DNA of 64,000 nucleotides. Origin: Flaccisagitta enflata. Taxonomy: Eukaryota. This document shows, piece after piece, positions 1 to 64,000 of the stretch. Where the stretch lies: assembly GCA_965153355.1 (NCBI GenBank), contig OZ231126.1, positions 32,426,001 through 32,490,000 on the forward strand, read 5' to 3'. Made by a program: the position numbers and the translations under genes. Numbering within the stretch: the stretch's first letter is position 1; each line of letters begins with the position of its first letter. Below the pieces are notes generated by a model. The model ran no database searches. It saw only the letters and a list, made by a program, of their open reading frames with translations, and was not told the DNA's origin.

Positions 1-1334
<1,334 letters not shown>

Positions 1335-1726
1335 CTAAATAATAAAGTCTGTTGTTGCTCAATGGTTCATGGGCGGAGAAGGCAAAAGAAAGGAGAAAGA
1401 GAACGAGGTAGAGAAACAGGAAGAGGAAGAAGCAACGATACAGATGATGAGAGGGGACGGATCAAAGGCAGAATGGCTTTACTGTTATTATGGCCCATGA
1501 TGCTTTCTAGAAACCTCGTGGTAATTGCCTTATGGGCACAAAAAGATTATTTTCGTATTGTAACGTAACAGAAATAAACTGATAAGTCATGAAGTTTTTT
1601 TTTTAAATCATGTGAAAAAAAAAGAAAAACCGGTACTGTTAATGAAAAGAAAGATGATAAAGAAATTGCAGAGCTTTGTGAATGTCACACGGATTGTAAT
1701 CACAGAACGCATGCACACGCCCAAGC

Positions 1727-1849
<123 letters not shown>

Positions 1850-2334
1850 ATTTGGCATGAAAACAAAATAAAACTCTGATCAAAAGTGGGCGTGGTGGAA
1901 GATGTAAATTTTATGTAGCAGAACCGGAAAAGGAAAAAGACATTTTTCGTCTACTTTTGAATAATGAGAAAAAGTCATGATAGAGCGCGCACACACACAC
2001 ACACATGATAGAGCGCAGAGTTGACATTAAGAAAAAACATTAAAACAATGTCTGTCCATCTCTTGATGGTAGAATTGAAGAGAGAACGAGAAATAAAAAA
2101 AAAAACAAACAAAGAATGAAGGAAAGAAAGAAAGAGAGGAAGAAAGAATACTGGATAAAGAGAGATAGAGAGATGGAGAAAGAATGATAAGTAGACAGAG
2201 AGACAAAAAGACTGACAAAGAGATAGACAGACAGACTGAAACAAAAAATGAATAAATTAAGTTTAAAGGGAGAGAGAGAGAAAAACGAAAGACACAAAGA
2301 AGGAAAGAAAGAAAGAAAGATGCGAAAAGAAGAG

Positions 2335-2397
<63 letters not shown>

Positions 2398-2632
2398 AAA
2401 CCGGTAAAGAATTGGACAAGCGCAGAGGAAAGTGTCTAAATAGCAAAGAATGGGACAAAAAAGTGGAAGAAGAAGAAGAAGAAACACAGAAAAAAAAGAA
2501 TAACTCTTTAAAAAGAAGCTACTAAAAGAGGGAAGAATGATAAGAAAAGGGAAAGTCCGTATTTTACGAGCTTCTAGATAAGAAAAAGAAGGTTAAAGAC
2601 TGTTTTCCCCGAGAGACTAGTCAATTCCAGAT

Positions 2633-2932
<300 letters not shown>

Positions 2933-4520
2933 ATTCCTGAGGTTCATCCAACTCAAGAGATACGAAATGGAGACGGAAACGACAAAAAATGGCTCCGAGA
3001 ACGAAAAAAGACAGAAGACTGAAATGGACAGAAAATAAGTACAAAGGATGAGGGGGACAAAAAATGGCTCTGAGATCCAAAAAATACAGAAGCTAGAAGA
3101 CTGTTCAAAATGGACAGAAAATAAGTACAATGGATGAAATGGACTAAAAATGAACCAAATGACGATAAAAATACAACCAAAACAATCAAACAAACAAACA
3201 AACAAACAAACAAACAAACAAACAAACAAACAAACAAACAAACAAACAAACAAACAAACAAACAAACAAACAAACAAACAAAAGATGAAGTTTAAAAACA
3301 ATCAATAATGATAGTAGGAATATTTCAGAATTTTTGAACTGCTTTGTTAGAGAGTTACCGATTGGGAAAAAGGAAACTCAAAGATATTAGTGAGTAGCAG
3401 AGCCAAGATTGAAAAGATAACAAGAAATGCGACGCTTTTGATAGTTTGCTTGGCAAAAACGGTGTCGAGGCACATGTGAGGGTGCTAGCTAATCGCTGGC
3501 ATAACTGACCGGGAAAATCGCGCGAGATATTTGGGCATAATGGGCCTTAATACGGGGACGCATGAAAAATAAAACTGAATGTAGATCGACTGGGGTATCG
3601 AGTGGTGCATTTGAAGGGTGCCCTAGAGTATTCGAAGGAATACTGTAAGGTAAGATGGCGAGCGAGGGGCAGCTAAAAGTAAGGAAAAGTGAGGAAAAGG
3701 TGTATGGGGGAATAGTCGCAAAAGCATTACATGGTCGGTGGTACCCGATGCCCCTTTGTGAGTGTATGAAGGGATGAGATGGGGAGAGGGGCATGGTATA
3801 TGGAATATGGTCTTGAAAACCTAATTTGGTAACCAAGGGGCCTGATTCGAGGTCGGAGATAAAAGATATTAGGTCTTGGAAGCCTAATTTGAGGCCAGAG
3901 CTGAGTGGAGTGGAGTGGAAGGGAGGGTAAGGTTTGGGAAAAATTAGGGACAAGTTGGAAATGCAACGGGTGAGAAAAGTAAGGAAAGGGGAGAGAATCT
4001 CTACAATTAGTGAGGGGTAAAGATAAAGAAAAAATATAATAAGTAGGTATCCGACAGAAAACCCATACTTCCCACAATGGCAAGGAAAACTTCGTAAATA
4101 GGAAGGGAGCTGAGAGAAGAGTGGTAAGAAGGGAGGCGGATAGGTAGAAAGGGATCAGAGGGGGGGGGCGTGGTAGGAAGGGAGGGGGGGGGGTTGTACC
4201 CGTGGGAAAAAAGATCATAAAATTGTGAAATGGGAAACGGAAGTGCAGATTTTCCGTTGAATCGCGGCGCAATTTTCACCGTTGAAGCCGAAATCGTGGT
4301 TCCGCCGATCAGCCGAACCGCAGTTTTGGCGTGTTTCCAAGGATGACAATAATCACCATGCCCGTGTATTGCACTTTCAAAGACAACACATATTTTTGAT
4401 TTTCAACCGTCCCACGAGTGAGTGAGCCCATCAGTTGAATGAGCGAGCAGAGCGATTTTATCAAAGCAAAGCAATGTTGAGTGATTGAGGGGAAGCGATC
4501 GAATGTAGCGAGCGACTGAG

Positions 4521-5151
4521 AGGGTGTTTCTACAGTCAGTGGACAAAACAATATAGGTATATATATCATACCGTTGGCTTTGATTCAAAATACTGCTCAT
4601 AAACAAAATATTGTATGCAACAACCAGTTGCTCAAATTACAGCCGGCTGTAACAAACAAAATGTTGTATACAACAACTGGTTGTAAGAATTACAGCCAGC
4701 TGTAATGCTCTAATTTTGTAATATTACAGCCGGGTGTAATTTCAACAGCTAGTTGTTGCATGCAACATTTTGTTTATTATCAGTATGTTGTTTAAAAGTC
4801 AACCGTATAATATATACCTATAGTGTTATGTCCACTGACTGTCTAGTCACTGACAATCGCGTTTTTAATGGGCAACTCAGTCGCTCACTATGTTTGTTCG
4901 CTCGCACCGCTCACTCCGCTCACTCGCTATGCAGCGCTCCGCTTTGCTCCGCTTTGCTCCGCTTTGCTCCGCTTTGCTCCGCTTTGCTCCGCTTTGCTCC
5001 GCTTGCTTCACTCGCTCGCTCCGTTCAGGGGCTCGCTCACTCACTTCGCTCACTCCCTCGTAGGACAGTTGAAATTCTTGAATATGTGTTCACGCTGTTA
5101 TCGCGTTTCACTGGAAGAAACGCGTTTTGACGGTCACTAGAAACACGCCCT
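4521..5151. mobile_element. Non-autonomous TIR element with internal (GCTCCGCTTT)n, interrupted by a nested MITE
   Basis: Left end agggtgtttctagt...cgcgttt and right end aaacgcg...actagaaacacgccct are inverted. An uninterrupted left end recurs at ~42651. Confidence 0.6.
4533..4841. mobile_element. MITE with CAGTCAGTGGACA TIRs
   Basis: cagtcagtggacaaaaca...tgtccactgactg; flanked by TCTA on both sides; same family as 31328-31833. Confidence 0.85.
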
Positions 5152-5288
5152 GAGTGCAGTGGTCCTTTATAAACGCGATTGTCACGTGTAGAAACAGGTT
5201 CCAACTCCATTCAGTTGAGAGGCGGTTTCAACCGTTGAGCTGGAAAGCAGTTTTCCAGTTTAAGCGACGATTTCCACAATCGGCAGGT

Positions 5289-5600
5289 ATTCAAACTTAT
5301 GCCAATGACGGGAAACAAATGTGGAATGTCACCTGGGCGAGGAAGAGGGGAGATTCAAAGTTATGCCAATGACGGGGAAACAAATGTGGAATGTCACCTG
5401 GGCGAGGAAGAGGGGAGATTCAAAGTTATGCCAATGACGGGAAAGAAATGTGGACTGTCACTTGGGCGGGGGGGGGGAGATTCAAAGTTATGCCAATGAC
5501 GGGAAAGAAATGTGGAGTGTCACGGGGGGTGGGGGAATCTAAACTTATGAAATGACGGGAAAGAAATGTGGAATATCACTTGGGCCGGGCCCCCCCCCCC
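5289..5600. repeat. About 69-bp minisatellite, ~4.5 copies
   Basis: Repeated attcaaagttatgccaatgacgggaaa...tgtggaatgtcacctgggcg. Confidence 0.9.
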
Positions 5601-8116
5601 CCCGGATTCAACAGGGATCAGAGTGGAATTATGCAGGAGACGTCGTGGAGGAATTTCATAAAGCATGTTGATTTGGAAAAAAGTCGAAGAGACGAAGTCC
5701 CTTCGGTCTTTTTGAGTCCTGCAGAGAAAAACGGATTTCCCTTTGTTTTATGAGGCGTTTGGGCAAGTTGGTGCATTTTTCGGGCAAAGCGAGACTACGC
5801 ATGAAATCTATAGCTAAGAAAGAGCTAATTCTCCTCTTTCAGATGACGCCAAGCAGAATTCTGTGCGATTGATAGTTTTGGAGCTATGATTTTTTAAATC
5901 TTTTAATATTTTTTTGCATTTTTCACATTTTTCTCAAAAACGAGGAATTGAGTTAATTGAAGTCTATTTGAACTTTGAAATGTCCCAGGTGATGATTGTG
6001 CATCCTGGCAGCACAGTCTCTCTCTCATTTCAACTCTGGACTCTATGAGAGGCTTTGTCTGTCAGTCCATCCATTGGTCTGTTGGTCCGTTTGTCCATCC
6101 GAGTGGAAAAGTGGAAAAACAAGCGGTCTAGATGCTTGTGTGTGGGGGTTGGGGTTGGGGTGTGGATGGGGGTTGGATGCCTCTCTTTCAAACTGAGAAA
6201 CACATGTAGAGAGTGGAAAAAACCAAAAATGATGCCAAAAGAAAAAAAAGGCAATCAACCAGACAAAACACAATCACAAAAAATTCCAAAACATCGCACT
6301 TACGACTTTTTTCCTACGGCGAGAGCCGCCTTTATTGGTAACAGGAAATAGGAATAAGAATGTGAACTTCACATTGTGAAGTGACACTAAGAATGTAGAA
6401 AGGAGCAAAGATAAATGTCAGCGCTGAGTGACATGAAAGAAAACGTCGCTGTCATCCTTAAAGATAGATTTTTAGGTGCGACAAAGCACCTCTATAACTG
6501 GCTGCGTCCGTCGGTTGGTCGGTTGGTCGATCAGTCAGCCGGTCGGTCTATCAGTCGGGTAACGCATTCGTTCGACGATCCACATATCGCACCTTGTTAG
6601 CCTACTTGGCCTTGAAGTTGTATCATTTGGGTCTGATATGGTCAAAGAATGTGATCGAACCAAGACAGCAAGGGGTGACATATGACTAAATGCCCTCCAA
6701 TACTGCTTGCAGGACATGTCGTCAATGTTACATACATCACGAACTAATGCCAAACGACAGCCAGTAATGTCATGAGGGGGGGGGGGGTCGGAGAGAGGGG
6801 GGGTTACCAGTAAACACCGGCGATGGAAATCAGATTTCAATCCGAAACTAAGCTTCAAATGACGGGAAAAGCTCAGATTCAGACAGAAAGAATTTGCCGT
6901 TTGCTCTTTCAATTTCTGCTCTTACGATTCATTCTATGCTTGAATTAAATGCCGCATGTTTGATATCGTAACCAGAAAATCATGCTCATGCGCTCTATCA
7001 TTTGAAGAAATGGATATAGAAATTGGTCAGAAGCAAAAAAAAAAAAAAAAAAGAAAAAAAACAAAAAAGAAAGAAAAAAAAAAAAAAAAGAAGAAAGAGA
7101 AAAAAAACAACCGATAATCAGTGTGCAGTAAATGAATAGATTGATCGAAAGCTTAGCGCGTTATTCGCGAAGATCAGAAACGCTAAAAAGAAGCTGGTCG
7201 GATATGGTCACACCTGTTGGACTAGAGATGTGGAAGTGGTTTAGTTTTATGCCGCTTCCACCACTTTCCCTCCGATTACGCTGCCATTTATCAAATACTG
7301 TTAGATTTCCCATCCACCAAATTAGATGTTGCTTCCACATCACCGTTTCACCGTTTCTCCACCTCACCGCTTCCACATCCCATCAAACGATCTGACATGG
7401 ACTGTAAACCTCAAAAACAGAAGGAAAGCTACTTTGAGAAAAGCACATCTAGAGTTTAAACAGACAAACGGACGAGGAGGAAGCACCATCACTAAGAATC
7501 TCCAGCACACGCTTAAAAATGAAAGAAATCAGGGTTAAGTGTCGACCTTGGAACACTGAAAGGTGAGAGAGTGGAGGAAGAGGAAGAGTGAGAGGAAGAG
7601 AAGGAGGAAAGGATGGGGGAAGAGGAGGAACTGAAGGAGGAAGCCAGGCGGCGATAGAAGCATAATCGTCCAAAGTCAGGTGATGTATGGACGGCAGGGT
7701 AAAGCAGTTAACGTCCACCCTTGATTTTAAAGTCTAGGCAGGCATTGGTTAACGTGTGCGTGTAGCGTAAGGTGGAGAATATGAGCGATGAGAATGAAGC
7801 GAGAAAAGTGAGCAAGAAATGCTATGGGAATGAGCAGGCTTGGGCAAAATTGGAAGGGACAGTGAAGAAAGGTAAGTAATGGAAATTTGTAGGTGAAGGA
7901 TTTCAGTTAGTGACGCTGAAAAGATGGAAATCCGCAGGTAATGGATACATCAGTTAGTGACAGTGATTTAAGATGAGTGATGGAAATCTGAAAGTGAGTT
8001 ACTGACAGTGAAAAAAAAAGGTGAGTGATGGAAATGGGAAAAAGGTTTAAGCCTCAACGTCGGTCAATGAGGGTTTTGTCGAGTCAACCGGAAAAGACCG
8101 TTGACAGCAAGGTTGA

Positions 8117-8212
<96 letters not shown>

Positions 8213-9690
8213 CTGACGGGGGGATGAACGGACTGACGGACGGAATGACAGATGGAAGGACGAAAAGTCCCCCTGTGTTCTACAGGACTTCGTCCCCATT
8301 GGGGCTGCTACCCCCCCCAAACAAAACAAAACAAAACAAAAACAAACAAGAGAGACGGAAAGAAAAACGAGAGAAAGACAGAAAGATAGGAAAGAAAGAA
8401 AAGGCGGCGTTTTTTGAATATAGGAAGGCGAATGAGGAGGAAGAGAAAGGTACAGGAGAAGGAGGCGGCAACTGCAAGCGGTCGAAGGTGCGTCAAGCGT
8501 AAAAAATTTCCAACCTTTGGCGAGTTTCTCGTTGCCCCGTTGAAAACCCGAAAGATGGGAGGGGGCGGTGGAGGCGGTATTGGAGGATGGGAGGAGAATG
8601 AGGAGAAAGAAGAGACAACTGGAACGTGTTCTTCACTCGTAAATCAGGGCGAAAAAAAACTTCCTTTTCCACGATTTTTTGTTCTTTAGTTTTCCTCACC
8701 GAGAAGAAAATCACCAATTTCTAGGTTGCTCCCCAGAAGAAAGGAGGAGTAACGTACTCGTTCTAGTTAGCGCCCCGGAGGATTTTGAAATGAGGAAATG
8801 ACATGGCCCCCTTCATAATTTTAAACGAAAATGTTTGGTCATTCAGTGAATTTTGCAAATCTAAATCCTCTCACATGTGAGTATATGAAAAAGTTGATGA
8901 ATGCTTTATGATTTCTTGTATCTAACGCAAATATTTACTGGAAAAAGCATTTAAAAAGGTGTTTGGAAAAAATTTGAACGTAAAAGTTCCCAGAAGAATC
9001 TCAAGAAATCAAGGAAGAAATGAGGGGGGGCTTAAATGGAGCTGGAGAGGGCGGTAAACAGAGCAAATACGGTAGTAAGTGGGGCTTTACAAGACAGGAA
9101 AAGAAAATACAGATGGGAAGAGATAACGGGAAGACGGGGTACAAAAAAGAACAAGTGACACAATATCGTTGCGAACGGGTGGGCAGGGGCGTGTAAATTT
9201 GCTTCATGCTTCATACGTAAAACAGCATCTAACCACCGCAAATGAGATACAATACATTCAGGCGTATCTCAGTAAATATTGGAAGCACGCGGTTTACAAG
9301 CAGATTCGTTAAATAGATTCAGATCCGCTAAATAGCAGTACATGGGAATGCTAGAAACTGCTACCAAATATGTTTCACTTGTCGATGAAATAGGGCTTAA
9401 CGGTTATTGTTCCAATGAAGAAAAGTTGACAGGATTATTTGGTTGAATTTGCTTGAAACTTTATCAAACAACCTATTTTGAGTTTTAAAGAAAAGATAAT
9501 TTCTGAAAGTATAAAGGAAAATATCTGAAAAGCAAAAACATAAGGGTGGTCCATGTTTTAAAGATTATGAATCTAAAAACCGTTGCTTTGATGGTTCAAT
9601 TTACGACTAGATTTTGATGTTTTGGAAAACTACAATATGTAAATCACTGATACGGTCATTGTTTGCACGAGGTACAGAAACTCACTCACA

Positions 9691-9819
<129 letters not shown>

Positions 9820-9952
9820 CACACCCCTGTCACCCAGGCTAGAATTAGAGAAAAGAGGCAGAATGAAAAACTAGGGGAAGAGGGTGGGATTCCCTTTGAG
9901 AATGTTTATACCTGTCTTGAATTTTCTTTAAGTCAAATTTGAAAAAAAAAAA

Positions 9953-10355
9953 ACAAGTCATCCAAGGATTGCACATGGTCAGCGGTACCCGATGCCCTGC
10001 TTGGAGTGATAGCTGAAGAAGAAGAGTGAGAGCAGCACAGGGTTGAATTTCCATACTTCCTGAGAGGGCATATTTGAGGCCTTTGGAGCAATTTTCCATA
10101 ATATTCAATAGGAGTTTCGCATTTTTTTTAATTTCTCATCAATTTGTCATGTTATTCAATGGGAATTTCATATTTTTTTCATTTTTCATCAATTTCCAAT
10201 GTTATTCAATGGGAAGTTTGCATTTTTTCAATATCCCATGTTATTCAATAGGGATTGAGGCTTGAGAAGATTTGGGGGGGGGGATGGACGGACGTATGGA
10301 AATTCACCCCTGTGTCCTACAGGACATCGGCCCTTTGGGGCCGCTGCCCAAAAAG
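9953..10355 (+). mobile_element. Family A HINE/DINE-1-like non-autonomous element (short copy)
   Basis: Starts aacaagtcatccaaggattgcacatggtcagcggtacc and ends acaggacatcggccctttggggccgctgcccaaaaa; same ends as 35894-36722. Confidence 0.7.
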
Positions 10356-10501
10356 GGATGAAAGAAAACTTTGCAGATGGCTCGGGTGGGATTTGCAGGA
10401 TCTGAGCTGATGGTCTAACTAACTCCTTTGGATTGATCGATTTAACCCATTAGCGCTGAAACAACTCAAGTTCAACGGGTCCGAAATTCATAATGGCAAA
10501 C

Positions 10502-10648
<147 letters not shown>

Positions 10649-11605
10649 CGTGATGCTTTCTTTTTTTAAAATCTATTTTCTGCCTTTCATTTTCATCTCA
10701 TCTTCATTCTTCAATTGCTTCCATTGATCGCTGCCATTTCAACCCTCCTCATCCTCCTCCTCCTCCTCCTCCTCCTCCTCATCATCATCATCATCATCAT
10801 CATCAATAATCTTTACTTAGTTCGGCGTTAATCTTCACAACAATTCTTTATGATTTTTTCCTCTTTCCCTCGTGTATGATTATCATCTCTTAATCATTAT
10901 CTTTCTGATGCTATTATTCGATGATAAAGCTCATTTATTGAAGTTTTTTTCTTTGCATCTAATTCCCATTTGCTTGGTTCGTGCATTACGCTTTAGTTAA
11001 TCATCCTCTGATTGGTCAATTCTTGCGCTGTTGGTTAGTAACGTGATTTACGCTTCAGTTTATCATCCTCTGATTTGCAGATGCTTTTACATTCTTGGGA
11101 AGAAAAAATGAACAAGAAAAAGGTTCCATGATACTATAGTAGCAATAAAGACTTATTATGATACAATGACACCTTACTCTTCAATTCCATAATTTTGGAT
11201 TTAAAGAGATAAATCATCTCTAATATTGGAGGGTTTCTATTGCTGCATTATATTTCATGATAAGTTCATGATTAAAGTATCACAACATGTAATTTTCAAT
11301 AATATCATACATATTTCAAAACAGAGAATTAGCAAATCATATTCAATGACAATATTGGTGGATTTTCTTTGTTACATTACTTTTCCCAGTATATCCATGA
11401 ATAAAGTGTCACAACATGATAATTTTATAATAGTATTTATATATCAAAACTCAAATGTGGCATGTGGTTATTTTCCAAGATCGTATTGATGATTTTTCAC
11501 TTAACTGGCGCATCAACATCAGTGTCCAAGATAGTATTCATTATCTGTCACCTAACTGGTGCGTCAACAAACTAAACTTCCTTGTCCAAGATAATATTCA
11601 TTATT

Positions 11606-11792
11606 TCTAGTCGCATGCACGCGACTCTACAACCCGCTTTGTCCGTCTGTCCATTGGTAGGTCGGTCACGTCTTACTTTTTTTGTGATCTTATTAACTGA
11701 CCCCACTGCTCCTGCCCATATAGTCTAGTGACCTCAAATATGGCCCCTGCCCACCCGCATGTGACTTTGGTAGCCGTGTATCCGGCCTTGTT
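11606..11792 (+). mobile_element. Family B HINE-like element (AGTCGC..GCGACT hairpin, GTCC/GGTC microsatellite)
   Basis: Homologous to 24303-24519 and 53914-54110 (minus); it interrupts a ~60-bp tandem repeat spanning ~11500-11945. Confidence 0.7.
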
Positions 11793-13635
11793 TATGTGAA
11801 TGGCACATTAATATCATTGTCACATGACTAGCATATCAACATCATTGTCCAAGATAGTATTCATTATTTTTCACGCAACTGGCGCGTCAGCATCATTGTC
11901 CAAGATAGTATTCATTATTTGTCACGTAACTGGCGCGTCAACGTCATGATTTTCTCAGCATCGTCCGTCTTTTTGCGCCATTAAGCAGAATAGAAAATAT
12001 CGATCAATGAAAAAAAAATGTCACGCTGAGAAATGCCGCATCTTATCACTGTCATCTCTGCTCCACTCTGCTGAATCACTGCCATTTCTGCTTTATCACT
12101 GTCATCTCCGCTACAGTCTTTTATCTAATCACTACCACTGCTGTTCTATCACTGTCATCTCCATAACAGCTTGCTTTTGACACTGTCATTTCTGTCACAG
12201 CCTGCTCATTCTTTCTCCGTCGTTGGCATCTTCTTTGTCACTGTCCTCTCCTGCTTCGTCATTGTCTTTTCCTTCTTTGTCACGGTCCTCTTGTGCTTTG
12301 CCATTGTGTTTTCCGTCTTTGTCATTGTCCATTCATTCTTTGTCATTGTCTATCACTACGTCACTGCCCTCTCCTGCTTTGTCATCGTCTTTTCCTTTTC
12401 AGTCACTGTCCTCTTCAGCGCCTGCGTTGTCGTCTCCCTCTATGCCTATCCTCTCCTGCTTTGTCATTGTTTTTTCCTTCTTTGTCACTGTCCTCTCCTG
12501 CCTTGTCATTATCTTCCCCTCTCCGTCACTGTCGTCATCTGCTTTGTCATTGTCTTCCCCTTCTCCATCACTGTCCTCATCTCCTTTGTCATTGTCACTC
12601 GGCCAATATCACTCGAGCAGATTCTGCATCTTGTCATTGTCAAATGATCTTACTGTGACTGTCAACAAAATCTGTTGATTCTCCCCCCCCCCTCATCTGG
12701 TTCTCCCCACTGGAAATGTTTACCATTCTCAGTTGAACTCATTTCGTTTTTTTTAGGTTTTAGGTTAGATGATTCCTGCTTACTAATACGAGATTGGCAC
12801 TACTGTTTATACAATCATATTTTAAGGAGGTTGAAGGAGTAAAGAAAAACTATCCCATCGTTCCCATTTTTCTTGCCCCTCCTTTCTATTCCCTGTCAAA
12901 AAAATAAACATCTTCGTCATTCCTACCCGAACCCAACCGTCCTAACCATCCCTGCTCTCCCATTAGAACGATCCTACTCACTTTTACCCCCGACTTTTCA
13001 TTACTACTTCTACCTACCCCCTTCCATCAGTCCATCTTTTGAACCCCTTCCCACCTCTCAATTCTCAATAAGCTTACCGTTGACAATAACACCTGTTGAA
13101 CATTTAGGCGGAAAAAGTTATGCTATGGTTTTCATAGCAAGTAAAGCTCCAGTAATATGAGATTTATCCTAAAGATAGCTAATTTGTAGTATTTTTGTGT
13201 GGTAAGATGAATTGATTTCATATTATTTCATTTGATGATAAAATCAGCCTAGATATCCTAATTGCAATGTCGAAATGTCACCATTTTCTCATGGGTTTAT
13301 GTTTTCAGGAATTGCTATTCATTGCAAGCCGTTTAAAGCCGTGACCATGACATTGGATGTTTTCCAAATTTATGAAGTGATGTCATTTGGAGAAGTTTTA
13401 GGACTTATGATAGCAATCATTGCACTTAGTCATAGCCTAAGTAATCCTAGTTCGCCTAAATGTTCGACAGGTGTTAACCTTAATTCCCTGGCCTCGCCCA
13501 TCTTCCCATTGTCCGTTTCCTAATTCTTACACTCCCCTCTCCGTTCCCACTTCCCACCCACCATCTTTCATTTTCCTTATTTCTTTAATTCCGCCTCCCT
13601 TTCCGGCCATCCCATTAATCATCTTGCACGGTTCC

Positions 13636-14100
13636 CTCTCTCACGCTTCCCTCCCCGCCATTTTCCATTATCCTCAATTCTCCAGCTTCACCTCCCTCTA
13701 TCAGCACTCTCTCACGTTCCCTTCCCCGCCATATTCCATTACCCTCAGTTCTCCAGCTTCACCTCCCTCTATCAGCACTCTCTCACGTTCCCTTCCCCGC
13801 CATTTTCCATTACCCTCAATTCTCCAGCTTCACCTCCCTCTATCAGCACTCTCTCACGTTCCCTTCCCCGCCATATTCCATTACCCTCAATTCTCCAGCT
13901 TCACCTCCCTCTATCAGCACTCTCTCACGTTCCCTTCCCCGCCATATTCCATTACCCTCAGTTCTCCAGCTTCACCTCCCTCTATCAGCACTCTCTCACG
14001 TTCCCTTCCCCGCCATATTCCATTACCCTCAGTTCTCCAGCTTCACCTCCCTCTATCAGCACTCTCTCACGTTCCCTTCCCCGCCATTTTCCATTACCCT
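13636..14100. repeat. 71-bp minisatellite, ~6.5 copies
   Basis: Unit ctctctcacgttcccttccccgccatattccattaccctcagttctccagcttcacctccctctatcagca starts at 13707, 13778, 13849, 13920, 13991, 14062. Confidence 0.95.
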
Positions 14101-14275
14101 GTTTTCTCCGACCCTTGTTCTGACTCAACACTTGAACTCTTTTTGTCACTGTCGCTTTTTCTCGGCTTTTCTCGCCTCTTCTGTTCCCGAATCCCTTCCG
14201 TGTTCTCATATCTTGTCCGTCAATGTCACATGGGCAAGCTCACTGCCACTGCCTCTGTCTCTGTCTCTGTCTCTG

Positions 14276-14450
<175 letters not shown>

Positions 14451-14854
14451 GCGTATTTACGTAATTCCACTCATTCAGTACCAAACTTAATTTTAATCAA
14501 ATATTTGCTTCTGATGTATTTCTATAACTGTAGCGTACAAAACACGATTCGTGGTCCCAACGTGTCGGGTACACCAAGGCTACCATCTTTTATATTCCGG
14601 GTCGGCGGACATTGTCTAGCATACTAGTACATTGGGCTATGCCCGGCCTTCAAAAAGTTTCGGTGGAAGGCAACATTTTCAATGAAATGATTTGAGGATT
14701 CCACATACGGAAAACCAAAACTTGTCTCGAATTTACACTACGTCATAGCGTATGAAAAAAAGAAATTCACATTGTAATGTAATTGTAAGGTTACAAATGG
14801 TAAAATCGTGATTAGAAGTGAACATCCTGCATAAAACTACAATATGCAAATGTG

Positions 14855-14927
<73 letters not shown>

Positions 14928-15207
14928 CTAATTCATACATGTCTTCTGTTCCCACCGGTGTAACCTCAACTCTGGTCAGAGCTTGTTCTTCTCTCTCTCA
15001 GCTTGTTCTTCTGTCCGCGCTTCGATTCATCTCGATTTGTCTGTGCCAAAATCTGTCGGTAAACAGAGTGGGTCTCCTTCACTAGAGAAGGCGACGTCGA
15101 TGACAACGACGGTGAGGACGACGACTATGAAGACGATGACGATTAAGACGACGAAGACGAGGAAAAAGACAAACACGATTGTATCAACGACAACAATGAG
15201 GACAAAG

Positions 15208-15319
<112 letters not shown>

Positions 15320-15646
15320 CGAAGATGACAAAACAACAACAGTTACAAAGACGACGACGACGAAGAAGAAGAAAAAAAAGAGTAATCAGTGACCCAAATC
15401 ACTTCCAGGAAAGTTAGAACCATGGCAACTCAAGGAACAACACACGGCTCCCTGCACCCCGGATTCTACGATAATCAGTATTTTGATATATATCGAATGT
15501 ACTTAACTTGCACGTATCAACAACGGTGAAATTAATTTGGGAATTTTCGACAAATGCTTTTGCCTTCATCAGCCAGATCGAAATGGGAAAGAAATCAGAA
15601 GATAGAATAAGGAAAGGGAGAGAGAGAGAGGAGATGAAGAGGAGGG

Positions 15647-15729
<83 letters not shown>

Positions 15730-17698
15730 AGTAGAGTGACTACTCAGGGTGCCGCCTGTGGCCCCTATAATAAATGTCATTGAGATGCCGGTTGTTGACG
15801 ATTTTGGCGATCTCAGATTCGCTGAGATTGTCTGAGGGAGAGGATTTTGGTCGCCATTACTCACAACCAACAGAGAACAATATGATACATGCAAGTTAAA
15901 TACATTCGATATGCCTCAACCAACTTCGTCCAATTTCCACGTCAGTATTTTGATATCAATTTCTAAATTCATGTATGACAAAATGAAAGAGCTTGTACAG
16001 CAAATATTGTGTAAAAGGGCAAATTCATGTGGGAGGGAGTGGGAGGTAGTCAGGATGCAAAAGGGCTAAGGCGATGAGGCAAAATCTGCTCGAGTATCTC
16101 GAAACAGCCGATCCTTTCGTACCTATCATGGCCATTCTTTCGCCCATTGGCGTTACCCGAAGAATCAACTCAATTCAAAATCAGAGGGCAATTCTCATCC
16201 GCGCCGCGCTGACAGCTGTAGCCTCCCGTGAATGTCTGGACGCCACGGAAACAACAGTACCCACTCCGCAGCACAGTTCCTTGCTGAACAAAGGGGTAAA
16301 AATGCTGTGGCAATAGTGCCACTCGAAGTCACATCACGCTACACCTCACAATGTCACGCCAAAACACGCCACCAGCGCTACGCCGCCACATGCCACGCCA
16401 ATCCAAGTCACGCCAACAGAATCACGCCAATCCAAGCCACGCCAGCAGCATCACGCCAACAGGGGCGCCCGTCCGTTGAGGTGGAAAAGTCGTCCTTGCG
16501 CTGAAGGTAGAATCAATTCCACCTCCTCAGTCTGGTTTTTAGCCCCATTTCGAAAAAAGGGTAATCTCTCTTTTTCAATCTCTTTCTTTCTGTCTATCAC
16601 CGTTTCTATCTGTTAGTTTGTTTTACTGTCTCTCAATCTGGGATTCAGCTAGTTTTGACATAAAACTGTTTTCTTGACTGTGTCTCCGAGATATTCCGTG
16701 GCGTTCTACTTTAGCGTATTAAACCGCCAAAAATCGTTTCAAAAATACAAAAAAATGGATTATTGTGACAAAAATTATGAATTTTTGTCACAAAAATGCT
16801 GGAAAAGTCCATTTTGAAACGGGCGTTCTTATGCAGTTTCAAAACGATCTTATATTGTCGTTTCAAAACCACAAGTATGCGCAACTTTTGAAACGAATAT
16901 TGAGGCATAGTTGACATATCAAAACTTAGCAATTCTAAAGTTCTAAAACCATGAGATTTTTGCGTTTCAAAACGCTTGAAAACAGCGCTAAAGTAACGGC
17001 CAGCAAGGGAAAAAATCTATTCATCTTTGTAATCTTATCACCTTTTTTACCGTTTTGAAAACACAAAAAATTAAAGTATTGAAACTGAAAAAAAATGTGT
17101 TTAAAAATTGAAATATGGTTATATGCTAGCTGACTTTACCCAAACTGACTGGCTTATACGCACGCCACTCTTGGTTTTCCATAACACTGAAACTGAAAGA
17201 CATCCTTTTGGGCAGCAGCTCCGAAGGGGTTGATGACCTATGCTTTTACACATGGGGAGTTTTCTCCTCAAATTACAGTCTTGAGGCCCAAATTTTAGCC
17301 TGAAGGCCCAAATCCTTGCCTGGAGGCCCAGATCCCCGCCTTGAAGCCCAAATCTTAGCCTCGAGGTCCCAATCCCACCCAAGAGACCCAGATCCCAACC
17401 TCAAAACTCTGAAAGAGGCTTAGTCTGTCTGTCCTCCATCGGTTCATCCATTATGCTTGAGTTAAAAGTGCAAAAATGCACATTCTTAAATGAAATTGCA
17501 GTTGTGATAATCTCTTTGTGTGTTTGTGCCAAAAAGGTTACTTTTTACAGTTTTGAAACTGCAAAAAAATTGAAGTTTTGAAACTGCAAAAAAATGAAGT
17601 TTTGAAACTGCAAAAAAATGAAGTTTTGAAACTGCAAAAAAATGAAGTTTTGGAACTGCAAAAAATTGAAGTTCTGAAACCGCAAGAAATTGAAGCTA

Positions 17699-17805
17699 AG
17701 AAATACGGAGTTTCTCATAGAGAAAGAATCGAGATACGCGTCGCGTCACTTGTAAACAGAGTTACGAACACAGGCTCATATTCATTCAGCGTACTTATGT
17801 CTAAC
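17699..17805 (+). repeat. Split direct repeat A1 (left terminus)
   Basis: 107 bp, identical to 18839-18945 except one base (17759 g vs 18899 a). Confidence 0.97.
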
Positions 17806-17883
17806 CCGATAGCACGCAAAATTTCCAGTCCAAGAAAAACTCGATTTCAGTTAAACAGAAATTCGATCTCGCAAACACTCGTC

Positions 17884-19180
17884 ATGAGTGGCAAAGAAAC
17901 CGATGCAAATAAAAGGAAAGCGGGTAACTCGTCAAAGGACGAGGATGAGCCGGACTGGAGAGAAGAAATGCGTGCTGAGTTAAAGTCGTGCATCGCTTCC
18001 GCGCTAAATACGAGCGTCTCCGCGGCCGTCAATACTGCGGTGGAGGCGGCTATGGCTAGGCAGCCGTTCAATCTCCCTTTGGGCCCGTCGGAGATTGATG
18101 CTGAAGACGTCGTGGATAAGGAATCTTCCGAATCGATGGCGGACCTGATGAAGAAAATCGATGCCGGCAATCGTTCGAATAAAATAGCAATTCGCTTGGC
18201 GGCTATCTCCAAAGAGGGAAACAAGCAGCATTTCATGGACATGATTGAGATTAAAGAGAAACTGGAATGCGCCGAAGCCGCTCTCAAGGAGAGTACTGTA
18301 GATTTATACAAAAAAAAAAAAAAAAAAAAAAAGTTTAAGCTTAAGCTTATGCGAGTTTGTACAGGTTTGTGTGAGCTCACGTAGGAGCGCGTGATTGAAC
18401 AATCTTTTCTACTAGGATCCGCGGTTTTTGGAGGACGTTGACCTTGCTCGGGAGGCCGTCGCCGACTCAATGAAACTCGTGGAAGCGCGGATGTCCATGA
18501 TTGAACGCATCGACAAACATCCTCTGAGCTGGCCAGTCGCCACCGAGTATCAGAAGCTGAAACGCGCACGATCCGATGACTCGGAAGACGACAAAATTTT
18601 CGCGGCCGCGGAAAAGAAAGTGAAAGACGAACGGAAGGCCAAAAACGATGAAGCCAAATCAAAGACTCAGACGAAACAGAGAATCACGTTTCAGTCTCGT
18701 CAGTCATTTGGAGGGTCGGGTAATGTTAATCGGTACTTGTTATAGTCCGCATCATTTTGTTTGCTTTGTTGGTTCAGGTACGCTGCTACTATGAAATGAG
18801 ATTCTTGATTCATGAGAAACTACGGTTTCTAGCGAGCGAGAAATACGGAGTTTCTCATAGAGAAAGAATCGAGATACGCGTCGCGTCACTTGTAAACAAA
18901 GTTACGAACACAGGCTCATATTCATTCAGCGTACTTATGTCTAACAATAACCCACCCACCCACCCCAGGCATCTCTCAGCGGCCCTTTCCCAGTCAGGTA
19001 CTCGCAACTGACCAATGCTCGTACTGCGGACTCACCGGTCATTGGAAAAAGCAATGCTACCGCTTCAATAACGACATGCGCGGTCGGGGACAGAGGTCTC
19101 TCGGACAATCGAAATTTGCCGCCACCGGCTCCAGCAAAGACACCGCTCTTACGCAGAACGCAACAGCATACACGCAATGA
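17884..19180 (+). CDS. gag: Gag-like protein with C-terminal CCHC zinc knuckle; predicted exons 17884-18297, 18416-18719, 18969-19180
   Basis: MSGKETDANKRK...ALKEST | DPRFLEDVDL...QSFGGSG | ISQRPFPSQVLATDQCSYCGLTGHWKKQC...AYTQ*. CX2CX4HX4C starts at 19016 and is not in the ORF track. The joins restore frame. The first donor (GTAGAT) is weak. Confidence 0.75.
18778..18945 (+). repeat. Internal B1-A2 junction (copy of the circle junction)
   Basis: B1 18778-18843 matches 23253-23318 with one mismatch. A2 18839-18945 matches A1. They overlap at AGAAA. Confidence 0.97.
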
Positions 19181-21986
19181 GACAGATGTCTCTACTAAAG
19201 CCCGAGCCTCAGAGAAGGAGAGGGTGCGAACAAAATATGATGACATATTTCAAGTAAGTGACAGTTGTCACAAATTCGGCTCTTATGACATTGATAATGT
19301 CAGCGATGATTTTTCAGTGGCAGGCAGACTATCGAATCCCAAATATATCAGTTTTTTTGAAGAAATAGGTGCCTCAGAGGTGATTTTAGACACTTTGAAA
19401 CACGGTCACAAGCCAATTCTAACATCAGATGTGCCAAGTTATGAGAGAGAGAATAACAACTCATTTAAAGAACACTGCGAGTTTGGCGTAAACACCATTC
19501 TAAAGCTTATAAAAGACAAAAAAGTTGAAATTGTATCCAAAAAGCCTAAAATTGTCAATCCTCTGTCCGTTGCTGTCCAACCAACAAAATTACGGCTAAT
19601 TCTGGACTGTAGTTTCCTCAACAAATTCATAGCAGCTCCGACTTTCAAAATGGATGACCACAAAACTGCCCTCTCTTTCTTTGATCTTGACGGCTATCTC
19701 TTCTCTTTTGACATGAAAGACGGATACCATCATCTGTTAATTCACCCTGACTTTCGCGATTACCTTGGTTTCAAATTTAAGCTCAACGGACGGACCTACT
19801 ATGCTCGCTATCTCGTCGCGCCCTTTGGTCTGTGCGATGTCCCATACACATTTACAAAAATTCTCCGCCCCCTTGTGGCACACTGGAGGAGGTTAGGAAT
19901 CAAGATCTGTCTCTTTCTGGATGACGGTTTTTCTTCTTCCCGAGACAAAGCAAAAGCTCAAAGAGACAGTGTTCATGTCAGACAAGACTTGATGAGAGCG
20001 GGAATAGTCTGGAATGTAAAAAAGTCTAATTGGGAGCCAACTAAATCCCTTGAGTGGGTCGGCTTTTACTGGGACACAACTGACGGATCAATGAAAATCA
20101 AAGGCAGAAGAGTCGAAAAACTAAAACTTTTTCTGTCTGAGATGTCCGCACTCAAATCATGCACAGCTCGCAAATTAGCAGCGCTAGTCGGTCAAATCAT
20201 CTCCATGATGCCAGTAATTGGTGACGTGGCAAGGCTAAAAACAAGAAATTGTCAAATTGCCGTGGCCTTAGCAAATGACTGGGACGAGACTGTGTTACTA
20301 AACAATGGGATAAAGACCGAGATTCTCTTTTGGCAGCAGAATATTGACAGACTGAATATCTACTACTGTTTTCAATCGGACGGACCTGTCGTCTTTGATC
20401 TGATCGAAGGTGATGCTTCAGCGTCAGGTTGCGGTAGCATTCTAAATGACAGCATGATTGCGGCACAGTGTTTTAACGCTCTTGAAAGGGCTCAAAGCTC
20501 AGCATACAGAGAGATATCCAATATTCATTTTTCCCTTGTGTCATTCCTTGCCAACATAAAGGGTAGATCGGTGACAGTCAAAACTGATAGTCAAGCCGCG
20601 GCAAAGATTTGCAAAATTGGCAGCATGAATCCCCTTCTGCAGCATTTTGCTGAAAGCATATTTGAGCTGTGTTTTAAGAATAATATTAATCTCACTGTAG
20701 ACTGGGTCCCACGCAATGAGAACCAAAAGGCAGATTTGATATCCAGATTGGCTGACAGGGTTGATGTAGACGACTGGCAAATCTCCCAAGAATTTTTCAA
20801 AATTCTCAATGAGAAATGGGGCCCCTTTTCTATTGATTTATTCGCCAATCACTATAACGCAAAATGCGAAAAATTTTATTCTCTCTTTTTCTCTCCTCTA
20901 AGTCATGGGGTGGACGCATTTGCTCATAGTTGGGTTGGGGAAGTCGCCCTCATGGTTCCCCCTATCTCTCTCATCCCACGGGCCCTGTCACAGCAGCTGG
21001 TTATCCTATAATTCTTACGATCCTAGATTTGTGGCTTAGAAGGGTTACAATTGTAGGTTTTCAAGACTCTTTTACAATGGGAAAATGGGTTTTTCCTTCA
21101 TAACCCATAAAGTGCTAAATCGATTTTTTTTTATTTCTTGGGTCAATATCAATAATGAGACTACTTACCTTTGCCAAAAGAAATTGTCATCGCCACTCTT
21201 CTATAAATGGGTGGAATATGATGATGAAAGTGGCCTTCTACAATGCTTACGATTCTAGGTTTTTTTGCTTAGAAAGCTTACGATTCTAGAAACTTGCATG
21301 GAAAGCTTATGATTATAGGTCTTCTGTGATTCATTACCCACAGGTTAGTTCATGGATTAGTAGGCCCTAATTTCAGAGACAGAAATACTTGTGTGCATGG
21401 CATCAGGCTTTTTCACAATATTGCTCCTAGAATTGTAAGCTTTCTATGCAAGTTTCTAGAATTGTAAGCTTTCTAAGAAAGAAAACCTAGAATTGTAAGC
21501 ATTGTAGAAAGCCACTTTCATCATCATATTTCACCTATATATAGAAAAGTGGCGATGACAATTTCTTATGGCAAAGGTAAGTAGTCTCATTGTTAATATT
21601 GACCCAAGAAATGAAAAAAATCGATTTAGCACTTTTTGGGTTATGAAGGAAAGACCCATTTTCCCATTGTAAACAAGTCTAGAAAACCTACAATCGTAAC
21701 CGTTCTAACCCACAAATCTAGGATCGTAAGAATTATAGGATAACCGGCTGCACAGGCCAAGCTTTGTGGAATAAATTGCACTCTGGTCATTCCCCTCTGG
21801 ACCTCATCCTGTTTCTGGCCAGTCATTCTCAACGATTACACCTCATTTATCTCAGATCTCCTGAGAGTGAAAGGTTCTAAAGTTCTCCTCCATGGTAGAA
21901 ATACTAATAGCATTTTTGGTTCAGGCAGCTTTCAAGGGGAAATTCTAGCAATTAATTTTGATTTCACTGGATCCACTCACAGATAA
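18969..21986 (+). pseudogene. pol: pol: reverse transcriptase + RNase H + DAM-type methyltransferase-like domain, interrupted by a MITE at 20994-21750
   Basis: RT motifs LRLILDC, SFDMKDGYHH, APFGL, FLDDG; RNase H GDASASG, SSAYRE, KTDS, NQKADLISR; MT-like IDLFA..N.K, DAFAHSW, VPP. Removing the MITE restores RALSQ|AKLCGINCTLVIPLWTSSCFWP...THR* (stop 21984-21986). Confidence 0.92.
20994..21750. mobile_element. MITE with ~325-bp TIRs inserted in pol
   Basis: cagctggttatcctataattcttacgatcctag...ctaggatcgtaagaattataggataaccggctg; CACAG duplicated at 20989-20993 and 21751-21755. Confidence 0.95.
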
Positions 21987-22963
21987 TTCGTGAGCAAGAC
22001 TTTTGGAAAACGCAGCCTCAGAGTTACTCTTGCGTTATTGATGACATTTGGGAGTCGCTACAGCCTAGTACAACCGAAAAGTATTGTATATGCATGAGAA
22101 ATTTTTGCTCTTTCAGTTTAATCAATTCAGGTGAGATCACTTTGCCTATTGACACAGATAATGCATCCAAATTTCTGGTTTTCCTAAGGGAGCGCGGCTA
22201 CTCAAAATTCTACATAAAGCTAGGCTTGGTCGCCCTGAAGTGGGCCAATTCATTTTTTCCCAGAGCTTAATCCCTTAATGAGCCATTTCTTGACAGAATC
22301 ATTGCCAGTGCTAATCGCAATATTATCTCGTCAAAAAACCAAAAGGTCCCTCTAACCAAGTCAATGGTAGCTTCCATTCTTAATCTCAAGAATAATGCAA
22401 GTCTTAGCGAAGTTAGAGACTCTCTTATCCCAGCTCTGAGCTTCTCCCTCTTGCTTCGTAATGACGAATTAAGACACTTGTCATGTGCTCACATTGAAAA
22501 AAGAGAGGAGGGGATGATTTTCCGAATTGTATCGTCAAAGACAGATGTCTTCAGAAAAGGGAAAAGTCTGTATCTGGCAGATTCTAACGACTCAAAATCT
22601 CTTGTCTCGCTCCTCCTCAAATACATGTCACTAGGGGAGATTCCCCTGGGATCAAACAATTTTCTCTTTGGTGAAATAAGGAAAAATTCATCTAATGATA
22701 AAGAGTATGTAGACGGCACTTCTAAATTATCCTATAGCCAGTGCCTATCAATAATCAGATCCAAGGTCGCGTTATTAGGCCTAAACTCAAACTTGTTTGG
22801 TACTCATTCTGCCAGATCGGGCGGCGCGACGACGCTTGCCACGAAGGTCACGCCATTCGAGCTGATGCTCAGTGGGCGTTGGGCAGATGCCCGTTCACTA
22901 CGGAACTACGTTGAAGTTTCGGACAAAAGAAGATTTGAAATTTCTGAAAATCTTCTGAGCTAG
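21962..22963 (+). pseudogene. Tyrosine recombinase (YR) with one premature TAA at 22268-22270
   Basis: Frame open from 21962 (..SLQPSTTEKY..F..F..) apart from one stop; catalytic set LLRNDE (R), SSKTD (K), THSARSGGAT (H-x-x-R), GRW, RNYV (Y). Confidence 0.92.
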
Positions 22964-23245
22964 GTATCTTGAAAAGATACGCTGATTTGAGTCTGACAAT
23001 CGTTTTCGGTCACAATTGGTTCAGATACACACTTAATTTTCATTTTCCTCTCACAGTCGTGTTCATTTGTTTATGTTCCTTGGTGGATCCGAAGAGTTCT
23101 CATCTTGTCGTCCTATGAAGATGTCAAGTCGGATGCTTTGTAGACCTGGTGGAGCTCTAAAGATCACCCTTTAACTAGAAAGATATCCTTTCCATTTTGT
23201 CATGAAAAATGAAAAATGCTCCTAACCCGTTGCGGTCATAGACAC

Positions 23246-23251
23246 AATAAA
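23246..23251 (+). promoter_or_regulatory. Putative polyadenylation signal of the retrotransposon
   Basis: AATAAA immediately upstream of B2. Confidence 0.5.
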
Positions 23252-23252
23252 C

Positions 23253-23318
23253 GTACGCTGCTACTATGAAATGAGATTCTTGATTCATGAGAAACTACGG
23301 TTTCTAGCGAGTGAGAAA
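23253..23318 (+). repeat. Split direct repeat B2 (right terminus)
   Basis: gtacgctgctactatgaaatgagattc...tttctagcgagtgagaaa; 66 bp, one mismatch to B1. Confidence 0.97.
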
Positions 23319-23604
23319 CGGCTATTTCATATTTCATAATTTCATTGCCACTTTTTCCCAGTTCCAAAACAGTAAAAACTAGCTGGCTTGAAGTGAGAAA
23401 AAAATGATATTTTAGACAAAAGCCCTTTTTATGCAGTTTTGATACACCCAAAAAAAGCCGTTTTAAGACGGCAAGTATGCCTGCGTCTTGAAACTCCAGA
23501 TAACTGCCACTAAAGGACATTGTTGTATGCATAAATGGTTTTTTGGCCGTTCTGAAACTGTTGCATACTAGAAGTTTTGAGACGTCGTTCCCCTATTTGG
23601 GACA
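23319..23604. mobile_element. AT-rich repeat hosting the retrotransposon (right part; left part ~17530-17698)
   Basis: Reverse complement of ~63580-63950 resembles both flanks (ttttacagtt..gaaactgcaaaaaaa on the left, ...gacgtcgttcccctatttgggac on the right). Confidence 0.65.
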
Positions 23605-23796
23605 AAAACGCAATAAGAACGCCGACGAAATACCTGGTGTCTCCCACATCATCATTTTGTCTATCTGTCCGTCTGTTGTAAGTTAGCTGCATTGTTTTTC
23701 TGTTTTTGTGGGTTGTTTTTTTCTTTTTTTTTTGATCCGTTTAATTCTTCGATTATTTCTCAATTGTATGTTGGCTCGTCTGTTTGTTAAGTTATA

Positions 23797-23860
<64 letters not shown>

Positions 23861-24302
23861 TGGGGAGGTCCACTCATACTTTCAAGCAGAAATTTGACAG
23901 GAAAGTTCTTTTTTTTTTCTAATCACAACCTAATTAATTCTCGGACTCAACTTCCTTTATTTCTTTCTTTTCCAAATTCTGCTATTCTTTCTGTTCTCTT
24001 CCTTTCTTCATCCTCTTTCTTTCCAGCTTTCTCTTCTTTCCTCGTTATTCTTTCTTTTTTATCACCTTTTTTTTTCTCCTTTCTTTCCCCTCCTTACCCA
24101 CTTTTGACTGACTTTTCCTTTTTTTTTTCCATTCCATTTTCCCAAGGAACTGGGCAAAATCATGCCTTGCAGTGAAGCTACCATATTGCCAATTTAGAAA
24201 TAGCTACAAAATCTCTCAAAGGACTGTAGGCCTTAAAGGCAGGCACGCCTAAAAGTCAGGTGCGCTCTAGTGGTGTTCTACTGTAATTTTTTTCACTGGT
24301 CA

Positions 24303-24519
24303 TTTTTAGTCGCGTGCTACGCGACTATACAACCCGCTTTGTCGGTCCGTCCATCGGTCCGTCGGTCCGTCGGTCCGTCCGTCCGTCCGTCACACTTTAC
24401 TTTTTTTGGGTTTTTGCGGTATTTGGCTTCACTGCTCCTGCCCAAATGATGGAGGGACCTAAATTATGGCGCCTGCCCACCCGCACGCGACTGGGGTAGC
24501 CATGTATCCGGCCTTGTTC
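24303..24519 (+). mobile_element. Family B HINE-like element, reference copy
   Basis: tttttagtcgcgtgctacgcgact hairpin, (GTCC/GTCG)n tract, subterminal gcacgcgact, end tatccggccttgtt. Related copies at 6470, 26407, 28803, 32645, 39030, 41045, 42046, 42280, 53914. Confidence 0.75.
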
Positions 24520-25039
24520 TTTTCCCTCCTCCCTCAACTTTTCCCGCCCGTTTCCCTTTTTTCTTTTCCGGGCATTTTTGCATGTTTTGTGTCGCCTTTG
24601 GAATTTTTCCTCCTTCATTTCATTTTTTTTCTCCTTCATTTCATTTTTTTTCCTTCATTTCATTTTTTTTTCTTTTTCGCATGATCGCCATTTTCTGGTC
24701 CACATTTTACTTCTTAGAGACCAAAACGTCTACTGATGCCCGCTGGTCTGTCTCATGAAGATGTCTGTCATTGTACTGAAACTATGCATGAGGTGGCATC
24801 ATATTGTTTTAGATTCTCTGCGCTCCGATCCGCCTCTATGATAATTACGCGCTCTTTTACGCCAGATTACTCTAACGCACCGACCAGGCACAGAGATCTC
24901 TCCACGTCAGATACACAGATTCATAACTCAAACATGTCCCCTTCGCCTTGAGGCCTCGATAAAAATCCATCTATTTCTCTACCCCGACTAGATATAAGCC
25001 AAGTTTCAATTTGCACATCTTTTAACCGTGAAACCGGCT

Positions 25040-25790
25040 CGAGGTTGGGTGGATGTAATTGGATGACAGTGCGTGATGAGTGAGGTGAGTGTTGTTGGAT
25101 GGTAATACGTGGAAGGTCGGGTGGGTGTTGTTGGATGACAGTGCGTGATGAGTGAGGTGTGTGTTGTTGGATGGTAATACGTGGAAGGTCGGGTGGGTGT
25201 TGTTGGATGACAGTGCGTGATGAGTGAGGCGAGTGTTGTTGGATGGTAATAAGTGGAAGGTCGGGTGGTTGTAATTGGATGACAGTGCGTGATGAGTGAG
25301 GTGAGTGTTGTTGGATGGTAATACGTGGAAGGTCGGGTGGGTGTTGTTGGATGACAGTGCGTGATGAGTGAGGTGTGTGTTGTTAGATGGTAATACGTGG
25401 AAGGTCGGGTGGGTGTTGTTGGATGACAGTGCGTGATGAGTGAGGTGAGTGTTGTTGGATGGTATTACGTGGAAGGTCGGGTGGGTGTTGTTGGATGACA
25501 GTGCGTGATGAGTGAGGTGAGTGTTGTTGGATGGTAATACGTGGAAGGTCGGGTGGTTGTAATTGGATGACAGTGCGTGATGAGTGAGGTGAGTGTTGTT
25601 GGATGGTAATACGTGGAAGGTCGGGTGGGTGTTGTTGGATGACAGTGCGTGATGAGTGAGGTGAGTGTTGTTGGATGGTAGTAAGTGGAAGGTCGGGTGG
25701 GTGTTATTGGATGACAGTGCGTGATGAGTGAGGTGAGTGTTGTTGGATGGTATTACGTGGGAGGTCGGGTGGGTGTTGTCGGATGACATT
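25040..25790. repeat. 72-bp minisatellite built from two related 36-bp subunits, ~10 copies
   Basis: Alternating gttggatgacagtgcgtgatgagtgaggtgagtgtt / gttggatggtaatacgtggaaggtcgggtgggtgtt. Confidence 0.95.
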
Positions 25791-26236
25791 GTGTCGAGGC
25801 CCTCGACTCGAGGGTGAGATGGGCGTCATTAGATGGAGGTGAGTGGACGATCGGTTGGAGTTATTAGATGACAATGCTTGGAGTATTCAGAGAATGTTCT
25901 TGGATGGCAGTGAGTGGTCATCATGAAATGTGCTTGGGTGAGTGCCTGTCACAAGGGTGACAAATTCAGTGACCATGACGATAATTGTAAAGATCACGAA
26001 ATCATGATCTACTGGGTCAATGTCTATGACAAGGGTGACGAATTCAATGACCATGGTGATAATTATAATGATGACAATATCATGATCAAGTGAGTGAGTG
26101 CCTATGACATGAGTGACCATGACGATGATTGTTATGATCACAACATCATGATAAAGATGGCGGTCGAAGTGGACTGAGAAGGTAAGGAGGGGAGTGCACT
26201 GGGAATTAATCGCAAAATGCATAAATTCTCAATTCT

Positions 26237-26314
<78 letters not shown>

Positions 26315-26801
26315 CAATCGTTGCGTTGGGTTTTTGTTATGCAAATTAGATTTTTAAAATGAAATCTTAACTCGAGAAATCTTTCCGTGGAAAATGATAA
26401 GGAAAATAAGGCCGGATACACGGCAATCCAGTCGCGGACGGCTGGGCAGGAGCAGTAATGTGAAAACCACTCAGAAGTCAAAAATGTGACCTACCGAACG
26501 ACCGACCTACCGACCTACCGACCGACCGACACGGCAAGGTGTAGCGTCGCGTGTCCGCGACTAAAAACCGAAAACTCACAACAAATAAAATGGCGCGTTA
26601 TCCCCTTTTCTTTCTTTTTCTGTTTTCTGGAATCATTTCATTTTGTGACCGTTTTTTTTCAGTGTCTTTGCGCAGTCTTTCTGTTACTTTCGGTCACTGA
26701 CTCACTGTGTAGTCTCTCTGTCTCTTTTTGCGTTTGTTTCTCGGTCTGACTTTCGTTGTCGTTATCCGTCCCTTTCTGTCTTTATTCGTCCGTCTGTAGA
26801 G

Positions 26802-26838
<37 letters not shown>

Positions 26839-26968
26839 AACTGGGTATTTTTTTCCCATTTCCAATGCCTGCGAGTCTCTCACACTATCTGCACAAATCC
26901 TCTATTTCTCCTCTTCCACTGACATGATAGAGATAGGTAGAAAAGTTACTGGGGAGCAAGGGCAAGTC

Positions 26969-27076
<108 letters not shown>

Positions 27077-28059
27077 TTAGAGATGCCAACAGACTGACAG
27101 AGGCTGTTTTAGACAGAGGTACAAATCAAGACAGACCGTCATACAGACAGAATGTTCAAAAGATACATAGACAGATAGATATTCTGAAAAACAAACAGAA
27201 AGAAAGTTCAGAGAGAAAGATGATGGAAGAGCTAAATTCTAAAAGAAGACACGCTAAAAAAACCTCAAGCCTCGAGCCAACGTTTCATCACCGGTGATAC
27301 TAGGAAAGGGAAAAGACAAACATTTTCTAATATACTCTATATTTCTATTTACGGCCTCACAAAAGCTTACACATAATGATATATCCCCATCAACTCTGCC
27401 GACATTTGCTCCCAGTAACAAACGCAGACTAGACTGTTGAGAAAGGTAAAAGGAGGAACTTACCCACGTGTAGTTGTAACTATTTTACGCGACTCTCTCA
27501 ACACGACTGTTTCATATCAAAGTTCCATGTTCTAGAACAGCTTTTTCTCGTTTTCTTCTCAGGTTTAACTAGCAATGAACTAGCTACAGAGAGAATGAGC
27601 ATAAACCACGCTGATAGTTGGTAGTTCAATACCAGTCCTTGGTACAAACATTTTGGATATGAAGTGAAGCACCGATATAGCGCTAATTAAGTCATCCCCG
27701 CCCACAAAGCGTTGCCTCTAAAAGTCCATGTCGTTTTTTCTACACAGAAAACAAGTCAACTTCGCTTTAAACCATCGTTTGTCCACTGATGACGAACATG
27801 GAATACTCAACTCTGGTAAAAGCGTACTTGTACTTAGAATTTGAAGTTTTGTCAAACTCTGATAATAATTTGTACGCTGGCTTGCTACCCTATCTTTTCT
27901 ATATTGAGTCAAACTTCTCATAACCCTCCCTCCCCCTCCTACCTCCCCCACCCCCACCCCCACCCCCAACCTTCATGCCGAACAGTGGTCGTAAATCTCC
28001 TCCATTTGTGCTCAACATCAGCTCAACCCTAGACCTAACTTTTTTCAAGCAAGTTGACA

Positions 28060-28118
<59 letters not shown>

Positions 28119-28401
28119 ATCCAATAAATGCAACATATTTCAACCGCTATTTTTTTTTATTTCATTTTCTTCTGTCTTCCTTCTTCCTTCTTCTTCTTCT
28201 TCTTCTTCTTCTTCTTCTTCTTCTTCTTCTTCTTCTTCTTCTTCTTCTTCTTCTTCTTTTTCCATCTCAACCTCATCTTCCCGCTGATGTTGGCATATCA
28301 AATGCGCAACTTGACTCAAGCTCTACCTGACGGCCATCGCGGAATATGAAATGATGATGTGATGAGGGTGACAACCATGAGGAAGAAAGAGACAGACAGA
28401 A

Positions 28402-28629
<228 letters not shown>

Positions 28630-29377
28630 AACTCTGTCCCCATCTTTTTTTGTGTCATTGCTTTTACTTTACCACTCTTTCCTCGTAATGTTGGGCAAAA
28701 CAGCACAGAAATTCAGAAAAAAAAGCAAAAAGCAAAGTGAAAAAAATTGAAAGTAGAAAGCTGATTGAGAACAGTTGAATACCACTCGGAATTTAGAAAT
28801 GTTACCGACCTACTGACCTACCAACCTACCTACCGACCGACACGGCAAGGTGTAGAGTAGCGTGTCCGCGACTAAAAAGCTAAAAGAAGAAAGCTGAATG
28901 AGGAAAGCTGTATGAGGAAGGCCGGATGAGAAAAACTGAATGAGAAAAACTGAATGAGAAAAGCTGAATGAAAAAGCTTGACAAGATAAGCTGAATGAGA
29001 AAAGCTTAACGAGAAAAGCTCACTGAGAAAAGCTGAAAGAAGAAAGCTGAATGAGAAAAGCTGTATGAGGAAAGCTGGATGACATAAGTTGAATGAGATC
29101 TACGGATTTTTTGAGCCTTCCACGGCATCTGCATCGAAATATTTTACTTGCTTATGCTGAAATACATTACATTACATTACATTTCAAAAACTGAATGAGA
29201 AAACTGAATGAGAAAAGCTAAGAGCGGAAAGCAGAATGAGAACTGCTGAATGAGAAAAGTGAGTGTAACTGAAAGTGACCAAAACCAATAAAGGAAATCT
29301 GAAGAGACTCATGACTGAAAGGGGAATGTTCCGAAAAAAAAAAGAGTTGAGAAAGACACTACCAATACCATTCAATG

Positions 29378-29449
<72 letters not shown>

Positions 29450-29601
29450 ACAGTCTGTCAGAGACAGTCTGTCAGAGACAGAGAAAGTCCACTGGGAATG
29501 TTTCACAAATTCATTTTGTCGTTCGCTTTTACCGGTCGCGCGGTCTTGTCTCACCATCAATAAGATGTGGTATCTCCGGCCTGGATTTTAGGAACGACTG
29601 G

Positions 29602-30220
29602 ATATGACGCACTGAAAAATACCATAGAATTTGCTACCCGAGCTAGATAAATCATGAAATTTATAAAATGAAATTTAATGATAATTTTTGTTTTTATGTT
29701 TTCAATTAAACTGTCAACAGCCATATTTTGCATGAATCGACTTGCATATGCCAGTTTTAAACTCCAATCCTTTAATTTTGAGCTGAAAAAATATGCAAAA
29801 TACAATAAAAAACTTCTTTTGTCAATGTACCATGGCTCATTGAAAATTTTAAATTTGCATAGAAAATCAAAATATCAACAAAACAAAAACATAGCGCGAT
29901 TCCTATAACATATGCTGAGGGCGCTATGTTCTTATTTTAATGATATTTGGATTTTTTATGCAAATTTAAAATTTTCAATGAGCAGTTTCTGAAATGATTG
30001 TCACTATTTTTTTCACTTTTTAGTCTCATTAAAATCGAATTTCCTTCAATCTTTTTGCATTTTTGTCATTTGACAGAAACAGTTCGGTTTCCTCATGTAA
30101 GTTTATACATTTCATTACAAAAAAATAAACACAAGCATTGACGTAAGCAAAAATAGTGAAGTGAATGGTAACTTTGTCCTCTGGGTAAGTTCCTCTTACT
30201 TTAATTTCAGTGCGTCATAT
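29602..30220. mobile_element. Putative non-autonomous DNA transposon with 16-bp TIR
   Basis: atatgacgcactgaaa ... tttcagtgcgtcatat, AT-rich interior with an internal inverted repeat. Confidence 0.6.
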
Positions 30221-30610
30221 GAACAATGACTCTTTTAGGAATAAGTAAGCAGAACACGGTTAGAGACGCCAAGTCAGGGACAAGTGGTCAGAATAAGTGT
30301 TATACAGGTAGGTTGACTTGCTAATTGTTATCCTGGCCACTGTTCCATTTTAAAACAAATTCCCAACTCAGCATGAACATCATTGAAGAACTTCTCTACC
30401 TCAAGGGCGCCTAAAATGATTGAGAACCAAGTGGTCTGAGACTGTGAATGAGACTGGGAATGAGGCAAAGACTGAAACTGAATGTGAAACTGATAGTAAA
30501 ATATAGAACGAGACTGATGCTAACATAAATACTGAGCCTGAAACCAAGACCAAAAAAGTGCCAAGACTGACTTTGAGACTTGAGATTAAGACACAAAGTT
30601 ATACTGAAGC

Positions 30611-30693
<83 letters not shown>

Positions 30694-31327
30694 AAGAGAG
30701 ACGGAGCGACTAAGAGAACGAGAGAGAAAGAGAAACTGGAGAGACGGTGAGTCCAATAGATAAGAGACACATAAGAGATACAGACACAGACAGCTTGACA
30801 TCTTTGGAAAGACAGAGGATCACAGACGCAAAGAGACAATGAGAAAGATATTTGGAATTATAAGTTTCAGGGTGAATAAGGGAAATGGTAAGAAACATGA
30901 CGAGTGACGACAAAGGGAACCTCTCCATCTCAATTCTGACACCTCTTTATCTGAAATCTTGACATTTCTATTTCTTCATGACTTCTTGTCACCTTTTTTA
31001 TCCTCATAACTGAATTTTTTTTCCACGCGTTCCCACTCGCGACAGTGACTGTGATAGAGATGGAAAATTCGAAATGAACCTTTCATGAAAAATACCGACT
31101 TTCAAGTGGCGTGTATGATACGCTTTCGTCTATAGTCAATAGCCAATTCTGTCGCTGCCCATTGCCCTCTTGCATGATATAGCTTCGCTATTTTGGGCGG
31201 TCATCATCACAGTCTCATGTATCTTCCGGTCCATCAATGACTTAGGTACGTAGCTCTTTTGCATTTTGTGGTTGCAAATGTGTGCAAGTTGTGCAACTGT
31301 GATTAACAAATTTAGCATGAAGATATA

Positions 31328-31833
31328 CAGTCAGTGGACAAAACAAAATAGGTAGAGAGCTCACTCTGTTGACTTTGATCCAACCTACTGTTATCAAACA
31401 GCAGGCTGTAAATAACAACTGGTTGTAAAAAAAAAAACCGGCTGTCCTCTTACAAAGTCGGCAAAAATCCAAACTAAATATAACAGAACTTGACTAGTGA
31501 CTAGCATATTTATAATCCTGATGAAATGCTGAGAAGTTTGACATATCACACTTAACTATTTTTATAAGAAATAATCTTTAAACATTGTATTATAACTTTA
31601 TTAAACATTGATAGTTTTTTTTATTCTTATATTAAAGTACATGTTGTGACACATCAAACTTGTCAGAATTTCACCAGAATTATGAATTTGCAGGTCTTGT
31701 TCTATTTGGAGAAAGTTGGATTTTTGCCGACTTTATAGCATGACAGCCGGCTGTAATTTTCGGATCAAATAGATCAAATGGATCAAAGCTAACAGAGTGA
31801 GCTCTCTACCTATTTTGTTTTGTCCACTGACTG
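31328..31833. mobile_element. MITE, ~40-bp perfect TIR (CAGTCAGTGGACA family)
   Basis: cagtcagtggacaaaacaaaataggtagagagctcactctgtt and its exact reverse complement; flanked TATA/TATA. Confidence 0.92.
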
Positions 31834-33235
31834 TATATGTTTGATATGAAGACAGAAGACAAAGACGATTTTTTCAGATTTAAATATGAGGCAAATATTC
31901 ATAGTGGCCTATATCTAAATATTAAATGGTTTTGCCAAAAAAAAATTGGAATACATCCTATGTGGATGGTAACCTTATTGTCCATTTCTGCTTTCTTCTC
32001 CCTCCATTCTCCTCGCTTGGGGTCCCATTCCACCTGCTCTCAACTAAAGCGCTCCAGAGGCATCCATGAGCATCTCCACGTGCTAATTCTTTGATTCTCT
32101 CCCCAGTTCTTTGTCTTCCCTTTGTATAGTCTTCCCTCGCAACAACGGCTACAAACAACAACGTCCTGAAAAGGGAAAATCCAAGCGCCAGTACTTATCT
32201 TTGCGATTCTCCTCTTAGCTCCTTTCCTTCCCTTTGTATAGTCCCCCCTCGCAACAAGTGCTACAAACAACAACGTCTTGAAAGCATTGAGACTCGAAAA
32301 CGTTACCCTACTTCTCCCTTAACCTTTTGACGCTCTGAAACGCAGATGTAAACACTTTCTCTTCAAATATCCGCCACGTTTTCAGTTTTGCCTTTGCTCA
32401 TACATTTTTTCCAGTCTCAGCTGCAGTTTTTACTTTCGCATCCTCTTTTTCATGTTTTCTTTTTTTTTTTGCAGTTCCTTGGCTCGATTGGTCGGTCGGT
32501 CGGTCTGAGAGTTATACCACTTGTCTAAGGCATCCAAATCATCGTATCCTTGGTAAAGTGTCCGGCACTCACCACTCATCAGATACATCCATTTATAAGG
32601 TACTGTTCAGTCATTTGTTATTGGTGACAGTTTACCGAAACCATTTTTAGATGCGTCCACGCATCTCTATAAGAGGCTTTGTCCGTCTGTCCGTCCGTCC
32701 GTCCGTCTGTCCGTCCGTCCGTCCGTCCGTCCGTCCGTCCGTCCGTCCGTCCGTCCGTCCGTCCGTCCGTCCGTCCGTCCGTCCGTCCGTCCGTCCGTCC
32801 GTCGGTTGGTGGGTCCATGGTGATCAAGTTGAGAATGATGAAAATGCATAGAATCTTGGAAATATCTCAGATTATTGCATCATTTCACAAGGTTGATGCA
32901 ATATTGCATCATTCTAAACAAGCTAAGCCACATGTGGACGCATCGTTGTACCCCCGGGGTACTTGTTATCATGAGTGTCGTTACTAACGGTAAAGTTGAC
33001 TTTCATGGAGCGATATACTCGAAATTACGCAGAAAATATTCATGTTTCCTTCTTTCTAGAATTTCCTAGGCCCCGGTCGTAATTCATGTTTGGTGGAATA
33101 GCAGATTCTCTTCACAGACTCGCCCAAAAATAGACTCTTATGCCAAAACCTCACCCGTAAATCTCTTTATTCCCTCACCCGATGACTGTTCTAACGACGG
33201 AACAACCACGCGTTTCTGCGGCTCAATTTCGCACA

Positions 33236-33401
<166 letters not shown>

Positions 33402-33438
33402 CGTGCGCGTGTGCGCGTGTGCGTGTGCGTTTGTGTGT

Positions 33439-33472
<34 letters not shown>

Positions 33473-34652
33473 GGGTTAGATGCTTGTTTTTCAGCGTGTG
33501 TTTAAGTGCGTGTGAAAGTAATATTCATTTTTCTGTTGGGGTAGGGCTTTGGTTTCTCCTGATCATATTGTTTACACCTTCCAATCGTTGCCATACTTGT
33601 CTCAATGTTCTTTGTCTCGTTTGTCTGTCATTCCTTCGTCTTTGGCTTTGTCTCTATCTCTGCCTCATTCACCTTTATGTGTTAGTCTGTGTCTTTGTCT
33701 CCTTTGCCTTTATTTTCAATGTCTCCATCTCTGTCTTATTCTCCTTTATTTTTCATGTCCCTCTCTTTTCCTCCACGCTATTTCTCATTTTCGGCGCCTT
33801 TTGTTAGAAGATTCTCCCAGATTCGCCGAAACAAGTTTTGTTGCCAAAGACTGATGATATCTTATCAGCCTACGCCTGGGCTTTTATTCACGTCTAAACT
33901 TATAAATATCTGATTGTCTTTCCATTCTGTCATTTATGTCTGTCTGTCTGGTGCTCTGCTTCGTTTGAACTTGATTTCTTTCCCTTACACATGTCTAACA
34001 GTTAGGGGGAAAACATTTCATACATCTTACTGGGCCTACTAAAAGTAGACTCTTCTTGCAATTCCACCTGTCATACTACTCAGTACCTTGGATTAGAATG
34101 TCCGGCGGTCCCGTTAGGCTTGACCTCGATTCTATCCTTTAAGGGTATGGTTTCTTAACAATGTTACCCTCGGGTGATTTGTTGAATTTTGGTTAAATGG
34201 GTAACAATCATCTGCCCTTATCTATTTGGTAAGCTCCAGTGTTTTGGGTTAGACTTAAAATGGTTGTTTGCTAAATTAGTTTTGCAAGATGGAAAACTAG
34301 GAGTGATGCGCCTAGTAACTAGTCAGTGAGGGCTCACAAGGCTCTCTTCCATTTTTTTCAGTATGGGTATAGCGAGGGATATTGTTCCACCTGTCATACT
34401 CACGTGTTTTTCCCGCCTAATAGTCAGACATGTGTCTTGTCCATGTATTTGTCTGTGTCTGTATTCCGTTTATAAGTCTATAAGTCGGTCTTTATGTAAG
34501 TCAGTCTCACTGTCTGTCTGTCTCACATTTTGTCTTTCTCAAAGTTACTTTCTGTGTCTGTCTGTGTCTGTCTGTGTCTGTCTGTGTCTGTCTGTGTCTG
34601 TCTGTGTCTGTCTGTGTCTGTCTGTGTCTGTCTGTGTCTGTCTGTCTGTCTG

Positions 34653-34733
<81 letters not shown>

Positions 34734-35019
34734 ATGATTATATCTTTTGCAAGCCCATGCTTTAGTTTTGTCATATCTTGTGCCCTGGATAGGAAGAATG
34801 AAAAAGAGAAGGGAAGAACAAAAAAAAAAAAAAAAAAAAAAAAAACAACAAAAACTGCTAGTCATTCTTTTTTATGGTGGATAGTTTTATTCGGCACTTT
34901 TTATGTCTCTCTATCTCTTTTATTAACGGTCTGTCTGTCCTCCTGCCATGCCTGTATTTGTTTGTCTGTCTCTGTCTCTTTGTCTGTTTCTCTGTCGCCC
35001 TGTCGCTCTATCTCTCTGA

Positions 35020-35088
<69 letters not shown>

Positions 35089-35366
35089 CTCCGTTGCATT
35101 CTCAATGTTGTTCTCTCTTTTGTTTTAAAGTGGCCCTTTTCTTTATCTCCTTCAAATTCAAGATTTAGAGCCTTCTCCTTGAAACGGGTAACAAGTGAAA
35201 TGCTGCTCTTTTTGAGTGTTTTAGTTTCTCTTTTAGCGTGTTTCCACTTGTCTGTTTGTATCTGTCTGTCTGTTTCTGTATCTGCATCTATCGTTCTTTC
35301 AGAATACAAGCGGGCAGTACGTGAGATGTCTCATTGAGATGATGCTCGATTGGAGGGGTGGGTACC

Positions 35367-35530
35367 CTTAGTGCGACTTTCTCACTGGAGGGAATTTTTT
35401 CTCACTAAAATTCCCTCCAGTGAGATTATTTTTTTGTCTCACTAAAGGGAATTTTAGTGAGAAAAAATTCCCTCCAGTGAGACTACCAATTTTCCCTCTA
35501 GTGAGACTAATTTTTCCCTTTAGTGAGAAA
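35367..35530. repeat. Short palindromic foldback-like repeat (tctcactggagggaattt / aaattccctccagtgaga); second copy 48840-49025
   Basis: Several direct and inverted copies of the motif at both loci. Confidence 0.7.
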
Positions 35531-35569
35531 GGAAAAAAGGAAAGAGAAAAACGAAAGAGAGTTAAAAAA

Positions 35570-35638
<69 letters not shown>

Positions 35639-35893
35639 AACAGAGGGAGAGATAGACAGAAGAAAACAACCAGATAAGCTATCGGATGTTTTTTTCTCAA
35701 ATGATACTACAGCGCTCTCGATGGGGCTTTCTTTAAATTCTTATACAAGGATGATTCTCCTCATTTTCACTCAAATGCACGCGACTTTACACTACGTTGG
35801 TTGGTTGGTCAGTCATTTTCCCATATTTGTCTGTCCATCTGTCTCAAATATTATCAAATTTTGGATTATTCAATCTGTTTTAAGGAAAAGATA

Positions 35894-36722
35894 ACAAGTC
35901 ATCCAAGGATTGCACATGGTCAGCGGTACCCGATGCCCTGCTTGAAGTGATTAACTGAAGAAGTGGAGTGAGAGCAGGGCAGCGGCCCCAAAGGGCCGAT
36001 GTCCTGTAGGACACAGGGGTGAATTTCCATACGTCCTGAGAGGGCATGTTTGGGGTAATTTTCCGTGATATTCATTGGGAATTTTGCATTTTTTTTTTAT
36101 TTCTTTTCAATTTGCCATGTTATTCAATGGGAATTTGAGGCCTAAGAGGCTGGATTTGAGGCCCAAGAGGCTGGATTTGAGGCCCAAGAGGCTGGATTTG
36201 AGGCTTGAGAGGTGGGATTTGAGGCCTGTGAGGCTGGATTTGAGGCCTGAAAGGCTGGATTTGAGGCTTGAGAGGCCAGATTTGAGGCCTGAGAGGTCAG
36301 ATTTGAGGCCTGTGAGGCTGGATTTGAGGCCTGAGAGGCTGGATTTGAGGCCTGAGAGGCTAGATTTGAGGCCTGGGAGGCCAGATTTGAGGCCTGAGAG
36401 GCCAGATTTGAGGCCTGAGAGGCTGGGTTTGAGGCCTGAAAGGCTAGATTTGAGGCCTGAGAGGCCAGATTTGAGGCCTGAGAGGCCTGATTTGAGGCCT
36501 GAGAGGCTGGATTTGAGGCCTGAAAGGCTAGATTTGAGGCCTGAGAGGCCAGATTTGAGGCTTGAGAGGCCGGATTTGAGGCCTGAGAGGCTGGATTTGA
36601 GGCCTGAGAGGCTTGAGAAGCTTCGGAGGGGGGACGTACGGACATACGGACGGACGGACGTACGGAAATTCACCCCTGTGTCCTACAGGACATCGGCCCT
36701 TTGGGGCCGCTGCCCAAAAAAA
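35894..36722 (+). mobile_element. Family A HINE-like element carrying a 21-bp satellite array (~23 units)
   Basis: Subterminal IR gggcagcggccccaaagggccgatgtcctgtaggacacaggggtgaatttcc (~35977) inverted at ~36664-36715; (gaggctggatttgaggcctga)n at 36131-36612; GGAC microsatellite. Confidence 0.8.
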
Positions 36723-38651
36723 GGAAGAAATGAAGTAAGTAAGGAAGAAAGGGAGGAATGGAAGGAAAAAAGGAGGAATGGAAGGATGGCAAGAAGGACG
36801 GAATGCAAGAAAGGAAAGAAGGTGGGAATTGAAGGAAAGAAGAGAGAAAGAAAGGAAGGAAAGAATAGAAAGAAGGGAGGAATGGAAAAGATAGAGTGAA
36901 AGGAAGGAAGGAAGGAATGAATAACAGGTCGCCCAAGGGCAATATGTGAATTGGAGTGAGGGGAAGCAGGGCAGCGGCCCCGAAGGGGACGATGTCCTGT
37001 AGAACACAGGGGGACTTTTGTTCGTTTGTTTGTCCGTCCGTCTCCCCCAGGCCCTCTCAGGCCTGAAATCTGCCCTCTCAGGCCTGAAATCTACCCTCTC
37101 AGGCCTAAAATCTACCCTCTCAGGCCTAAAATCTGCGCTCTCAGGCTGGGAGGGGAAACATAAGGCCTGAGGACTTAAAGCCAGCCTGGGGGGCAGGGGC
37201 ATTAGCCGGAATGAGCCTGCCCTTTGCCCCTGACCATTTACATTACCTTTTCATAACAGTTGGAACTAAGGTTAACCATCTCCTTCATTTTTCTTTCCCT
37301 TCTGGTTCCTGATCGTTTATCAACTCTACTCTCCTATCTACTGAGGAGGAAAAAGACTGCCCCTGCCCTTTGCCTCTCTGTCTCTTCCCCACCTGCCTCT
37401 GCCAATGCTGCTGCCATCTCAACCCATACAACCATCGCCCTTCTCCATCCCGCTGCCGATGCCGATGCCAACTCCACCTGTATGTATGCCCATAACCTTC
37501 ATAGCTGTACAACCATCTTCCTATCTTCCACTACCGCTGCCTTTGCCGACTGAACCCTTATCTTCTGCTGCTGCCGCTGCCGCTGCCGCTGCCGCTGCCG
37601 CTGAAGATGTCACCCATATAGCCAATTGCCCATATGCCGATGCCCATATGCCGATGCCGCTGCCGACTCTCCCTGTAAGCTCATGACATTCATACCTGCT
37701 GCTGCTGCCGCTGCCGCTGCCGCTTCCGCTGCTACCACCGCTGCCGCTGCCGCTGCGGATTCATCTTATGTGATTTTCACCCTCCTACCTGCCAATGCCG
37801 CTGCCGCTGCCGACTCAACCTGTGGAACCATCACTCTTCTACTTGACAAAGCCGATACCGATGCCGACTCTACCTGTGTGCCCATAATCTTCATAGCTGT
37901 ATATTCATTTTCTTATCTGCTGCTGCCGATGCCGCTGCCGCTGCCGCTGCCGCTGCCGCATCAACTCATATGACCATCAGCTCTCTTCCTGCTGCTGTCC
38001 TTGCAATTGCTTACTCTATCTACCTTCATATCTGCTGCTGCTGCCTGTCATTACCGCTGCCGCAGCCGCTGCCGCAGCCGCGGCATATTCTATGATCGTG
38101 AACTTTCTTACTGCCGTTGCCGATGCCACTGCCGACTCTACCCATACGACCATAGTCCTCATGCTTACCGTTGCCGCTGCCGCTGCCGATGCCAACTCTA
38201 CCTATAAGCCCATCACCTTCAAGTCCTTCACACCTGCCGCTGCCGATGCCGCCGCCGATGCCGACTGACCCCCCCCCCACCGCCCTCTCCTGGCAACTCT
38301 AATACCATACCGTATTTCCTCTAATTAGCGCCCCCCTCCTCTTTTGAAAAAATTCTCATCTCAGCTGTGCTTTTCATTTCATTGAAAATTATCAAATATT
38401 CAGTTATTTATTGGGTTTTCTTAATATCTCACTTAATGCATGGATCTTTCTGTTGAAATCATACATCTTTATTTTTTTCCTACCCTAAATCTTTAGTTTT
38501 ATTCACTTCACAGTATTTCATTCTTTTGGCCAACCCATGCAGGGGCGCGCCAAATAGGAGTGTAAAGAGTAATTTGATATTCTTTTTCATTTTTTGTGTT
38601 TCCAAGGCCAATTAGGAACATTAGCATACTCATTTACCGTATACCAATGCC

Positions 38652-38748
<97 letters not shown>

Positions 38749-40425
38749 ATGATTTTGTACCAACTTCTTCTTTTTCTTTTTCTTTTTCTTTTTCTTTTTT
38801 TTTTCTTTATCTTCTTCTTTTTCTTTTTCTTTATCTTCTTCTTTATCTTCTTCTTTTTCTTTTTATCTCTCTTATCTCTTCTTCTTCTTCTTCTTCTTCT
38901 TCCTTCTTCTCTTCTTTTCATTTTGTTTTCTCTTTGTTGCTGTTCATCCTGATTTGAAAGGTTGCATTTTTCCCACATTACTTCCACGCATTTTGTACCA
39001 ACTTTTCTTTTTCTTTTTCTTTTTCTTTTTGTCGTGTGCACGCGACTCTACACCTTGCCGTGTCGGTCGGTATTTGGCCGGTAGCCCTGGTCGGTAGGTC
39101 ACATTTAAAATTATGACTTTTGAAGGTTTTTGTATATTTAAATATACTCTAGGGTATGTCTGGGCAATTTTAGGGTACTCAGGGTATTTCAGGGTACTTA
39201 GTTATTTTAGGTACCTAAGGTATTTTAGGTTACTATCATATATTTTGGGTACTTTTTGGGTATTTTTGAGTATTGTTGAGTATAAATGGGTATTTTGAGT
39301 TTTGGCATTTTTGGGTATATCGGGTATTTTGGGTATTTTGGGGTATCAACTGGGTATTTTTGGGTATTTTGGGTATTTTGTCAACTCTTTATTGGACACT
39401 CGTTATTATTGGTCTGAAATGTAAACTTTTTGGGACAGACGTTACAGCATGAAGTTAAAGCAGCTTATGTAGTATGAGGTTGTAGGTGTGGACCTTTCAG
39501 AGATAGTAATGTGCAAGATGTGTGTGGGCATGTGGGCATGTAACATGGCAGCATGTGGCAGCATGGGCACGTGCAAGAATGTGGGCATGTGGAGATGTAG
39601 GCAAAGTGGCATGTAAGCATGTAAGTGTGGTTAATGCATATGGTCATGGTGGGCAGGCATAGGCAAAGGGCATGTATAAGTATGTAGCATATGGCATGTG
39701 GGCAAGTATTTAAGTAAGTATGTGGTACATGTAAGAAGTATGTGGGCATGTATCTATGTAGCATGTGTGTGTGTGTGTATGTATATGTAAGTATGTGGCA
39801 TGTATATATGTATGTATGTATGTATATATGCATGTATGTAATTGCTATGTGGGCATGGCATGTATGAAAGTATGTGAAGTATATGGGGCATGTAACCAAG
39901 TATGTATGTAAGTACATGTATATGTGGGTACGTAGTATGTATGTGTAAGTATATATAAAATATATATGTATGTATGTATATGTAAATATGTAAGTATGTA
40001 ATAAGGTAATGTATGTCATGCATGTATATGTAAGTATGTGTATATGTGTAATATGTAGTATATACATGTGTATAAGTATGTGTAGTATGTTGGAGTATGT
40101 GTTCAGGTAGTTGTGTGTAGTATGAAGTTGTGTAGTTTTGTGCAACTTAGCACGCGACTGTTGGCCTGTTGGGCTTGTTCTTTTTCTTCTTCTTTCATTT
40201 GCCTTTCTTCCTTTGCTGTTGTTCTCAGACGGATTTGAAAGGTTGCATTTTCCCTATATTACTTCCATGATTTTGTAACAACTTCTTTTTCTTTTCTTTT
40301 CTTTTCTTTTCTTTTTTCTTCTTTTCTTTTCTTCTTCTTTTTCTTCTTCTTCTTCTTTTTCATTTGCTTTTCTCTTTTGTTGCTGATCTCGATTTGATTT
40401 GAAAGGTTGCATTTCTTCCCCATGA

Positions 40426-41020
40426 CAGGGTGTGCAAAATTATCCGCACTTGTACCATAGAAAGAAAATCATACTTATAATTGACCCAGGACTATATAAT
40501 TTGAGCCAGAGTATCTCAGTTAATCATACTAGAAGGTAGAATTGATTGTAGGTCTTTTCTAAATTCCTTGTCACTATGGGAGTTAAATGATTTGAAGCAA
40601 AAATTTTGATTTTGACCAGATTTTATTTTATACGCAAAATAGGTCACAAAATCATAGATTTTTGTATTTGTAACCACTTCATAGTGACGCTCTTAGCTTG
40701 GCACACACTATGCTGAGGGAGGTAATTTAAATAAACATCAATGGAGCTTAGAAATCCAAATAAACTAAGCCTACAGGACAAGAAAAACTAACAACAGGAT
40801 TTCAGGTTGTTTTTTTATGATTCTTTTAAAGGAGTGTTTTAAGTTAATCCAATTTACCTGAAAAGTTTTGTTTCAGACTTTGTTATTCTCTGTGAATTTT
40901 GGTTTTGAATGCTAAAAGAGATACTTTTTTATATCTATCTTTTATGCATACAAAAATCATTTTTTCTACAGGTTTTTTTGAAAATAAAACTGCCTTGTGC
41001 GGATAATTTTGCACACCCTG
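40426..41020. mobile_element. MITE with ~25-bp TIR
   Basis: cagggtgtgcaaaattatccgcac ... gtgcggataattttgcacaccctg. Confidence 0.85.
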
Positions 41021-41259
41021 TTATTACTTCCACATGTTCTCTTGTTAGTCGCGGACACGCGACTCTACACCTTGCCGCGTTGGTCGGTAGGTCGGTCTTC
41101 ATCCATCCATCACATTTTGAATTCCAGTTGCCAGATTAAGCTCCAGCCCAACCACCGTGATCAAGACTAAGCGCGCATTCGGCCGGCTTTATGGAGGGTT
41201 ATAACACAGACGTACAAGCTGCATCCAGACGATAGGGGGGATAACAAATCTTCACAACT

Positions 41260-41322
<63 letters not shown>

Positions 41323-41601
41323 TGATTGTGTCTGGGTCTAAATGAGAAAAATGATATCACTTAAATGCCGTGAAGACAAAGAGTCAAACGTGATTGATGA
41401 CCTTAAAGACATGATAGAAAATAAGCTCGCATCAACCATGCTTTCATTTCCGTAAATTTTTTGCCTAAATTCAATTACACAAGTGGATTCAAAAAGGCCA
41501 GCTGTCATTACAATCTTTGCCAAACGCAGATCCATAAAAACAGAACAGAACAGTCTCAAAGAAATGACGATGATGATGATGATGATGACGATGACAATGA
41601 C

Positions 41602-41659
<58 letters not shown>

Positions 41660-41746
41660 GTGATGCACTTTTATATCCAAATTACACTCAACTTTTTTTA
41701 CATGTACATATAGTGATGCAAGGACAAATCTAAGGATGGAGAGAAA

Positions 41747-41785
<39 letters not shown>

Positions 41786-42717
41786 CGTTGTTGTTGTTGT
41801 CATTGTTGTCGTTGTTGTTGTGGTATTATATATTTTTTTTTTTTTATTCCTGTTTAGCTTGTGGGTATTTTTTCTGCCGCTATTGCTATACCACGCCACT
41901 ATCGCAAATATCAAACATTACCTGTGCCAAAGAAGTATGGTGGTTGAAAAATAACATCGCCTTCCCAATACTGCTTATATGAAACAAACTATCGATGGTG
42001 ATGGCGGTAATACCCATGAAATCAGCTGATAAATGTAAAATCCCTTTTAGTCGCATAGCTACGCAACTCTATACCCCGTTTTGTTGGTCTGTCGGTCTAT
42101 TAGTCGGTCCGTCTGTCCGTCACACTTTACTTTTTTTTATGTCTATGGCCTCATCGTTCTGCCAGGCCTGCTCTGGAGTGACTTCTAATACAGCTCTGCT
42201 CACTGTGCACGAGACTGGGGTGGCTGGGTCCATTTGTCAATGATCACTGGGGGATAATCATGTTCGCAGAAAAATTTATTGTCAACGTCGCGCCGGGCAG
42301 GCTAATAAGGTGCGACATGTGGATCGTCGAATGAATGCGTTACCAACCAACCAACCGACCGACCGACCGAGCGACCGAGCGACCAACGGACACAGCCAGT
42401 TATAGAGGTGCTTTGTCGCACCTAAAAACTTCAATTGATTGATTGAGGAATGATCAAAATTCATTCAACTCAATCACCACGGACTAACGGATGGACCGAC
42501 GGACGGACAAAGCCTCTTATAGAGTTGCTTCTCCGCAACTTAAAAGTGATGATGAGAAACAGGAATGGTTGTCGAAGAAATGAATGGGTATGAATGACTG
42601 GCAAAGGTTCACGTGTCTGATTTAATCGATGAGGGAATTAATTTTAAGGGGGTGTTTCTAGTAAGAGACAATCGCGTTTTTAACGGGCCACTCGGTCGCT
42701 CGAGACTCGAGAGAGAG

Positions 42718-42788
<71 letters not shown>

Positions 42789-43544
42789 CGGCAGCGGCAT
42801 CGGCAGATGGGTAGTGGGATTGGAATTGGCAATGGAAAAAAAAACTGACAGAGTCGGCACCGGCATCGGCATCGGCATCGGCATCGGCATCGGCAGATGA
42901 ATCTAGTCTATGTCGGCATCGGCATCGGCAAGGGGGGGAGGGGGGGGTGTGAAGATAGAAATGGCATCAATAGAGAGAGGATGTTAAAGAGATGGAATGA
43001 GTTGGTAATAGTCTGTTTTATGTTACATCAGCGTCGGGATCGGCATCGGCATCCACATTCACATGGGCCCCATGATTTCTCAGGTAAATTATTCATGGCT
43101 CTTCTTAGCTAATTAGTCCGGCTAATGCCCCTCCCCCCCAGGTTGGCATAGTATGGGCCTGAGAGGGCCTGAGAGGGCAGATTTCAGACCTGAGAGGGCG
43201 AAATTCAGGCCTGAGAGGGCAGATTCAATGCCTGAGAGTGCAGATTTCAGGCCTGAGAGGGCAGGTTCAAGGCCTGAAAAGGCATATTGCTGGTCTGAGA
43301 GGGTAAATTTTAGCCCTGAGAGGGCATATTTCAGGCCTGAGAGGTCCTGGGGGGGGACGCACAGACAAACGCACGAACGGACGAACAAAAGTCCCCCTGT
43401 GTTCTACAGGACATAGTCCCCTTCGAGGCCGCTGCCCAAAAGGAAGGGAGGGTGAAATGGAAGTAAGATAGGAGGGGAGGAATGGGAGGAGGGAAGGAAG
43501 GTAGGAATTGAAGGAAAGAAGAAAGAATAGTCGCAAAAGCGTTA

Positions 43545-44326
43545 GATGGTCAGCGGTACCCGTTGCCCCTATATGAGTGTTTGTGGGCGTGAGGTGGTTA
43601 GTGGGGCAGCGGCCCCGAAGGGGCCGATGACCTATGCTGGTTTTATCTGAGTCTCAAGGCTGTGATTTGAGCCTCAAGCCTCAAGGCTGGGATTTGAGCT
43701 TCCAGGCAGAGATTTTAGCTTCACGGCTGGGATTTCAGCTTCAATGCTGGGATTCGAGCTTTGAGGCTGGAATTTGAGCCTCAAGACTAGGATTTGGGCC
43801 TTGAGACTAGGATTGGAGCCTGGAGGCTTGGATTTGAGCCCTGAGGCTGGGATTGGAGCTTCAAGGCTGGGATTTGAGCTTCAAGGCTGGGATTTGAGCT
43901 TCAAGGCTGGGATTTGAGCTTCAAGGCTGGAATTTGAGCTTGGAGGCTGGGATTTGAGCTTCAAGGCTGGAATTTGAGCTTCAAGGCTGGAATTTGAGCT
44001 TGGAGGCTGGCATTTGAGCTTGGAGGCTGGGATTTGAGCTTGGAGGCTGGGATTTGAGCTTGGAGGCTGGGATTTGAGCTTGGAGGCTGGGATTTGAGCT
44101 TGGAGGCTGGGATTTGAGCTTGGAGGCTGGGATTTGAGCTTTGAGGCAGGGATTTGAGCCTTGAGGCTGGGATTTGAGCCTCGAGGCTGGGATTTGTGCC
44201 CCGAGGCTGGAATTTGAGCCTTGAGGCGGGGGGGGGGTACGGAGAAGGAGAAGGAGAAGGAGAAGGAGGAGAAATGTCTCCTGTGTGAAAGCATAGGTCA
44301 TCGGCCCCTTCGGGGCCGCTGCCCAA
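43545..44326 (+). mobile_element. Family A variant carrying a 20-bp satellite (gaggctgggatttgagcttg)
   Basis: gggcagcggccccgaaggggccgatgacctatgc inverted against gcataggtcatcggccccttcggggccgctgccc; related copies at 17208, 45570, 63360. Confidence 0.8.
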
Positions 44327-44860
44327 TATCTAAAAAACAGAATGTACACTACTAAATTAAATTGAGTGTGCAGTTGAACCCCGCTCTAACAGGCCCGCCA
44401 CCAACGAAATTCCGTCTATAACAGATTTATGGTTCTTTTAGCCTATTCTCTTCCATTTCCCATGTTGGAAATAAAAGTTCTATCTATAACAGATAAAACT
44501 TGATGTGCCCTCAAAATTCGTTAGAGCGGGATTTAACTGTAACTAAGGCAACTGCAGTAATGAAAACAAAGTCGCCCATAATTGACCAATGATACCGACG
44601 GACGGATAGATGGCAGGGCAAATCGACCGACACAACATGGTACATAGACGGGAGGGCAGAGGCACACAACCCCCTTTTCCAACTCCCTCCTCCACACCCC
44701 CTTACCCCCCCCCCCCCCACACGGCATCTCAAATTCGCACTTTCACTCTCAAGACTGATAGAGCAACGGGCCGACGGACGGATGGACAGCGGCTAAAAAC
44801 AGAAAAATTAACCATCCCCACCCATTCGTAAGACATAGTTTCTTCCTTTTTTTTTGTCAG

Positions 44861-44971
44861 GTTGGTTCATGGGTAAAGTGGTCGGGACGACTGCGGGCGA
44901 GTCCATGGTCGCAGCTGCCAACATTTTTATCGGACAAACTGAGGCGCCGCTCATCGTCAAACCATTTTTAG
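44861..44971 (+). CDS. SLC28: Concentrative nucleoside transporter (CNT/SLC28) internal exon
   Basis: tttttgtcag| (G)WFMGKVVGTTAGESMVAAANIFIGQTEAPLIVKPFL |gtcggt; hallmark CNT motif NIF.GQTEAPL; phase 1 at both ends. Confidence 0.9.
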   Translation, partial: VGSWVKWSGRLRASPWSQLPTFLSDKLRRRSSSNHF

Positions 44972-45340
44972 GTCGGTGTTATGGCCTTTATAAGGTCAGC
45001 TAACTAAGGTCAGCTTTGCTACAATTTTAATCTTTAGGTCAGCATTGTTCCGATCAGCTAACCAGCATTGTTCCGGTCAGATAATCAGCATATTAGGTCA
45101 GCTTTCCTACAATTGTTAGGTCAATTCATCGTTAAACATTATCAGGGAATAATCGTTATGTATTTATCTAGGTCATACAGTCATACTGATAGTTAGCGTG
45201 CTATGAATCATAGCCTATGATGCAATTTGCACTTACCGGCGTGACTTGTGAGGGCACAAACAGACATTCTTGCTGAGGATGAACATCAGAGTAAGGAAAA
45301 ATTCGGGCAGATTTTAAGAAGATGTTAAAACAAATTACAG

Positions 45341-45478
45341 TAAACATGACGCATTCGGAGTTGCATTCTATCATGACATCGGGTTTTGCTACTGTTGCCG
45401 GCACAGTATTAGGCGCCTATATCAGCTTTGGAGCCAATCCTTCCGACTTGATCACAGCATCATGCATGGCAGCACCAG
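45341..45478 (+). CDS. SLC28: CNT/SLC28 next internal exon
   Basis: ttacag| (V)[45 protein letters not shown] |gtgaat; in phase with the previous exon; conserved MT.SELH..MT.GFAT.AG and AS.MAAP. Confidence 0.92.
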
Positions 45479-45484
45479 GTGAAT

Positions 45485-45572
<88 letters not shown>

Positions 45573-46879
45573 CTTCAAGGCTGGGATTTGAGCTTCAAGG
45601 CTGGGATTTGAGCTTCAAGGCTGGAATTTGAGCTTGGAGGCTGGGATTTGAGCTTCAAGGCTGGAATTTGAGCTTCAAGGCTGGAATTTGAGCTTGGAGG
45701 CTGGCATTTGAGCTTGGAGGCTGGGATTTGAGCTTGGAGGCTGGGATTTGAGCTTGGAGGCTGGGATTTGAGCTTGGAGGCTGGGATTTGAGCTTGGAGG
45801 CTGGGATTTGAGCTTGGAGGCTGGGATTTGAGCTTTGAGGCAGGGATTTGAGCCTTGAGGCTGGGATTTGAGCCTCGAGGCTGGGATTTGTGCCCCGAGG
45901 CTGGAATTTGAGCCTTGAGGCGGGGGGGGGGTACGGAGAAGGAGAAGGAGAAGGAGAAGGAGGAGAAATGTCTCCTGTGTGAAAGCATAGGTCATCGGCC
46001 CCTTCGGGGCCGCTGCCCAAAAAAGGGAGGAATTAGAATAAGGAAGGGAGCAATGGAAACTAGTCATCCACCAACCCATTGCATAATGAATTCTGTAGTA
46101 ACGCCATTTACGGTATTCTCAATGGCAACCAAACGCCATTTTGGCGTCTATATGGCGTTATTTGAGGCGTTATTATTATTGTCATCGCTGTCATTTTTTT
46201 CTCCATCTTTTTTTACTCACTATGGATTTTTTGTAATCATTTGAAAAAAAAACCAAAGATAGAAAAAATGTTATATAATATATAAACTATCAATAATGAT
46301 TTTTTTTATTTTTCTCTCTTCATTTTTCATTTTTCATTTTTCATTTTTCATTTTTCATTTTTCATTTTTCATTTTCCGTTTTCCATTTTCCATTTTTTAT
46401 TTTTCACTTTTCATTTTTCACTTTTTACTTTTCATTTTTTAGTTTTTAGTTTTTATCTTTTTTTTACTTTTTTACTTTTCATTTTTCACTTTTTAGTTTT
46501 TTTCTTTTTTTTTTAACTTTTTGACTTTTTGACTTTTTTTTTTTACTTTTTTCCTTTTGATTTTTCGACTTTTAATTTTTGATATACAGTTTTTCTTTTT
46601 TCTCTTTTTTTAACCTTGAATGTTTAAGGTTTCATATTAAAATTCTAGTTTCATAAACTTTAATTTTCTATTCTTTAGAATTTTTGTATAGTAGCATTTA
46701 TATATTCCTTTTATCAAAAATGTTTTGATAAAAAATGACAAAAGTTTGAAAATGATCAATCATTCTCCCACATGCTTAACATGAGATTCAATAACATCGA
46801 CGTAACATAAATGCTGAAACGATTCTCTTGGTTTTGGTCTCAGTCTCTCGTAGAGGAATAACTACAGAGATACAGTGAT

Positions 46880-46932
<53 letters not shown>

Positions 46933-47314
46933 TAGACACAAACATTTCGTTTTATGTTTGTTGACTAGCTTTGAATAACTTTGAATAGCTTTTTATAGCT
47001 TCAAATAGTTGTAAATAGCTTTTGATACCTTTTTATAGCTTTAAATAGACCGTAACGACCAGAAACGAAGTCGTAATATGCAAAAATTGTAACTATAGTG
47101 TCTTTGATGCTATTGGGAAATAGCAAAACGTGACAAAAAACGGGTTTCCGAATTTTCTACGCAATCCGTTGTCATCCACTGATCGAATATGTTCAGCGGC
47201 ACCAGATGCCCTGCTTTAAGTGATGAGCTGCAGAAATTGAGTGAGAGCAGGGCAGCGGCCCCAAAGGACCAATGTCTTTTAGGACACAGGGGTGAATTAC
47301 CAAACTTCCTAAGA

Positions 47315-48170
47315 GTAGGCCTTGATCTACAACTTGGAATTTCTAAGGCTGAAAGCGGATCTCGCTTTGAAAAAAACTCGCCCCCTGAAGTGTTGACTGT
47401 TGTTACAGGCTCTATACGCCACCGATCTAGGCGTTCTTGGTCTTGTTCGACAGAGATTTGATTTCTCTCGCCGTCGGCTTTAACTAAACATTATTATTTT
47501 CTTCTTAGGGGCCCCTAAGGGCCCCCAAAAAAGCCCTTATTGAGATTTTTTTTTTTGAAAAAAAAAGTGGAGTGCAATCAATAGGAAATTGTTTGATTTG
47601 CCTAGATCCAAAATCCTGCATTTTCATTTTTTTTTCAGAAAACTTAAAAAATTCTTTTGTCGCGCGTCAGGGACTTAGAAAAAAAATCACTAAATATTTT
47701 TTTTTGAAAAATGGTTTTTGAAAGTGGGGTGTTATCAATAGGAAATTGTTTGATTTGCCTAGATCCAAAATCTTTTATTTTCATTTTTTTTTTCAAAAAA
47801 CTTTGAAATTTTTTTGTATCGCGCGGCAGGGACTTAAGAAAAAATCTCAAAATATTTTTTTGAAAAATGGTTTTCAAAAGTGGGGTGCAGTTGATAGGAA
47901 ATTGTTTTATTCGCCTAGATCCAAAACCTGTAAAATGATTTTTTTCAAAAAATTTTGAAATTTGATTGGGGGCGAGTTCAAAGAAAAAACGGAAAAAAAG
48001 AATGTCGGTTTTTTCTTTTACTTTATTAGTATGAAAAAGGCCGTAACTTCTAAACTATTGATGCGATTGTCCTGAAATTTGAAATACTAGCTGACGTCAT
48101 GCTTCTCGACGTACGAGCTAAAAATCTCGATTGTGAACCGTCATAAAGTTGGACGCACTTCTTTGCCTAC
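47315..48170. mobile_element. 856-bp insertion with short TIR (GTAGGC/GCCTAC) and ~157-bp internal tandem repeat, nested in a family A element
   Basis: TAAGA duplicated at 47310-47314 and 48171-48175; removal restores ttcctaagagggca, matching gtcctgagagggca at ~36033. Confidence 0.75.
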
Positions 48171-49074
48171 TAAGAGGGCACTATGGAGGACTTATCTGAT
48201 TTCTTTTAGGGCAAATATGAGGCATCCAGAGGCTGACTTGACGCCTCATAAGAGAGCCAATATGATGCATGAGGGCAGATTCGAGGCCTGAGAGGGTAAT
48301 CTGAAGGCGAGATTGAAGCCAGAAAGGTCAGATTAGAGGCTTGAGAGGGCAAATTTCAGACAAGAGATGGCTAACTACAAGCATGACATGGGTGATTTTA
48401 GATGGAGGGACAGACAACTGGAAATTCACCTTTGTTTGCTACAGTACATCGGCCTTTTAGGTCGATGCTGAAAAAGGGAGGAGGGTAGGATTGAAAGGAA
48501 AGAAGGAAGGAAGGAAGGCAAAAAGGGAGAAATGGCAAGAAGAAATTAACAAATGCGTCCCCCAAATCAAATGTAAAAGCATAGATCATCGGTCCAGAAG
48601 GAAGGAAGGAATGAAGAAGGGAGGAAAAGGAGGAACAAAAGAACGAGGAGAAGAAAGGAAGTAAGGTTGTAACCAAGCAGGGAATAGATGTAAGGGAGGT
48701 CGAAATAGTAGGAAGGGTGGATGGGAGGAATGGGTGAAGGAAGATGTGTAATTGCAAAAATAAGCACGCGACTGTCGCCATCTTGTTGTAAGTGGAAAGA
48801 GGGAGACTCCTGTTTTGAGTGTCTGCTATTTTCTTTGCGTCGTCTCACTGGGGGGAATTTCCTCCACTTTCCTCCTTTTTTGTCTCACTAGAGGGAATTT
48901 TAGTGAGAAAAAATTCCCTCCAGTGAGACTACATTTTTTTCCCTTAAGTGAGACTCTTTTTTTGGTCTCACTGGAGGGAATTTTTTGGTTTCTCACTTAA
49001 GGGAAAAAAATCGTCTCACTAAGGGGATTCCCCCCGATTGGAGCGTTTCCATTTCTTTAGTGTTTTTACATTAG

Positions 49075-50115
<1,041 letters not shown>

Positions 50116-50260
50116 CTACAAAATTGTTGTTCTGGTGTTGATTGTTGAATTCAGTCGAATCTTCCGAACAAGGAAGTAGAGAAAAGGGAGTGCAAAAGAT
50201 GACGTCGTATGAGGAGGTGGAGGACAACATATAGTACTGTTGTTTTTGTTGTCGTTGTCG

Positions 50261-50424
<164 letters not shown>

Positions 50425-50750
50425 GAAAGGGAGTGCAACGAATTCGTATGAAAAATGATGAAGAGGATGTAGTGAGGCGTAGTTGAGGAAAAAAGTGGAG
50501 AGCATTAAAAACGGGAAATGAAGTTGACTAATTTGTTGTCTTGATCAAAATCGTTTCTGAGAACTGTAGAAGAGAGATAAAAGATGGTTGATAATACGGA
50601 CAGGTGGTACTCTAGTTGGTCACGTTAGGGATTTCAATCCGTGTCTTTTGTTTTAAAGTGTTTTTACGCGGGTAGTGTTTTAGGGTTAGGGGTAGGGTTA
50701 GGGTTAGGGATGGGGTGGGTGTTAGGGTTAGGGATAGGGTTGGGTTATTA

Positions 50751-51084
50751 GGGGTGGGGGAAATGCACTTTAGTCAACAGATCAAGTTGCAGATGAAGAA
50801 AATGTCATAATAAAATAAGAATAGATAGTATGCCAAATTTCAGGGCCTTTGGAACAGTTTTAGCCTAGCCCTCCACCCCCCTCCTGCCCCATTATAAAAG
50901 ATAGGAAACTTTTGAGGCCAAAATCATTCCTATACATTTTCTATGGGAAATCAGGGAGGTGGAGGGCTAGGTTGAAACTGCTCCAAAGGCCCTGAAACTT
51001 GGCATACTATCTATTCTTATCATATTATGACATTTCCTTCATCTGCAACTTGATCTGTTGACTAGAGTGCATTTCCCCCACCCC
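50751..51084. mobile_element. MITE with ~125-bp TIRs, GGGG termini, TA flanks
   Basis: ta|ggggtgggggaaatgcact...agtgcatttcccccacccc|ta. Confidence 0.9.
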
Positions 51085-51234
51085 TATTGGGTTGTAGATA
51101 GATTTAGGGCAAGGTGTGGACTTGGTTTTGTATGTTTTAACTCGAGTGCGCTTGAATTAAAGATTTGCTCTTGCGGGAAAAAACAAATGCACCGGATTGA
51201 ATTCCCTAAGATTACCCTCTAGTTTGTATCCGGC

Positions 51235-51433
<199 letters not shown>

Positions 51434-51507
51434 AACAAACAAACAAACAAACAAACAAACAAACAAACAAACAAACAAACAAACAAACAAAAAAACAAAC
51501 ACACACA

Positions 51508-51546
<39 letters not shown>

Positions 51547-52985
51547 AAACGCTAAAGAAGATAAACGCAAAAGAAGACAAACAAATCTGGGTTAGTTTTC
51601 ATCAAAGCGTCGATGCAAGCAGTGAGAGCGAGTGGAGTTGCGTGGCTCGATGCTAATGTAAGATGCAACGGATGATTCGTGAGGTTAGTCGTGAGCCGCG
51701 TAAATCATAACGCACGGAAAGAATAAGTCAAGAAGATCAGCTGTGTTGTATGTGTCGAGTTGTAACGGTCGCTCGTAAGCGCCTTAGGACCGATCGCAAG
51801 CTGGATATGAGCCTGTTGCAGGAGGATTAGGTATCGCAATCATGGCAAAGGCGTAAAGTAGGTCAACTGCGATAATGATAAGCAACTGAAAGTCAAGTAG
51901 GTCAGATACGATTATGATAACCAACTGAAAGTTAAGTAGGCCTAGACCGTCTTGAGCGGTTATGAATCATGATTTTCGATTATCAGATAATGGCTCCAAG
52001 TACTTGCCTTCAAGCATCCAACATCTAGCTTCTAGTTTCTAGCTTATAACTTGTAGATTCTGGCAAGTGTGATGATCATTAACTCTTAAAGCTAAATGTC
52101 CAAGACTAAAGTTGAAACACTATTTCTTGTATTGGATACCGGATTAAAAACTTTGATTGTGCCACAACTGCCGAGCAAGATACCCAAGTCATGTGTAGCC
52201 ATTGTTACACTAGCTGCAGCGTTTTCTTAATGTATGTCTTCAGTTTGTTGGGTGATTCTTATGTTAAAAAGAAAACTTCTATAGAATGAATAAATGAATT
52301 TAATTTATGACGATGATATGCAAAAGAGGTGTACGAATTACACAATACATCCATTACTATCAAGGGATAGCCAGAAAAGTCGAGGAACTTATTTCCATCT
52401 GGGTCCCGTTGGTTGTCTTTTTGCCTGTCTATGAGAAAATCTAGTTTATGTTTGATATGCTTACGCAAGTGGCTAACCGTCTGGCGACACTTGACAGACA
52501 AGTAGACCACCAATGAACAGGATCACTGAAGACCAGATATCAAAGCCGCTGATGTTGCAAAAATGTTCACAGTCACTGTCGTTATCTTGCGATCTTTATA
52601 GTTAAACTGGCGAAAAACGTTTACAAGAACCCAGCTATCCGACAATGTTCAAACGGGGACTTGCAATGACGTTCTTTGGCAATGATCATCTCTCGCGATG
52701 ATGTCTTTATTGTGCCAATCTCAAGTTTCTCCATACTGGCTACCACGTTTGCTGGTGGTATCTGACTATCTCTAAACTTCTTTCTGGGAATAACGTTCAT
52801 CATCATACGTACTGGCAATGACGGTCACCGGCAAGAATGCGATCAGGCAATCTTCATACAGGCAATGATATTCACTGACAATAAGCGATCAGGCAATCCC
52901 TACACTAGCAGTAACGTTCACTGGCGACTCGACCATTAAGATATGAATTGGCGATATTCGGAGGAGAATATCCAAAATGAACGAA

Positions 52986-53205
52986 GAGATGCACGATGGC
53001 ACAAGGATCTCTATGACGAAGCATAATGGTGCGAGAATCGATGTAAGGAAGCACGATGGTACGAGGATCGATATGACAAAGCACTATGGTATGTGGATGA
53101 ATATGAGGAAGCACAATGGCACAAGGATCTCTATGACTAAGCAAAATGGTACAAGGATAGATAAAAAGAAGCACTATGGTACAAGGATCAATATGAGGAA
53201 GCACA
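52986..53205. repeat. Degenerate 30-bp minisatellite, ~7 copies
   Basis: Unit approximately gaagcacgatggtacgaggatcgatatgac. Confidence 0.85.
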
Positions 53206-53646
53206 GCTGCTCCTTGAACAAGTTCATCCACAGAAAACCAATCAATTTATCATAAAAATAATGATAAGTACCTTTAGACATGCATTTGTGCCCGGAAAAT
53301 CGAGATATTTTTCAACCTTTGAGTTTGTTTAGTATGTCTTGAAACACAAGCATGGCAGATTAACTAATAACTGGTTGCAGTCATGATCTCATTGATAGGC
53401 AGATACACAAAGAATCTCATGAGGTTTTTTGAACTGATTAAAAAACAATATGCTTGACAGGAACTTTTTGTGAATATGTGTAGATTATAGAAATAGAAAT
53501 ATCACAGTAAGAAAAAGACCTACACTGTCACTGTCTCGATTTTGGTATGATCAATCAAAAGTGGAACCCACTCGGCACTTTCAGTTGTTCTATTGATAGA
53601 AAGAGCGGACAAACGGAAATCCCTTTTGGGTCGTTATAGACAGAGC

Positions 53647-53801
<155 letters not shown>

Positions 53802-54890
53802 TGTGCCAATAACTGGACGATTATATGCCTGAATCGGGCGAACCCAGCTGAGTCCAGGAGTGAGGCCATAGCTGAGGCCAGAGAGCTGAATCTCCAGCAA
53901 CTCAATATAACATAACAAGGCCGGATTCACGGCTACCCCAGTCGCGTGCGGGTGGGCAGGGGCCGTATTTGAGGTCACTTCATTATTTGAGCAGGAGCAG
54001 TGAGGCCAAAGACCGCAAGAATCCAGAAAAAAGTAAAGTGTGACGGACGGATGGACGTACGGACGGAACGACGGACCGACGGACGGACCGACAAAGCGGG
54101 GTTTAGAGTCATCCAACAGCCACTGGCACTGGAAAACTGGATGAGGAAAAAGAGGCTTTCACAGAAAATCATATTTCAGCGTGTTTTTTGTTTTTTTGTC
54201 GCTTCTTACGCGACTCTATAAGAGGGTGTGTCCGTCGGACTGTCGGTACGTATGTCCACCGATAGGTAGGTCTGTAAACTGATATATTAGTTGGTGGTGC
54301 TATTTTTTGATGAAGTGAAGTTGTATCCCTGCCAACCCATATTACAGTCCATACAACTGCAACTGCAGACGAATATCTATTTCCCTTCGGTAATTAGCCC
54401 TTTTTTTCATTGCGCTAATGAGGATTGAGTCGCGCTTTGTCTACTTATATTTCACTTTCCACTTTCCACTATTTATGACCACTTTCCACTATTTATTTCC
54501 CTATACTATACAGAAATGAGTAGCTTTTGAATGTTTTATTTTACTTTTATATGTTTAGTTTATTTCTCACAAACGTTTTCCTAAAGTTTTTTGTAAGATA
54601 CTTTTTGTTGCACATTTCAAATTTCATATAAATACAGGAATTCATACACAAGAAAAGGTGTTCTGTAACACAGCGTGCACGTGGGTGCGCCCTCATACGG
54701 ACAGAAACAGTGCGAGAGAAAGAGGTATAGACAAACAAAGATCGAGACAGACACAAACATTAGATGGGGACAGACGCAATTCCTGCTTACTAGAGCACTA
54801 TCTATCAAACAAAGACCATCCATTCATTTTAATATGACAAAATTATAAACAAATATTCGGTTTTTCCCCTCTTCAAACACAGAGTGAGAC

Positions 54891-55023
<133 letters not shown>

Positions 55024-55669
55024 GACAGACAGACAGAGACAGTCGAATAGACGCAAAGACAGAAAAATAGAAATTATGAAAGGCAGTAAGTGACGCGAAA
55101 TAAAAGTTTCTTTTGACTTATGTGACAATTTGGCATAGAATGCACAGCAGGTCACAGAGATCAATGCTCATGAATACAAAAAAAAACACTGGCTGGAATA
55201 TTTGTTTTTTTGGTGGGGAAAAGATTTTGGTTAAGGGGAGGGAGGAAGGGACAATAAGGGAGAAAGTGGAGTTAGGAGGTAAGAGGGAAAGGGGATGAAC
55301 AGGCTGGGAAGAGAAGGAGGGGGAGTGAGGGAAGGAAAGGGGCTGAAGGAGGAAGATAGAGATTGGAGAGCATGAGGGGGGGAAGATGGGGGTGAAGGAC
55401 GTAGGAAGGGCGGGCTATCCAGGGTGAGGGGGTGAGTGTGAGTCGTCTTGGCGAAGTCATGTAAATGTTTCTTCTATTTTCTGCCATTTCTGAGGGACTT
55501 GGATCGTTAGTAAGTTGTTTAATCGGTACAATTTCAGTTATTTCACTGTCTGTTGACGAGCAAATGAAATGAAAACACAGACAAAAAAAAAGAAGCATAT
55601 GAAGAATAAAATTATGGAATTTTAACTCTACTTCAAACGCACCATTACACTTAAATAAACAAGATCCTA

Positions 55670-56455
55670 CAGTTAACCCCGCTCTGACGGACCTGCCACC
55701 AATGGAATTCCCCCTACAACAACTGCAAATTCATGGTCCCTTCGAGTTGATTTCTTTTTTTTTGCCTTTGTTGGCAAAAACAGAATAACAGAATGCCTAC
55801 AGTACGATGGGAGCAATGACGACCTAGACTGGAGGATAGATCTTAGGTATCCTAATTTTATTTGTATCATAAAATATCTTAGATCTAGGCTGATTGAAGG
55901 TTGCTCTATTGAGTGAATGCATTTACGTCTCTTAAACTTTAACTTGTGACTTGACCTCATGAAGACTTCATTTTTCAAAGTTCTAATCTATTTTATTAGA
56001 TTAGGCGAAAAATTTTGTATAGATTTGAAAAAAAAAAATGAGCTCAATTGGATTATTTTTACAAGTTTTTTGGCTATCTTTAATAAACAAAATTTATGCA
56101 AATTAGTTTTTGGGAAAAACTTAAAACGGCCTTAAAACCTGTAAAAATGAACCAATTTAGCTGATTTTTTTTCAAAATCATATAAAGTTTTTTATCCAAT
56201 TTATTGAGTTAGATTATAACTTCAAAAAATGAAGTCTTGATGAGGTCAAGTCCCAATTTGAAGTTTGAGAGATGCAAATCTATTCACTCAATAGAGCAAC
56301 CTTTAATTAGCCTAGATCTCACATTATCCATAATACAAATGAAATTAAGATACCTAAAATCTATCCTCCACTCTAGGTCATCATTGCTCCCATTGTACTG
56401 TATAACAGAAGAAAATTGTTGGTTCCCTGAAATCCGTTAGAGCGGCGATTAACTG
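55670..56455. mobile_element. TA-flanked MITE (CAGTTAA..CCGCTCT TIR) hosting a second MITE
   Basis: ta|cagttaaccccgctctgacgga ... tccgttagagcggcgattaactg|ta; uninterrupted relative at 44371-44540. Confidence 0.8.
55800..56400. mobile_element. Nested TA-flanked MITE with long (>200 bp) TIRs
   Basis: ta|cagtacgatgggagcaatgacgacctaga ... tctaggtcatcattgctcccattgtactg|ta. Confidence 0.9.
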
Positions 56456-56620
56456 TATATCTAAGGGCAGATGGAGTGTGAGATATTTACTGCACACTGA
56501 GCACAATTGTATTTGCTTTGAAAGGCCAATGAATCGTGAATCATGATGCCATTGGAATGAAATACTAAGACGCCTCCATGTTTGCTATCCCCAGGAGAAA
56601 AAACAACACAGAGACCAAGT

Positions 56621-56852
<232 letters not shown>

Positions 56853-57266
56853 CTAAGTGTTTGAATGCCATAGAAAGAGAGCGTTCGATGTCAAAGTAGT
56901 GTGGCTAAGTAAAATGGTGATGAATATTTATGTCCAATGGACGATTTTCTAGCAGGACGTTGGCATTTGGTTTTGAATTCATTAAATGAAATTTGCAAGT
57001 TATCCTCATAAAAAGCATGTGCAAAGGACAAAAAAAAACAAAAAAAAAAAAAAAAACAAAAGAAACATTAGGAAATCTTTTAACACGTGATGCAAACAAT
57101 TAAAACAAAATTACAAAGGAAACCAAAGAACTGCGAGGAAATCACATTACCAACCATTTTTTTCTCTTGCCCTTAATGTGATACAATTACATTAAGGAGA
57201 AATGATAGAAGAGCAAGAGCAAGACCAAGGAGAATTCACGAGCATACATAACCCCAAAAAGTGCCT

Positions 57267-57337
<71 letters not shown>

Positions 57338-58027
57338 TAGCGCACAACTGTGAACAGAAAAGATTTACAACTTTTCTTTCCTTCTCCTTTGATATAATAC
57401 AAGGTGTGCAATAACAATAAATTGCATTTACAACAGAAATGCGAACAACTGCAATAAAAAGGAGCACAGCTGCAAGAAGAAAATCACATTCACGACGATT
57501 CTCTCTTCTGCCCTTGATTTCTTGTTTTCTACGTCTCCTTCTTTGTCTCATTTTTCTTTTATTCTTTTGTCTCTGTCTTTGACTATTTTGCCCTTGATTT
57601 CTTATGCTTGTGCCATCGATTCCTATCAAAATCTCCGAAGGGAAAACTCCATTTCCATTCCACTTTTTCTTTCTTGTTGCCTTTCCTCTTTTTTTTCTTT
57701 TAATCATTTCTTTTCTTTTTCTTTTCTTTTCTTTTCTTTTCTTTTCTTTTCTTTTCTTTTCTTTTCTGTTTGTTTGTTTGTCTCTTTGTGTCTCTTTCTT
57801 TCTACAATGTATATTTCTTTGATTTTCGTAAAGGCCACACACTCCTGTACGTCCGTACATTGATCCGTGATCAATTGCCCTACTCAATCAGTGTGAAAAC
57901 GCGCATTTTTGACCCAACTGCACAACTAGTGTTGACAGCGTGAACAGCCTTGTTACTCAGTTTCTCACATTACATTGCTTCTGGAACATGTCTTATTTTT
58001 TTTTTCAGGAGAAAAAAAAAACAGTTA

Positions 58028-58534
58028 CAGTAGATGTCGTCTATACTTGGAAATACGGGGGCCCTCATATCCTGATTATTATTTTTGCTAATGAAATGAA
58101 ACTGTGTGTGTATAATGCTTATGTCCTAATGGGTTGACGATAGGGTATGCAGCTCTGTTAATGGAAAATTCTTATGAATATACTTAATCAAATTCGTAGG
58201 GTGGGTCAGCCTCTGTAATCGGTCTAGTGGTTAACTCGCTTAACATCAGGTTCAACTTGATCAGTTTATTTAGTCAAAGGTTCCAGGTTCGAATCTCTGA
58301 CTGGTTTTGCACTTTAAGCAAATGGATGAAGCTGAAACTCTGCAAAAAAATGATTGATCCTAAAATCTTATACTTAAAGTTTTTTTCCTAGGGTAAGCCG
58401 TAGGGGGATGCCATACCCCATTGTCAACCCCTTTGGATCTATATATTACATCAGCAAAATATCAGTCCTCTTAACTATACTGATACTCAGGTTATGAGCT
58501 CCCCCGTATTTCCATGTCTAGACGACATCTGCTG
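58028..58534. mobile_element. Tc1/mariner-type MITE (CAGTAGATGTCGTCTA TIR, TA flanks)
   Basis: ta|cagtagatgtcgtctatacttggaaatacgggg ... ccccgtatttccatgtctagacgacatctgctg|ta. Confidence 0.85.
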
Positions 58535-59729
58535 TATATCAAGCGTGAGAGATTTACATCTGTGAGGGAACTTAAGAAGCAAGGTCGGATGCACGGTCCA
58601 GGCGAAAACGCACATAACAGCACAGATCGATATAGCAAATGGGACACTTGCAGGGTAAGAAAAAGACAGAGGAACATAGATAGACACAGAGACATACACA
58701 TGGTCAGATGCGGAGACTTAGAGATCATGCAGATTCCACTCCCCTTTAGTAGTAGTAATACACTTTTTTTTTTTATAAGAGACTTTTTTGCAATAGACAT
58801 GAGCGGGAGATTTGCCCAAACTTTAGGAACAAAATAAGAGAGTGCCCAGGCTGAGATTCAGTTTTGGTAGTTTTTAAGACATTTTTTCATGAAGATAAAA
58901 TGACGGTTTTTCAATTTTCTTTCGAAAAAATTGGCAGTTTTTTTTTTTAAACTACTTCATTGTAACGTTTTCCTGTTAAATAAAGCAACATATTCAAATT
59001 TTAGAGGTAATGAACAAGTTTTGAACTAATGGTACTTGTAACATTGCTAAATAATGTATTAATCGGGAAAAAAGTCGAAGTCAGTCTTCGACTTTTTGAC
59101 ATATTTAAGAGAAACAGGGTTTTCATTTTCTTATTAGGAAGTTGTGAATCTCCACCGACCGAATGAGGCCTCCATTGAAATTGATAGGGTAAGTAAATTT
59201 GATAATTCTCTTTCATTTGGCGCCAAGCAGAATGCTCTACGACAAATGTTTTTTGCGCTATGATTTTTTAAAGATTTATTTGCGAAAAATTCAAATGAAA
59301 TTTTTTTAAATTTTTTATGATTTTGTGTAGGATCAATAAAGAAGTGTACTTATGTTTACTCGAGCATGCAAATACAAAAAAACATGTTTACGAGCACAGC
59401 TGCTCATCTGTGAGGGCGTTTTGGAGCATTATAGCTCATTTAGCTCACTTAGCTCAGTCTTTTTTTTCTGATTTCAGATATGATAAAGAAATAAATATTT
59501 TCAAACTTGATTAAGCAAGCAGATGAAAAAAAACATGTCAGTGAGCAGAGCTGCTCATCTGTGAGGGCGTTTTCAAGTATTCTAGCTCATTTAGCTTGCT
59601 CTTTTTCTTTGATTGCTTTTGATTTGATCTAACAAATAAAAAAATTCAGTGACTGAAGATAAAAGCATGGTGAAAAGTGACCAATGCTCATGACTTATTT
59701 CCTCACGGCGACAGCCGCCATCACTGGTA

Positions 59730-60280
59730 CAGTAGATGTCGTCTAGACTTGGAAATACGGGGAATTCACTACAGGCAGACAAATAAATTTAAGAGACTGA
59801 TATTTGAAATATAAACTATTAGGACTTTATTGCTTCATGAGTTAGCTTATGGAAACACATTTATAGCTCACGCAAAGTATCAATATTTTGAGAATTTTGA
59901 GGAAACATTGTTTAAAATGAATTTTTAAACTTTTCATATGTTCTGTAAGAATATTGCTCGTTTAGCCATTGCTAGGGGGCGTTACTATGTGTGAAAGCCC
60001 TGTGATGCTCCCTAGCAACCGCCAAACGAGCGATATTCTTACAGAACATACTGTGGGAAAGTTGTAGCAAATTTCATTTTAAACAATGTTCCCTCAAAAA
60101 ATTTCTCAAAAAATTGATACTTTGGCGTAAATACATGGAAATGTGTTTCCATGGCAACCAACACCCATGGGCAATAAAGCATCATTTTATTAGTTTATAT
60201 TTCAAATATCAATCCTTTAGGCTTATTTATCTTCCTGTCATGAATTCCCCCGGATTTCCAAGTCTAGACGACATCTACTG
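59730..60280. mobile_element. Tc1/mariner-type MITE, same TIR family, largely palindromic interior
   Basis: ta|cagtagatgtcgtctagacttggaaat ... atttccaagtctagacgacatctactg|ta. Confidence 0.9.
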
Positions 60281-60817
60281 TATTCTTGTTTGCATATCTT
60301 ACGTTTGAAAATCAAGAACACTTTAAGAGAATTTGAGCCTCAAAACAGCAAAAAATTTAAGAACACCCAGGCTGAGCTCGAGAGATTTTGTCTCTTATAT
60401 AAATAAAGAAGTTTAGTAAAATTCTGCACTTCATGTTGAGCGTTTTACAATACACTTTCGTAGAAGAAGTAGAGAGACGACAGTTAAGAAAGTGTAATAT
60501 CATAAACAGAGGGGCAGAGTAGATTAGGACAAAAATAGGAAGGCAAAACGAGAAAAATCCTGAGGTCCTCTTTTCATTTGTTCATAATTTCGGTGGATAA
60601 ACGGTTAAACGATCCGTGGGAAGAAAAAAAAAGACAGAAGAAAAAAAATCGTAAAAAGTTACTCATTTATGAGCGAATTTGCGTGTCGCTGTGCGATATT
60701 TTTTTTCTTTGTTCGTGCACACTCGTTTGTGTGTGTACCATGCGTACGTGTGTACTTAAGCCTACGTGCGTTTTGACCGTCGTGTGCTTGAAGATTCTTG
60801 TTTTGGATATATCTCTG

Positions 60818-60880
<63 letters not shown>

Positions 60881-61300
60881 ACAGAGAGCAAATGACAGAC
60901 CGGATTTCCGCTTTAGAAAATGTTCCTCGTTCCAGCAAAGGCGTCTGCCAAACTCCTCTTCCTCAGCATCCTCCTCTTCTTCCTCTTCATCTCTTTTCTC
61001 ACAATCCTTCCTCCTCTTCATCCCCCATCCCCCCTCTTCTCCATTTTCCATGTGCAATGGCACCGTTGACGTCGTTTTTGTCGTTATGGACGTCACTTTC
61101 GTCATCAATGTTGTCATCATCGTCATCGTCGTGACCGTCGTCATCGTCGACGTCATCGTCACCTTCGTTATCGTCGTCACCATAGCCATCGTCGTCATCG
61201 TCGTCATCTGTCTCATCGTCGTCTTTGTGTCTTATCCCAGTTGCACGTTTCTTTTCTGATGATTCTCCCTTTCGCTGTTTTAAAGGGGAGAGACCAGAAT

Positions 61301-61432
<132 letters not shown>

Positions 61433-61513
61433 AACAGAGGCAGACGGATACAGAGACCGAGACGAAAAAAAGAAAGAAAAATGCGAAGGAAGGAAGGGAG
61501 AAAGAAAGAAAAA

Positions 61514-62027
61514 ACAGGTCGCCCAAGGGCAATACGTGATCAGCGATACCCGTTGCCCTGCTTTGCATGGTTGTAAATCGGAATGAGAGGCAGGGCAGCG
61601 AAGGGGACGAAGTCCTGTAGAACACAGGGGACTGCTGCTCCGTTGTCTCCGTCCATCCATCCGTCCGCCTCCCAGGCCCTCTCAGGCCTGAAACATGTCC
61701 TCTAAAGCCTAAAATCTGCCTTTCAGGCCTGGAAATCTGCCTCCTCTCAGGCCTTAAATCTGAGGGATTTTAGGCCTGGGAGGGCAGATTTTAGGCCTGA
61801 GGGGACAAGTTTCAGGCCTGAAAGGGCAAATTTTAGGCCTCTGAGGGCAGATTCAAGGCCTGAGAGGGCAGATTTCAGGCCTGAGAGGGCAGATTTCAGG
61901 CCTGAGAGGGCAGATTTCAGGCCTGAGAGGGACGAACGAATGGATGGACGAACGGACGGACGGACGAACGAACGAAAGTCCCCTGTGTTCTACAGGACTT
62001 CATCCCCTTCGGAGCCGCTGCCCAAAA
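61514..62027 (+). mobile_element. Family A element with two inverted 21-bp satellite arms
   Basis: aacaggtcgcccaagggcaata start; IR gtcctgtagaacacagggg / cccctgtgttctacaggac; ends gccgctgcccaaaaa. Confidence 0.75.
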
Positions 62028-62179
62028 AAGAAAGTAAGAAAGACAAGAAAGAGAGAAAATATTAGAAAAAAAAAAAAGGAAGGGAGAAAGAAAGAAAGCA
62101 AGGAAGCGAGCAAGCAAGCTAGCATGCAAGCAAGCAAGCAAGAAAGCAATAAGGCAAGAAAGACAGAAAGAAGGAAAGA

Positions 62180-63120
<941 letters not shown>

Positions 63121-64000
63121 GAGCAGCGTTCAGAGTTTGAATGAAAGAGAGATGACGGGCAGATGTTCGTAATTTGCATATATTTTGTTGTACGAGTTTC
63201 GCTCTCTTAGTCTGTGTCGTGTGAGTGCGCGTGTCCGGGCACGTTATCCACTCATGGATTATTTCGCGGAAAGTGAACTCATTTTAAGGAATGTACACTC
63301 ATGGCTTTTGTTAACCTTGTTTGTATTGGTATGTTGCGTTTTCAAAAAAGGATGTGGAAGTGGCCCAAATCTCAGCCTCAAGGCCCATATCCTAGCCACT
63401 AGGCCCAAATCCCAGCCTCGAGGCCCAAATCTAGCCTTGAGGCTCAAATTTCAGCATTAAGTCCCCAATACCAATTGCTAGAAGGAGGAGGAGAAAGAGG
63501 ACGAGGAGAAAATTCCTCATAGGTGTAAAAGCATAGGTCATCGACCCAGTTATTCCGTTGGCGTTATTATGGCATAATCGTCCCAAATAGGGGAACGACG
63601 TATCAAAACTCCTAGTATGCAGCAGTATCAAAACGTCCAAAAAACCATTTAAGCATACAACAACGTCCTTTTGTGGTTGTAATCTGGAGTTTCAAAACGC
63701 AGGCATAGTTGCCGTTTTGAAACCGCGTTTTTTGGGAGTATCAAAACTGCATAAAAAGGGGTTTTGAAAACATGACTAAAATAACATTTCTTTTTCACTT
63801 CTAGCCAGTTTTTTTTTGGCATTTTAAAAACTTGATAGAAATGCTTTTTTAACACGTGGTGATAGTGCAGTTTCAAAACTGAATATGAACGCGGTTTCAA
63901 AACTTAATTTTTTTGCAGTTTCTGAACTGTAAAAAATAAGCTTTTTGTAACGTCCTTCAAAGTAGTAAAACATTACACATTTACACAGCAAATTTACATA

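What the first reader, a model, noticed from the sequence alone, without database searches (positions are those of the whole stretch)
18720..18968. Retrotransposon hides its internal B1-A2 junction inside a predicted spliceosomal intron of gag
Seen: the gag frame stops at 18743-18745, but a CCHC knuckle (CSYCGLTGHWKKQC) resumes at 19016 in the same frame. Between them are G|GTAATG (18720), CTAAC (18941-18945, branch-point-like and the last bases of repeat A2) and ccccag|G (18968). Removing these 249 nt gives ...FGGSG-ISQRPF...CCHC. The whole B1-A2 block lies in that interval. Known: PAT/Ngaro-type YR retroelements use split direct repeats to rebuild their ends and a circular intermediate. Inference: only unspliced RNA can serve as genome while only spliced RNA gives complete Gag, so splicing would sort genome from message, prevent intron loss on retrotransposition, and give repeat A a second job as branch point. 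I do not recall this layout being described but cannot confirm novelty.
Basis: partly seen in the sequence, partly recalled or inferred. Interest (0 to 1): 0.92.

Follow-up and report, generated by a model that had tools for sequence, protein, structure and literature searches.

The report
Retrotransposon repeat junction inside gag intron
A jumping gene that inserts with a tyrosine recombinase keeps the internal repeat it needs to rebuild its ends inside what looks like a conserved intron of its capsid gene, but no spliced RNA has been seen yet.

Summary
Window 17699-23318 is one young but broken copy of a PAT-like (DIRS-order) tyrosine-recombinase retrotransposon. It has A1, B1-A2 and B2 repeats and RT/RNase H/Dam-like MT/Cre-like YR domains. 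B1-A2 (18778-18945) lies wholly between the N-terminal gag ORF and a CCHC ORF that has no ATG.

A frame-keeping GT..AG pair alone means little: 19 of 198 pairs do the same. Relatives single out 18720/18968. In 26 of 26 usable gag ORFs, similarity stops at a Gly. The next residue is N, K or E in 19 of them, as a phase-1 G|GT(A/G)A donor predicts. In 6 of 6 CCHC ORFs, similarity starts at a Gly after a mostly pyrimidine-type stretch. The repeat core between them appears in different frames. More distant DIRS1-like Gags carry both parts in one ORF, collinearly.

A second gag intron (18298-18415) is present in this family and absent in many relatives.

RNA evidence is missing: 3 weak reads, no junctions, and no joined protein in the databases.

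Verdict: probably a real, conserved intron (about 0.6). The sorting of genome from message is a sound inference but untested. The branch-point double role is not general. Likely a new variant of a known kind.

The parts
17699..23318 (+). Whole PAT-like YR retrotransposon copy (5620 bp); AGAAA at both ends
   Evidence: only one copy in the window
17699..17805 (+). Repeat A1 (5' terminal)
   Evidence: 106 of 107 bases identical to A2
17884..18297 (+). gag exon 1 (138 aa from the ATG)
   Evidence: aligns to P0008 residues 42-136; N-termini of relatives start likewise
18298..18415 (+). Candidate intron 1 (118 nt, GTAGAT...CTACTAG, phase 0, holds an A23 run)
   Evidence: removing it restores collinearity with P0008. 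All 9 members of the window-family cluster start just after its TAG. GC 0.32 against 0.51-0.53 in the flanking exons
18416..18719 (+). gag exon 2 (HPLSWPVATEYQ... domain)
18720..18968 (+). Candidate intron 2 (249 nt, phase 1 in a Gly codon) holding B1-A2
   Evidence: GC 0.42 against 0.53-0.55 in the flanking exons
18720..18725 (+). Donor GTAATG
   Evidence: relatives show Gly followed by N, K or E in 19 of 26
18751..18777 (+). T/G-rich tract ending TTCAG just before B1; seen as F/C/L/V-rich translations in relatives
   Evidence: by eye
18778..18843 (+). Repeat B1 (internal)
   Evidence: 65 of 66 bases identical to B2
18839..18945 (+). Repeat A2 (internal)
18800..18870 (+). Inverted arms (18800-18824 and 18846-18870, 80% complementary) around the B|A joint; likely recombinase site
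   Evidence: I14. The B1-A2 block folds at -50.8 kcal/mol, z -3.9, with 0 of 200 shuffles as good
18941..18945 (+). CTAAC, branch-point-like; last bases of A2
   Evidence: also present at the end of A1
18946..18968 (+). C-rich tract plus CAG acceptor
   Evidence: 65% pyrimidine in 18946-18965
18969..19180 (+). gag exon 3; CCHC knuckle at 19016-19057; no ATG upstream in frame
18951..21011 (+). pol ORF (RT, RNase H, start of the Dam-like MT); overlaps the CCHC ORF by 230 nt in another frame; no ATG
20993..21751 (.). Foldback (MITE-like) insertion that breaks pol
   Evidence: (I1, I2)
21962..22963 (+). YR region with an in-frame TAA at 22268-22270
   Evidence: Cre recombinase E 1.3e-5 over query residues 39-218
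23246..23251 (+). AATAAA just upstream of B2
   Evidence: one of 5 such hexamers in the element, so suggestive only
23253..23318 (+). Repeat B2 (3' terminal)

Best explanation
Window 17699-23318 is a copy of a PAT-like tyrosine-recombinase retrotransposon. Its internal repeat junction B1-A2 is a copy of the joint that the two ends form in the circular replication intermediate.

B1-A2 sits inside a conserved phase-1 spliceosomal intron (18720-18968). The intron splits a Gly codon in the linker between the N-terminal Gag domain and the CCHC knuckle. Splicing of this intron, and in this family of a second one at 18298-18415, would give the mRNA for complete Gag. Because pol overlaps the CCHC frame and has no start codon, the same mRNA probably also gives Gag-Pol.

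The unspliced transcript keeps B1-A2. Under the published model it alone can regenerate full ends and be propagated. An intron that carries B1-A2 therefore cannot be lost by reverse transcription of spliced RNA.

Shown here: the layout, the splice-site-like ends, and their agreement with similarity limits in relatives. Inferred: that splicing happens, and that it sorts genome from message.
For: 1. Layout and domains.

2. The CCHC ORF (18896-19180) and the pol ORF have no ATG before their conserved parts.

3. Donor side. One search found 33 proteins with the HPLSW-type motif among P0001-P0048. I dropped 7: five are broken before the boundary and two are too distant to place it. In the other 26 (including the window and its near-twin P0002), similarity ends at a Gly in 26 of 26. 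The next residue is N 7, K 6, E 6, S 2, R 1, T 1, F 2, Y 1. So 19 of 26 fit G|GT(A/G)A. Three ORFs end 'GE' plus a stop, which reads GTGAGT if the Gly codon is GGT. After the boundary the ORFs diverge and then either stop after 1 to about 25 codons or run on into the B-A region.

4. Acceptor side. In 6 of 6 sequences (window, P0003, P0021, P0023, P0030, P0032), similarity starts at a Gly. A P/T/S/F/L-rich stretch precedes it in 5 of the 6 (P0032 is the exception), and QPF follows within 1 to 9 residues.

5. The B-A core lies between the two parts in distant relatives, and it is read in different frames. Continuous with exon 2: the RNYGF-type frame in the window, P0004, P0026 and P0132, and the KYGVS-type frame in P0014 and P0024. 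Continuous with the CCHC: the RNTEF-type frame in the window and P0021, and the KYGVS-type frame in P0003 and P0032. Within the family the first in-frame stop is TAG in some copies and CAG in others. So the interval is not coding.

6. Two DIRS1-like Gags (P0036, P0039) have both parts in one ORF. Exon 2 matches P0039 residues 123-204 and the knuckle matches 229-246.

7. Composition. Exons have GC 0.51-0.55 and T 0.17-0.20. Both intervals have GC 0.32-0.42 and T 0.29.

8. Intron 1 is absent from 15 relatives' ORFs but fixed in the window's family. B-A was never missing between the two parts in any relative seen.

9. In DIRS-1 the internal complementary region is essential, and spliced marker RNA is copied into new insertions (PMC7192593, passages read).
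Against: No spliced RNA was seen. In the poly(A) RNA run, about 6% of the run was read. Only 3 reads were laid, all 90-95% alike and all partial. No joints appeared in any of the 4 runs. Metatranscriptome contigs cover only 17826-18284.

No protein joining exon 2 and exon 3 was found among the 41 hits in 1.84 billion representatives, nor in the 'longer' search with exon 3, which gave 1 hit, the unspliced P0003.

The boundaries in relatives are read from proteins only. The T of GT and the A of AG are not seen, no DNA of relatives could be fetched, and the boundary was placed by eye.

Three of 26 relatives (F, F, Y after the Gly) do not fit a GT-purine donor.

The donor GTAATG is only a moderate match to the usual consensus.

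In-frame GT..AG pairs are common by chance (19 of 198), and one other pair (18720/18929) is also plausible.

DIRS-type elements often have overlapping ORFs without ATG, so a missing start codon is weak evidence.

This copy is itself dead: it has a foldback insertion and a stop in the YR region.
Confidence: 0.62

Rival explanations
1. There are two separate cistrons and no splicing. The N-terminal Gag ORF simply ends a few codons after 18719. B1-A2 lies in an intergenic spacer, as in other PAT-like elements. The CCHC/pol unit is translated in another way: non-AUG start, reinitiation, frameshifting, or a subgenomic RNA started in A2, which is a copy of the 5' terminal A1.
For: No spliced RNA or joined protein was found.

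All 26 relatives' N-terminal ORFs end soon after the same point.

A2 is nearly identical to A1, which presumably holds the transcription start.

In P0003 the ATG inside A2 is in frame with the CCHC.

In a nematode relative (P0124) a CCHC sits at the N-terminus of a protein that matches pol.

DIRS ORFs commonly lack ATG starts (recalled, not from a call).
Against: The window's CCHC ORF has no ATG, and the ATG in A2 is out of frame here.

Only 1 of 5 relatives has an M at that place.

This reading does not explain the invariant Gly on both sides, the N/K/E bias after it, the pyrimidine-type stretch before the acceptor-side Gly, or the collinearity with single-ORF Gags.

The tails after the Gly are unconserved and of variable length.
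Confidence: 0.28
2. The gap is decay or chance. This is a dead copy whose gag has been broken by mutation, and the GT..AG pair is a coincidence.
For: The copy has a foldback insertion (20993-21751) and a stop at 22268-22270. Nineteen of 198 GT..AG pairs keep the frame.
Against: A1/A2 and B1/B2 differ at 1 base each, so the copy is young.

The same interval, with the same stop, is present in other copies. DNA contigs span 18394-18784 with 1 difference and 18363-18807 with 3. P0128 is identical over exon 2 and found on 10 contigs.

The layout recurs in relatives with only about 45-65% identical gag.
Confidence: 0.04
3. The intron is real but does no sorting. Splicing merely removes a non-coding block that happened to land in gag. 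Spliced RNA fails to propagate for other reasons, or does propagate with help in trans.
For: Nothing here tests replication. [quoted passage not shown]
Against: No relative was seen with the two parts joined in DNA, whereas intron 1 is missing in many. The internal region is essential in DIRS-1.
Confidence: 0.06

Closest known systems
Pat1-like / PAT elements of the DIRS order (Pat1 of Panagrellus, SpPat1, Kangaroo, Toc3)
   Same: RT-RNase H-MT-YR domain set, split direct repeats A1...B1A2...B2, and a CCHC knuckle in Gag (PMC4157794, passages read; window data).
   Different: Published placements of the internal repeats are between MT and YR (nematode form, Kangaroo) or next to the 3' repeat (Ngaro, VIPER, a Daphnia element). 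The placement in the echinoderm form is given only in a figure I could not see. Here the block lies inside gag, between its N-terminal domain and the knuckle. No intron is mentioned in the papers read.
DIRS-1 of Dictyostelium (inverted terminal repeats plus internal complementary region)
   Same: An internal copy of the end joint is needed to restore full ends. Deleting it stops retrotransposition, and spliced marker RNA is copied into new insertions (PMC7192593). The termini here also share 25-nt inverted arms at 80% (I10 and I11).
   Different: DIRS-1 has long inverted repeats, and its internal region lies outside the ORFs near the right end. No intron in gag is described.
Retroviral packaging signal placed after the major splice donor (recalled textbook knowledge, not from a call)
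   Same: A cis element needed for propagation lies in the part that splicing removes, so spliced RNAs are not propagated.
   Different: Retroviruses translate Gag from the unspliced RNA. Here complete Gag would need the spliced RNA, and the element in the intron is a template for end repair, not a packaging signal.
Spliced subgenomic RNAs of LTR retrotransposons (copia, BARE1, Ogre)
   Same: Splicing separates RNA used for translation from RNA used for replication. BARE1 has distinct RNA pools and a small intron at the gag end (PMC3735527, passages read).
   Different: In those elements the full-length RNA still encodes Gag or Gag-Pol, splicing adjusts protein ratios, and no replication-essential repeat is reported inside the intron.
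Penelope-like elements that retain introns (recalled: Arkhipova and colleagues 2003; not read here)
   Same: Retroelements that keep spliceosomal introns through retrotransposition.
   Different: Different replication (target-primed). No internal repeat junction is involved.

Membership tests
PAT-like superfamily, DIRS order | Reverse transcriptase plus RNase H | tested here: met
   RVT_1 E 2.5e-12; RVT_3 E 0.002 (below its cut-off). 76 pol relatives with E up to 1e-10.
PAT-like superfamily, DIRS order | Methyltransferase-like domain after RNase H (absent in Ngaro and VIPER) | tested here: met
   PF05869 Dam, E 2e-6, 28.1 bits, exactly at the cut-off of 28.1. Also precomputed in many relatives.
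PAT-like superfamily, DIRS order | Tyrosine recombinase | tested here: met
   No Pfam hit even at E 10. Cre recombinase at E 1.3e-5 over its catalytic domain. Atlas neighbours carry Phage_integrase. This copy has a stop at 22268-22270.
PAT-like superfamily, DIRS order | Split direct repeats A1...B1A2...B2, not long inverted repeats with an ICR | tested here: met
PAT-like superfamily, DIRS order | Internal repeats in a published position (between MT and YR, or next to the 3' repeat) | tested here: not met
   B1-A2 at 18778-18945 lies inside gag, about 4.3 kb before B2. Published positions come from passages. The echinoderm-form figure was not seen.
PAT-like superfamily, DIRS order | RT/RH phylogeny groups it with PAT reference elements | not tested
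   No reference sequences were at hand. The best named hit is a nematode protein at 32% identity (P0119), which is only a hint.
Pat1-like subgroup | Zinc knuckle in Gag | tested here: inconclusive
   A CX2CX4HX4C knuckle is present. It is part of Gag only if the interval is spliced out.
U2-type GT-AG spliceosomal intron | GT and AG ends, branch-point-like motif, pyrimidine tract | tested here: met
   GTAATG; CTAAC 24 nt before the AG; 65% pyrimidine in the 20 bases 18946-18965, just before the CAG. The host's own splice signals are unknown: no host gene is in the window.
U2-type GT-AG spliceosomal intron | Removal restores the frame and collinearity with uninterrupted homologues | tested here: met
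U2-type GT-AG spliceosomal intron | Splice sites conserved among copies and relatives | tested here: inconclusive
   At protein level: Gly in 26 of 26 on the donor side and 6 of 6 on the acceptor side; N, K or E next in 19 of 26 (by eye). No DNA of relatives was obtained.
U2-type GT-AG spliceosomal intron | Spliced RNA exists | tested here: inconclusive
   3 partial reads, no joints, junctions not covered. No joined protein.
Ngaro | No MT domain; B1A2B2 together at the 3' end | tested here: not met
   An MT domain is present. B1A2 is far from B2.
DIRS1-like | Long inverted terminal repeats and an internal complementary region | tested here: not met
   The terminal repeats are direct copies of the internal block. 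The only inverted repeats are 25-nt arms at 80%.

The most novel reading that the evidence does not exclude
In a widespread clade of marine PAT-like retroelements, the full-length RNA is a dedicated genome that encodes no complete protein. Complete Gag, and probably Gag-Pol, comes only from spliced mRNA. That mRNA has irreversibly lost the B1-A2 template and so can never be copied into a viable new element.

The element thus hard-wires the split between genome and message, and makes one intron immune to loss by retrotransposition. Its other, unprotected gag intron has come and gone among sister lineages.
Probability: 0.35. Interest if true: 0.72.

Novelty: new variant of a known kind. Interest (0 to 1): 0.55.

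Why it matters
Retroelements must use one transcript both as message and as genome, and any intron they carry should vanish when spliced RNA is copied back into DNA.

If this interval is spliced, the element solves both problems with one device. A sequence that replication cannot do without sits inside the intron, so spliced RNA feeds translation only and the intron is self-preserving.

That would be a clear, testable case of genome/message sorting outside retroviruses. It would also extend the known layouts of tyrosine-recombinase retrotransposons, a poorly studied order. The many relatives in marine assemblies suggest the layout is common in at least one group of marine organisms.

If the interval is not spliced, the finding is an ordinary PAT-like element whose internal repeats sit in an unusual position.

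Tried and rejected
- Whole genome of the window: none is held, so other genomic copies could not be aligned. The window holds only this copy.
- RNA test. The poly(A) run X20 gave 3 partial reads at 90-95% likeness, which come from a related family. X7 gave contigs over exon 1 only. There were no joints in any run. This neither supports nor refutes splicing.
- DNA of relatives. The metagenome and viral contig scans with the exon-2 alignment found pattern matches (594 and 66) but no confirmed relative. A degenerate pattern for the HPLSWPVATE(F/Y)Q motif found nothing in metagenome contigs.
- Joined Gag proteins: none.
- Earlier notes of this scan: nothing on this genome or sequence. Three unrelated notes on YR elements did not bear on the question.
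- An alternative acceptor at 18993|18994 would join exon 2 to the pol frame. I rejected it as a general mechanism because the AG is not kept in P0003.
- The idea that the ATG inside A starts a CCHC protein from A2 is out of frame in the window, and an M is kept at that place in only 1 of 5 relatives.
- The AATAAA just before B2 is one of 5 such hexamers in the element, so it is only a hint that transcripts end inside B2.
- Pfam did not recognise the YR. A search of solved structures did.
- Papers. Searches found no mention of an intron-hosted repeat junction. I read passages of PMC7192593, PMC3266345, PMC6681497, PMC4157794, PMC12130899, PMC8547959, PMC13465315, PMC12477816, PMC8226300 and PMC3735527. 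The papers of Goodwin and Poulter (2001, 2004) are not held. Figures and supplements were not seen.

Full report
**What is there**

Window 17699-23318 (+ strand) is a single copy of a retrotransposon of the DIRS order; the window has no other copy.

- Repeats. A1 (17699-17805) recurs as A2 (18839-18945) with 1 difference in 107 bases. B1 (18778-18843) recurs as B2 (23253-23318) with 1 difference in 66. B1 and A2 overlap by AGAAA, and the same five bases stand at both outer ends of the element.
- Domains. The long ORF 18951-21011 has RVT_1 (E 2.5e-12), a weak RNase H match and a Dam-like methyltransferase (E 2e-6, at the cut-off). The last ORF matches the catalytic domain of Cre recombinase (E 1.3e-5), although Pfam finds nothing there.
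- Type. The methyltransferase together with split direct repeats makes it PAT-like, not Ngaro and not DIRS1-like.
- State of the copy. It is young, since the repeats are nearly identical, but dead. A foldback insertion (20993-21751) breaks pol, and a TAA at 22268-22270 breaks the recombinase region.

**Check of the observation**

- The exon-2 frame stops at 18743-18745, and four more stops follow.
- The knuckle CSYCGLTGHWKKQC starts at 19016 in the same frame.
- GTAATG starts at 18720. CTAAC at 18941-18945 ends A2. CCCCAG ends at 18968.
- The interval is 249 nt and holds all of B1-A2.

The splice-like pair alone is not remarkable. Of 198 GT-AG pairs in the region, 19 keep the frame open into the knuckle, and one other pair (18720/18929) looks usable as well.

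**Evidence from relatives**

I translated 18416-19177 with the stops read as X and searched 1.84 billion representative proteins. This gave 41 hits at E up to 1e-3. Two word-based searches added more. All hits are unnamed ORFs from metagenome or run assemblies. I placed the similarity limits below by eye.

*Donor side.* Among P0001-P0048, 33 proteins carry the HPLSW-type motif. I dropped 7: P0010, P0012, P0025, P0027 and P0035 are broken before the boundary, and P0028 and P0031 are too distant to place it. The remaining 26 include the window and its near-twin P0002.
- Similarity ends at a Gly in 26 of 26.
- The next residue is N in 7, K in 6, E in 6, S in 2, R in 1, T in 1, F in 2 and Y in 1.
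- N, K and E are what G|GT(A/G)A gives in phase 1. Three ORFs read 'GE' then a stop, which is GTGAGT if the Gly codon is GGT.
- After this point the sequences are unrelated. The ORFs then either stop after 1 to about 25 codons or run on into the B-A region.

*Acceptor side.* Six sequences reach this side: the window, P0003, P0021, P0023, P0030 and P0032.
- Similarity begins at a Gly in 6 of 6.
- A run of P, T, S, F and L residues, which have pyrimidine-rich codons, precedes the Gly in 5 of the 6 (P0032 is the exception). QPF follows within 1 to 9 residues.
- A phase-1 intron that splits a GGN codon predicts exactly this: a Gly in the conceptual translation on both sides.

*The interval is not coding.* The core of the B-A joint turns up in relatives between the two parts, but in different frames.
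- Continuous with exon 2: one frame in the window, P0004, P0026 and P0132; another in P0014 and P0024.
- Continuous with the knuckle: one frame in the window and P0021; another in P0003 and P0032.
- Within the window's own family the first in-frame stop is TAG in some copies and CAG in others.

*Collinearity with uninterrupted Gags.* Two more distant DIRS1-like Gags (P0036, P0039) have the N-terminal domain and the knuckle in one ORF. Exon 2 matches P0039 residues 123-204 and the knuckle matches 229-246, a spacing close to that of the proposed joined product.

*Composition.* The exons have GC 0.51-0.55. The two intervals have GC 0.32 and 0.42.

**A second intron**

Exon 1 (17884-18297) and exon 2 lie in different frames, separated by 118 nt (GTAGAT...CTACTAG, with an A23 run).

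- Removing these 118 nt makes the protein collinear with P0008, which has both parts in one ORF.
- Fifteen relatives' ORFs lack this interval.
- All 9 members of the window-family cluster start just after its terminal TAG.
- P0006 and P0007 show A-rich and then T-rich junk ending in K (AAG in place of TAG) before the same 'DP'.

So this lineage does carry gag introns, and one that holds no essential element is present in some lines and absent in others. B-A, in contrast, was never missing between the two parts in any relative seen.

**What is missing**

No RNA shows the junction.
- The run search found DNA holders of the same organism, marine metagenomes and one poly(A) RNA run.
- Laying four runs gave 3 partial reads at 90-95% likeness in the RNA run (about 6% of it was read). 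Their loose ends read as a related family's exon 2.
- Two metatranscriptome contigs covered 17826-18284 only. There were no joints anywhere.
- DNA contigs span the donor unspliced (18394-18784 with 1 difference; 18363-18807 with 3 differences).
- No protein joins exon 2 to exon 3.
- No DNA of relatives could be fetched, so the T of GT and the A of AG in relatives are not seen.

**How it most likely works**

*Shown.* B1-A2 is a direct copy of the joint that B2 and A1 would form in a circle. It is an imperfect palindrome with 25-nt inverted arms around the joint. It folds far better than shuffles (z -3.9), as expected of a recombinase site.

*From the literature.* PAT-like and Ngaro elements are thought to regenerate their ends by annealing between these repeats (PMC6681497). 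In DIRS-1 the internal region is essential for retrotransposition, and spliced marker RNA is copied into new insertions (PMC7192593).

*Inferred.* The transcript runs from A1 into B2; an AATAAA lies just before B2, but it is one of five in the element. Unspliced RNA is the replication template. Spliced RNA gives full Gag. Because pol overlaps the knuckle ORF by 230 nt in another frame, has no ATG, and stays open through that overlap in several relatives, pol probably depends on the same spliced message through a frameshift. An RNA that has lost B1-A2 cannot rebuild the ends, so the intron cannot be lost.

It is not general: in P0032 the end of A lies about 29 codons before the acceptor-side Gly.

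**Rivals**

- Two cistrons without splicing (0.28). This remains open because RNA is lacking and DIRS ORFs often have no ATG. It leaves the paired Gly limits and the N/K/E bias unexplained.
- Decay or chance (0.04). This is nearly excluded by the young repeats and by other copies and relatives that share the layout.
- A real intron that does no sorting (0.06). This cannot be told apart here.

**Comparison with what is known, and novelty**

Published positions of the internal repeats are between MT and YR (nematode Pat1, Kangaroo) or next to the 3' repeat (Ngaro, VIPER, a Daphnia element). The echinoderm form differs in placement, but the text does not say how.

None of the papers found by searches mentions an intron that hosts the junction. 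The founding papers are not held, and figures and supplements were not seen.

The logic resembles the retroviral packaging signal placed after the splice donor (recalled) and the separate RNA pools of BARE1 (PMC3735527). It differs in that Gag itself would need splicing.

I rate it a new variant of a known kind, with moderate interest until RNA settles it.

Noticed in passing
window 18298-18415: A second candidate gag intron (118 nt, phase 0, with an A23 run). It is fixed in this family, probably present in two further subfamilies, and absent from 15 relatives' ORFs. The exon just before it reads AAG|GAGAGT, which looks like a mutated older donor 9 nt upstream of the GT that is now in frame.
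   Followed up: partly
window 20993-21751: A foldback or MITE-like insertion with arms about 330 nt long and 91-93% complementary. It splits the methyltransferase part of pol.
   Followed up: no
window 17540-17703 and 23428-23583: The element sits in a 24-nt tandem repeat (GTTTTGAAACTGCAAAAAAATGAA-like units), and related units lie downstream of it. Both ends of the element carry AGAAA. This suggests a short shared core at the integration site and perhaps a preference for this satellite.
   Followed up: no
window 18778-18945: The B1-A2 block is a long imperfect palindrome. The start of B (GTACGCTG) pairs with the end of A (CAGCGTAC). The fold has z -3.9. The terminal A1 and B2 are therefore partly inverted repeats, a step towards the DIRS1-type layout.
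   Followed up: partly
window 18751-18777: A T/G-rich tract ending in TTCAG directly before B1 looks like an acceptor site. It is kept in relatives, where it shows as F/C/L/V-rich translations. Its role is unknown.
   Followed up: no
window 18951-19180: The pol frame is open, without an ATG, through the whole overlap with the knuckle ORF, and it is also open in several relatives (P0057, P0060, P0062, P0064, P0101, P0107). This points to frameshifting from Gag into Pol.
   Followed up: partly
window 18467-18577 (reads of run X20): Three poly(A) RNA reads 90-95% alike, whose loose ends read as a related family's exon 2. Some relative of the element is transcribed in this organism at a low level.
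   Followed up: no
window 17249-17408 and throughout the window: The window is dense with microsatellites and short tandem repeats: a 20-nt unit at 17249-17408, and many CT, GT and trinucleotide runs. No host gene stands out among ORFs of 150 aa or more.
   Followed up: no

What the first reader, a model, noticed from the sequence alone, without database searches (positions are those of the whole stretch)
18298..21982. Phase-matched splice sites could produce Gag, Pol and YR from one start codon
Seen: pol has no ATG before the RT domain, and its frame opens at 18951, just before the 18968 acceptor (phase 0 for pol, phase 1 for gag). YR has no early ATG, and its frame opens at 21962, just before cactcacag|ATA (21982, phase 0). 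A consensus CAA|GTAAGT donor lies at 19254 in phase 0 of the pol frame. The gag exon-1 donor at 18298 is phase 0. Inference: E1+E2+E3 gives Gag, skipping E2 gives GagN-Pol, and also removing 19254-21982 gives a YR fusion (…DDIFQ|IIREQDFW…). Frameshifting or reinitiation at the ATGA overlapping the gag stop (19177-19180) are alternatives.
Basis: inference. Interest (0 to 1): 0.75.

Follow-up and report, generated by a model that had tools for sequence, protein, structure and literature searches.

The report
Intron-split gag of a PAT-like retrotransposon
This is a damaged copy of a tyrosine-recombinase (PAT-like) retrotransposon whose capsid gene seems to be cut by two introns, one holding the element's internal replication repeat; the proposed alternative splicing that would also make Pol and the recombinase from the same start codon fits the arithmetic but is unproven.

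Summary
Window 17699-23318 (+) is one decayed PAT-like (DIRS-order) retrotransposon with split direct repeats A1...B1A2...B2. It carries a foldback insertion in pol and an in-frame TAA in the recombinase (YR).

One exception: the ATG at 19177 is not in the pol frame.

Relatives support the gag part.
- Block 18298-18415 is a GT-AG intervening sequence. It is present in 11 and precisely absent in 10 related Gag proteins, and the absent forms nest among the present ones.
- Block 18720-18968 holds the whole B1A2 repeat. It starts at a conserved Gly codon (G|GT) and ends at a branch-point-like motif, a pyrimidine tract and AG. The same layout is seen in two related DNA loci.

The CCHC knuckle block behind it has no ATG of its own, so full Gag probably needs splicing.

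Exon skipping for Gag-Pol and a 2.7-kb splice for a YR fusion rest only on phase coincidence. The long gag/pol overlap is not beyond chance. A 45% relative has an ATG for YR at the pol stop. No junction-bearing RNA was found.

The parts
17699..23318 (+). Whole PAT-like tyrosine-recombinase retrotransposon (5620 bp including a 759-bp foreign foldback insertion); single copy in the window
   Evidence: Split direct repeats. Self-BLAST finds no second copy in the 64 kb. Contigs of runs X2/X3 start to match at 17701 with a different flank, which marks the left end.
17699..17805 (+). Terminal repeat A1 (107 nt); its last 9 nt are ATG TCT AAC, the likely Gag start codon at 17797
   Evidence: 99% identical to 18839-18945. 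The ATG is in frame with gag. The N-termini of P0110-P0113, P0115, P0116 and P0118 begin with MS and are aligned here by eye only; P0109 instead reads through repeat A from upstream.
   Evidence: phmmer found 28 related proteins, best P0109 at 83% identity, E 2e-63.
18298..18415 (+). Intervening sequence 1, 118 nt, GTAGAT...ttttctactag, phase 0, contains an A23 run; GC 0.32 against 0.49 and 0.53 in the flanking blocks
   Evidence: Eleven relatives break off here and 10 are contiguous. The tree forces at least 2 changes of state.
18416..18719 (+). gag block E2 (304 nt; conserved HPLSWPVATE[YF]QKLKRA core)
18720..18968 (+). Intervening sequence 2, 249 nt, G|GTAATG ... tctaac-(22 nt C-rich)-cag|G, phase 1; holds the whole internal repeat B1A2; stops in all three frames
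   Evidence: The Gly at the donor is present in 10 of 10 sequences that reach it, and the next residue always has a purine-initial codon. Acceptor-like sites in L001 and L002 lie in the same phase.
18778..18843 (+). Internal repeat B1 (66 nt), copy of B2
   Evidence: 98% identical to 23253-23318.
18839..18945 (+). Internal repeat A2 (107 nt), copy of A1, overlapping B1 by AGAAA; carries a second copy of the ATG TCT AAC (18937)
18969..19180 (+). gag block E3: CCHC zinc knuckle (CSYCGLTGHWKKQC) and gag stop TGA at 19178-19180; no ATG upstream of the knuckle in this frame
   Evidence: Pfam zf-CCHC scores 17.4 bits, below the cut-off of 20.8, but the pattern is complete. P0134 is 91% identical. 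Frame checked.
18951..20992 (+). pol frame, first part: conserved N-terminal segment (ETDVS...KYDDIFQVSDSC), RT, RNase H-like region, start of the Dam-like methyltransferase; +1 relative to the knuckle frame; no Met before residue 234
   Evidence: Pfam RVT_1 2.5e-12, Dam 2e-6, RVT_3 0.002. 104 homologues..
19254..19259 (+). GTAAGT at codons Val-Ser of the conserved motif; candidate 5' splice site, phase 0 of pol
   Evidence: Same hexamer at the same motif in L002; GTAACT in L001. P(GTA AGT | Val Ser) is 0.024 in the window and 0.049 in L002 from their own codon usage.
20993..21751 (.). Foldback (MITE-like) insertion of 759 bp inside the methyltransferase domain, flanked by a 3-nt duplication (ACA)
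   Evidence: Inverted arms of 138 nt (93%) and 195 nt (91%). P0018, 97% identical, reads straight through this point. Flanks. Other copies appear in contigs of run X1.
21752..21986 (+). pol frame, last part (end of methyltransferase domain), stop TAA at 21984-21986
21962..22963 (+). Tyrosine recombinase frame (-1 relative to pol, 25-nt overlap), broken by an in-frame TAA at 22268-22270; candidate acceptor cag|ATA at 21982|21983
   Evidence: Matches Cre recombinase chains, E 1.3e-5, residues 39-218. 40.6% identical to the L001 YR, which hits Pfam Phage_integrase at 9.7e-8..
23253..23318 (+). Terminal repeat B2

Best explanation
The stretch is the 5' half of a decayed PAT-like (Pat1-like, DIRS-order) retrotransposon at 17699-23318. 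It has split direct repeats A1 ... B1A2 ... B2.

Its gag gene starts at an ATG carried by the last 9 nt of repeat A (17797). Two GT-AG intervening sequences cut it.
- The first (18298-18415) is a lineage-specific spliceosomal-type intron.
- The second (18720-18968) contains the entire internal repeat B1A2. It separates the Gag body from its CCHC zinc knuckle.

Inferred consequence: full-length Gag can only be made from RNA that has lost B1A2. RNA that keeps B1A2 is the only form able to serve as template for replication. Splicing therefore sorts transcripts into messenger and genome.

Pol (RT, RNase H-like region, methyltransferase) lies +1 to the knuckle frame and has no ATG, so it must be made as a fusion. 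I think a +1 shift of frame on the spliced gag mRNA is the most likely route (about 35%). It would also work in the relatives that lack intron 1.

YR is most likely translated from an AUG at or near the pol stop in intact relatives. This copy has none.

Shown: the anatomy, the phases and the pattern in relatives. Inferred: that the introns are actually spliced, and every statement about Pol and YR expression.
For: Anatomy
- Split repeats.
- Domains RVT_1 and Dam, and the CCHC pattern.
- YR resembles Cre.

Intron 1
- Its removal joins frames 1 and 2 without a gap against contiguous relatives.
- Of 28 sequences read (27 of the 28 hits, plus P0106): 11 break off exactly here, 10 are contiguous, 1 is ambiguous, 5 end earlier, 1 is unrelated.
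- 8 of the 11 interrupted ones read Val (GTN) as the first residue of the read-through.
- In the tree of 22 rows, contiguous P0105 and P0129 nest inside a 99/95 clade with interrupted P0112, P0119 and P0128. At least 2 state changes are forced.
- This is the pattern expected if spliced RNA is sometimes reverse transcribed, or if those two are themselves spliced cDNA.

Intron 2
- The Gly whose codon is G|GT is present in 10 of 10 sequences that reach it. All ORFs stop 3-37 residues later.
- The next residue is N, N, T, E, K, S, R, K, K or E. Any codon for these starts with a purine, except the TCN codons of Ser, so intron position +3 would be a purine in 9 of 10 for certain. K or E (5 of 10) would spell GT[AG]AG.
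- The 3' end has tctaac, a C-rich tract and cag|G.
- L001 and L002 have a pyrimidine tract plus AG in the same phase just upstream of their knuckles, 3 of 3 DNA sequences.
- P0134 (91% identical) differs from the window by 4 nt just upstream of the AG and by no indel in the 69 codons after it.
- The knuckle frame has no ATG before the knuckle in the window, L001 and L002.
- GC drops in both gaps.

Background
- DIRS-1 cannot retrotranspose without its internal complementary region, and its RT acts in trans (PMC7192593, passages read).
Against: - No spliced RNA was seen. The one poly(A) RNA run of the likely source study gave 3 partial reads of a 90-95% relative, with 6% of the run read. Metatranscriptome contigs cover only 17701-18284 and the foldback.
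- No database protein joins E2 to E3. This holds for 0 of 4, 0 of 27 fetched, and the single E3 hit P0134, which is an unspliced read-through.
- Both gag donors are weak matches to the consensus (GTAGAT, GTAATG).
- In P0134 the ATG carried by repeat A2 is in frame with the knuckle ORF. That would allow a separate small knuckle protein without splicing.
- Only two related DNA loci could be read, and neither contains gag.
- It is unknown whether the database proteins come from DNA or cDNA.
- No conserved +1 shift site was found.
Confidence: 0.5

Rival explanations
1. One start codon gives three products by phase-matched alternative splicing: E1+E2+E3 gives Gag, E1+E3 (E2 skipped) gives GagN-Pol, and additional removal of 19254-21982 gives a GagN-PolN-YR fusion.
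For: - All phases fit.
- Pol has no ATG before RT in the window or in L001.
- The pol frame opens 18 nt before the acceptor.
- The E1 donor is phase 0 in the window, and Val follows directly in 8 of 11 interrupted relatives.
- GTAAGT sits at the same Val-Ser codons in the window and in L002, against 2-5% expected from codon usage.
- L001 has ...ttttgcag|TTT in phase 0 of its YR frame.
Against: - No junction was seen in RNA.
- No fusion protein was seen among the fetched database hits.
- Ten relatives lack intron 1, so they cannot skip E2.
- The phase match is a 1-in-3 event.
- The long open overlap is expected by chance in 0.37-0.53 of shuffles.
- L001 reads GTAACT at the donor place and has ATGs at the head of its YR frame, one overlapping the pol stop.
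- The residue after the conserved Val varies widely in the more distant clade.
Confidence: 0.15
2. There is no second intron. The internal B1A2 unit acts like a complete LTR-like unit. It starts a subgenomic RNA, or allows internal initiation. The copy of the Gag start codon at the end of A2 (18937) then opens a second cistron: a small knuckle protein, with Pol following by a +1 shift. The Gag body ends naturally a few codons after 18719.
For: - A2 carries the same ATG TCT AAC as A1.
- In P0134 this ATG is in frame with the knuckle ORF.
- In P0016 a similar MSH...PPSQ...GPF start is in frame with pol.
- All 9 contiguous Gag relatives that reach the end of E2 stop soon after the conserved Gly.
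Against: - In the window the A2 ATG is in the third frame and gives only 24 codons.
- In L001 the only upstream ATG, whose homology to the repeat-A start is not shown, gives a 7-codon ORF, and the knuckle frame has no ATG.
- The window and P0134 differ by a 4-nt indel between the ATG and the AG. This suggests that stretch is not coding.
- The donor-like pattern after the Gly is unexplained.
- The frame of the A2 ATG differs among the three cases, as expected for chance.
Confidence: 0.15
3. Pure decay. The apparent exons are pieces of a once-continuous gag broken by insertions and frameshifts in this dead copy, and the splice-like sites are coincidence.
For: The copy is damaged elsewhere: a foldback insertion at 20993-21751, a TAA in YR, and a 4-nt length difference in the C-tract.
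Against: - The same break after E1 is seen in 11 relatives down to about 50% identity.
- The same stop after the conserved Gly is seen in 9 relatives.
- The knuckle lies behind a pyrimidine tract plus AG in L001 and L002 as well.
- B1A2 is a defining part of the element, not an insertion.
Confidence: 0.05

Closest known systems
Pat1-like elements of the PAT group, DIRS order (Pat1 of Panagrellus redivivus; 'echinoderm-form' SpPat1)
   Same: - Gag, RT, RNase H, methyltransferase and tyrosine recombinase, all in one orientation.
- Split direct repeats A1-B1-A2-B2.
- A zinc finger in Gag.
- These are the features listed for Pat1-like elements in PMC4157794 (passages read).
   Different: - Here the internal repeat lies inside gag, between the Gag body and the zinc knuckle, within a GT-AG bounded block.
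- The passages I read place the internal repeat of the nematode form between MT and YR. They say only that the echinoderm form differs in placement; the figure is not held.
- None of the passages I read mentions introns or splicing.
- Phylogenetic placement against reference Pat1 sequences was not done.
DIRS-1 of Dictyostelium
   Same: - A tyrosine-recombinase retrotransposon with RT, RNase H and MT.
- An internal region that matches the termini and is needed for retrotransposition; RT acts in trans (PMC7192593, passages read).
- Overlapping ORFs (PMC3266345, passages read).
   Different: DIRS-1 has inverted terminal repeats and an internal complementary region near the 3' end. It has no split direct repeats. 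No natural intron is described in the passages read.
Splicing-regulated LTR retroelements (Drosophila copia, barley BARE, Arabidopsis Ty1/Copia, legume Ogre) and retroviral subgenomic mRNAs
   Same: Splicing separates an RNA pool for translation from the unspliced RNA that is packaged and copied, and it sets the ratio of the products. BARE and the Arabidopsis Copia work were seen as titles and abstracts in the listing. Ogre appeared there only as a search term, and copia and the retroviral case are recalled.
   Different: - In those elements splicing removes pol (or an intron between gag-pro and RT) to raise Gag.
- Here splicing would be needed to complete Gag itself.
- It would also remove a cis-acting replication repeat, so spliced RNA could never be copied into a new element.
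Ty1/Ty3-type or antizyme-type programmed +1 ribosomal frameshifting
   Same: Pol is in the +1 frame with a long overlap and no start codon, in the window, L001 and L002.
   Different: No conserved shift site was found. The codon before the gag stop is not conserved among relatives, as judged from pol-frame residues. In L001 the knuckle frame stops 64 nt before the conserved pol motif.

Membership tests
DIRS order, PAT / Pat1-like retrotransposon | Reverse transcriptase domain | tested here: met
   Pfam RVT_1, E 2.5e-12, 47.4 bits against a cut-off of 29.6.
DIRS order, PAT / Pat1-like retrotransposon | RNase H domain after RT | tested here: inconclusive
   Pfam RVT_3 scores 18.5 bits, below the cut-off of 21.6. 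The region is conserved in all 14 aligned homologues.
DIRS order, PAT / Pat1-like retrotransposon | Dam-like methyltransferase domain (separates DIRS/PAT from Ngaro and VIPER) | tested here: met
   Pfam Dam scores 28.1 bits, equal to the cut-off of 28.1, E 2e-6. The domain is split by the foldback insertion. P0018 shows the undisturbed form.
DIRS order, PAT / Pat1-like retrotransposon | Tyrosine recombinase instead of integrase | tested here: met
   - The window's own YR gives 0 Pfam families.
- It matches Cre recombinase chains at E 1.3e-5 over residues 39-218.
- It is 40.6% identical to the L001 YR, which passes Pfam Phage_integrase at 32.4 bits against 27.1.
- No integrase family was found in any ORF.
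DIRS order, PAT / Pat1-like retrotransposon | Split direct repeats A1-B1-A2-B2 (not inverted repeats plus ICR) | tested here: met
   A1 17699-17805 equals A2 18839-18945 (99%). B1 18778-18843 equals B2 23253-23318 (98%). No terminal inverted repeats.
DIRS order, PAT / Pat1-like retrotransposon | Zinc finger in Gag (Pat1-like within PAT) | tested here: inconclusive
   A complete CX2CX4HX4C is present at about 19016-19057. Pfam zf-CCHC scores 17.4 bits, below 20.8. It counts as part of Gag only if the 249-nt block is spliced out.
DIRS order, PAT / Pat1-like retrotransposon | Clusters with reference Pat1 / SpPat1 in an RT tree | not tested
All close homologues are unnamed metagenome proteins.
Spliceosomal GT-AG intron (block 18298-18415) | GT...AG ends; removal restores frame and colinearity with intron-less homologues | tested here: met
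   Ten contiguous relatives align across the joint without a gap of more than 3 residues.
Spliceosomal GT-AG intron (block 18298-18415) | Precise presence/absence among close relatives | tested here: met
   11 interrupted against 10 contiguous. Contiguous rows are nested in an interrupted clade, and at least 2 changes are forced by starred branches.
Spliceosomal GT-AG intron (both blocks) | Spliced RNA observed | tested here: inconclusive
   No joint appeared in 4 runs, but coverage of the region was nil or partial.
Spliceosomal GT-AG intron (block 18720-18968) | Conserved 5' and 3' splice-site features in relatives | tested here: met
   - The Gly (G|GT) is present in 10 of 10.
- The next residue's codon starts with a purine in 9 of 10 for certain (Ser is ambiguous); K or E, which would spell GT[AG]AG, occurs in 5 of 10.
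- A pyrimidine tract plus AG lies in the same phase in 3 of 3 DNA sequences.
- No homologue with E2 and E3 joined is known, so colinearity could not be tested.
Programmed +1 ribosomal frameshift between gag and pol | pol in +1 frame, overlapping gag, no start codon | tested here: met
   Window, L001 and L002.
Programmed +1 ribosomal frameshift between gag and pol | Conserved shift site | tested here: not met
   No shared motif was found in the overlap of the window, L001 and L002. The position of the gag stop relative to the conserved pol motif differs in L001.

The most novel reading that the evidence does not exclude
A tyrosine-recombinase retrotransposon keeps its indispensable internal replication repeat inside an intron of gag. 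It uses phase-matched alternative splicing from a single start codon, itself carried by the terminal repeat, to make Gag, a GagN-Pol fusion and a recombinase fusion. Every spliced RNA would then be a dead-end messenger, and only unspliced RNA could be copied.
Probability: 0.15. Interest if true: 0.8.

Novelty: new variant of a known kind. Interest (0 to 1): 0.5.

Why it matters
How DIRS-order elements express Pol and the recombinase from start-less, overlapping frames is poorly understood. Retrotransposons should also lose introns each time a spliced RNA is copied.

An element that keeps introns in gag, one of which cannot be lost because it holds the internal repeat needed for replication, would be a clean natural case of splicing acting as the switch between messenger and genome RNA. 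It would explain why one intron comes and goes among relatives while the other is always there.

It also matters for annotation. Such elements look 'broken' to ORF-based tools although the interruption may be functional.

Tried and rejected
- **Whole genome.** None is held for this window, so other copies in the same genome could not be compared. The window holds only this copy.
- **RNA.** The run search gave 5 runs, and 4 were laid.
  - No joints appeared.
  - X5 (poly(A) RNA, about 6% read) gave 3 partial reads of a 90-95% relative.
  - X1-X3 cover only 17701-18284, plus the foldback in X1.
  - This says nothing for or against splicing.
- **Related DNA.**
  - Metagenome contigs gave 15 loci. 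Only L001 (45%) and L002 (49%) are close, and neither contains gag.
  - Viral contigs and genome contigs gave none.
  - L003-L015 hold no gag homologue by tblastn.
- **Rfam** on 17000-24000: no family.
- **Earlier findings of this scan:** nothing by place, words or sequence.
- **'ATGA' reinitiation:** rejected, wrong frame.
- **Long gag/pol overlap as evidence that the pol frame is entered at the acceptor:** rejected. Codon shuffles leave it open in 0.37-0.53 of trials, a joint probability of about 0.1.
- **-1 frameshift from pol into YR:** no slippery heptamer is seen by eye in the 25-nt overlap.
- **+1 shift exactly at the gag stop.**
  - It was attractive because the conserved pol segment begins with the codon after the stop, and many relatives have x-E, x-D or x-K there, compatible with TGA or TAA.
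  - But the preceding codon is not conserved, and L001 stops 64 nt earlier.
- **Short Met-started pol N-termini of P0006/P0007** read as the A2-borne start: rejected on alignment. They match the Pro-rich stretch just before the conserved motif, not the C-tract.
- **Papers.**
  - Seven searches and passages of four papers were read.
  - None describes introns or splicing in PAT-like or DIRS gag.
  - The founding papers on Pat1, SpPat1 and Kangaroo are not in the searchable library, and figures and supplements could not be seen. Absence from print is therefore not shown.

Full report
**What is there**

The finding lies in one retroelement, window 17699-23318 on the + strand.
- Repeat analysis shows split direct repeats. 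A 107-nt unit at 17699-17805 recurs at 18839-18945 (99%). A 66-nt unit at 18778-18843 recurs at 23253-23318 (98%). The two internal units abut with a 5-nt overlap.
- The order is therefore A1 ... B1A2 ... B2, the hallmark of PAT-like members of the DIRS order (PMC4157794 and PMC6681497, passages read).
- The long frame 18951-21011 carries RVT_1 (E 2.5e-12), a weak RNase H-like match and a Dam-like methyltransferase match at threshold.
- The last frame (22271-22963) matches Cre recombinase chains at E 1.3e-5. It is 40.6% identical to the recombinase of the related locus L001, which passes Pfam Phage_integrase.
- A CCHC knuckle sits at about 19016-19057.
- Contigs of two marine runs begin to match exactly at 17701 with a different flank, which fixes the left end.

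The copy is dead.
- A 759-bp foldback insertion (20993-21751) splits the methyltransferase domain. A 97%-identical relative, P0018, reads straight through.
- The recombinase frame has an in-frame TAA at 22268-22270.
- The window holds no second copy, and no genome is held for it.

**The observation**

Every coordinate and phase under 'seen' is right.
- The pol frame opens at 18951 and has no Met before residue 234.
- The YR frame opens at 21962, with its first ATG at 22094.
- The exon ends and starts are at 18297|18298 (phase 0), 18415|18416, 18719|18720 (phase 1), 18968|18969 (phase 1 for the knuckle frame, phase 0 for pol), 19253|19254 (phase 0) and 21982|21983 (phase 0 for YR).
- The suggested ATGA at 19177 is in the third frame, which stops at 19255-19257, so that alternative falls.
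- I add one point. The last 9 nt of repeat A are ATG TCT AAC. In A1 this ATG (17797) is in frame with gag. Seven relatives' Gag proteins begin with MS and align there by eye, although the closest relative, P0109, reads through repeat A from upstream. The real Gag start is therefore probably 17797, not 17884.

**The first gap in gag (18298-18415)**

I collected Gag relatives in two ways. One was a full HMMER scan with E1: 28 hits, of which I read 27; P0117, a 4341-residue repeat protein, was left out. The other was a word-indexed search with E2 for longer proteins: 4 hits, all read.

Of the 28 sequences read:
- 11 break off exactly at the window's E1 end, with short unrelated tails
- 10 run on colinearly into E2
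- 1 is ambiguous
- 5 end earlier
- 1 is unrelated

In 8 of the 11 interrupted ones the first read-through residue is Val (GTN), as in the window (ACT|GTA).

A maximum-likelihood tree of the E1 region (22 rows) gives two clades.
- One clade holds 7 contiguous sequences.
- The sister clade (support 96/97) holds 12 interrupted sequences, including the window, and 3 contiguous ones.
- Two of those contiguous ones (P0105, P0129) sit inside a 99/95 sub-clade with interrupted P0112, P0119 and P0128.
- Starred branches force at least two changes of state.

Precise, repeated disappearance of a 118-nt GT-AG block from a retroelement is what reverse transcription of spliced RNA produces. If the contiguous records are cDNA, they are the spliced RNA itself. 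Either way the block behaves as a real intron. Its GC content is 0.32, against 0.49 and 0.53 in the flanking blocks.

**The second gap (18720-18968)**

This block contains all of B1A2 and has stops in all three frames.
- In an alignment of the window's E2 with the ten contiguous relatives, nine of which reach the end of E2, the Gly whose codon is G|GT is present in all 10 sequences that reach it. Every ORF ends 3-37 residues later.
- The residue after the Gly is N, N, T, E, K, S, R, K, K or E. Any codon for these starts with a purine, except the TCN codons of Ser, so intron position +3 would be a purine in at least 9 of 10. Five (K or E) would spell GTAAG or GTGAG. This is inferred from the code, because I have no DNA for these relatives.
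- At the 3' end the window has tctaac (branch-point-like; the last 6 nt of repeat A), 22 nt of C-rich sequence and cag|G.
- The two related DNA loci show ttcttctcccccccttcttcag|A (L002) and ccctcccatctccggaag|G (L001) just upstream of their knuckles. The exon start is in the same phase in 3 of 3.
- P0134, 91% identical over the knuckle block, is an unspliced read-through of B1A2. It differs from the window by 4 nt (one CCCA unit) immediately upstream of the AG, and by no indel in the 69 codons behind it.
- The knuckle frame has no ATG ahead of the knuckle in the window, L001 or L002.

Together this makes E2-E3 splicing the simplest way to obtain the zinc-finger Gag that defines Pat1-like elements. 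It is not shown. No protein in the databases joins E2 to E3, and no RNA joint was found.

**Consequence (inferred)**

DIRS-1 needs its internal complementary region for retrotransposition, and its RT acts in trans (PMC7192593, passages). By analogy, an RNA that has lost B1A2 can be translated but not copied.

That would explain the asymmetry among relatives. Intron 1 comes and goes. The B1A2 block is never missing: 0 of 10 sequences that reach it lack it.

**Pol**

Pol is +1 to the knuckle frame in the window, L001 and L002. It has no ATG before RT in the window or in L001. The Met starts that gene callers chose in 36 of the 40 top-ranked pol homologues I tabulated (44 of the 104 hits were fetched in all) are scattered and not conserved within the window's clade. 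So a fusion is needed.

- Once the gag intron phases and the +1 relation are given, it needs only that the E1 donor be phase 0, a 1-in-3 event.
- The 'frame opens just before the acceptor' argument is weak. Codon shuffles keep the +1 frame open over the whole knuckle block in 0.37, 0.49 and 0.53 of trials.
- The ten intron-1-less relatives could not use it.

A +1 ribosomal shift on the spliced mRNA would work for all relatives, but I found no conserved shift site. An alternative acceptor at 18993|18994 (ccctttcccag|TC) would also put the phase-1 donor into the pol frame. Such candidates are expected by chance about every 50 nt.

I rank the routes as follows: +1 shift about 35%, exon skipping about 20%, alternative 3' site about 15%, other about 30%.

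**YR**

The YR frame is -1 to pol with a 25-nt overlap and no slippery site.

- GTAAGT sits on the conserved Val-Ser codons in both the window and L002. The expected chance from their own codon usage is 0.024 and 0.049.
- L001 has ttttgcag|TTT in phase 0 of its YR frame.

Against it:
- L001 reads GTAACT at the donor place.
- L001 has two ATGs at the head of its YR frame, one overlapping the pol stop (TAATG). Its SAM-like N-terminal domain starts after them.
- The residue after the Val is variable in the more distant clade.
- The fusion would carry an odd 95-residue pol leader.

**Rival: second start codon in A2**

Repeat A2 duplicates the Gag start codon.
- In P0134 it is in frame with the knuckle ORF.
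- In P0016 a similar start is in frame with pol.
- In the window it is in neither frame.
- In L001 the upstream ATG gives a 7-codon ORF.

The frame thus varies as chance would have it, and the stretch between the ATG and the AG carries a 4-nt indel between near relatives. I give this rival about 15%.

**Comparison with what is known, and novelty**

The element passes the tests for a PAT/Pat1-like member of the DIRS order, except that I could not place it in a tree with reference sequences.

Splicing that balances Gag against Pol, or messenger against genome RNA, is described for BARE and Arabidopsis Copia elements (titles and abstracts seen in the listing). Ogre was only a search term there, and copia and retroviruses are recalled. 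In seven searches and the passages I read I found no report of introns in gag of a PAT-like or DIRS element, nor of the internal repeat lying within one.

I class it as a new variant of a known kind, of moderate interest. The intron-split gag is fairly well supported. The three-products-from-one-ATG scheme remains a neat but unproven idea.

Noticed in passing
window 20993-21751: A 759-bp foldback (MITE-like) element with nested inverted arms of 138 nt (93%) and 195 nt (91%), flanked by a 3-nt duplication (ACA). It is inserted in the methyltransferase domain of pol. Diverged copies in other contexts appear in contigs of marine metatranscriptome run X1.
   Followed up: partly
window 17540-17703: A 24-nt tandem repeat (about 7 units, AAAAAAATGAAGTTTTGAAACTGC-like) abuts the left end of the element and decays into it. 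A related inverted stretch lies at 16810-16874. Another copy of the element (runs X2/X3) has a different flank, so the array is not part of the element.
   Followed up: partly
window 18310-18332: An uninterrupted A23 run lies 12 nt into the first gag intron. The 83%-identical relative P0109 reads V-K-K-K-V-stop at the same place, so an A-run at the intron start is shared. Contigs of run X1 end at 18284, just before it.
   Followed up: no
window 17797-17805 and 18937-18945: The terminal repeat A ends with ATG TCT AAC. The Gag start codon is therefore duplicated inside the element. The same 6 last letters double as a branch-point-like motif 22 nt upstream of the 18968 acceptor.
   Followed up: partly
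window 19179-19330 (pol frame): A strongly conserved segment of unknown function lies upstream of RT (ETDVS...R.KF.DIF.VSDSC..FG..DIEN..DDFSVAGRL). Several columns are invariant across 14 homologues down to 43% identity. It has no Pfam match.
   Followed up: no
proteins P0024, P0027-P0030, P0033: A more distant clade of pol homologues (48-50% identity) shares a conserved Met-started N-terminus (MATAIGEGIRDAL-like). Those elements seem to have their own pol start codon, unlike the window's clade.
   Followed up: no
L001 1-95: The related metagenome contig starts with about 9 tandem copies of a 10-nt unit (TTTTCCCTCA), just upstream of its knuckle block.
   Followed up: no
whole window: The 64 kb is extremely rich in microsatellites and low-complexity arrays ((TC)n, (AC)n, (CAG)n, AAG-rich and 24-45-nt tandem units). 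No other convincing protein-coding ORF of at least 170 codons lies outside the element.
   Followed up: no

What the first reader, a model, noticed from the sequence alone, without database searches (positions are those of the whole stretch)
18812..18858. lox-like recombination site at the B1-A2 junction: inverted arms around an 8-bp asymmetric spacer
Seen: atgagaaactacggtttct (18812-18830), spacer agcgagcg (18831-18838), agaaatacggagtttctcat (18839-18858). The arms are near-perfect inverted repeats, with weaker outer symmetry (gattctt/aagaatc). The left arm plus spacer is the element's right end and the right arm is its left end, so the full site forms only at a junction. Known: tyrosine recombinases such as Cre, Flp and XerCD bind inverted arms around 6-8-bp spacers. 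Inference: this is the YR donor (att) site.
Basis: partly seen in the sequence, partly recalled or inferred. Interest (0 to 1): 0.8.

Follow-up and report, generated by a model that had tools for sequence, protein, structure and literature searches.

The report
Palindromic junction site of a retrotransposon
A hairpin-capable palindrome sits exactly where the two ends of a tyrosine-recombinase retrotransposon meet, and distant relatives keep the same shape, but the element is opened at the inner edge of one arm and not in the middle as at loxP.

Summary
At 18800-18870 two 31/32-nt arms (25 of 32 columns complementary, one indel) flank AGCGAGCG, at the B1|A2 boundary of a PAT-like (DIRS-order) tyrosine-recombinase retrotransposon: A1 17699-17805, ORF1, B1|A2 at 18838/9, Zn-knuckle, RT, RNase H, Dam-like MT, Cre-like YR, B2 ending 23318. 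A palindrome this good occurs 3 times in the window and 0 times in 30 simulations.

This is the internal copy of the circle junction, a concept already in print for DIRS elements. The lox analogy fails on the exchange point. Contigs lacking the element join 17698 to 23314 with AGAAA shared, so the crossover lies at 18839-18844, the inner edge of the right arm. AGCGAGCG stays with the right end.

In 16 distinct junction sites of 32-42%-identical relatives, the arms differ in sequence but stay complementary (87% of cells paired against 74% shuffled, 0 of 500). The centre is the most conserved part. By my reading, about 53 end junctions never map to the centre, only beside a conserved A-run/ATGTATTTTC box inside one arm.

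Best reading: an att-like site whose core is GAGAAA-TACGGAG-TTTCTC inside the right arm. A folded single-strand (attC-like) substrate is not excluded. New variant of a known kind.

The parts
17545..17698 (+). Left flank: 27-nt tandem repeat of a very high-copy host repeat; the last letters before the element are ...GAAGCTA
   Evidence: word depth 87,000-306,000 in run X1 against 360-1,560 over the element (table 2)
17699..17805 (+). A1, the left terminal repeat. It begins with the right-arm sequence AGAAATACGGAGTTTCTCAT and ends with the ORF1 start ATG TCT AAC
   Evidence: 99% identical to A2 over 107 nt
17797..18745 (+). ORF1, a gag-position protein with no Pfam family; the frame is broken after an A-rich run between 18384 and 18416
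18778..18838 (+). B1, the internal copy of the right terminal repeat; it holds the left arm and AGCGAGCG
   Evidence: 98.5% identical to B2; the single difference is at 18837 against 23312
18800..18830 (.). Left arm of the palindrome. It contains a core-like mini-palindrome: GAGAAA 18814-18819, CTACGG, TTTCTA 18826-18831
18831..18838 (.). Centre AGCGAGCG. It is the loop of the hairpin form and belongs to the element's right end; it is not the exchange region
18839..18843 (.). AGAAA, present at the end of B2, at the start of A1 and in the element-free target; the crossover interval is 18838/9 to 18843/4
   Evidence: joints 17698->23314 with 5 letters fitting both sides (table 5)
18839..18870 (.). 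Right arm. It contains the proposed core: GAGAAA 18838-18843, TACGGAG 18844-18850, TTTCTC 18851-18856
   Evidence: geometry compared with relatives
18839..18945 (+). A2, the internal copy of the left terminal repeat; it ends with the ORF2 start ATG TCT AAC
18896..21011 (+). ORF2 region: a CX2CX4HX4C zinc knuckle (frame of 18896-19180), then RT, RNase H-like and the start of a Dam-like methyltransferase (18951-21011)
   Evidence: Pfam RVT_1 2.5e-12, RVT_3 0.002, Dam 2e-6; translation
20989..21750 (.). 762-nt foldback (MITE-like) insertion that interrupts the methyltransferase domain of this copy only
   Evidence: inverted repeat 20993-21319 / 21751-21426, 92%; joint 20988->21751 in 2, 3 and 1 contigs of three DNA runs, with depth 18,000-31,000 in X1
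21744..22963 (+). Rest of the pol ORF and the tyrosine recombinase; in-frame stop at 22268-22270; catalytic domain at 22271-22960
   Evidence: phmmer to Cre, E 1.3e-5, residues 39-218 on Cre 155-335; all contigs laid differ from the window at 22268 (table 3)
23253..23318 (+). B2, the right terminal repeat (left arm, then AGCGAGTG, then AGAAA)
23287..23331 (.). Hybrid site: the element's left arm and centre joined to the target half AGAAA-CGGCTA-TTTCAT, which still shows 11 of 15 complementarity to the left arm

Best explanation
The palindrome is the internal copy (B1-A2) of the circle-junction, or att-like, region of a PAT-like retrotransposon of the DIRS order that encodes a Cre-like tyrosine recombinase. 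The element's ends carry short imperfect inverted repeats of 31/32 nt. When the right end (B) is joined to the left end (A), they form a hairpin-capable palindrome. The internal copy keeps this sequence in every integrated element, so that transcripts lacking the extreme ends can regenerate it; this last step is the published DIRS model and is not tested here. Integration opens the junction off-centre, immediately 3' of the A-run AGAAA (18843|18844), at the inner edge of the right arm. AGCGAGCG therefore travels with the right end. The most likely core of the reaction is the mini-palindrome inside the right arm, GAGAAA-TACGGAG-TTTCTC (6-7-6), with the top-strand exchange at the left border of the 7-nt overlap. 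The target carried a look-alike, AAGAAA-CGGCTA-TTTCAT. The left arm holds a second core-like copy, 24 nt upstream, which would act as an accessory or alternative site. Shown: the anatomy, the end points, the covariation and the recombinase homology. Inferred: binding, the cleavage positions, and whether the substrate is duplex or folded.
For: The family is set by domains and repeats. The ends and the overlap come from A1/A2 and B1/B2. The element-free form ...GAAGCTA AGAAA CGGCTATTTCAT... is seen as joint 17698->23314 in one contig each of X3 and X4. It is also seen as 17599->CTA->23314 in one contig each of X1 and X4 (tables 5, 5c). Relatives: 403 metagenome stretches encode a relative of pol and 80 loci were kept. 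Sixteen distinct junction sites keep a 20-pair symmetric structure: 87.2% of cells are paired against 74.3% in shuffles (0 of 500) and 37-53% when the partner is slid. Twelve of 20 pairs have changes on both sides. A covariance model built from these sites finds the site in 43 of 80 loci at E<=0.01. End mapping (my count of its rows) gives about 25 distinct right ends and 28 distinct left ends in 9-10 families. The right-end point is constant within most families (L004 +18 three times; L062 -25, -25, -24, -25; L020 +17, +18, +17). It always lies after an A-run and before a conserved ATG[T/G/A]ATTT(T)C box. There is 0-5 nt of A-rich overlap with the target and no target duplication. Core-like symmetry around that point is clear in L020 (GAAGGAAA-ATGTAT-TTTCCTTC) and in the window. 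L033 shows the same symmetry (GGAAAT-AATGACA-ATTTCC), but none of its ends were mapped. Published model: integration by recombination between a 3-bp junction sequence and the same letters in the target, without duplication (passages of PMC3266345; PMC7192593).
Against: No binding or cleavage data exist for any recombinase of this order; passages of PMC7192593 say the specificity is untested. Only one insertion of the window's own lineage was seen. The relatives are 32-42% identical in pol, and the covariance model built on them finds nothing in the window at E<=1. The window site is therefore alike in architecture, not demonstrably homologous. The element-free joints come from other copies of a high-copy repeat and were laid at 88% likeness; three of the four have sides under 30 nt. 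The tool warns that such joints can be spurious. The metagenome contigs may be mis-joined at the repeated A and B segments. The local 6-7-6 symmetry is weak in L014, L029 and L046. A duplex core inside one arm does not by itself explain why the whole palindrome covaries. Five right ends are outliers (L078 -45, L023 -38, L019 -31, L021 -48, L014 +12).
Confidence: 0.55

Rival explanations
1. Folded single-strand site (attC- or CTX-phage-like). The recombinase acts on single-stranded cDNA in which the junction folds into the hairpin. The outer and inner helices are the two binding boxes, the bulge between them is the exchange region, only one strand is exchanged, and replication finishes the job.
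For: The arms covary while their sequences drift, and the centre forms the loop. The crossover lies inside an arm, beside a conserved irregularity of the stem: a bulged G in AAAT-G-TATTTT in L004, L014, L020, L029 and L039, GG/AA in L062, and TA in the window. In relatives the centre holds a GC-GNA-GC mini-hairpin with GC<->AT covariation (11 GC, 4 AT at columns 40/48). DIRS-1 cDNA is reported as mostly linear and single-stranded (abstract and passages of PMC7192593). Target flanks share only 0-5 nt with the donor, which fits a single-strand exchange.
Against: There is no strand signal: 11 G.T against 6 A.C mismatches among 313 cells. The GNA mini-hairpin is absent from the window and from L040, L041, L060 and L062. 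The four AT pairs may be one evolutionary event. Symmetric protein binding to duplex DNA would also keep the arms complementary. The reported DIRS-1 cDNA is antisense, whereas the GNA loop reads on the sense strand.
Confidence: 0.2
2. Replication structure. The palindrome serves reverse transcription or end-joining (priming, strand transfer, panhandle formation, packaging). The purine-rich stretch before the crossover acts like a polypurine tract that fixes the 5' end of A. The recombinase needs only the few junction letters.
For: The 15 nt before the crossover are about 70% purine by my hand count on the sequences (15 of 15 in L020). The published model gives the internal junction a templating role, and deleting the ICR abolishes DIRS-1 retrotransposition downstream of first-strand synthesis (passages of PMC7192593). 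The two termini are complementary and could form a panhandle.
Against: The purine bias is modest and was not tested against a control. The right-end point is constant to +/-1 nt in several families with unrelated flanks, as expected of site-specific cleavage. A recombinase still needs binding elements next to the crossover, and the only conserved symmetric elements there are parts of this palindrome.
Confidence: 0.15
3. One reading: a loxP-like simple site in which two recombinase-binding arms flank an 8-bp asymmetric spacer AGCGAGCG, inside which both strands are exchanged.
For: The form fits: inverted arms and an 8-nt asymmetric centre. The recombinase's nearest solved relative is Cre.
Against: AGCGAGCG is not shared with the target and stays wholly on the right end. 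The 8 letters before A1 are TGAAGCTA. In relatives the centre is 17-22 nt, too long for a spacer of this kind, and it is the most conserved part. None of the roughly 53 mapped ends of relatives falls in the centre.
Confidence: 0.05

Closest known systems
PAT-like (Pat1/Toc3/kangaroo) elements of the DIRS order
   Same: RT, RNase H, a Dam-like MT domain, a tyrosine recombinase, split direct repeats A1...B1A2...B2, a zinc knuckle, and no target duplication (definitions from passages of PMC4157794).
   Different: The internal B1A2 lies between ORF1 and the pol ORF, only 1.1 kb from the left end. Both ORFs start with the same ATG inside the A repeat. The ends also carry 31-nt inverted repeats, so that the junction is a palindrome. 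I found no mention of such a palindrome in the papers I could read; the Goodwin and Poulter papers are not held, so it may be in print.
DIRS1-like termini: ITRs, right or left extension (rE/lE), internal complementary region with a 3-bp circular junction
   Same: Joining the ends gives an inverted-repeat junction with an off-centre crossover. The unpaired 'extension' on one side (9-34 nt in DIRS1-like elements, table in PMC3266345) corresponds to AGCGAGCG here. Relatives with the crossover in the left arm parallel the lE type. A few letters are shared with the target.
   Different: The inverted repeats here are tiny (31 nt) and imperfect. The internal copy is direct, not complementary. The overlap seen is 5 nt (AGAAA), not 3.
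loxP/Cre, FRT/Flp, dif/XerCD simple sites (geometry recalled, not from a call)
   Same: A Cre-like catalytic domain, and inverted elements around a 6-8 nt region if the core is taken as GAGAAA-TACGGAG-TTTCTC.
   Different: The conspicuous 8-nt centre is not the exchange region. The half-sites are only about 6 nt. There are two core-like copies in tandem. The target shares no overlap-region identity.
Integron attC sites and the CTX-phage attP(+) hairpin (recalled, not from a call)
   Same: An imperfect palindrome conserved in shape rather than sequence, short conserved boxes at the crossover, an extrahelical base near it, and a crossover inside the stem rather than at the symmetry centre.
   Different: A eukaryotic retroelement; no evidence that a folded strand is the substrate; no strand asymmetry detected.

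Membership tests
PAT-like elements (DIRS order) | pol with RT, RNase H and a methyltransferase-like domain | tested here: met
   Pfam RVT_1 2.5e-12, Dam 2e-6 (at its cut-off of 28.1 bits), RVT_3 0.002 (below its cut-off) on 18951-21011
PAT-like elements (DIRS order) | tyrosine recombinase instead of a DDE integrase | tested here: met
   22271-22960 matches the Cre catalytic domain, E 1.3e-5. LLRNDEL, SSKTDV, HSARSGG, GRW and RNYV align with the Cre active-site positions (the residue roles are recalled). Pfam itself found nothing
PAT-like elements (DIRS order) | split direct repeats A1...B1A2...B2 | tested here: met
   A1/A2 99% over 107 nt; B1/B2 98.5% over 66 nt; B1 abuts A2
PAT-like elements (DIRS order) | no target-site duplication; a few letters shared between junction and target | tested here: met
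   element-free joints with 5 shared letters; 0-5 nt in relatives
Pat1-like subgroup | zinc-finger motif in Gag | tested here: inconclusive
   A CX2CX4HX4C knuckle is present (18896-19180), but it lies downstream of A2, in a frame different from both ORF1 and pol
DIRS1-like elements | [quoted passage not shown] | tested here: not met
   only 31/32-nt imperfect inverted ends; the internal junction copy is in direct orientation
lox/FRT-type simple recombination site | two inverted arms around a 6-8 bp spacer | tested here: met
   in form only: arms 18812-18830 and 18839-18858 around 8 nt
lox/FRT-type simple recombination site | strand exchange inside that spacer, with spacer identity between the partners | tested here: not met
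   The crossover is at 18839-18844. The 8 letters left of A1 share 1 of 8 with AGCGAGCG by my comparison. The ends of relatives never fall in the centre
lox/FRT-type simple recombination site | recombinase binds the arms | not testable with these tools
   needs protein-DNA assays
attC-like folded single-strand site | palindrome conserved in structure, not in sequence | tested here: met
   87.2% of cells paired against 74.3% in shuffles; 12 of 20 pairs with double changes; 42 such cells
attC-like folded single-strand site | one particular strand folds and is recombined | tested here: inconclusive
   11 G.T against 6 A.C mismatches; both strands of the window site fold well

The most novel reading that the evidence does not exclude
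Tyrosine-recombinase retrotransposons of this PAT-like lineage integrate through a folded single-stranded junction. The cDNA's B-A junction folds into a bulged hairpin that presents a recombinase core site, as integron attC sites and the CTX-phage attP(+) do. One strand is exchanged next to the bulge, and host replication completes the insertion. This would explain three things: the arms covary while the loop is conserved, the crossover lies inside an arm, and the targets need almost no homology.
Probability: 0.2. Interest if true: 0.85.

Novelty: new variant of a known kind. Interest (0 to 1): 0.55.

Why it matters
How DIRS-order retrotransposons integrate has never been shown biochemically. 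The literature I could read offers a model (a circle, a 3-bp junction, the recombinase) and says the recombinase's specificity is untested. This lineage gives a compact, testable site of about 70 nt. It has a mapped crossover point, two core-like mini-sites and a covarying hairpin, and many natural variants from marine metagenomes serve as a ready-made mutational series. It makes two questions directly testable with oligonucleotides and one protein: where does the recombinase cut, and is the substrate duplex or folded single strand? For the scan, the lesson is that the conspicuous centre of a junction palindrome need not be the exchange region.

Tried and rejected
- No whole genome is held for this window, so other copies of the window's own lineage could not be collected.
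- Viral contigs hold no relative of pol.
- Earlier findings of the scan: none for this genome or this sequence. The words search returned only other genomes' PAT-like elements, and none of the notes shown mentions a junction palindrome.
- The predicted element-free 24-mer is not in the window.
- The paralogous copy of the host repeat at 63500-64000 lacks about 32 nt and 60 nt around the insertion point, so it says nothing about the target.
- The covariance model of the relatives' site does not find the window's site (0 matches at E<=1).
- The wobble-asymmetry test for a folding strand gave no verdict.
- ORF1 has only one weak relative among the loci (L011, 35% over 79 aa, E 9e-4). The idea that relatives carry the same two modules in circularly permuted order therefore stays unproven. 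Contigs that run B->A at their ends (L004, L023, L046, L062) or into a 90%-identical second copy (L020) may be tandems, circles or assembly artefacts.
- RNA run X12 gave contigs over 17826-18284 and over the foldback insertion only, and none at the junction. That is no evidence about expression of the site.
- Among the 40 differences listed by read laying, none lies in 18800-18870, but 461 rows were not shown, so this is no evidence of conservation.
- The right flanks of relatives match the A arm at about 39% of the first 15 positions by my hand count. That is too close to the AT-rich background to call a pseudo-site preference.
- Literature searches for a junction palindrome or hairpin in PAT-like or Ngaro elements found nothing relevant (passages).

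Full report
WHAT IS THERE. With the outer GATTCTT/AAGAATC the symmetry covers 18800-18830 against 18839-18870, 25 matches in 32 columns, around AGCGAGCG. At the site's own score the window holds 3 such palindromes with spacers of 6-8, and 30 Markov simulations of the window hold none. The arm motif occurs only at the four repeat ends, 4 matches against 0.51 expected. As single-stranded DNA the 75-mer folds at -17.1 kcal/mol on the + strand (z -6.3) and at -14.2 on the - strand (z -4.8).

THE ELEMENT. The palindrome lies in a retrotransposon on the + strand.
- A1 is 17699-17805.
- ORF1 is 17797-18745, with a broken frame and no known family.
- B1 is 18778-18838 and A2 is 18839-18945.
- A zinc knuckle follows, then an ORF with RT (Pfam 2.5e-12), an RNase H-like part and a Dam-like methyltransferase (2e-6).
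- A 762-nt foldback insertion (20989-21750) is absent from other copies.
- The tyrosine recombinase follows. Its catalytic half matches Cre at E 1.3e-5, with residues aligned at the Cre active-site positions (the residue roles are recalled).
- B2 is 23253-23318.

A1/A2 are 99% identical and B1/B2 are 98.5% identical. An MT domain together with split direct repeats is the published definition of PAT-type elements of the DIRS order (passages of PMC4157794). This copy is dead. It has the foldback insertion, a frame break in ORF1 and a stop at 22268-22270. Laid contigs lack the insertion and differ from the window at 22268.

WHERE THE ENDS ARE. The homology of B extends 5 letters (AGAAA) into what is also the start of A. 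The flanks are a very high-copy repeat (table 2). Contigs from that repeat without the element join 17698 to 23314, with 5 letters fitting both sides (X3 and X4, one contig each). They also join 17599 to 23314 through CTA (X1 and X4, one contig each) (tables 5, 5c). The target therefore read ...GAAGCTA AGAAA CGGCTATTTCAT..., and the exchange took place within or at the border of AGAAA (18839-18844). AGCGAGCG is not shared with the target and stays on the right end. One caveat applies. The joints were laid at 88% likeness, three of the four have sides under 30 nt, and the tool warns about such joints. They agree with what the repeat boundaries show by themselves.

RELATIVES. The pol ORF has 104 relatives at E<=0.001, nearly all from ENA metagenome contigs, up to 69% identical over most of the ORF. 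A scan of metagenome contigs with a 24-sequence alignment found 403 relatives and kept 80 loci, 32-42% identical. In loci where the B and A segments are repeated, the repeated stretch holds a palindrome of the same build. I aligned 16 distinct sites, with pairwise identity 0.44-0.90. RNAalifold by itself predicts the inner helix, with compensatory changes in its pairs.

For my 20-pair structure (outer helix, bulge, inner helix, apical 2-pair stem), one search gives:
- 87.2% of 313 cells paired, against 74.3% in shuffles (0 of 500) and 37-53% when the partner is slid;
- 12 of 20 pairs with changes on both sides, in 42 cells.

These cells are not independent events, but several pairs show 3-6 pair types. 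The centre is the most conserved part, 0.83 against 0.72-0.79 for the arms and 0.49-0.58 for the flanks. A covariance model of the site matches 43 of 80 loci at E<=0.01, 16 of them being its own training set. It matches nothing in the window. The window's site therefore shares the architecture, not recognisable sequence.

WHERE RELATIVES ARE OPENED. I laid each family's junction against all loci and placed the point where homology stops. By my count of its rows this gives about 25 distinct right ends and 28 distinct left ends in 9-10 families.
- In L004, L014, L020, L029, L041 and L046, the ends lie in the RIGHT arm. They fall just after the A-run that ends the inner box and before a conserved ATG[T/A]ATTTTC (ACATATTTTG in L046). 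Examples are ...GAAGGAAA|ATGTATTTTCC and ...AATGAAA|ATGTATTTTCTA.
- In L061 and L062 the same motif is used, but in the LEFT arm, as in ...GACAAAAT|ATGGTATTTCTA.
- The right-end point is constant within most families: L004 +18 three times; L062 -25, -25, -24, -25; L020 +17, +18, +17.
- Left ends vary by 0-5 A-rich letters shared with the target.
- No duplication is seen.
- Five right ends are outliers: L078 -45, L023 -38, L019 -31, L021 -48 and L014 +12.
- None of the ends lies in the centre.

The window fits the first class: ...GAGAAA|TACGGAGTTTCTCAT.

HOW IT MOST LIKELY WORKS. The published model for this order has three parts: an internal copy of the circle junction regenerates the ends, a circle recombines with the target at a few shared letters, and there is no duplication. 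It is set out in passages of PMC3266345 and PMC7192593.

Around 18843|18844 the sequence is GAGAAA-TACGGAG-TTTCTC. These are 6-nt inverted elements around 7 nt, with the exchange at the left border. That is the usual geometry of tyrosine-recombinase cores (recalled). The target read AAGAAA-CGGCTA-TTTCAT. L020 (8-6-8) shows the same around its mapped crossover. L033 (6-7-6) shows the symmetry, but its ends were not mapped. L014, L029 and L046 show it only weakly. The left arm carries a second core-like copy 24 nt upstream. I hold this duplex reading at about 0.55, counting in the firmer part: junction site, off-centre crossover.

WHAT THE DUPLEX READING LEAVES OPEN. It does not explain why the whole palindrome covaries. 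Nor does it explain why the crossover sits next to a conserved irregularity of the stem: a bulged G in five families, GG/AA in L062, and TA in the window. A folded single-strand substrate, as at integron attC sites or the CTX-phage hairpin (recalled), would explain both. It would also fit the report that DIRS-1 cDNA is mostly single-stranded (PMC7192593, abstract and passages). The test for a folding strand gave 11 G.T against 6 A.C mismatches, which is no verdict. The apical GNA mini-hairpin of many relatives is missing in the window. I put this reading at 0.2.

COMPARISON AND NOVELTY. The element is a new member of the PAT-like group. The site is the known 'internal circle junction' in a new form. 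It has miniature inverted termini with an 8-nt extension, much like the ITR-plus-extension termini tabulated for DIRS1-like elements (PMC3266345), but its internal copy is direct. The conserved, covarying hairpin and the mapped off-centre crossover across many marine families are not mentioned in any paper I could search or read. The word 'palindrom' occurs 0 times in PMC3266345, PMC8547959 and PMC6681497. The founding papers by Goodwin, Poulter and Butler are not in the library, so prior description cannot be excluded.

Noticed in passing
window 20989-21750: A 762-nt foldback (MITE-like) element with arms of about 327 nt (92%) sits inside the methyltransferase domain of this copy. Contigs of three DNA runs join 20988 to 21751 with 5 shared letters. 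Its word depth in run X1 is 18,000-31,000, against about 1,000 for the retrotransposon.
   Followed up: partly
window 17300-17698 and 23319-23700; paralogue at 63500-64000 (- strand): The retrotransposon sits inside a very high-copy host repeat (word depth up to 306,000 in X1) that contains a 27-nt minisatellite. Many length variants of this repeat appear as joints in the laid contigs.
   Followed up: partly
window 17797-17805 and 18937-18945: The A repeat ends with ATG TCT AAC, so ORF1 and ORF2 both begin with the same repeat-borne start (MSN...).
   Followed up: partly
window 22268-22270: An in-frame stop splits the recombinase ORF in this copy. Every contig laid over it from three DNA runs differs from the window at 22268, so open copies probably exist in the populations sampled.
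   Followed up: partly
window 18330-18416: The ORF1 frame breaks right after a run of AAG/AAA lysine codons. This could be a slippage-prone tract or a simple mutation.
   Followed up: no
loci L061, L062, L045, L049, L050, L052, L056, L069, L075, L078: In two related families the element's ends map to the same A-run/ATG box, but in the LEFT arm of the junction palindrome. The conserved centre and the whole right arm then belong to the left end, a mirror of the window's arrangement. This recalls the left-extension against right-extension types of DIRS1-like elements.
   Followed up: yes
loci L011, L014, L020, L023, L029, L033, L039, L004, L080 (centre of the junction site): The conserved centre reads GAGC-GNA-GCGAATTAG or GAAC-GNA-GTGA.... 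It is a two-pair stem closing a GNA triloop, with GC<->AT covariation, and it is like the very stable d(GCGAAGC) DNA mini-hairpin (recalled). The window has no such motif.
   Followed up: partly
loci L001-L006, L050: Several contigs show flank|A-pol-YR-B|flank with no internal B-A junction and no ORF1 module, while L004 shows A-pol-B-A-X-B-A. These are either single-module derivatives (like solo LTRs) or assembly paths that skip a repeat-bounded loop.
   Followed up: no
window 35394-35468 and 61726-61800: These are the only two other palindromes in the window that score as high as the junction site with spacers of 6-8; they were not examined.
   Followed up: no
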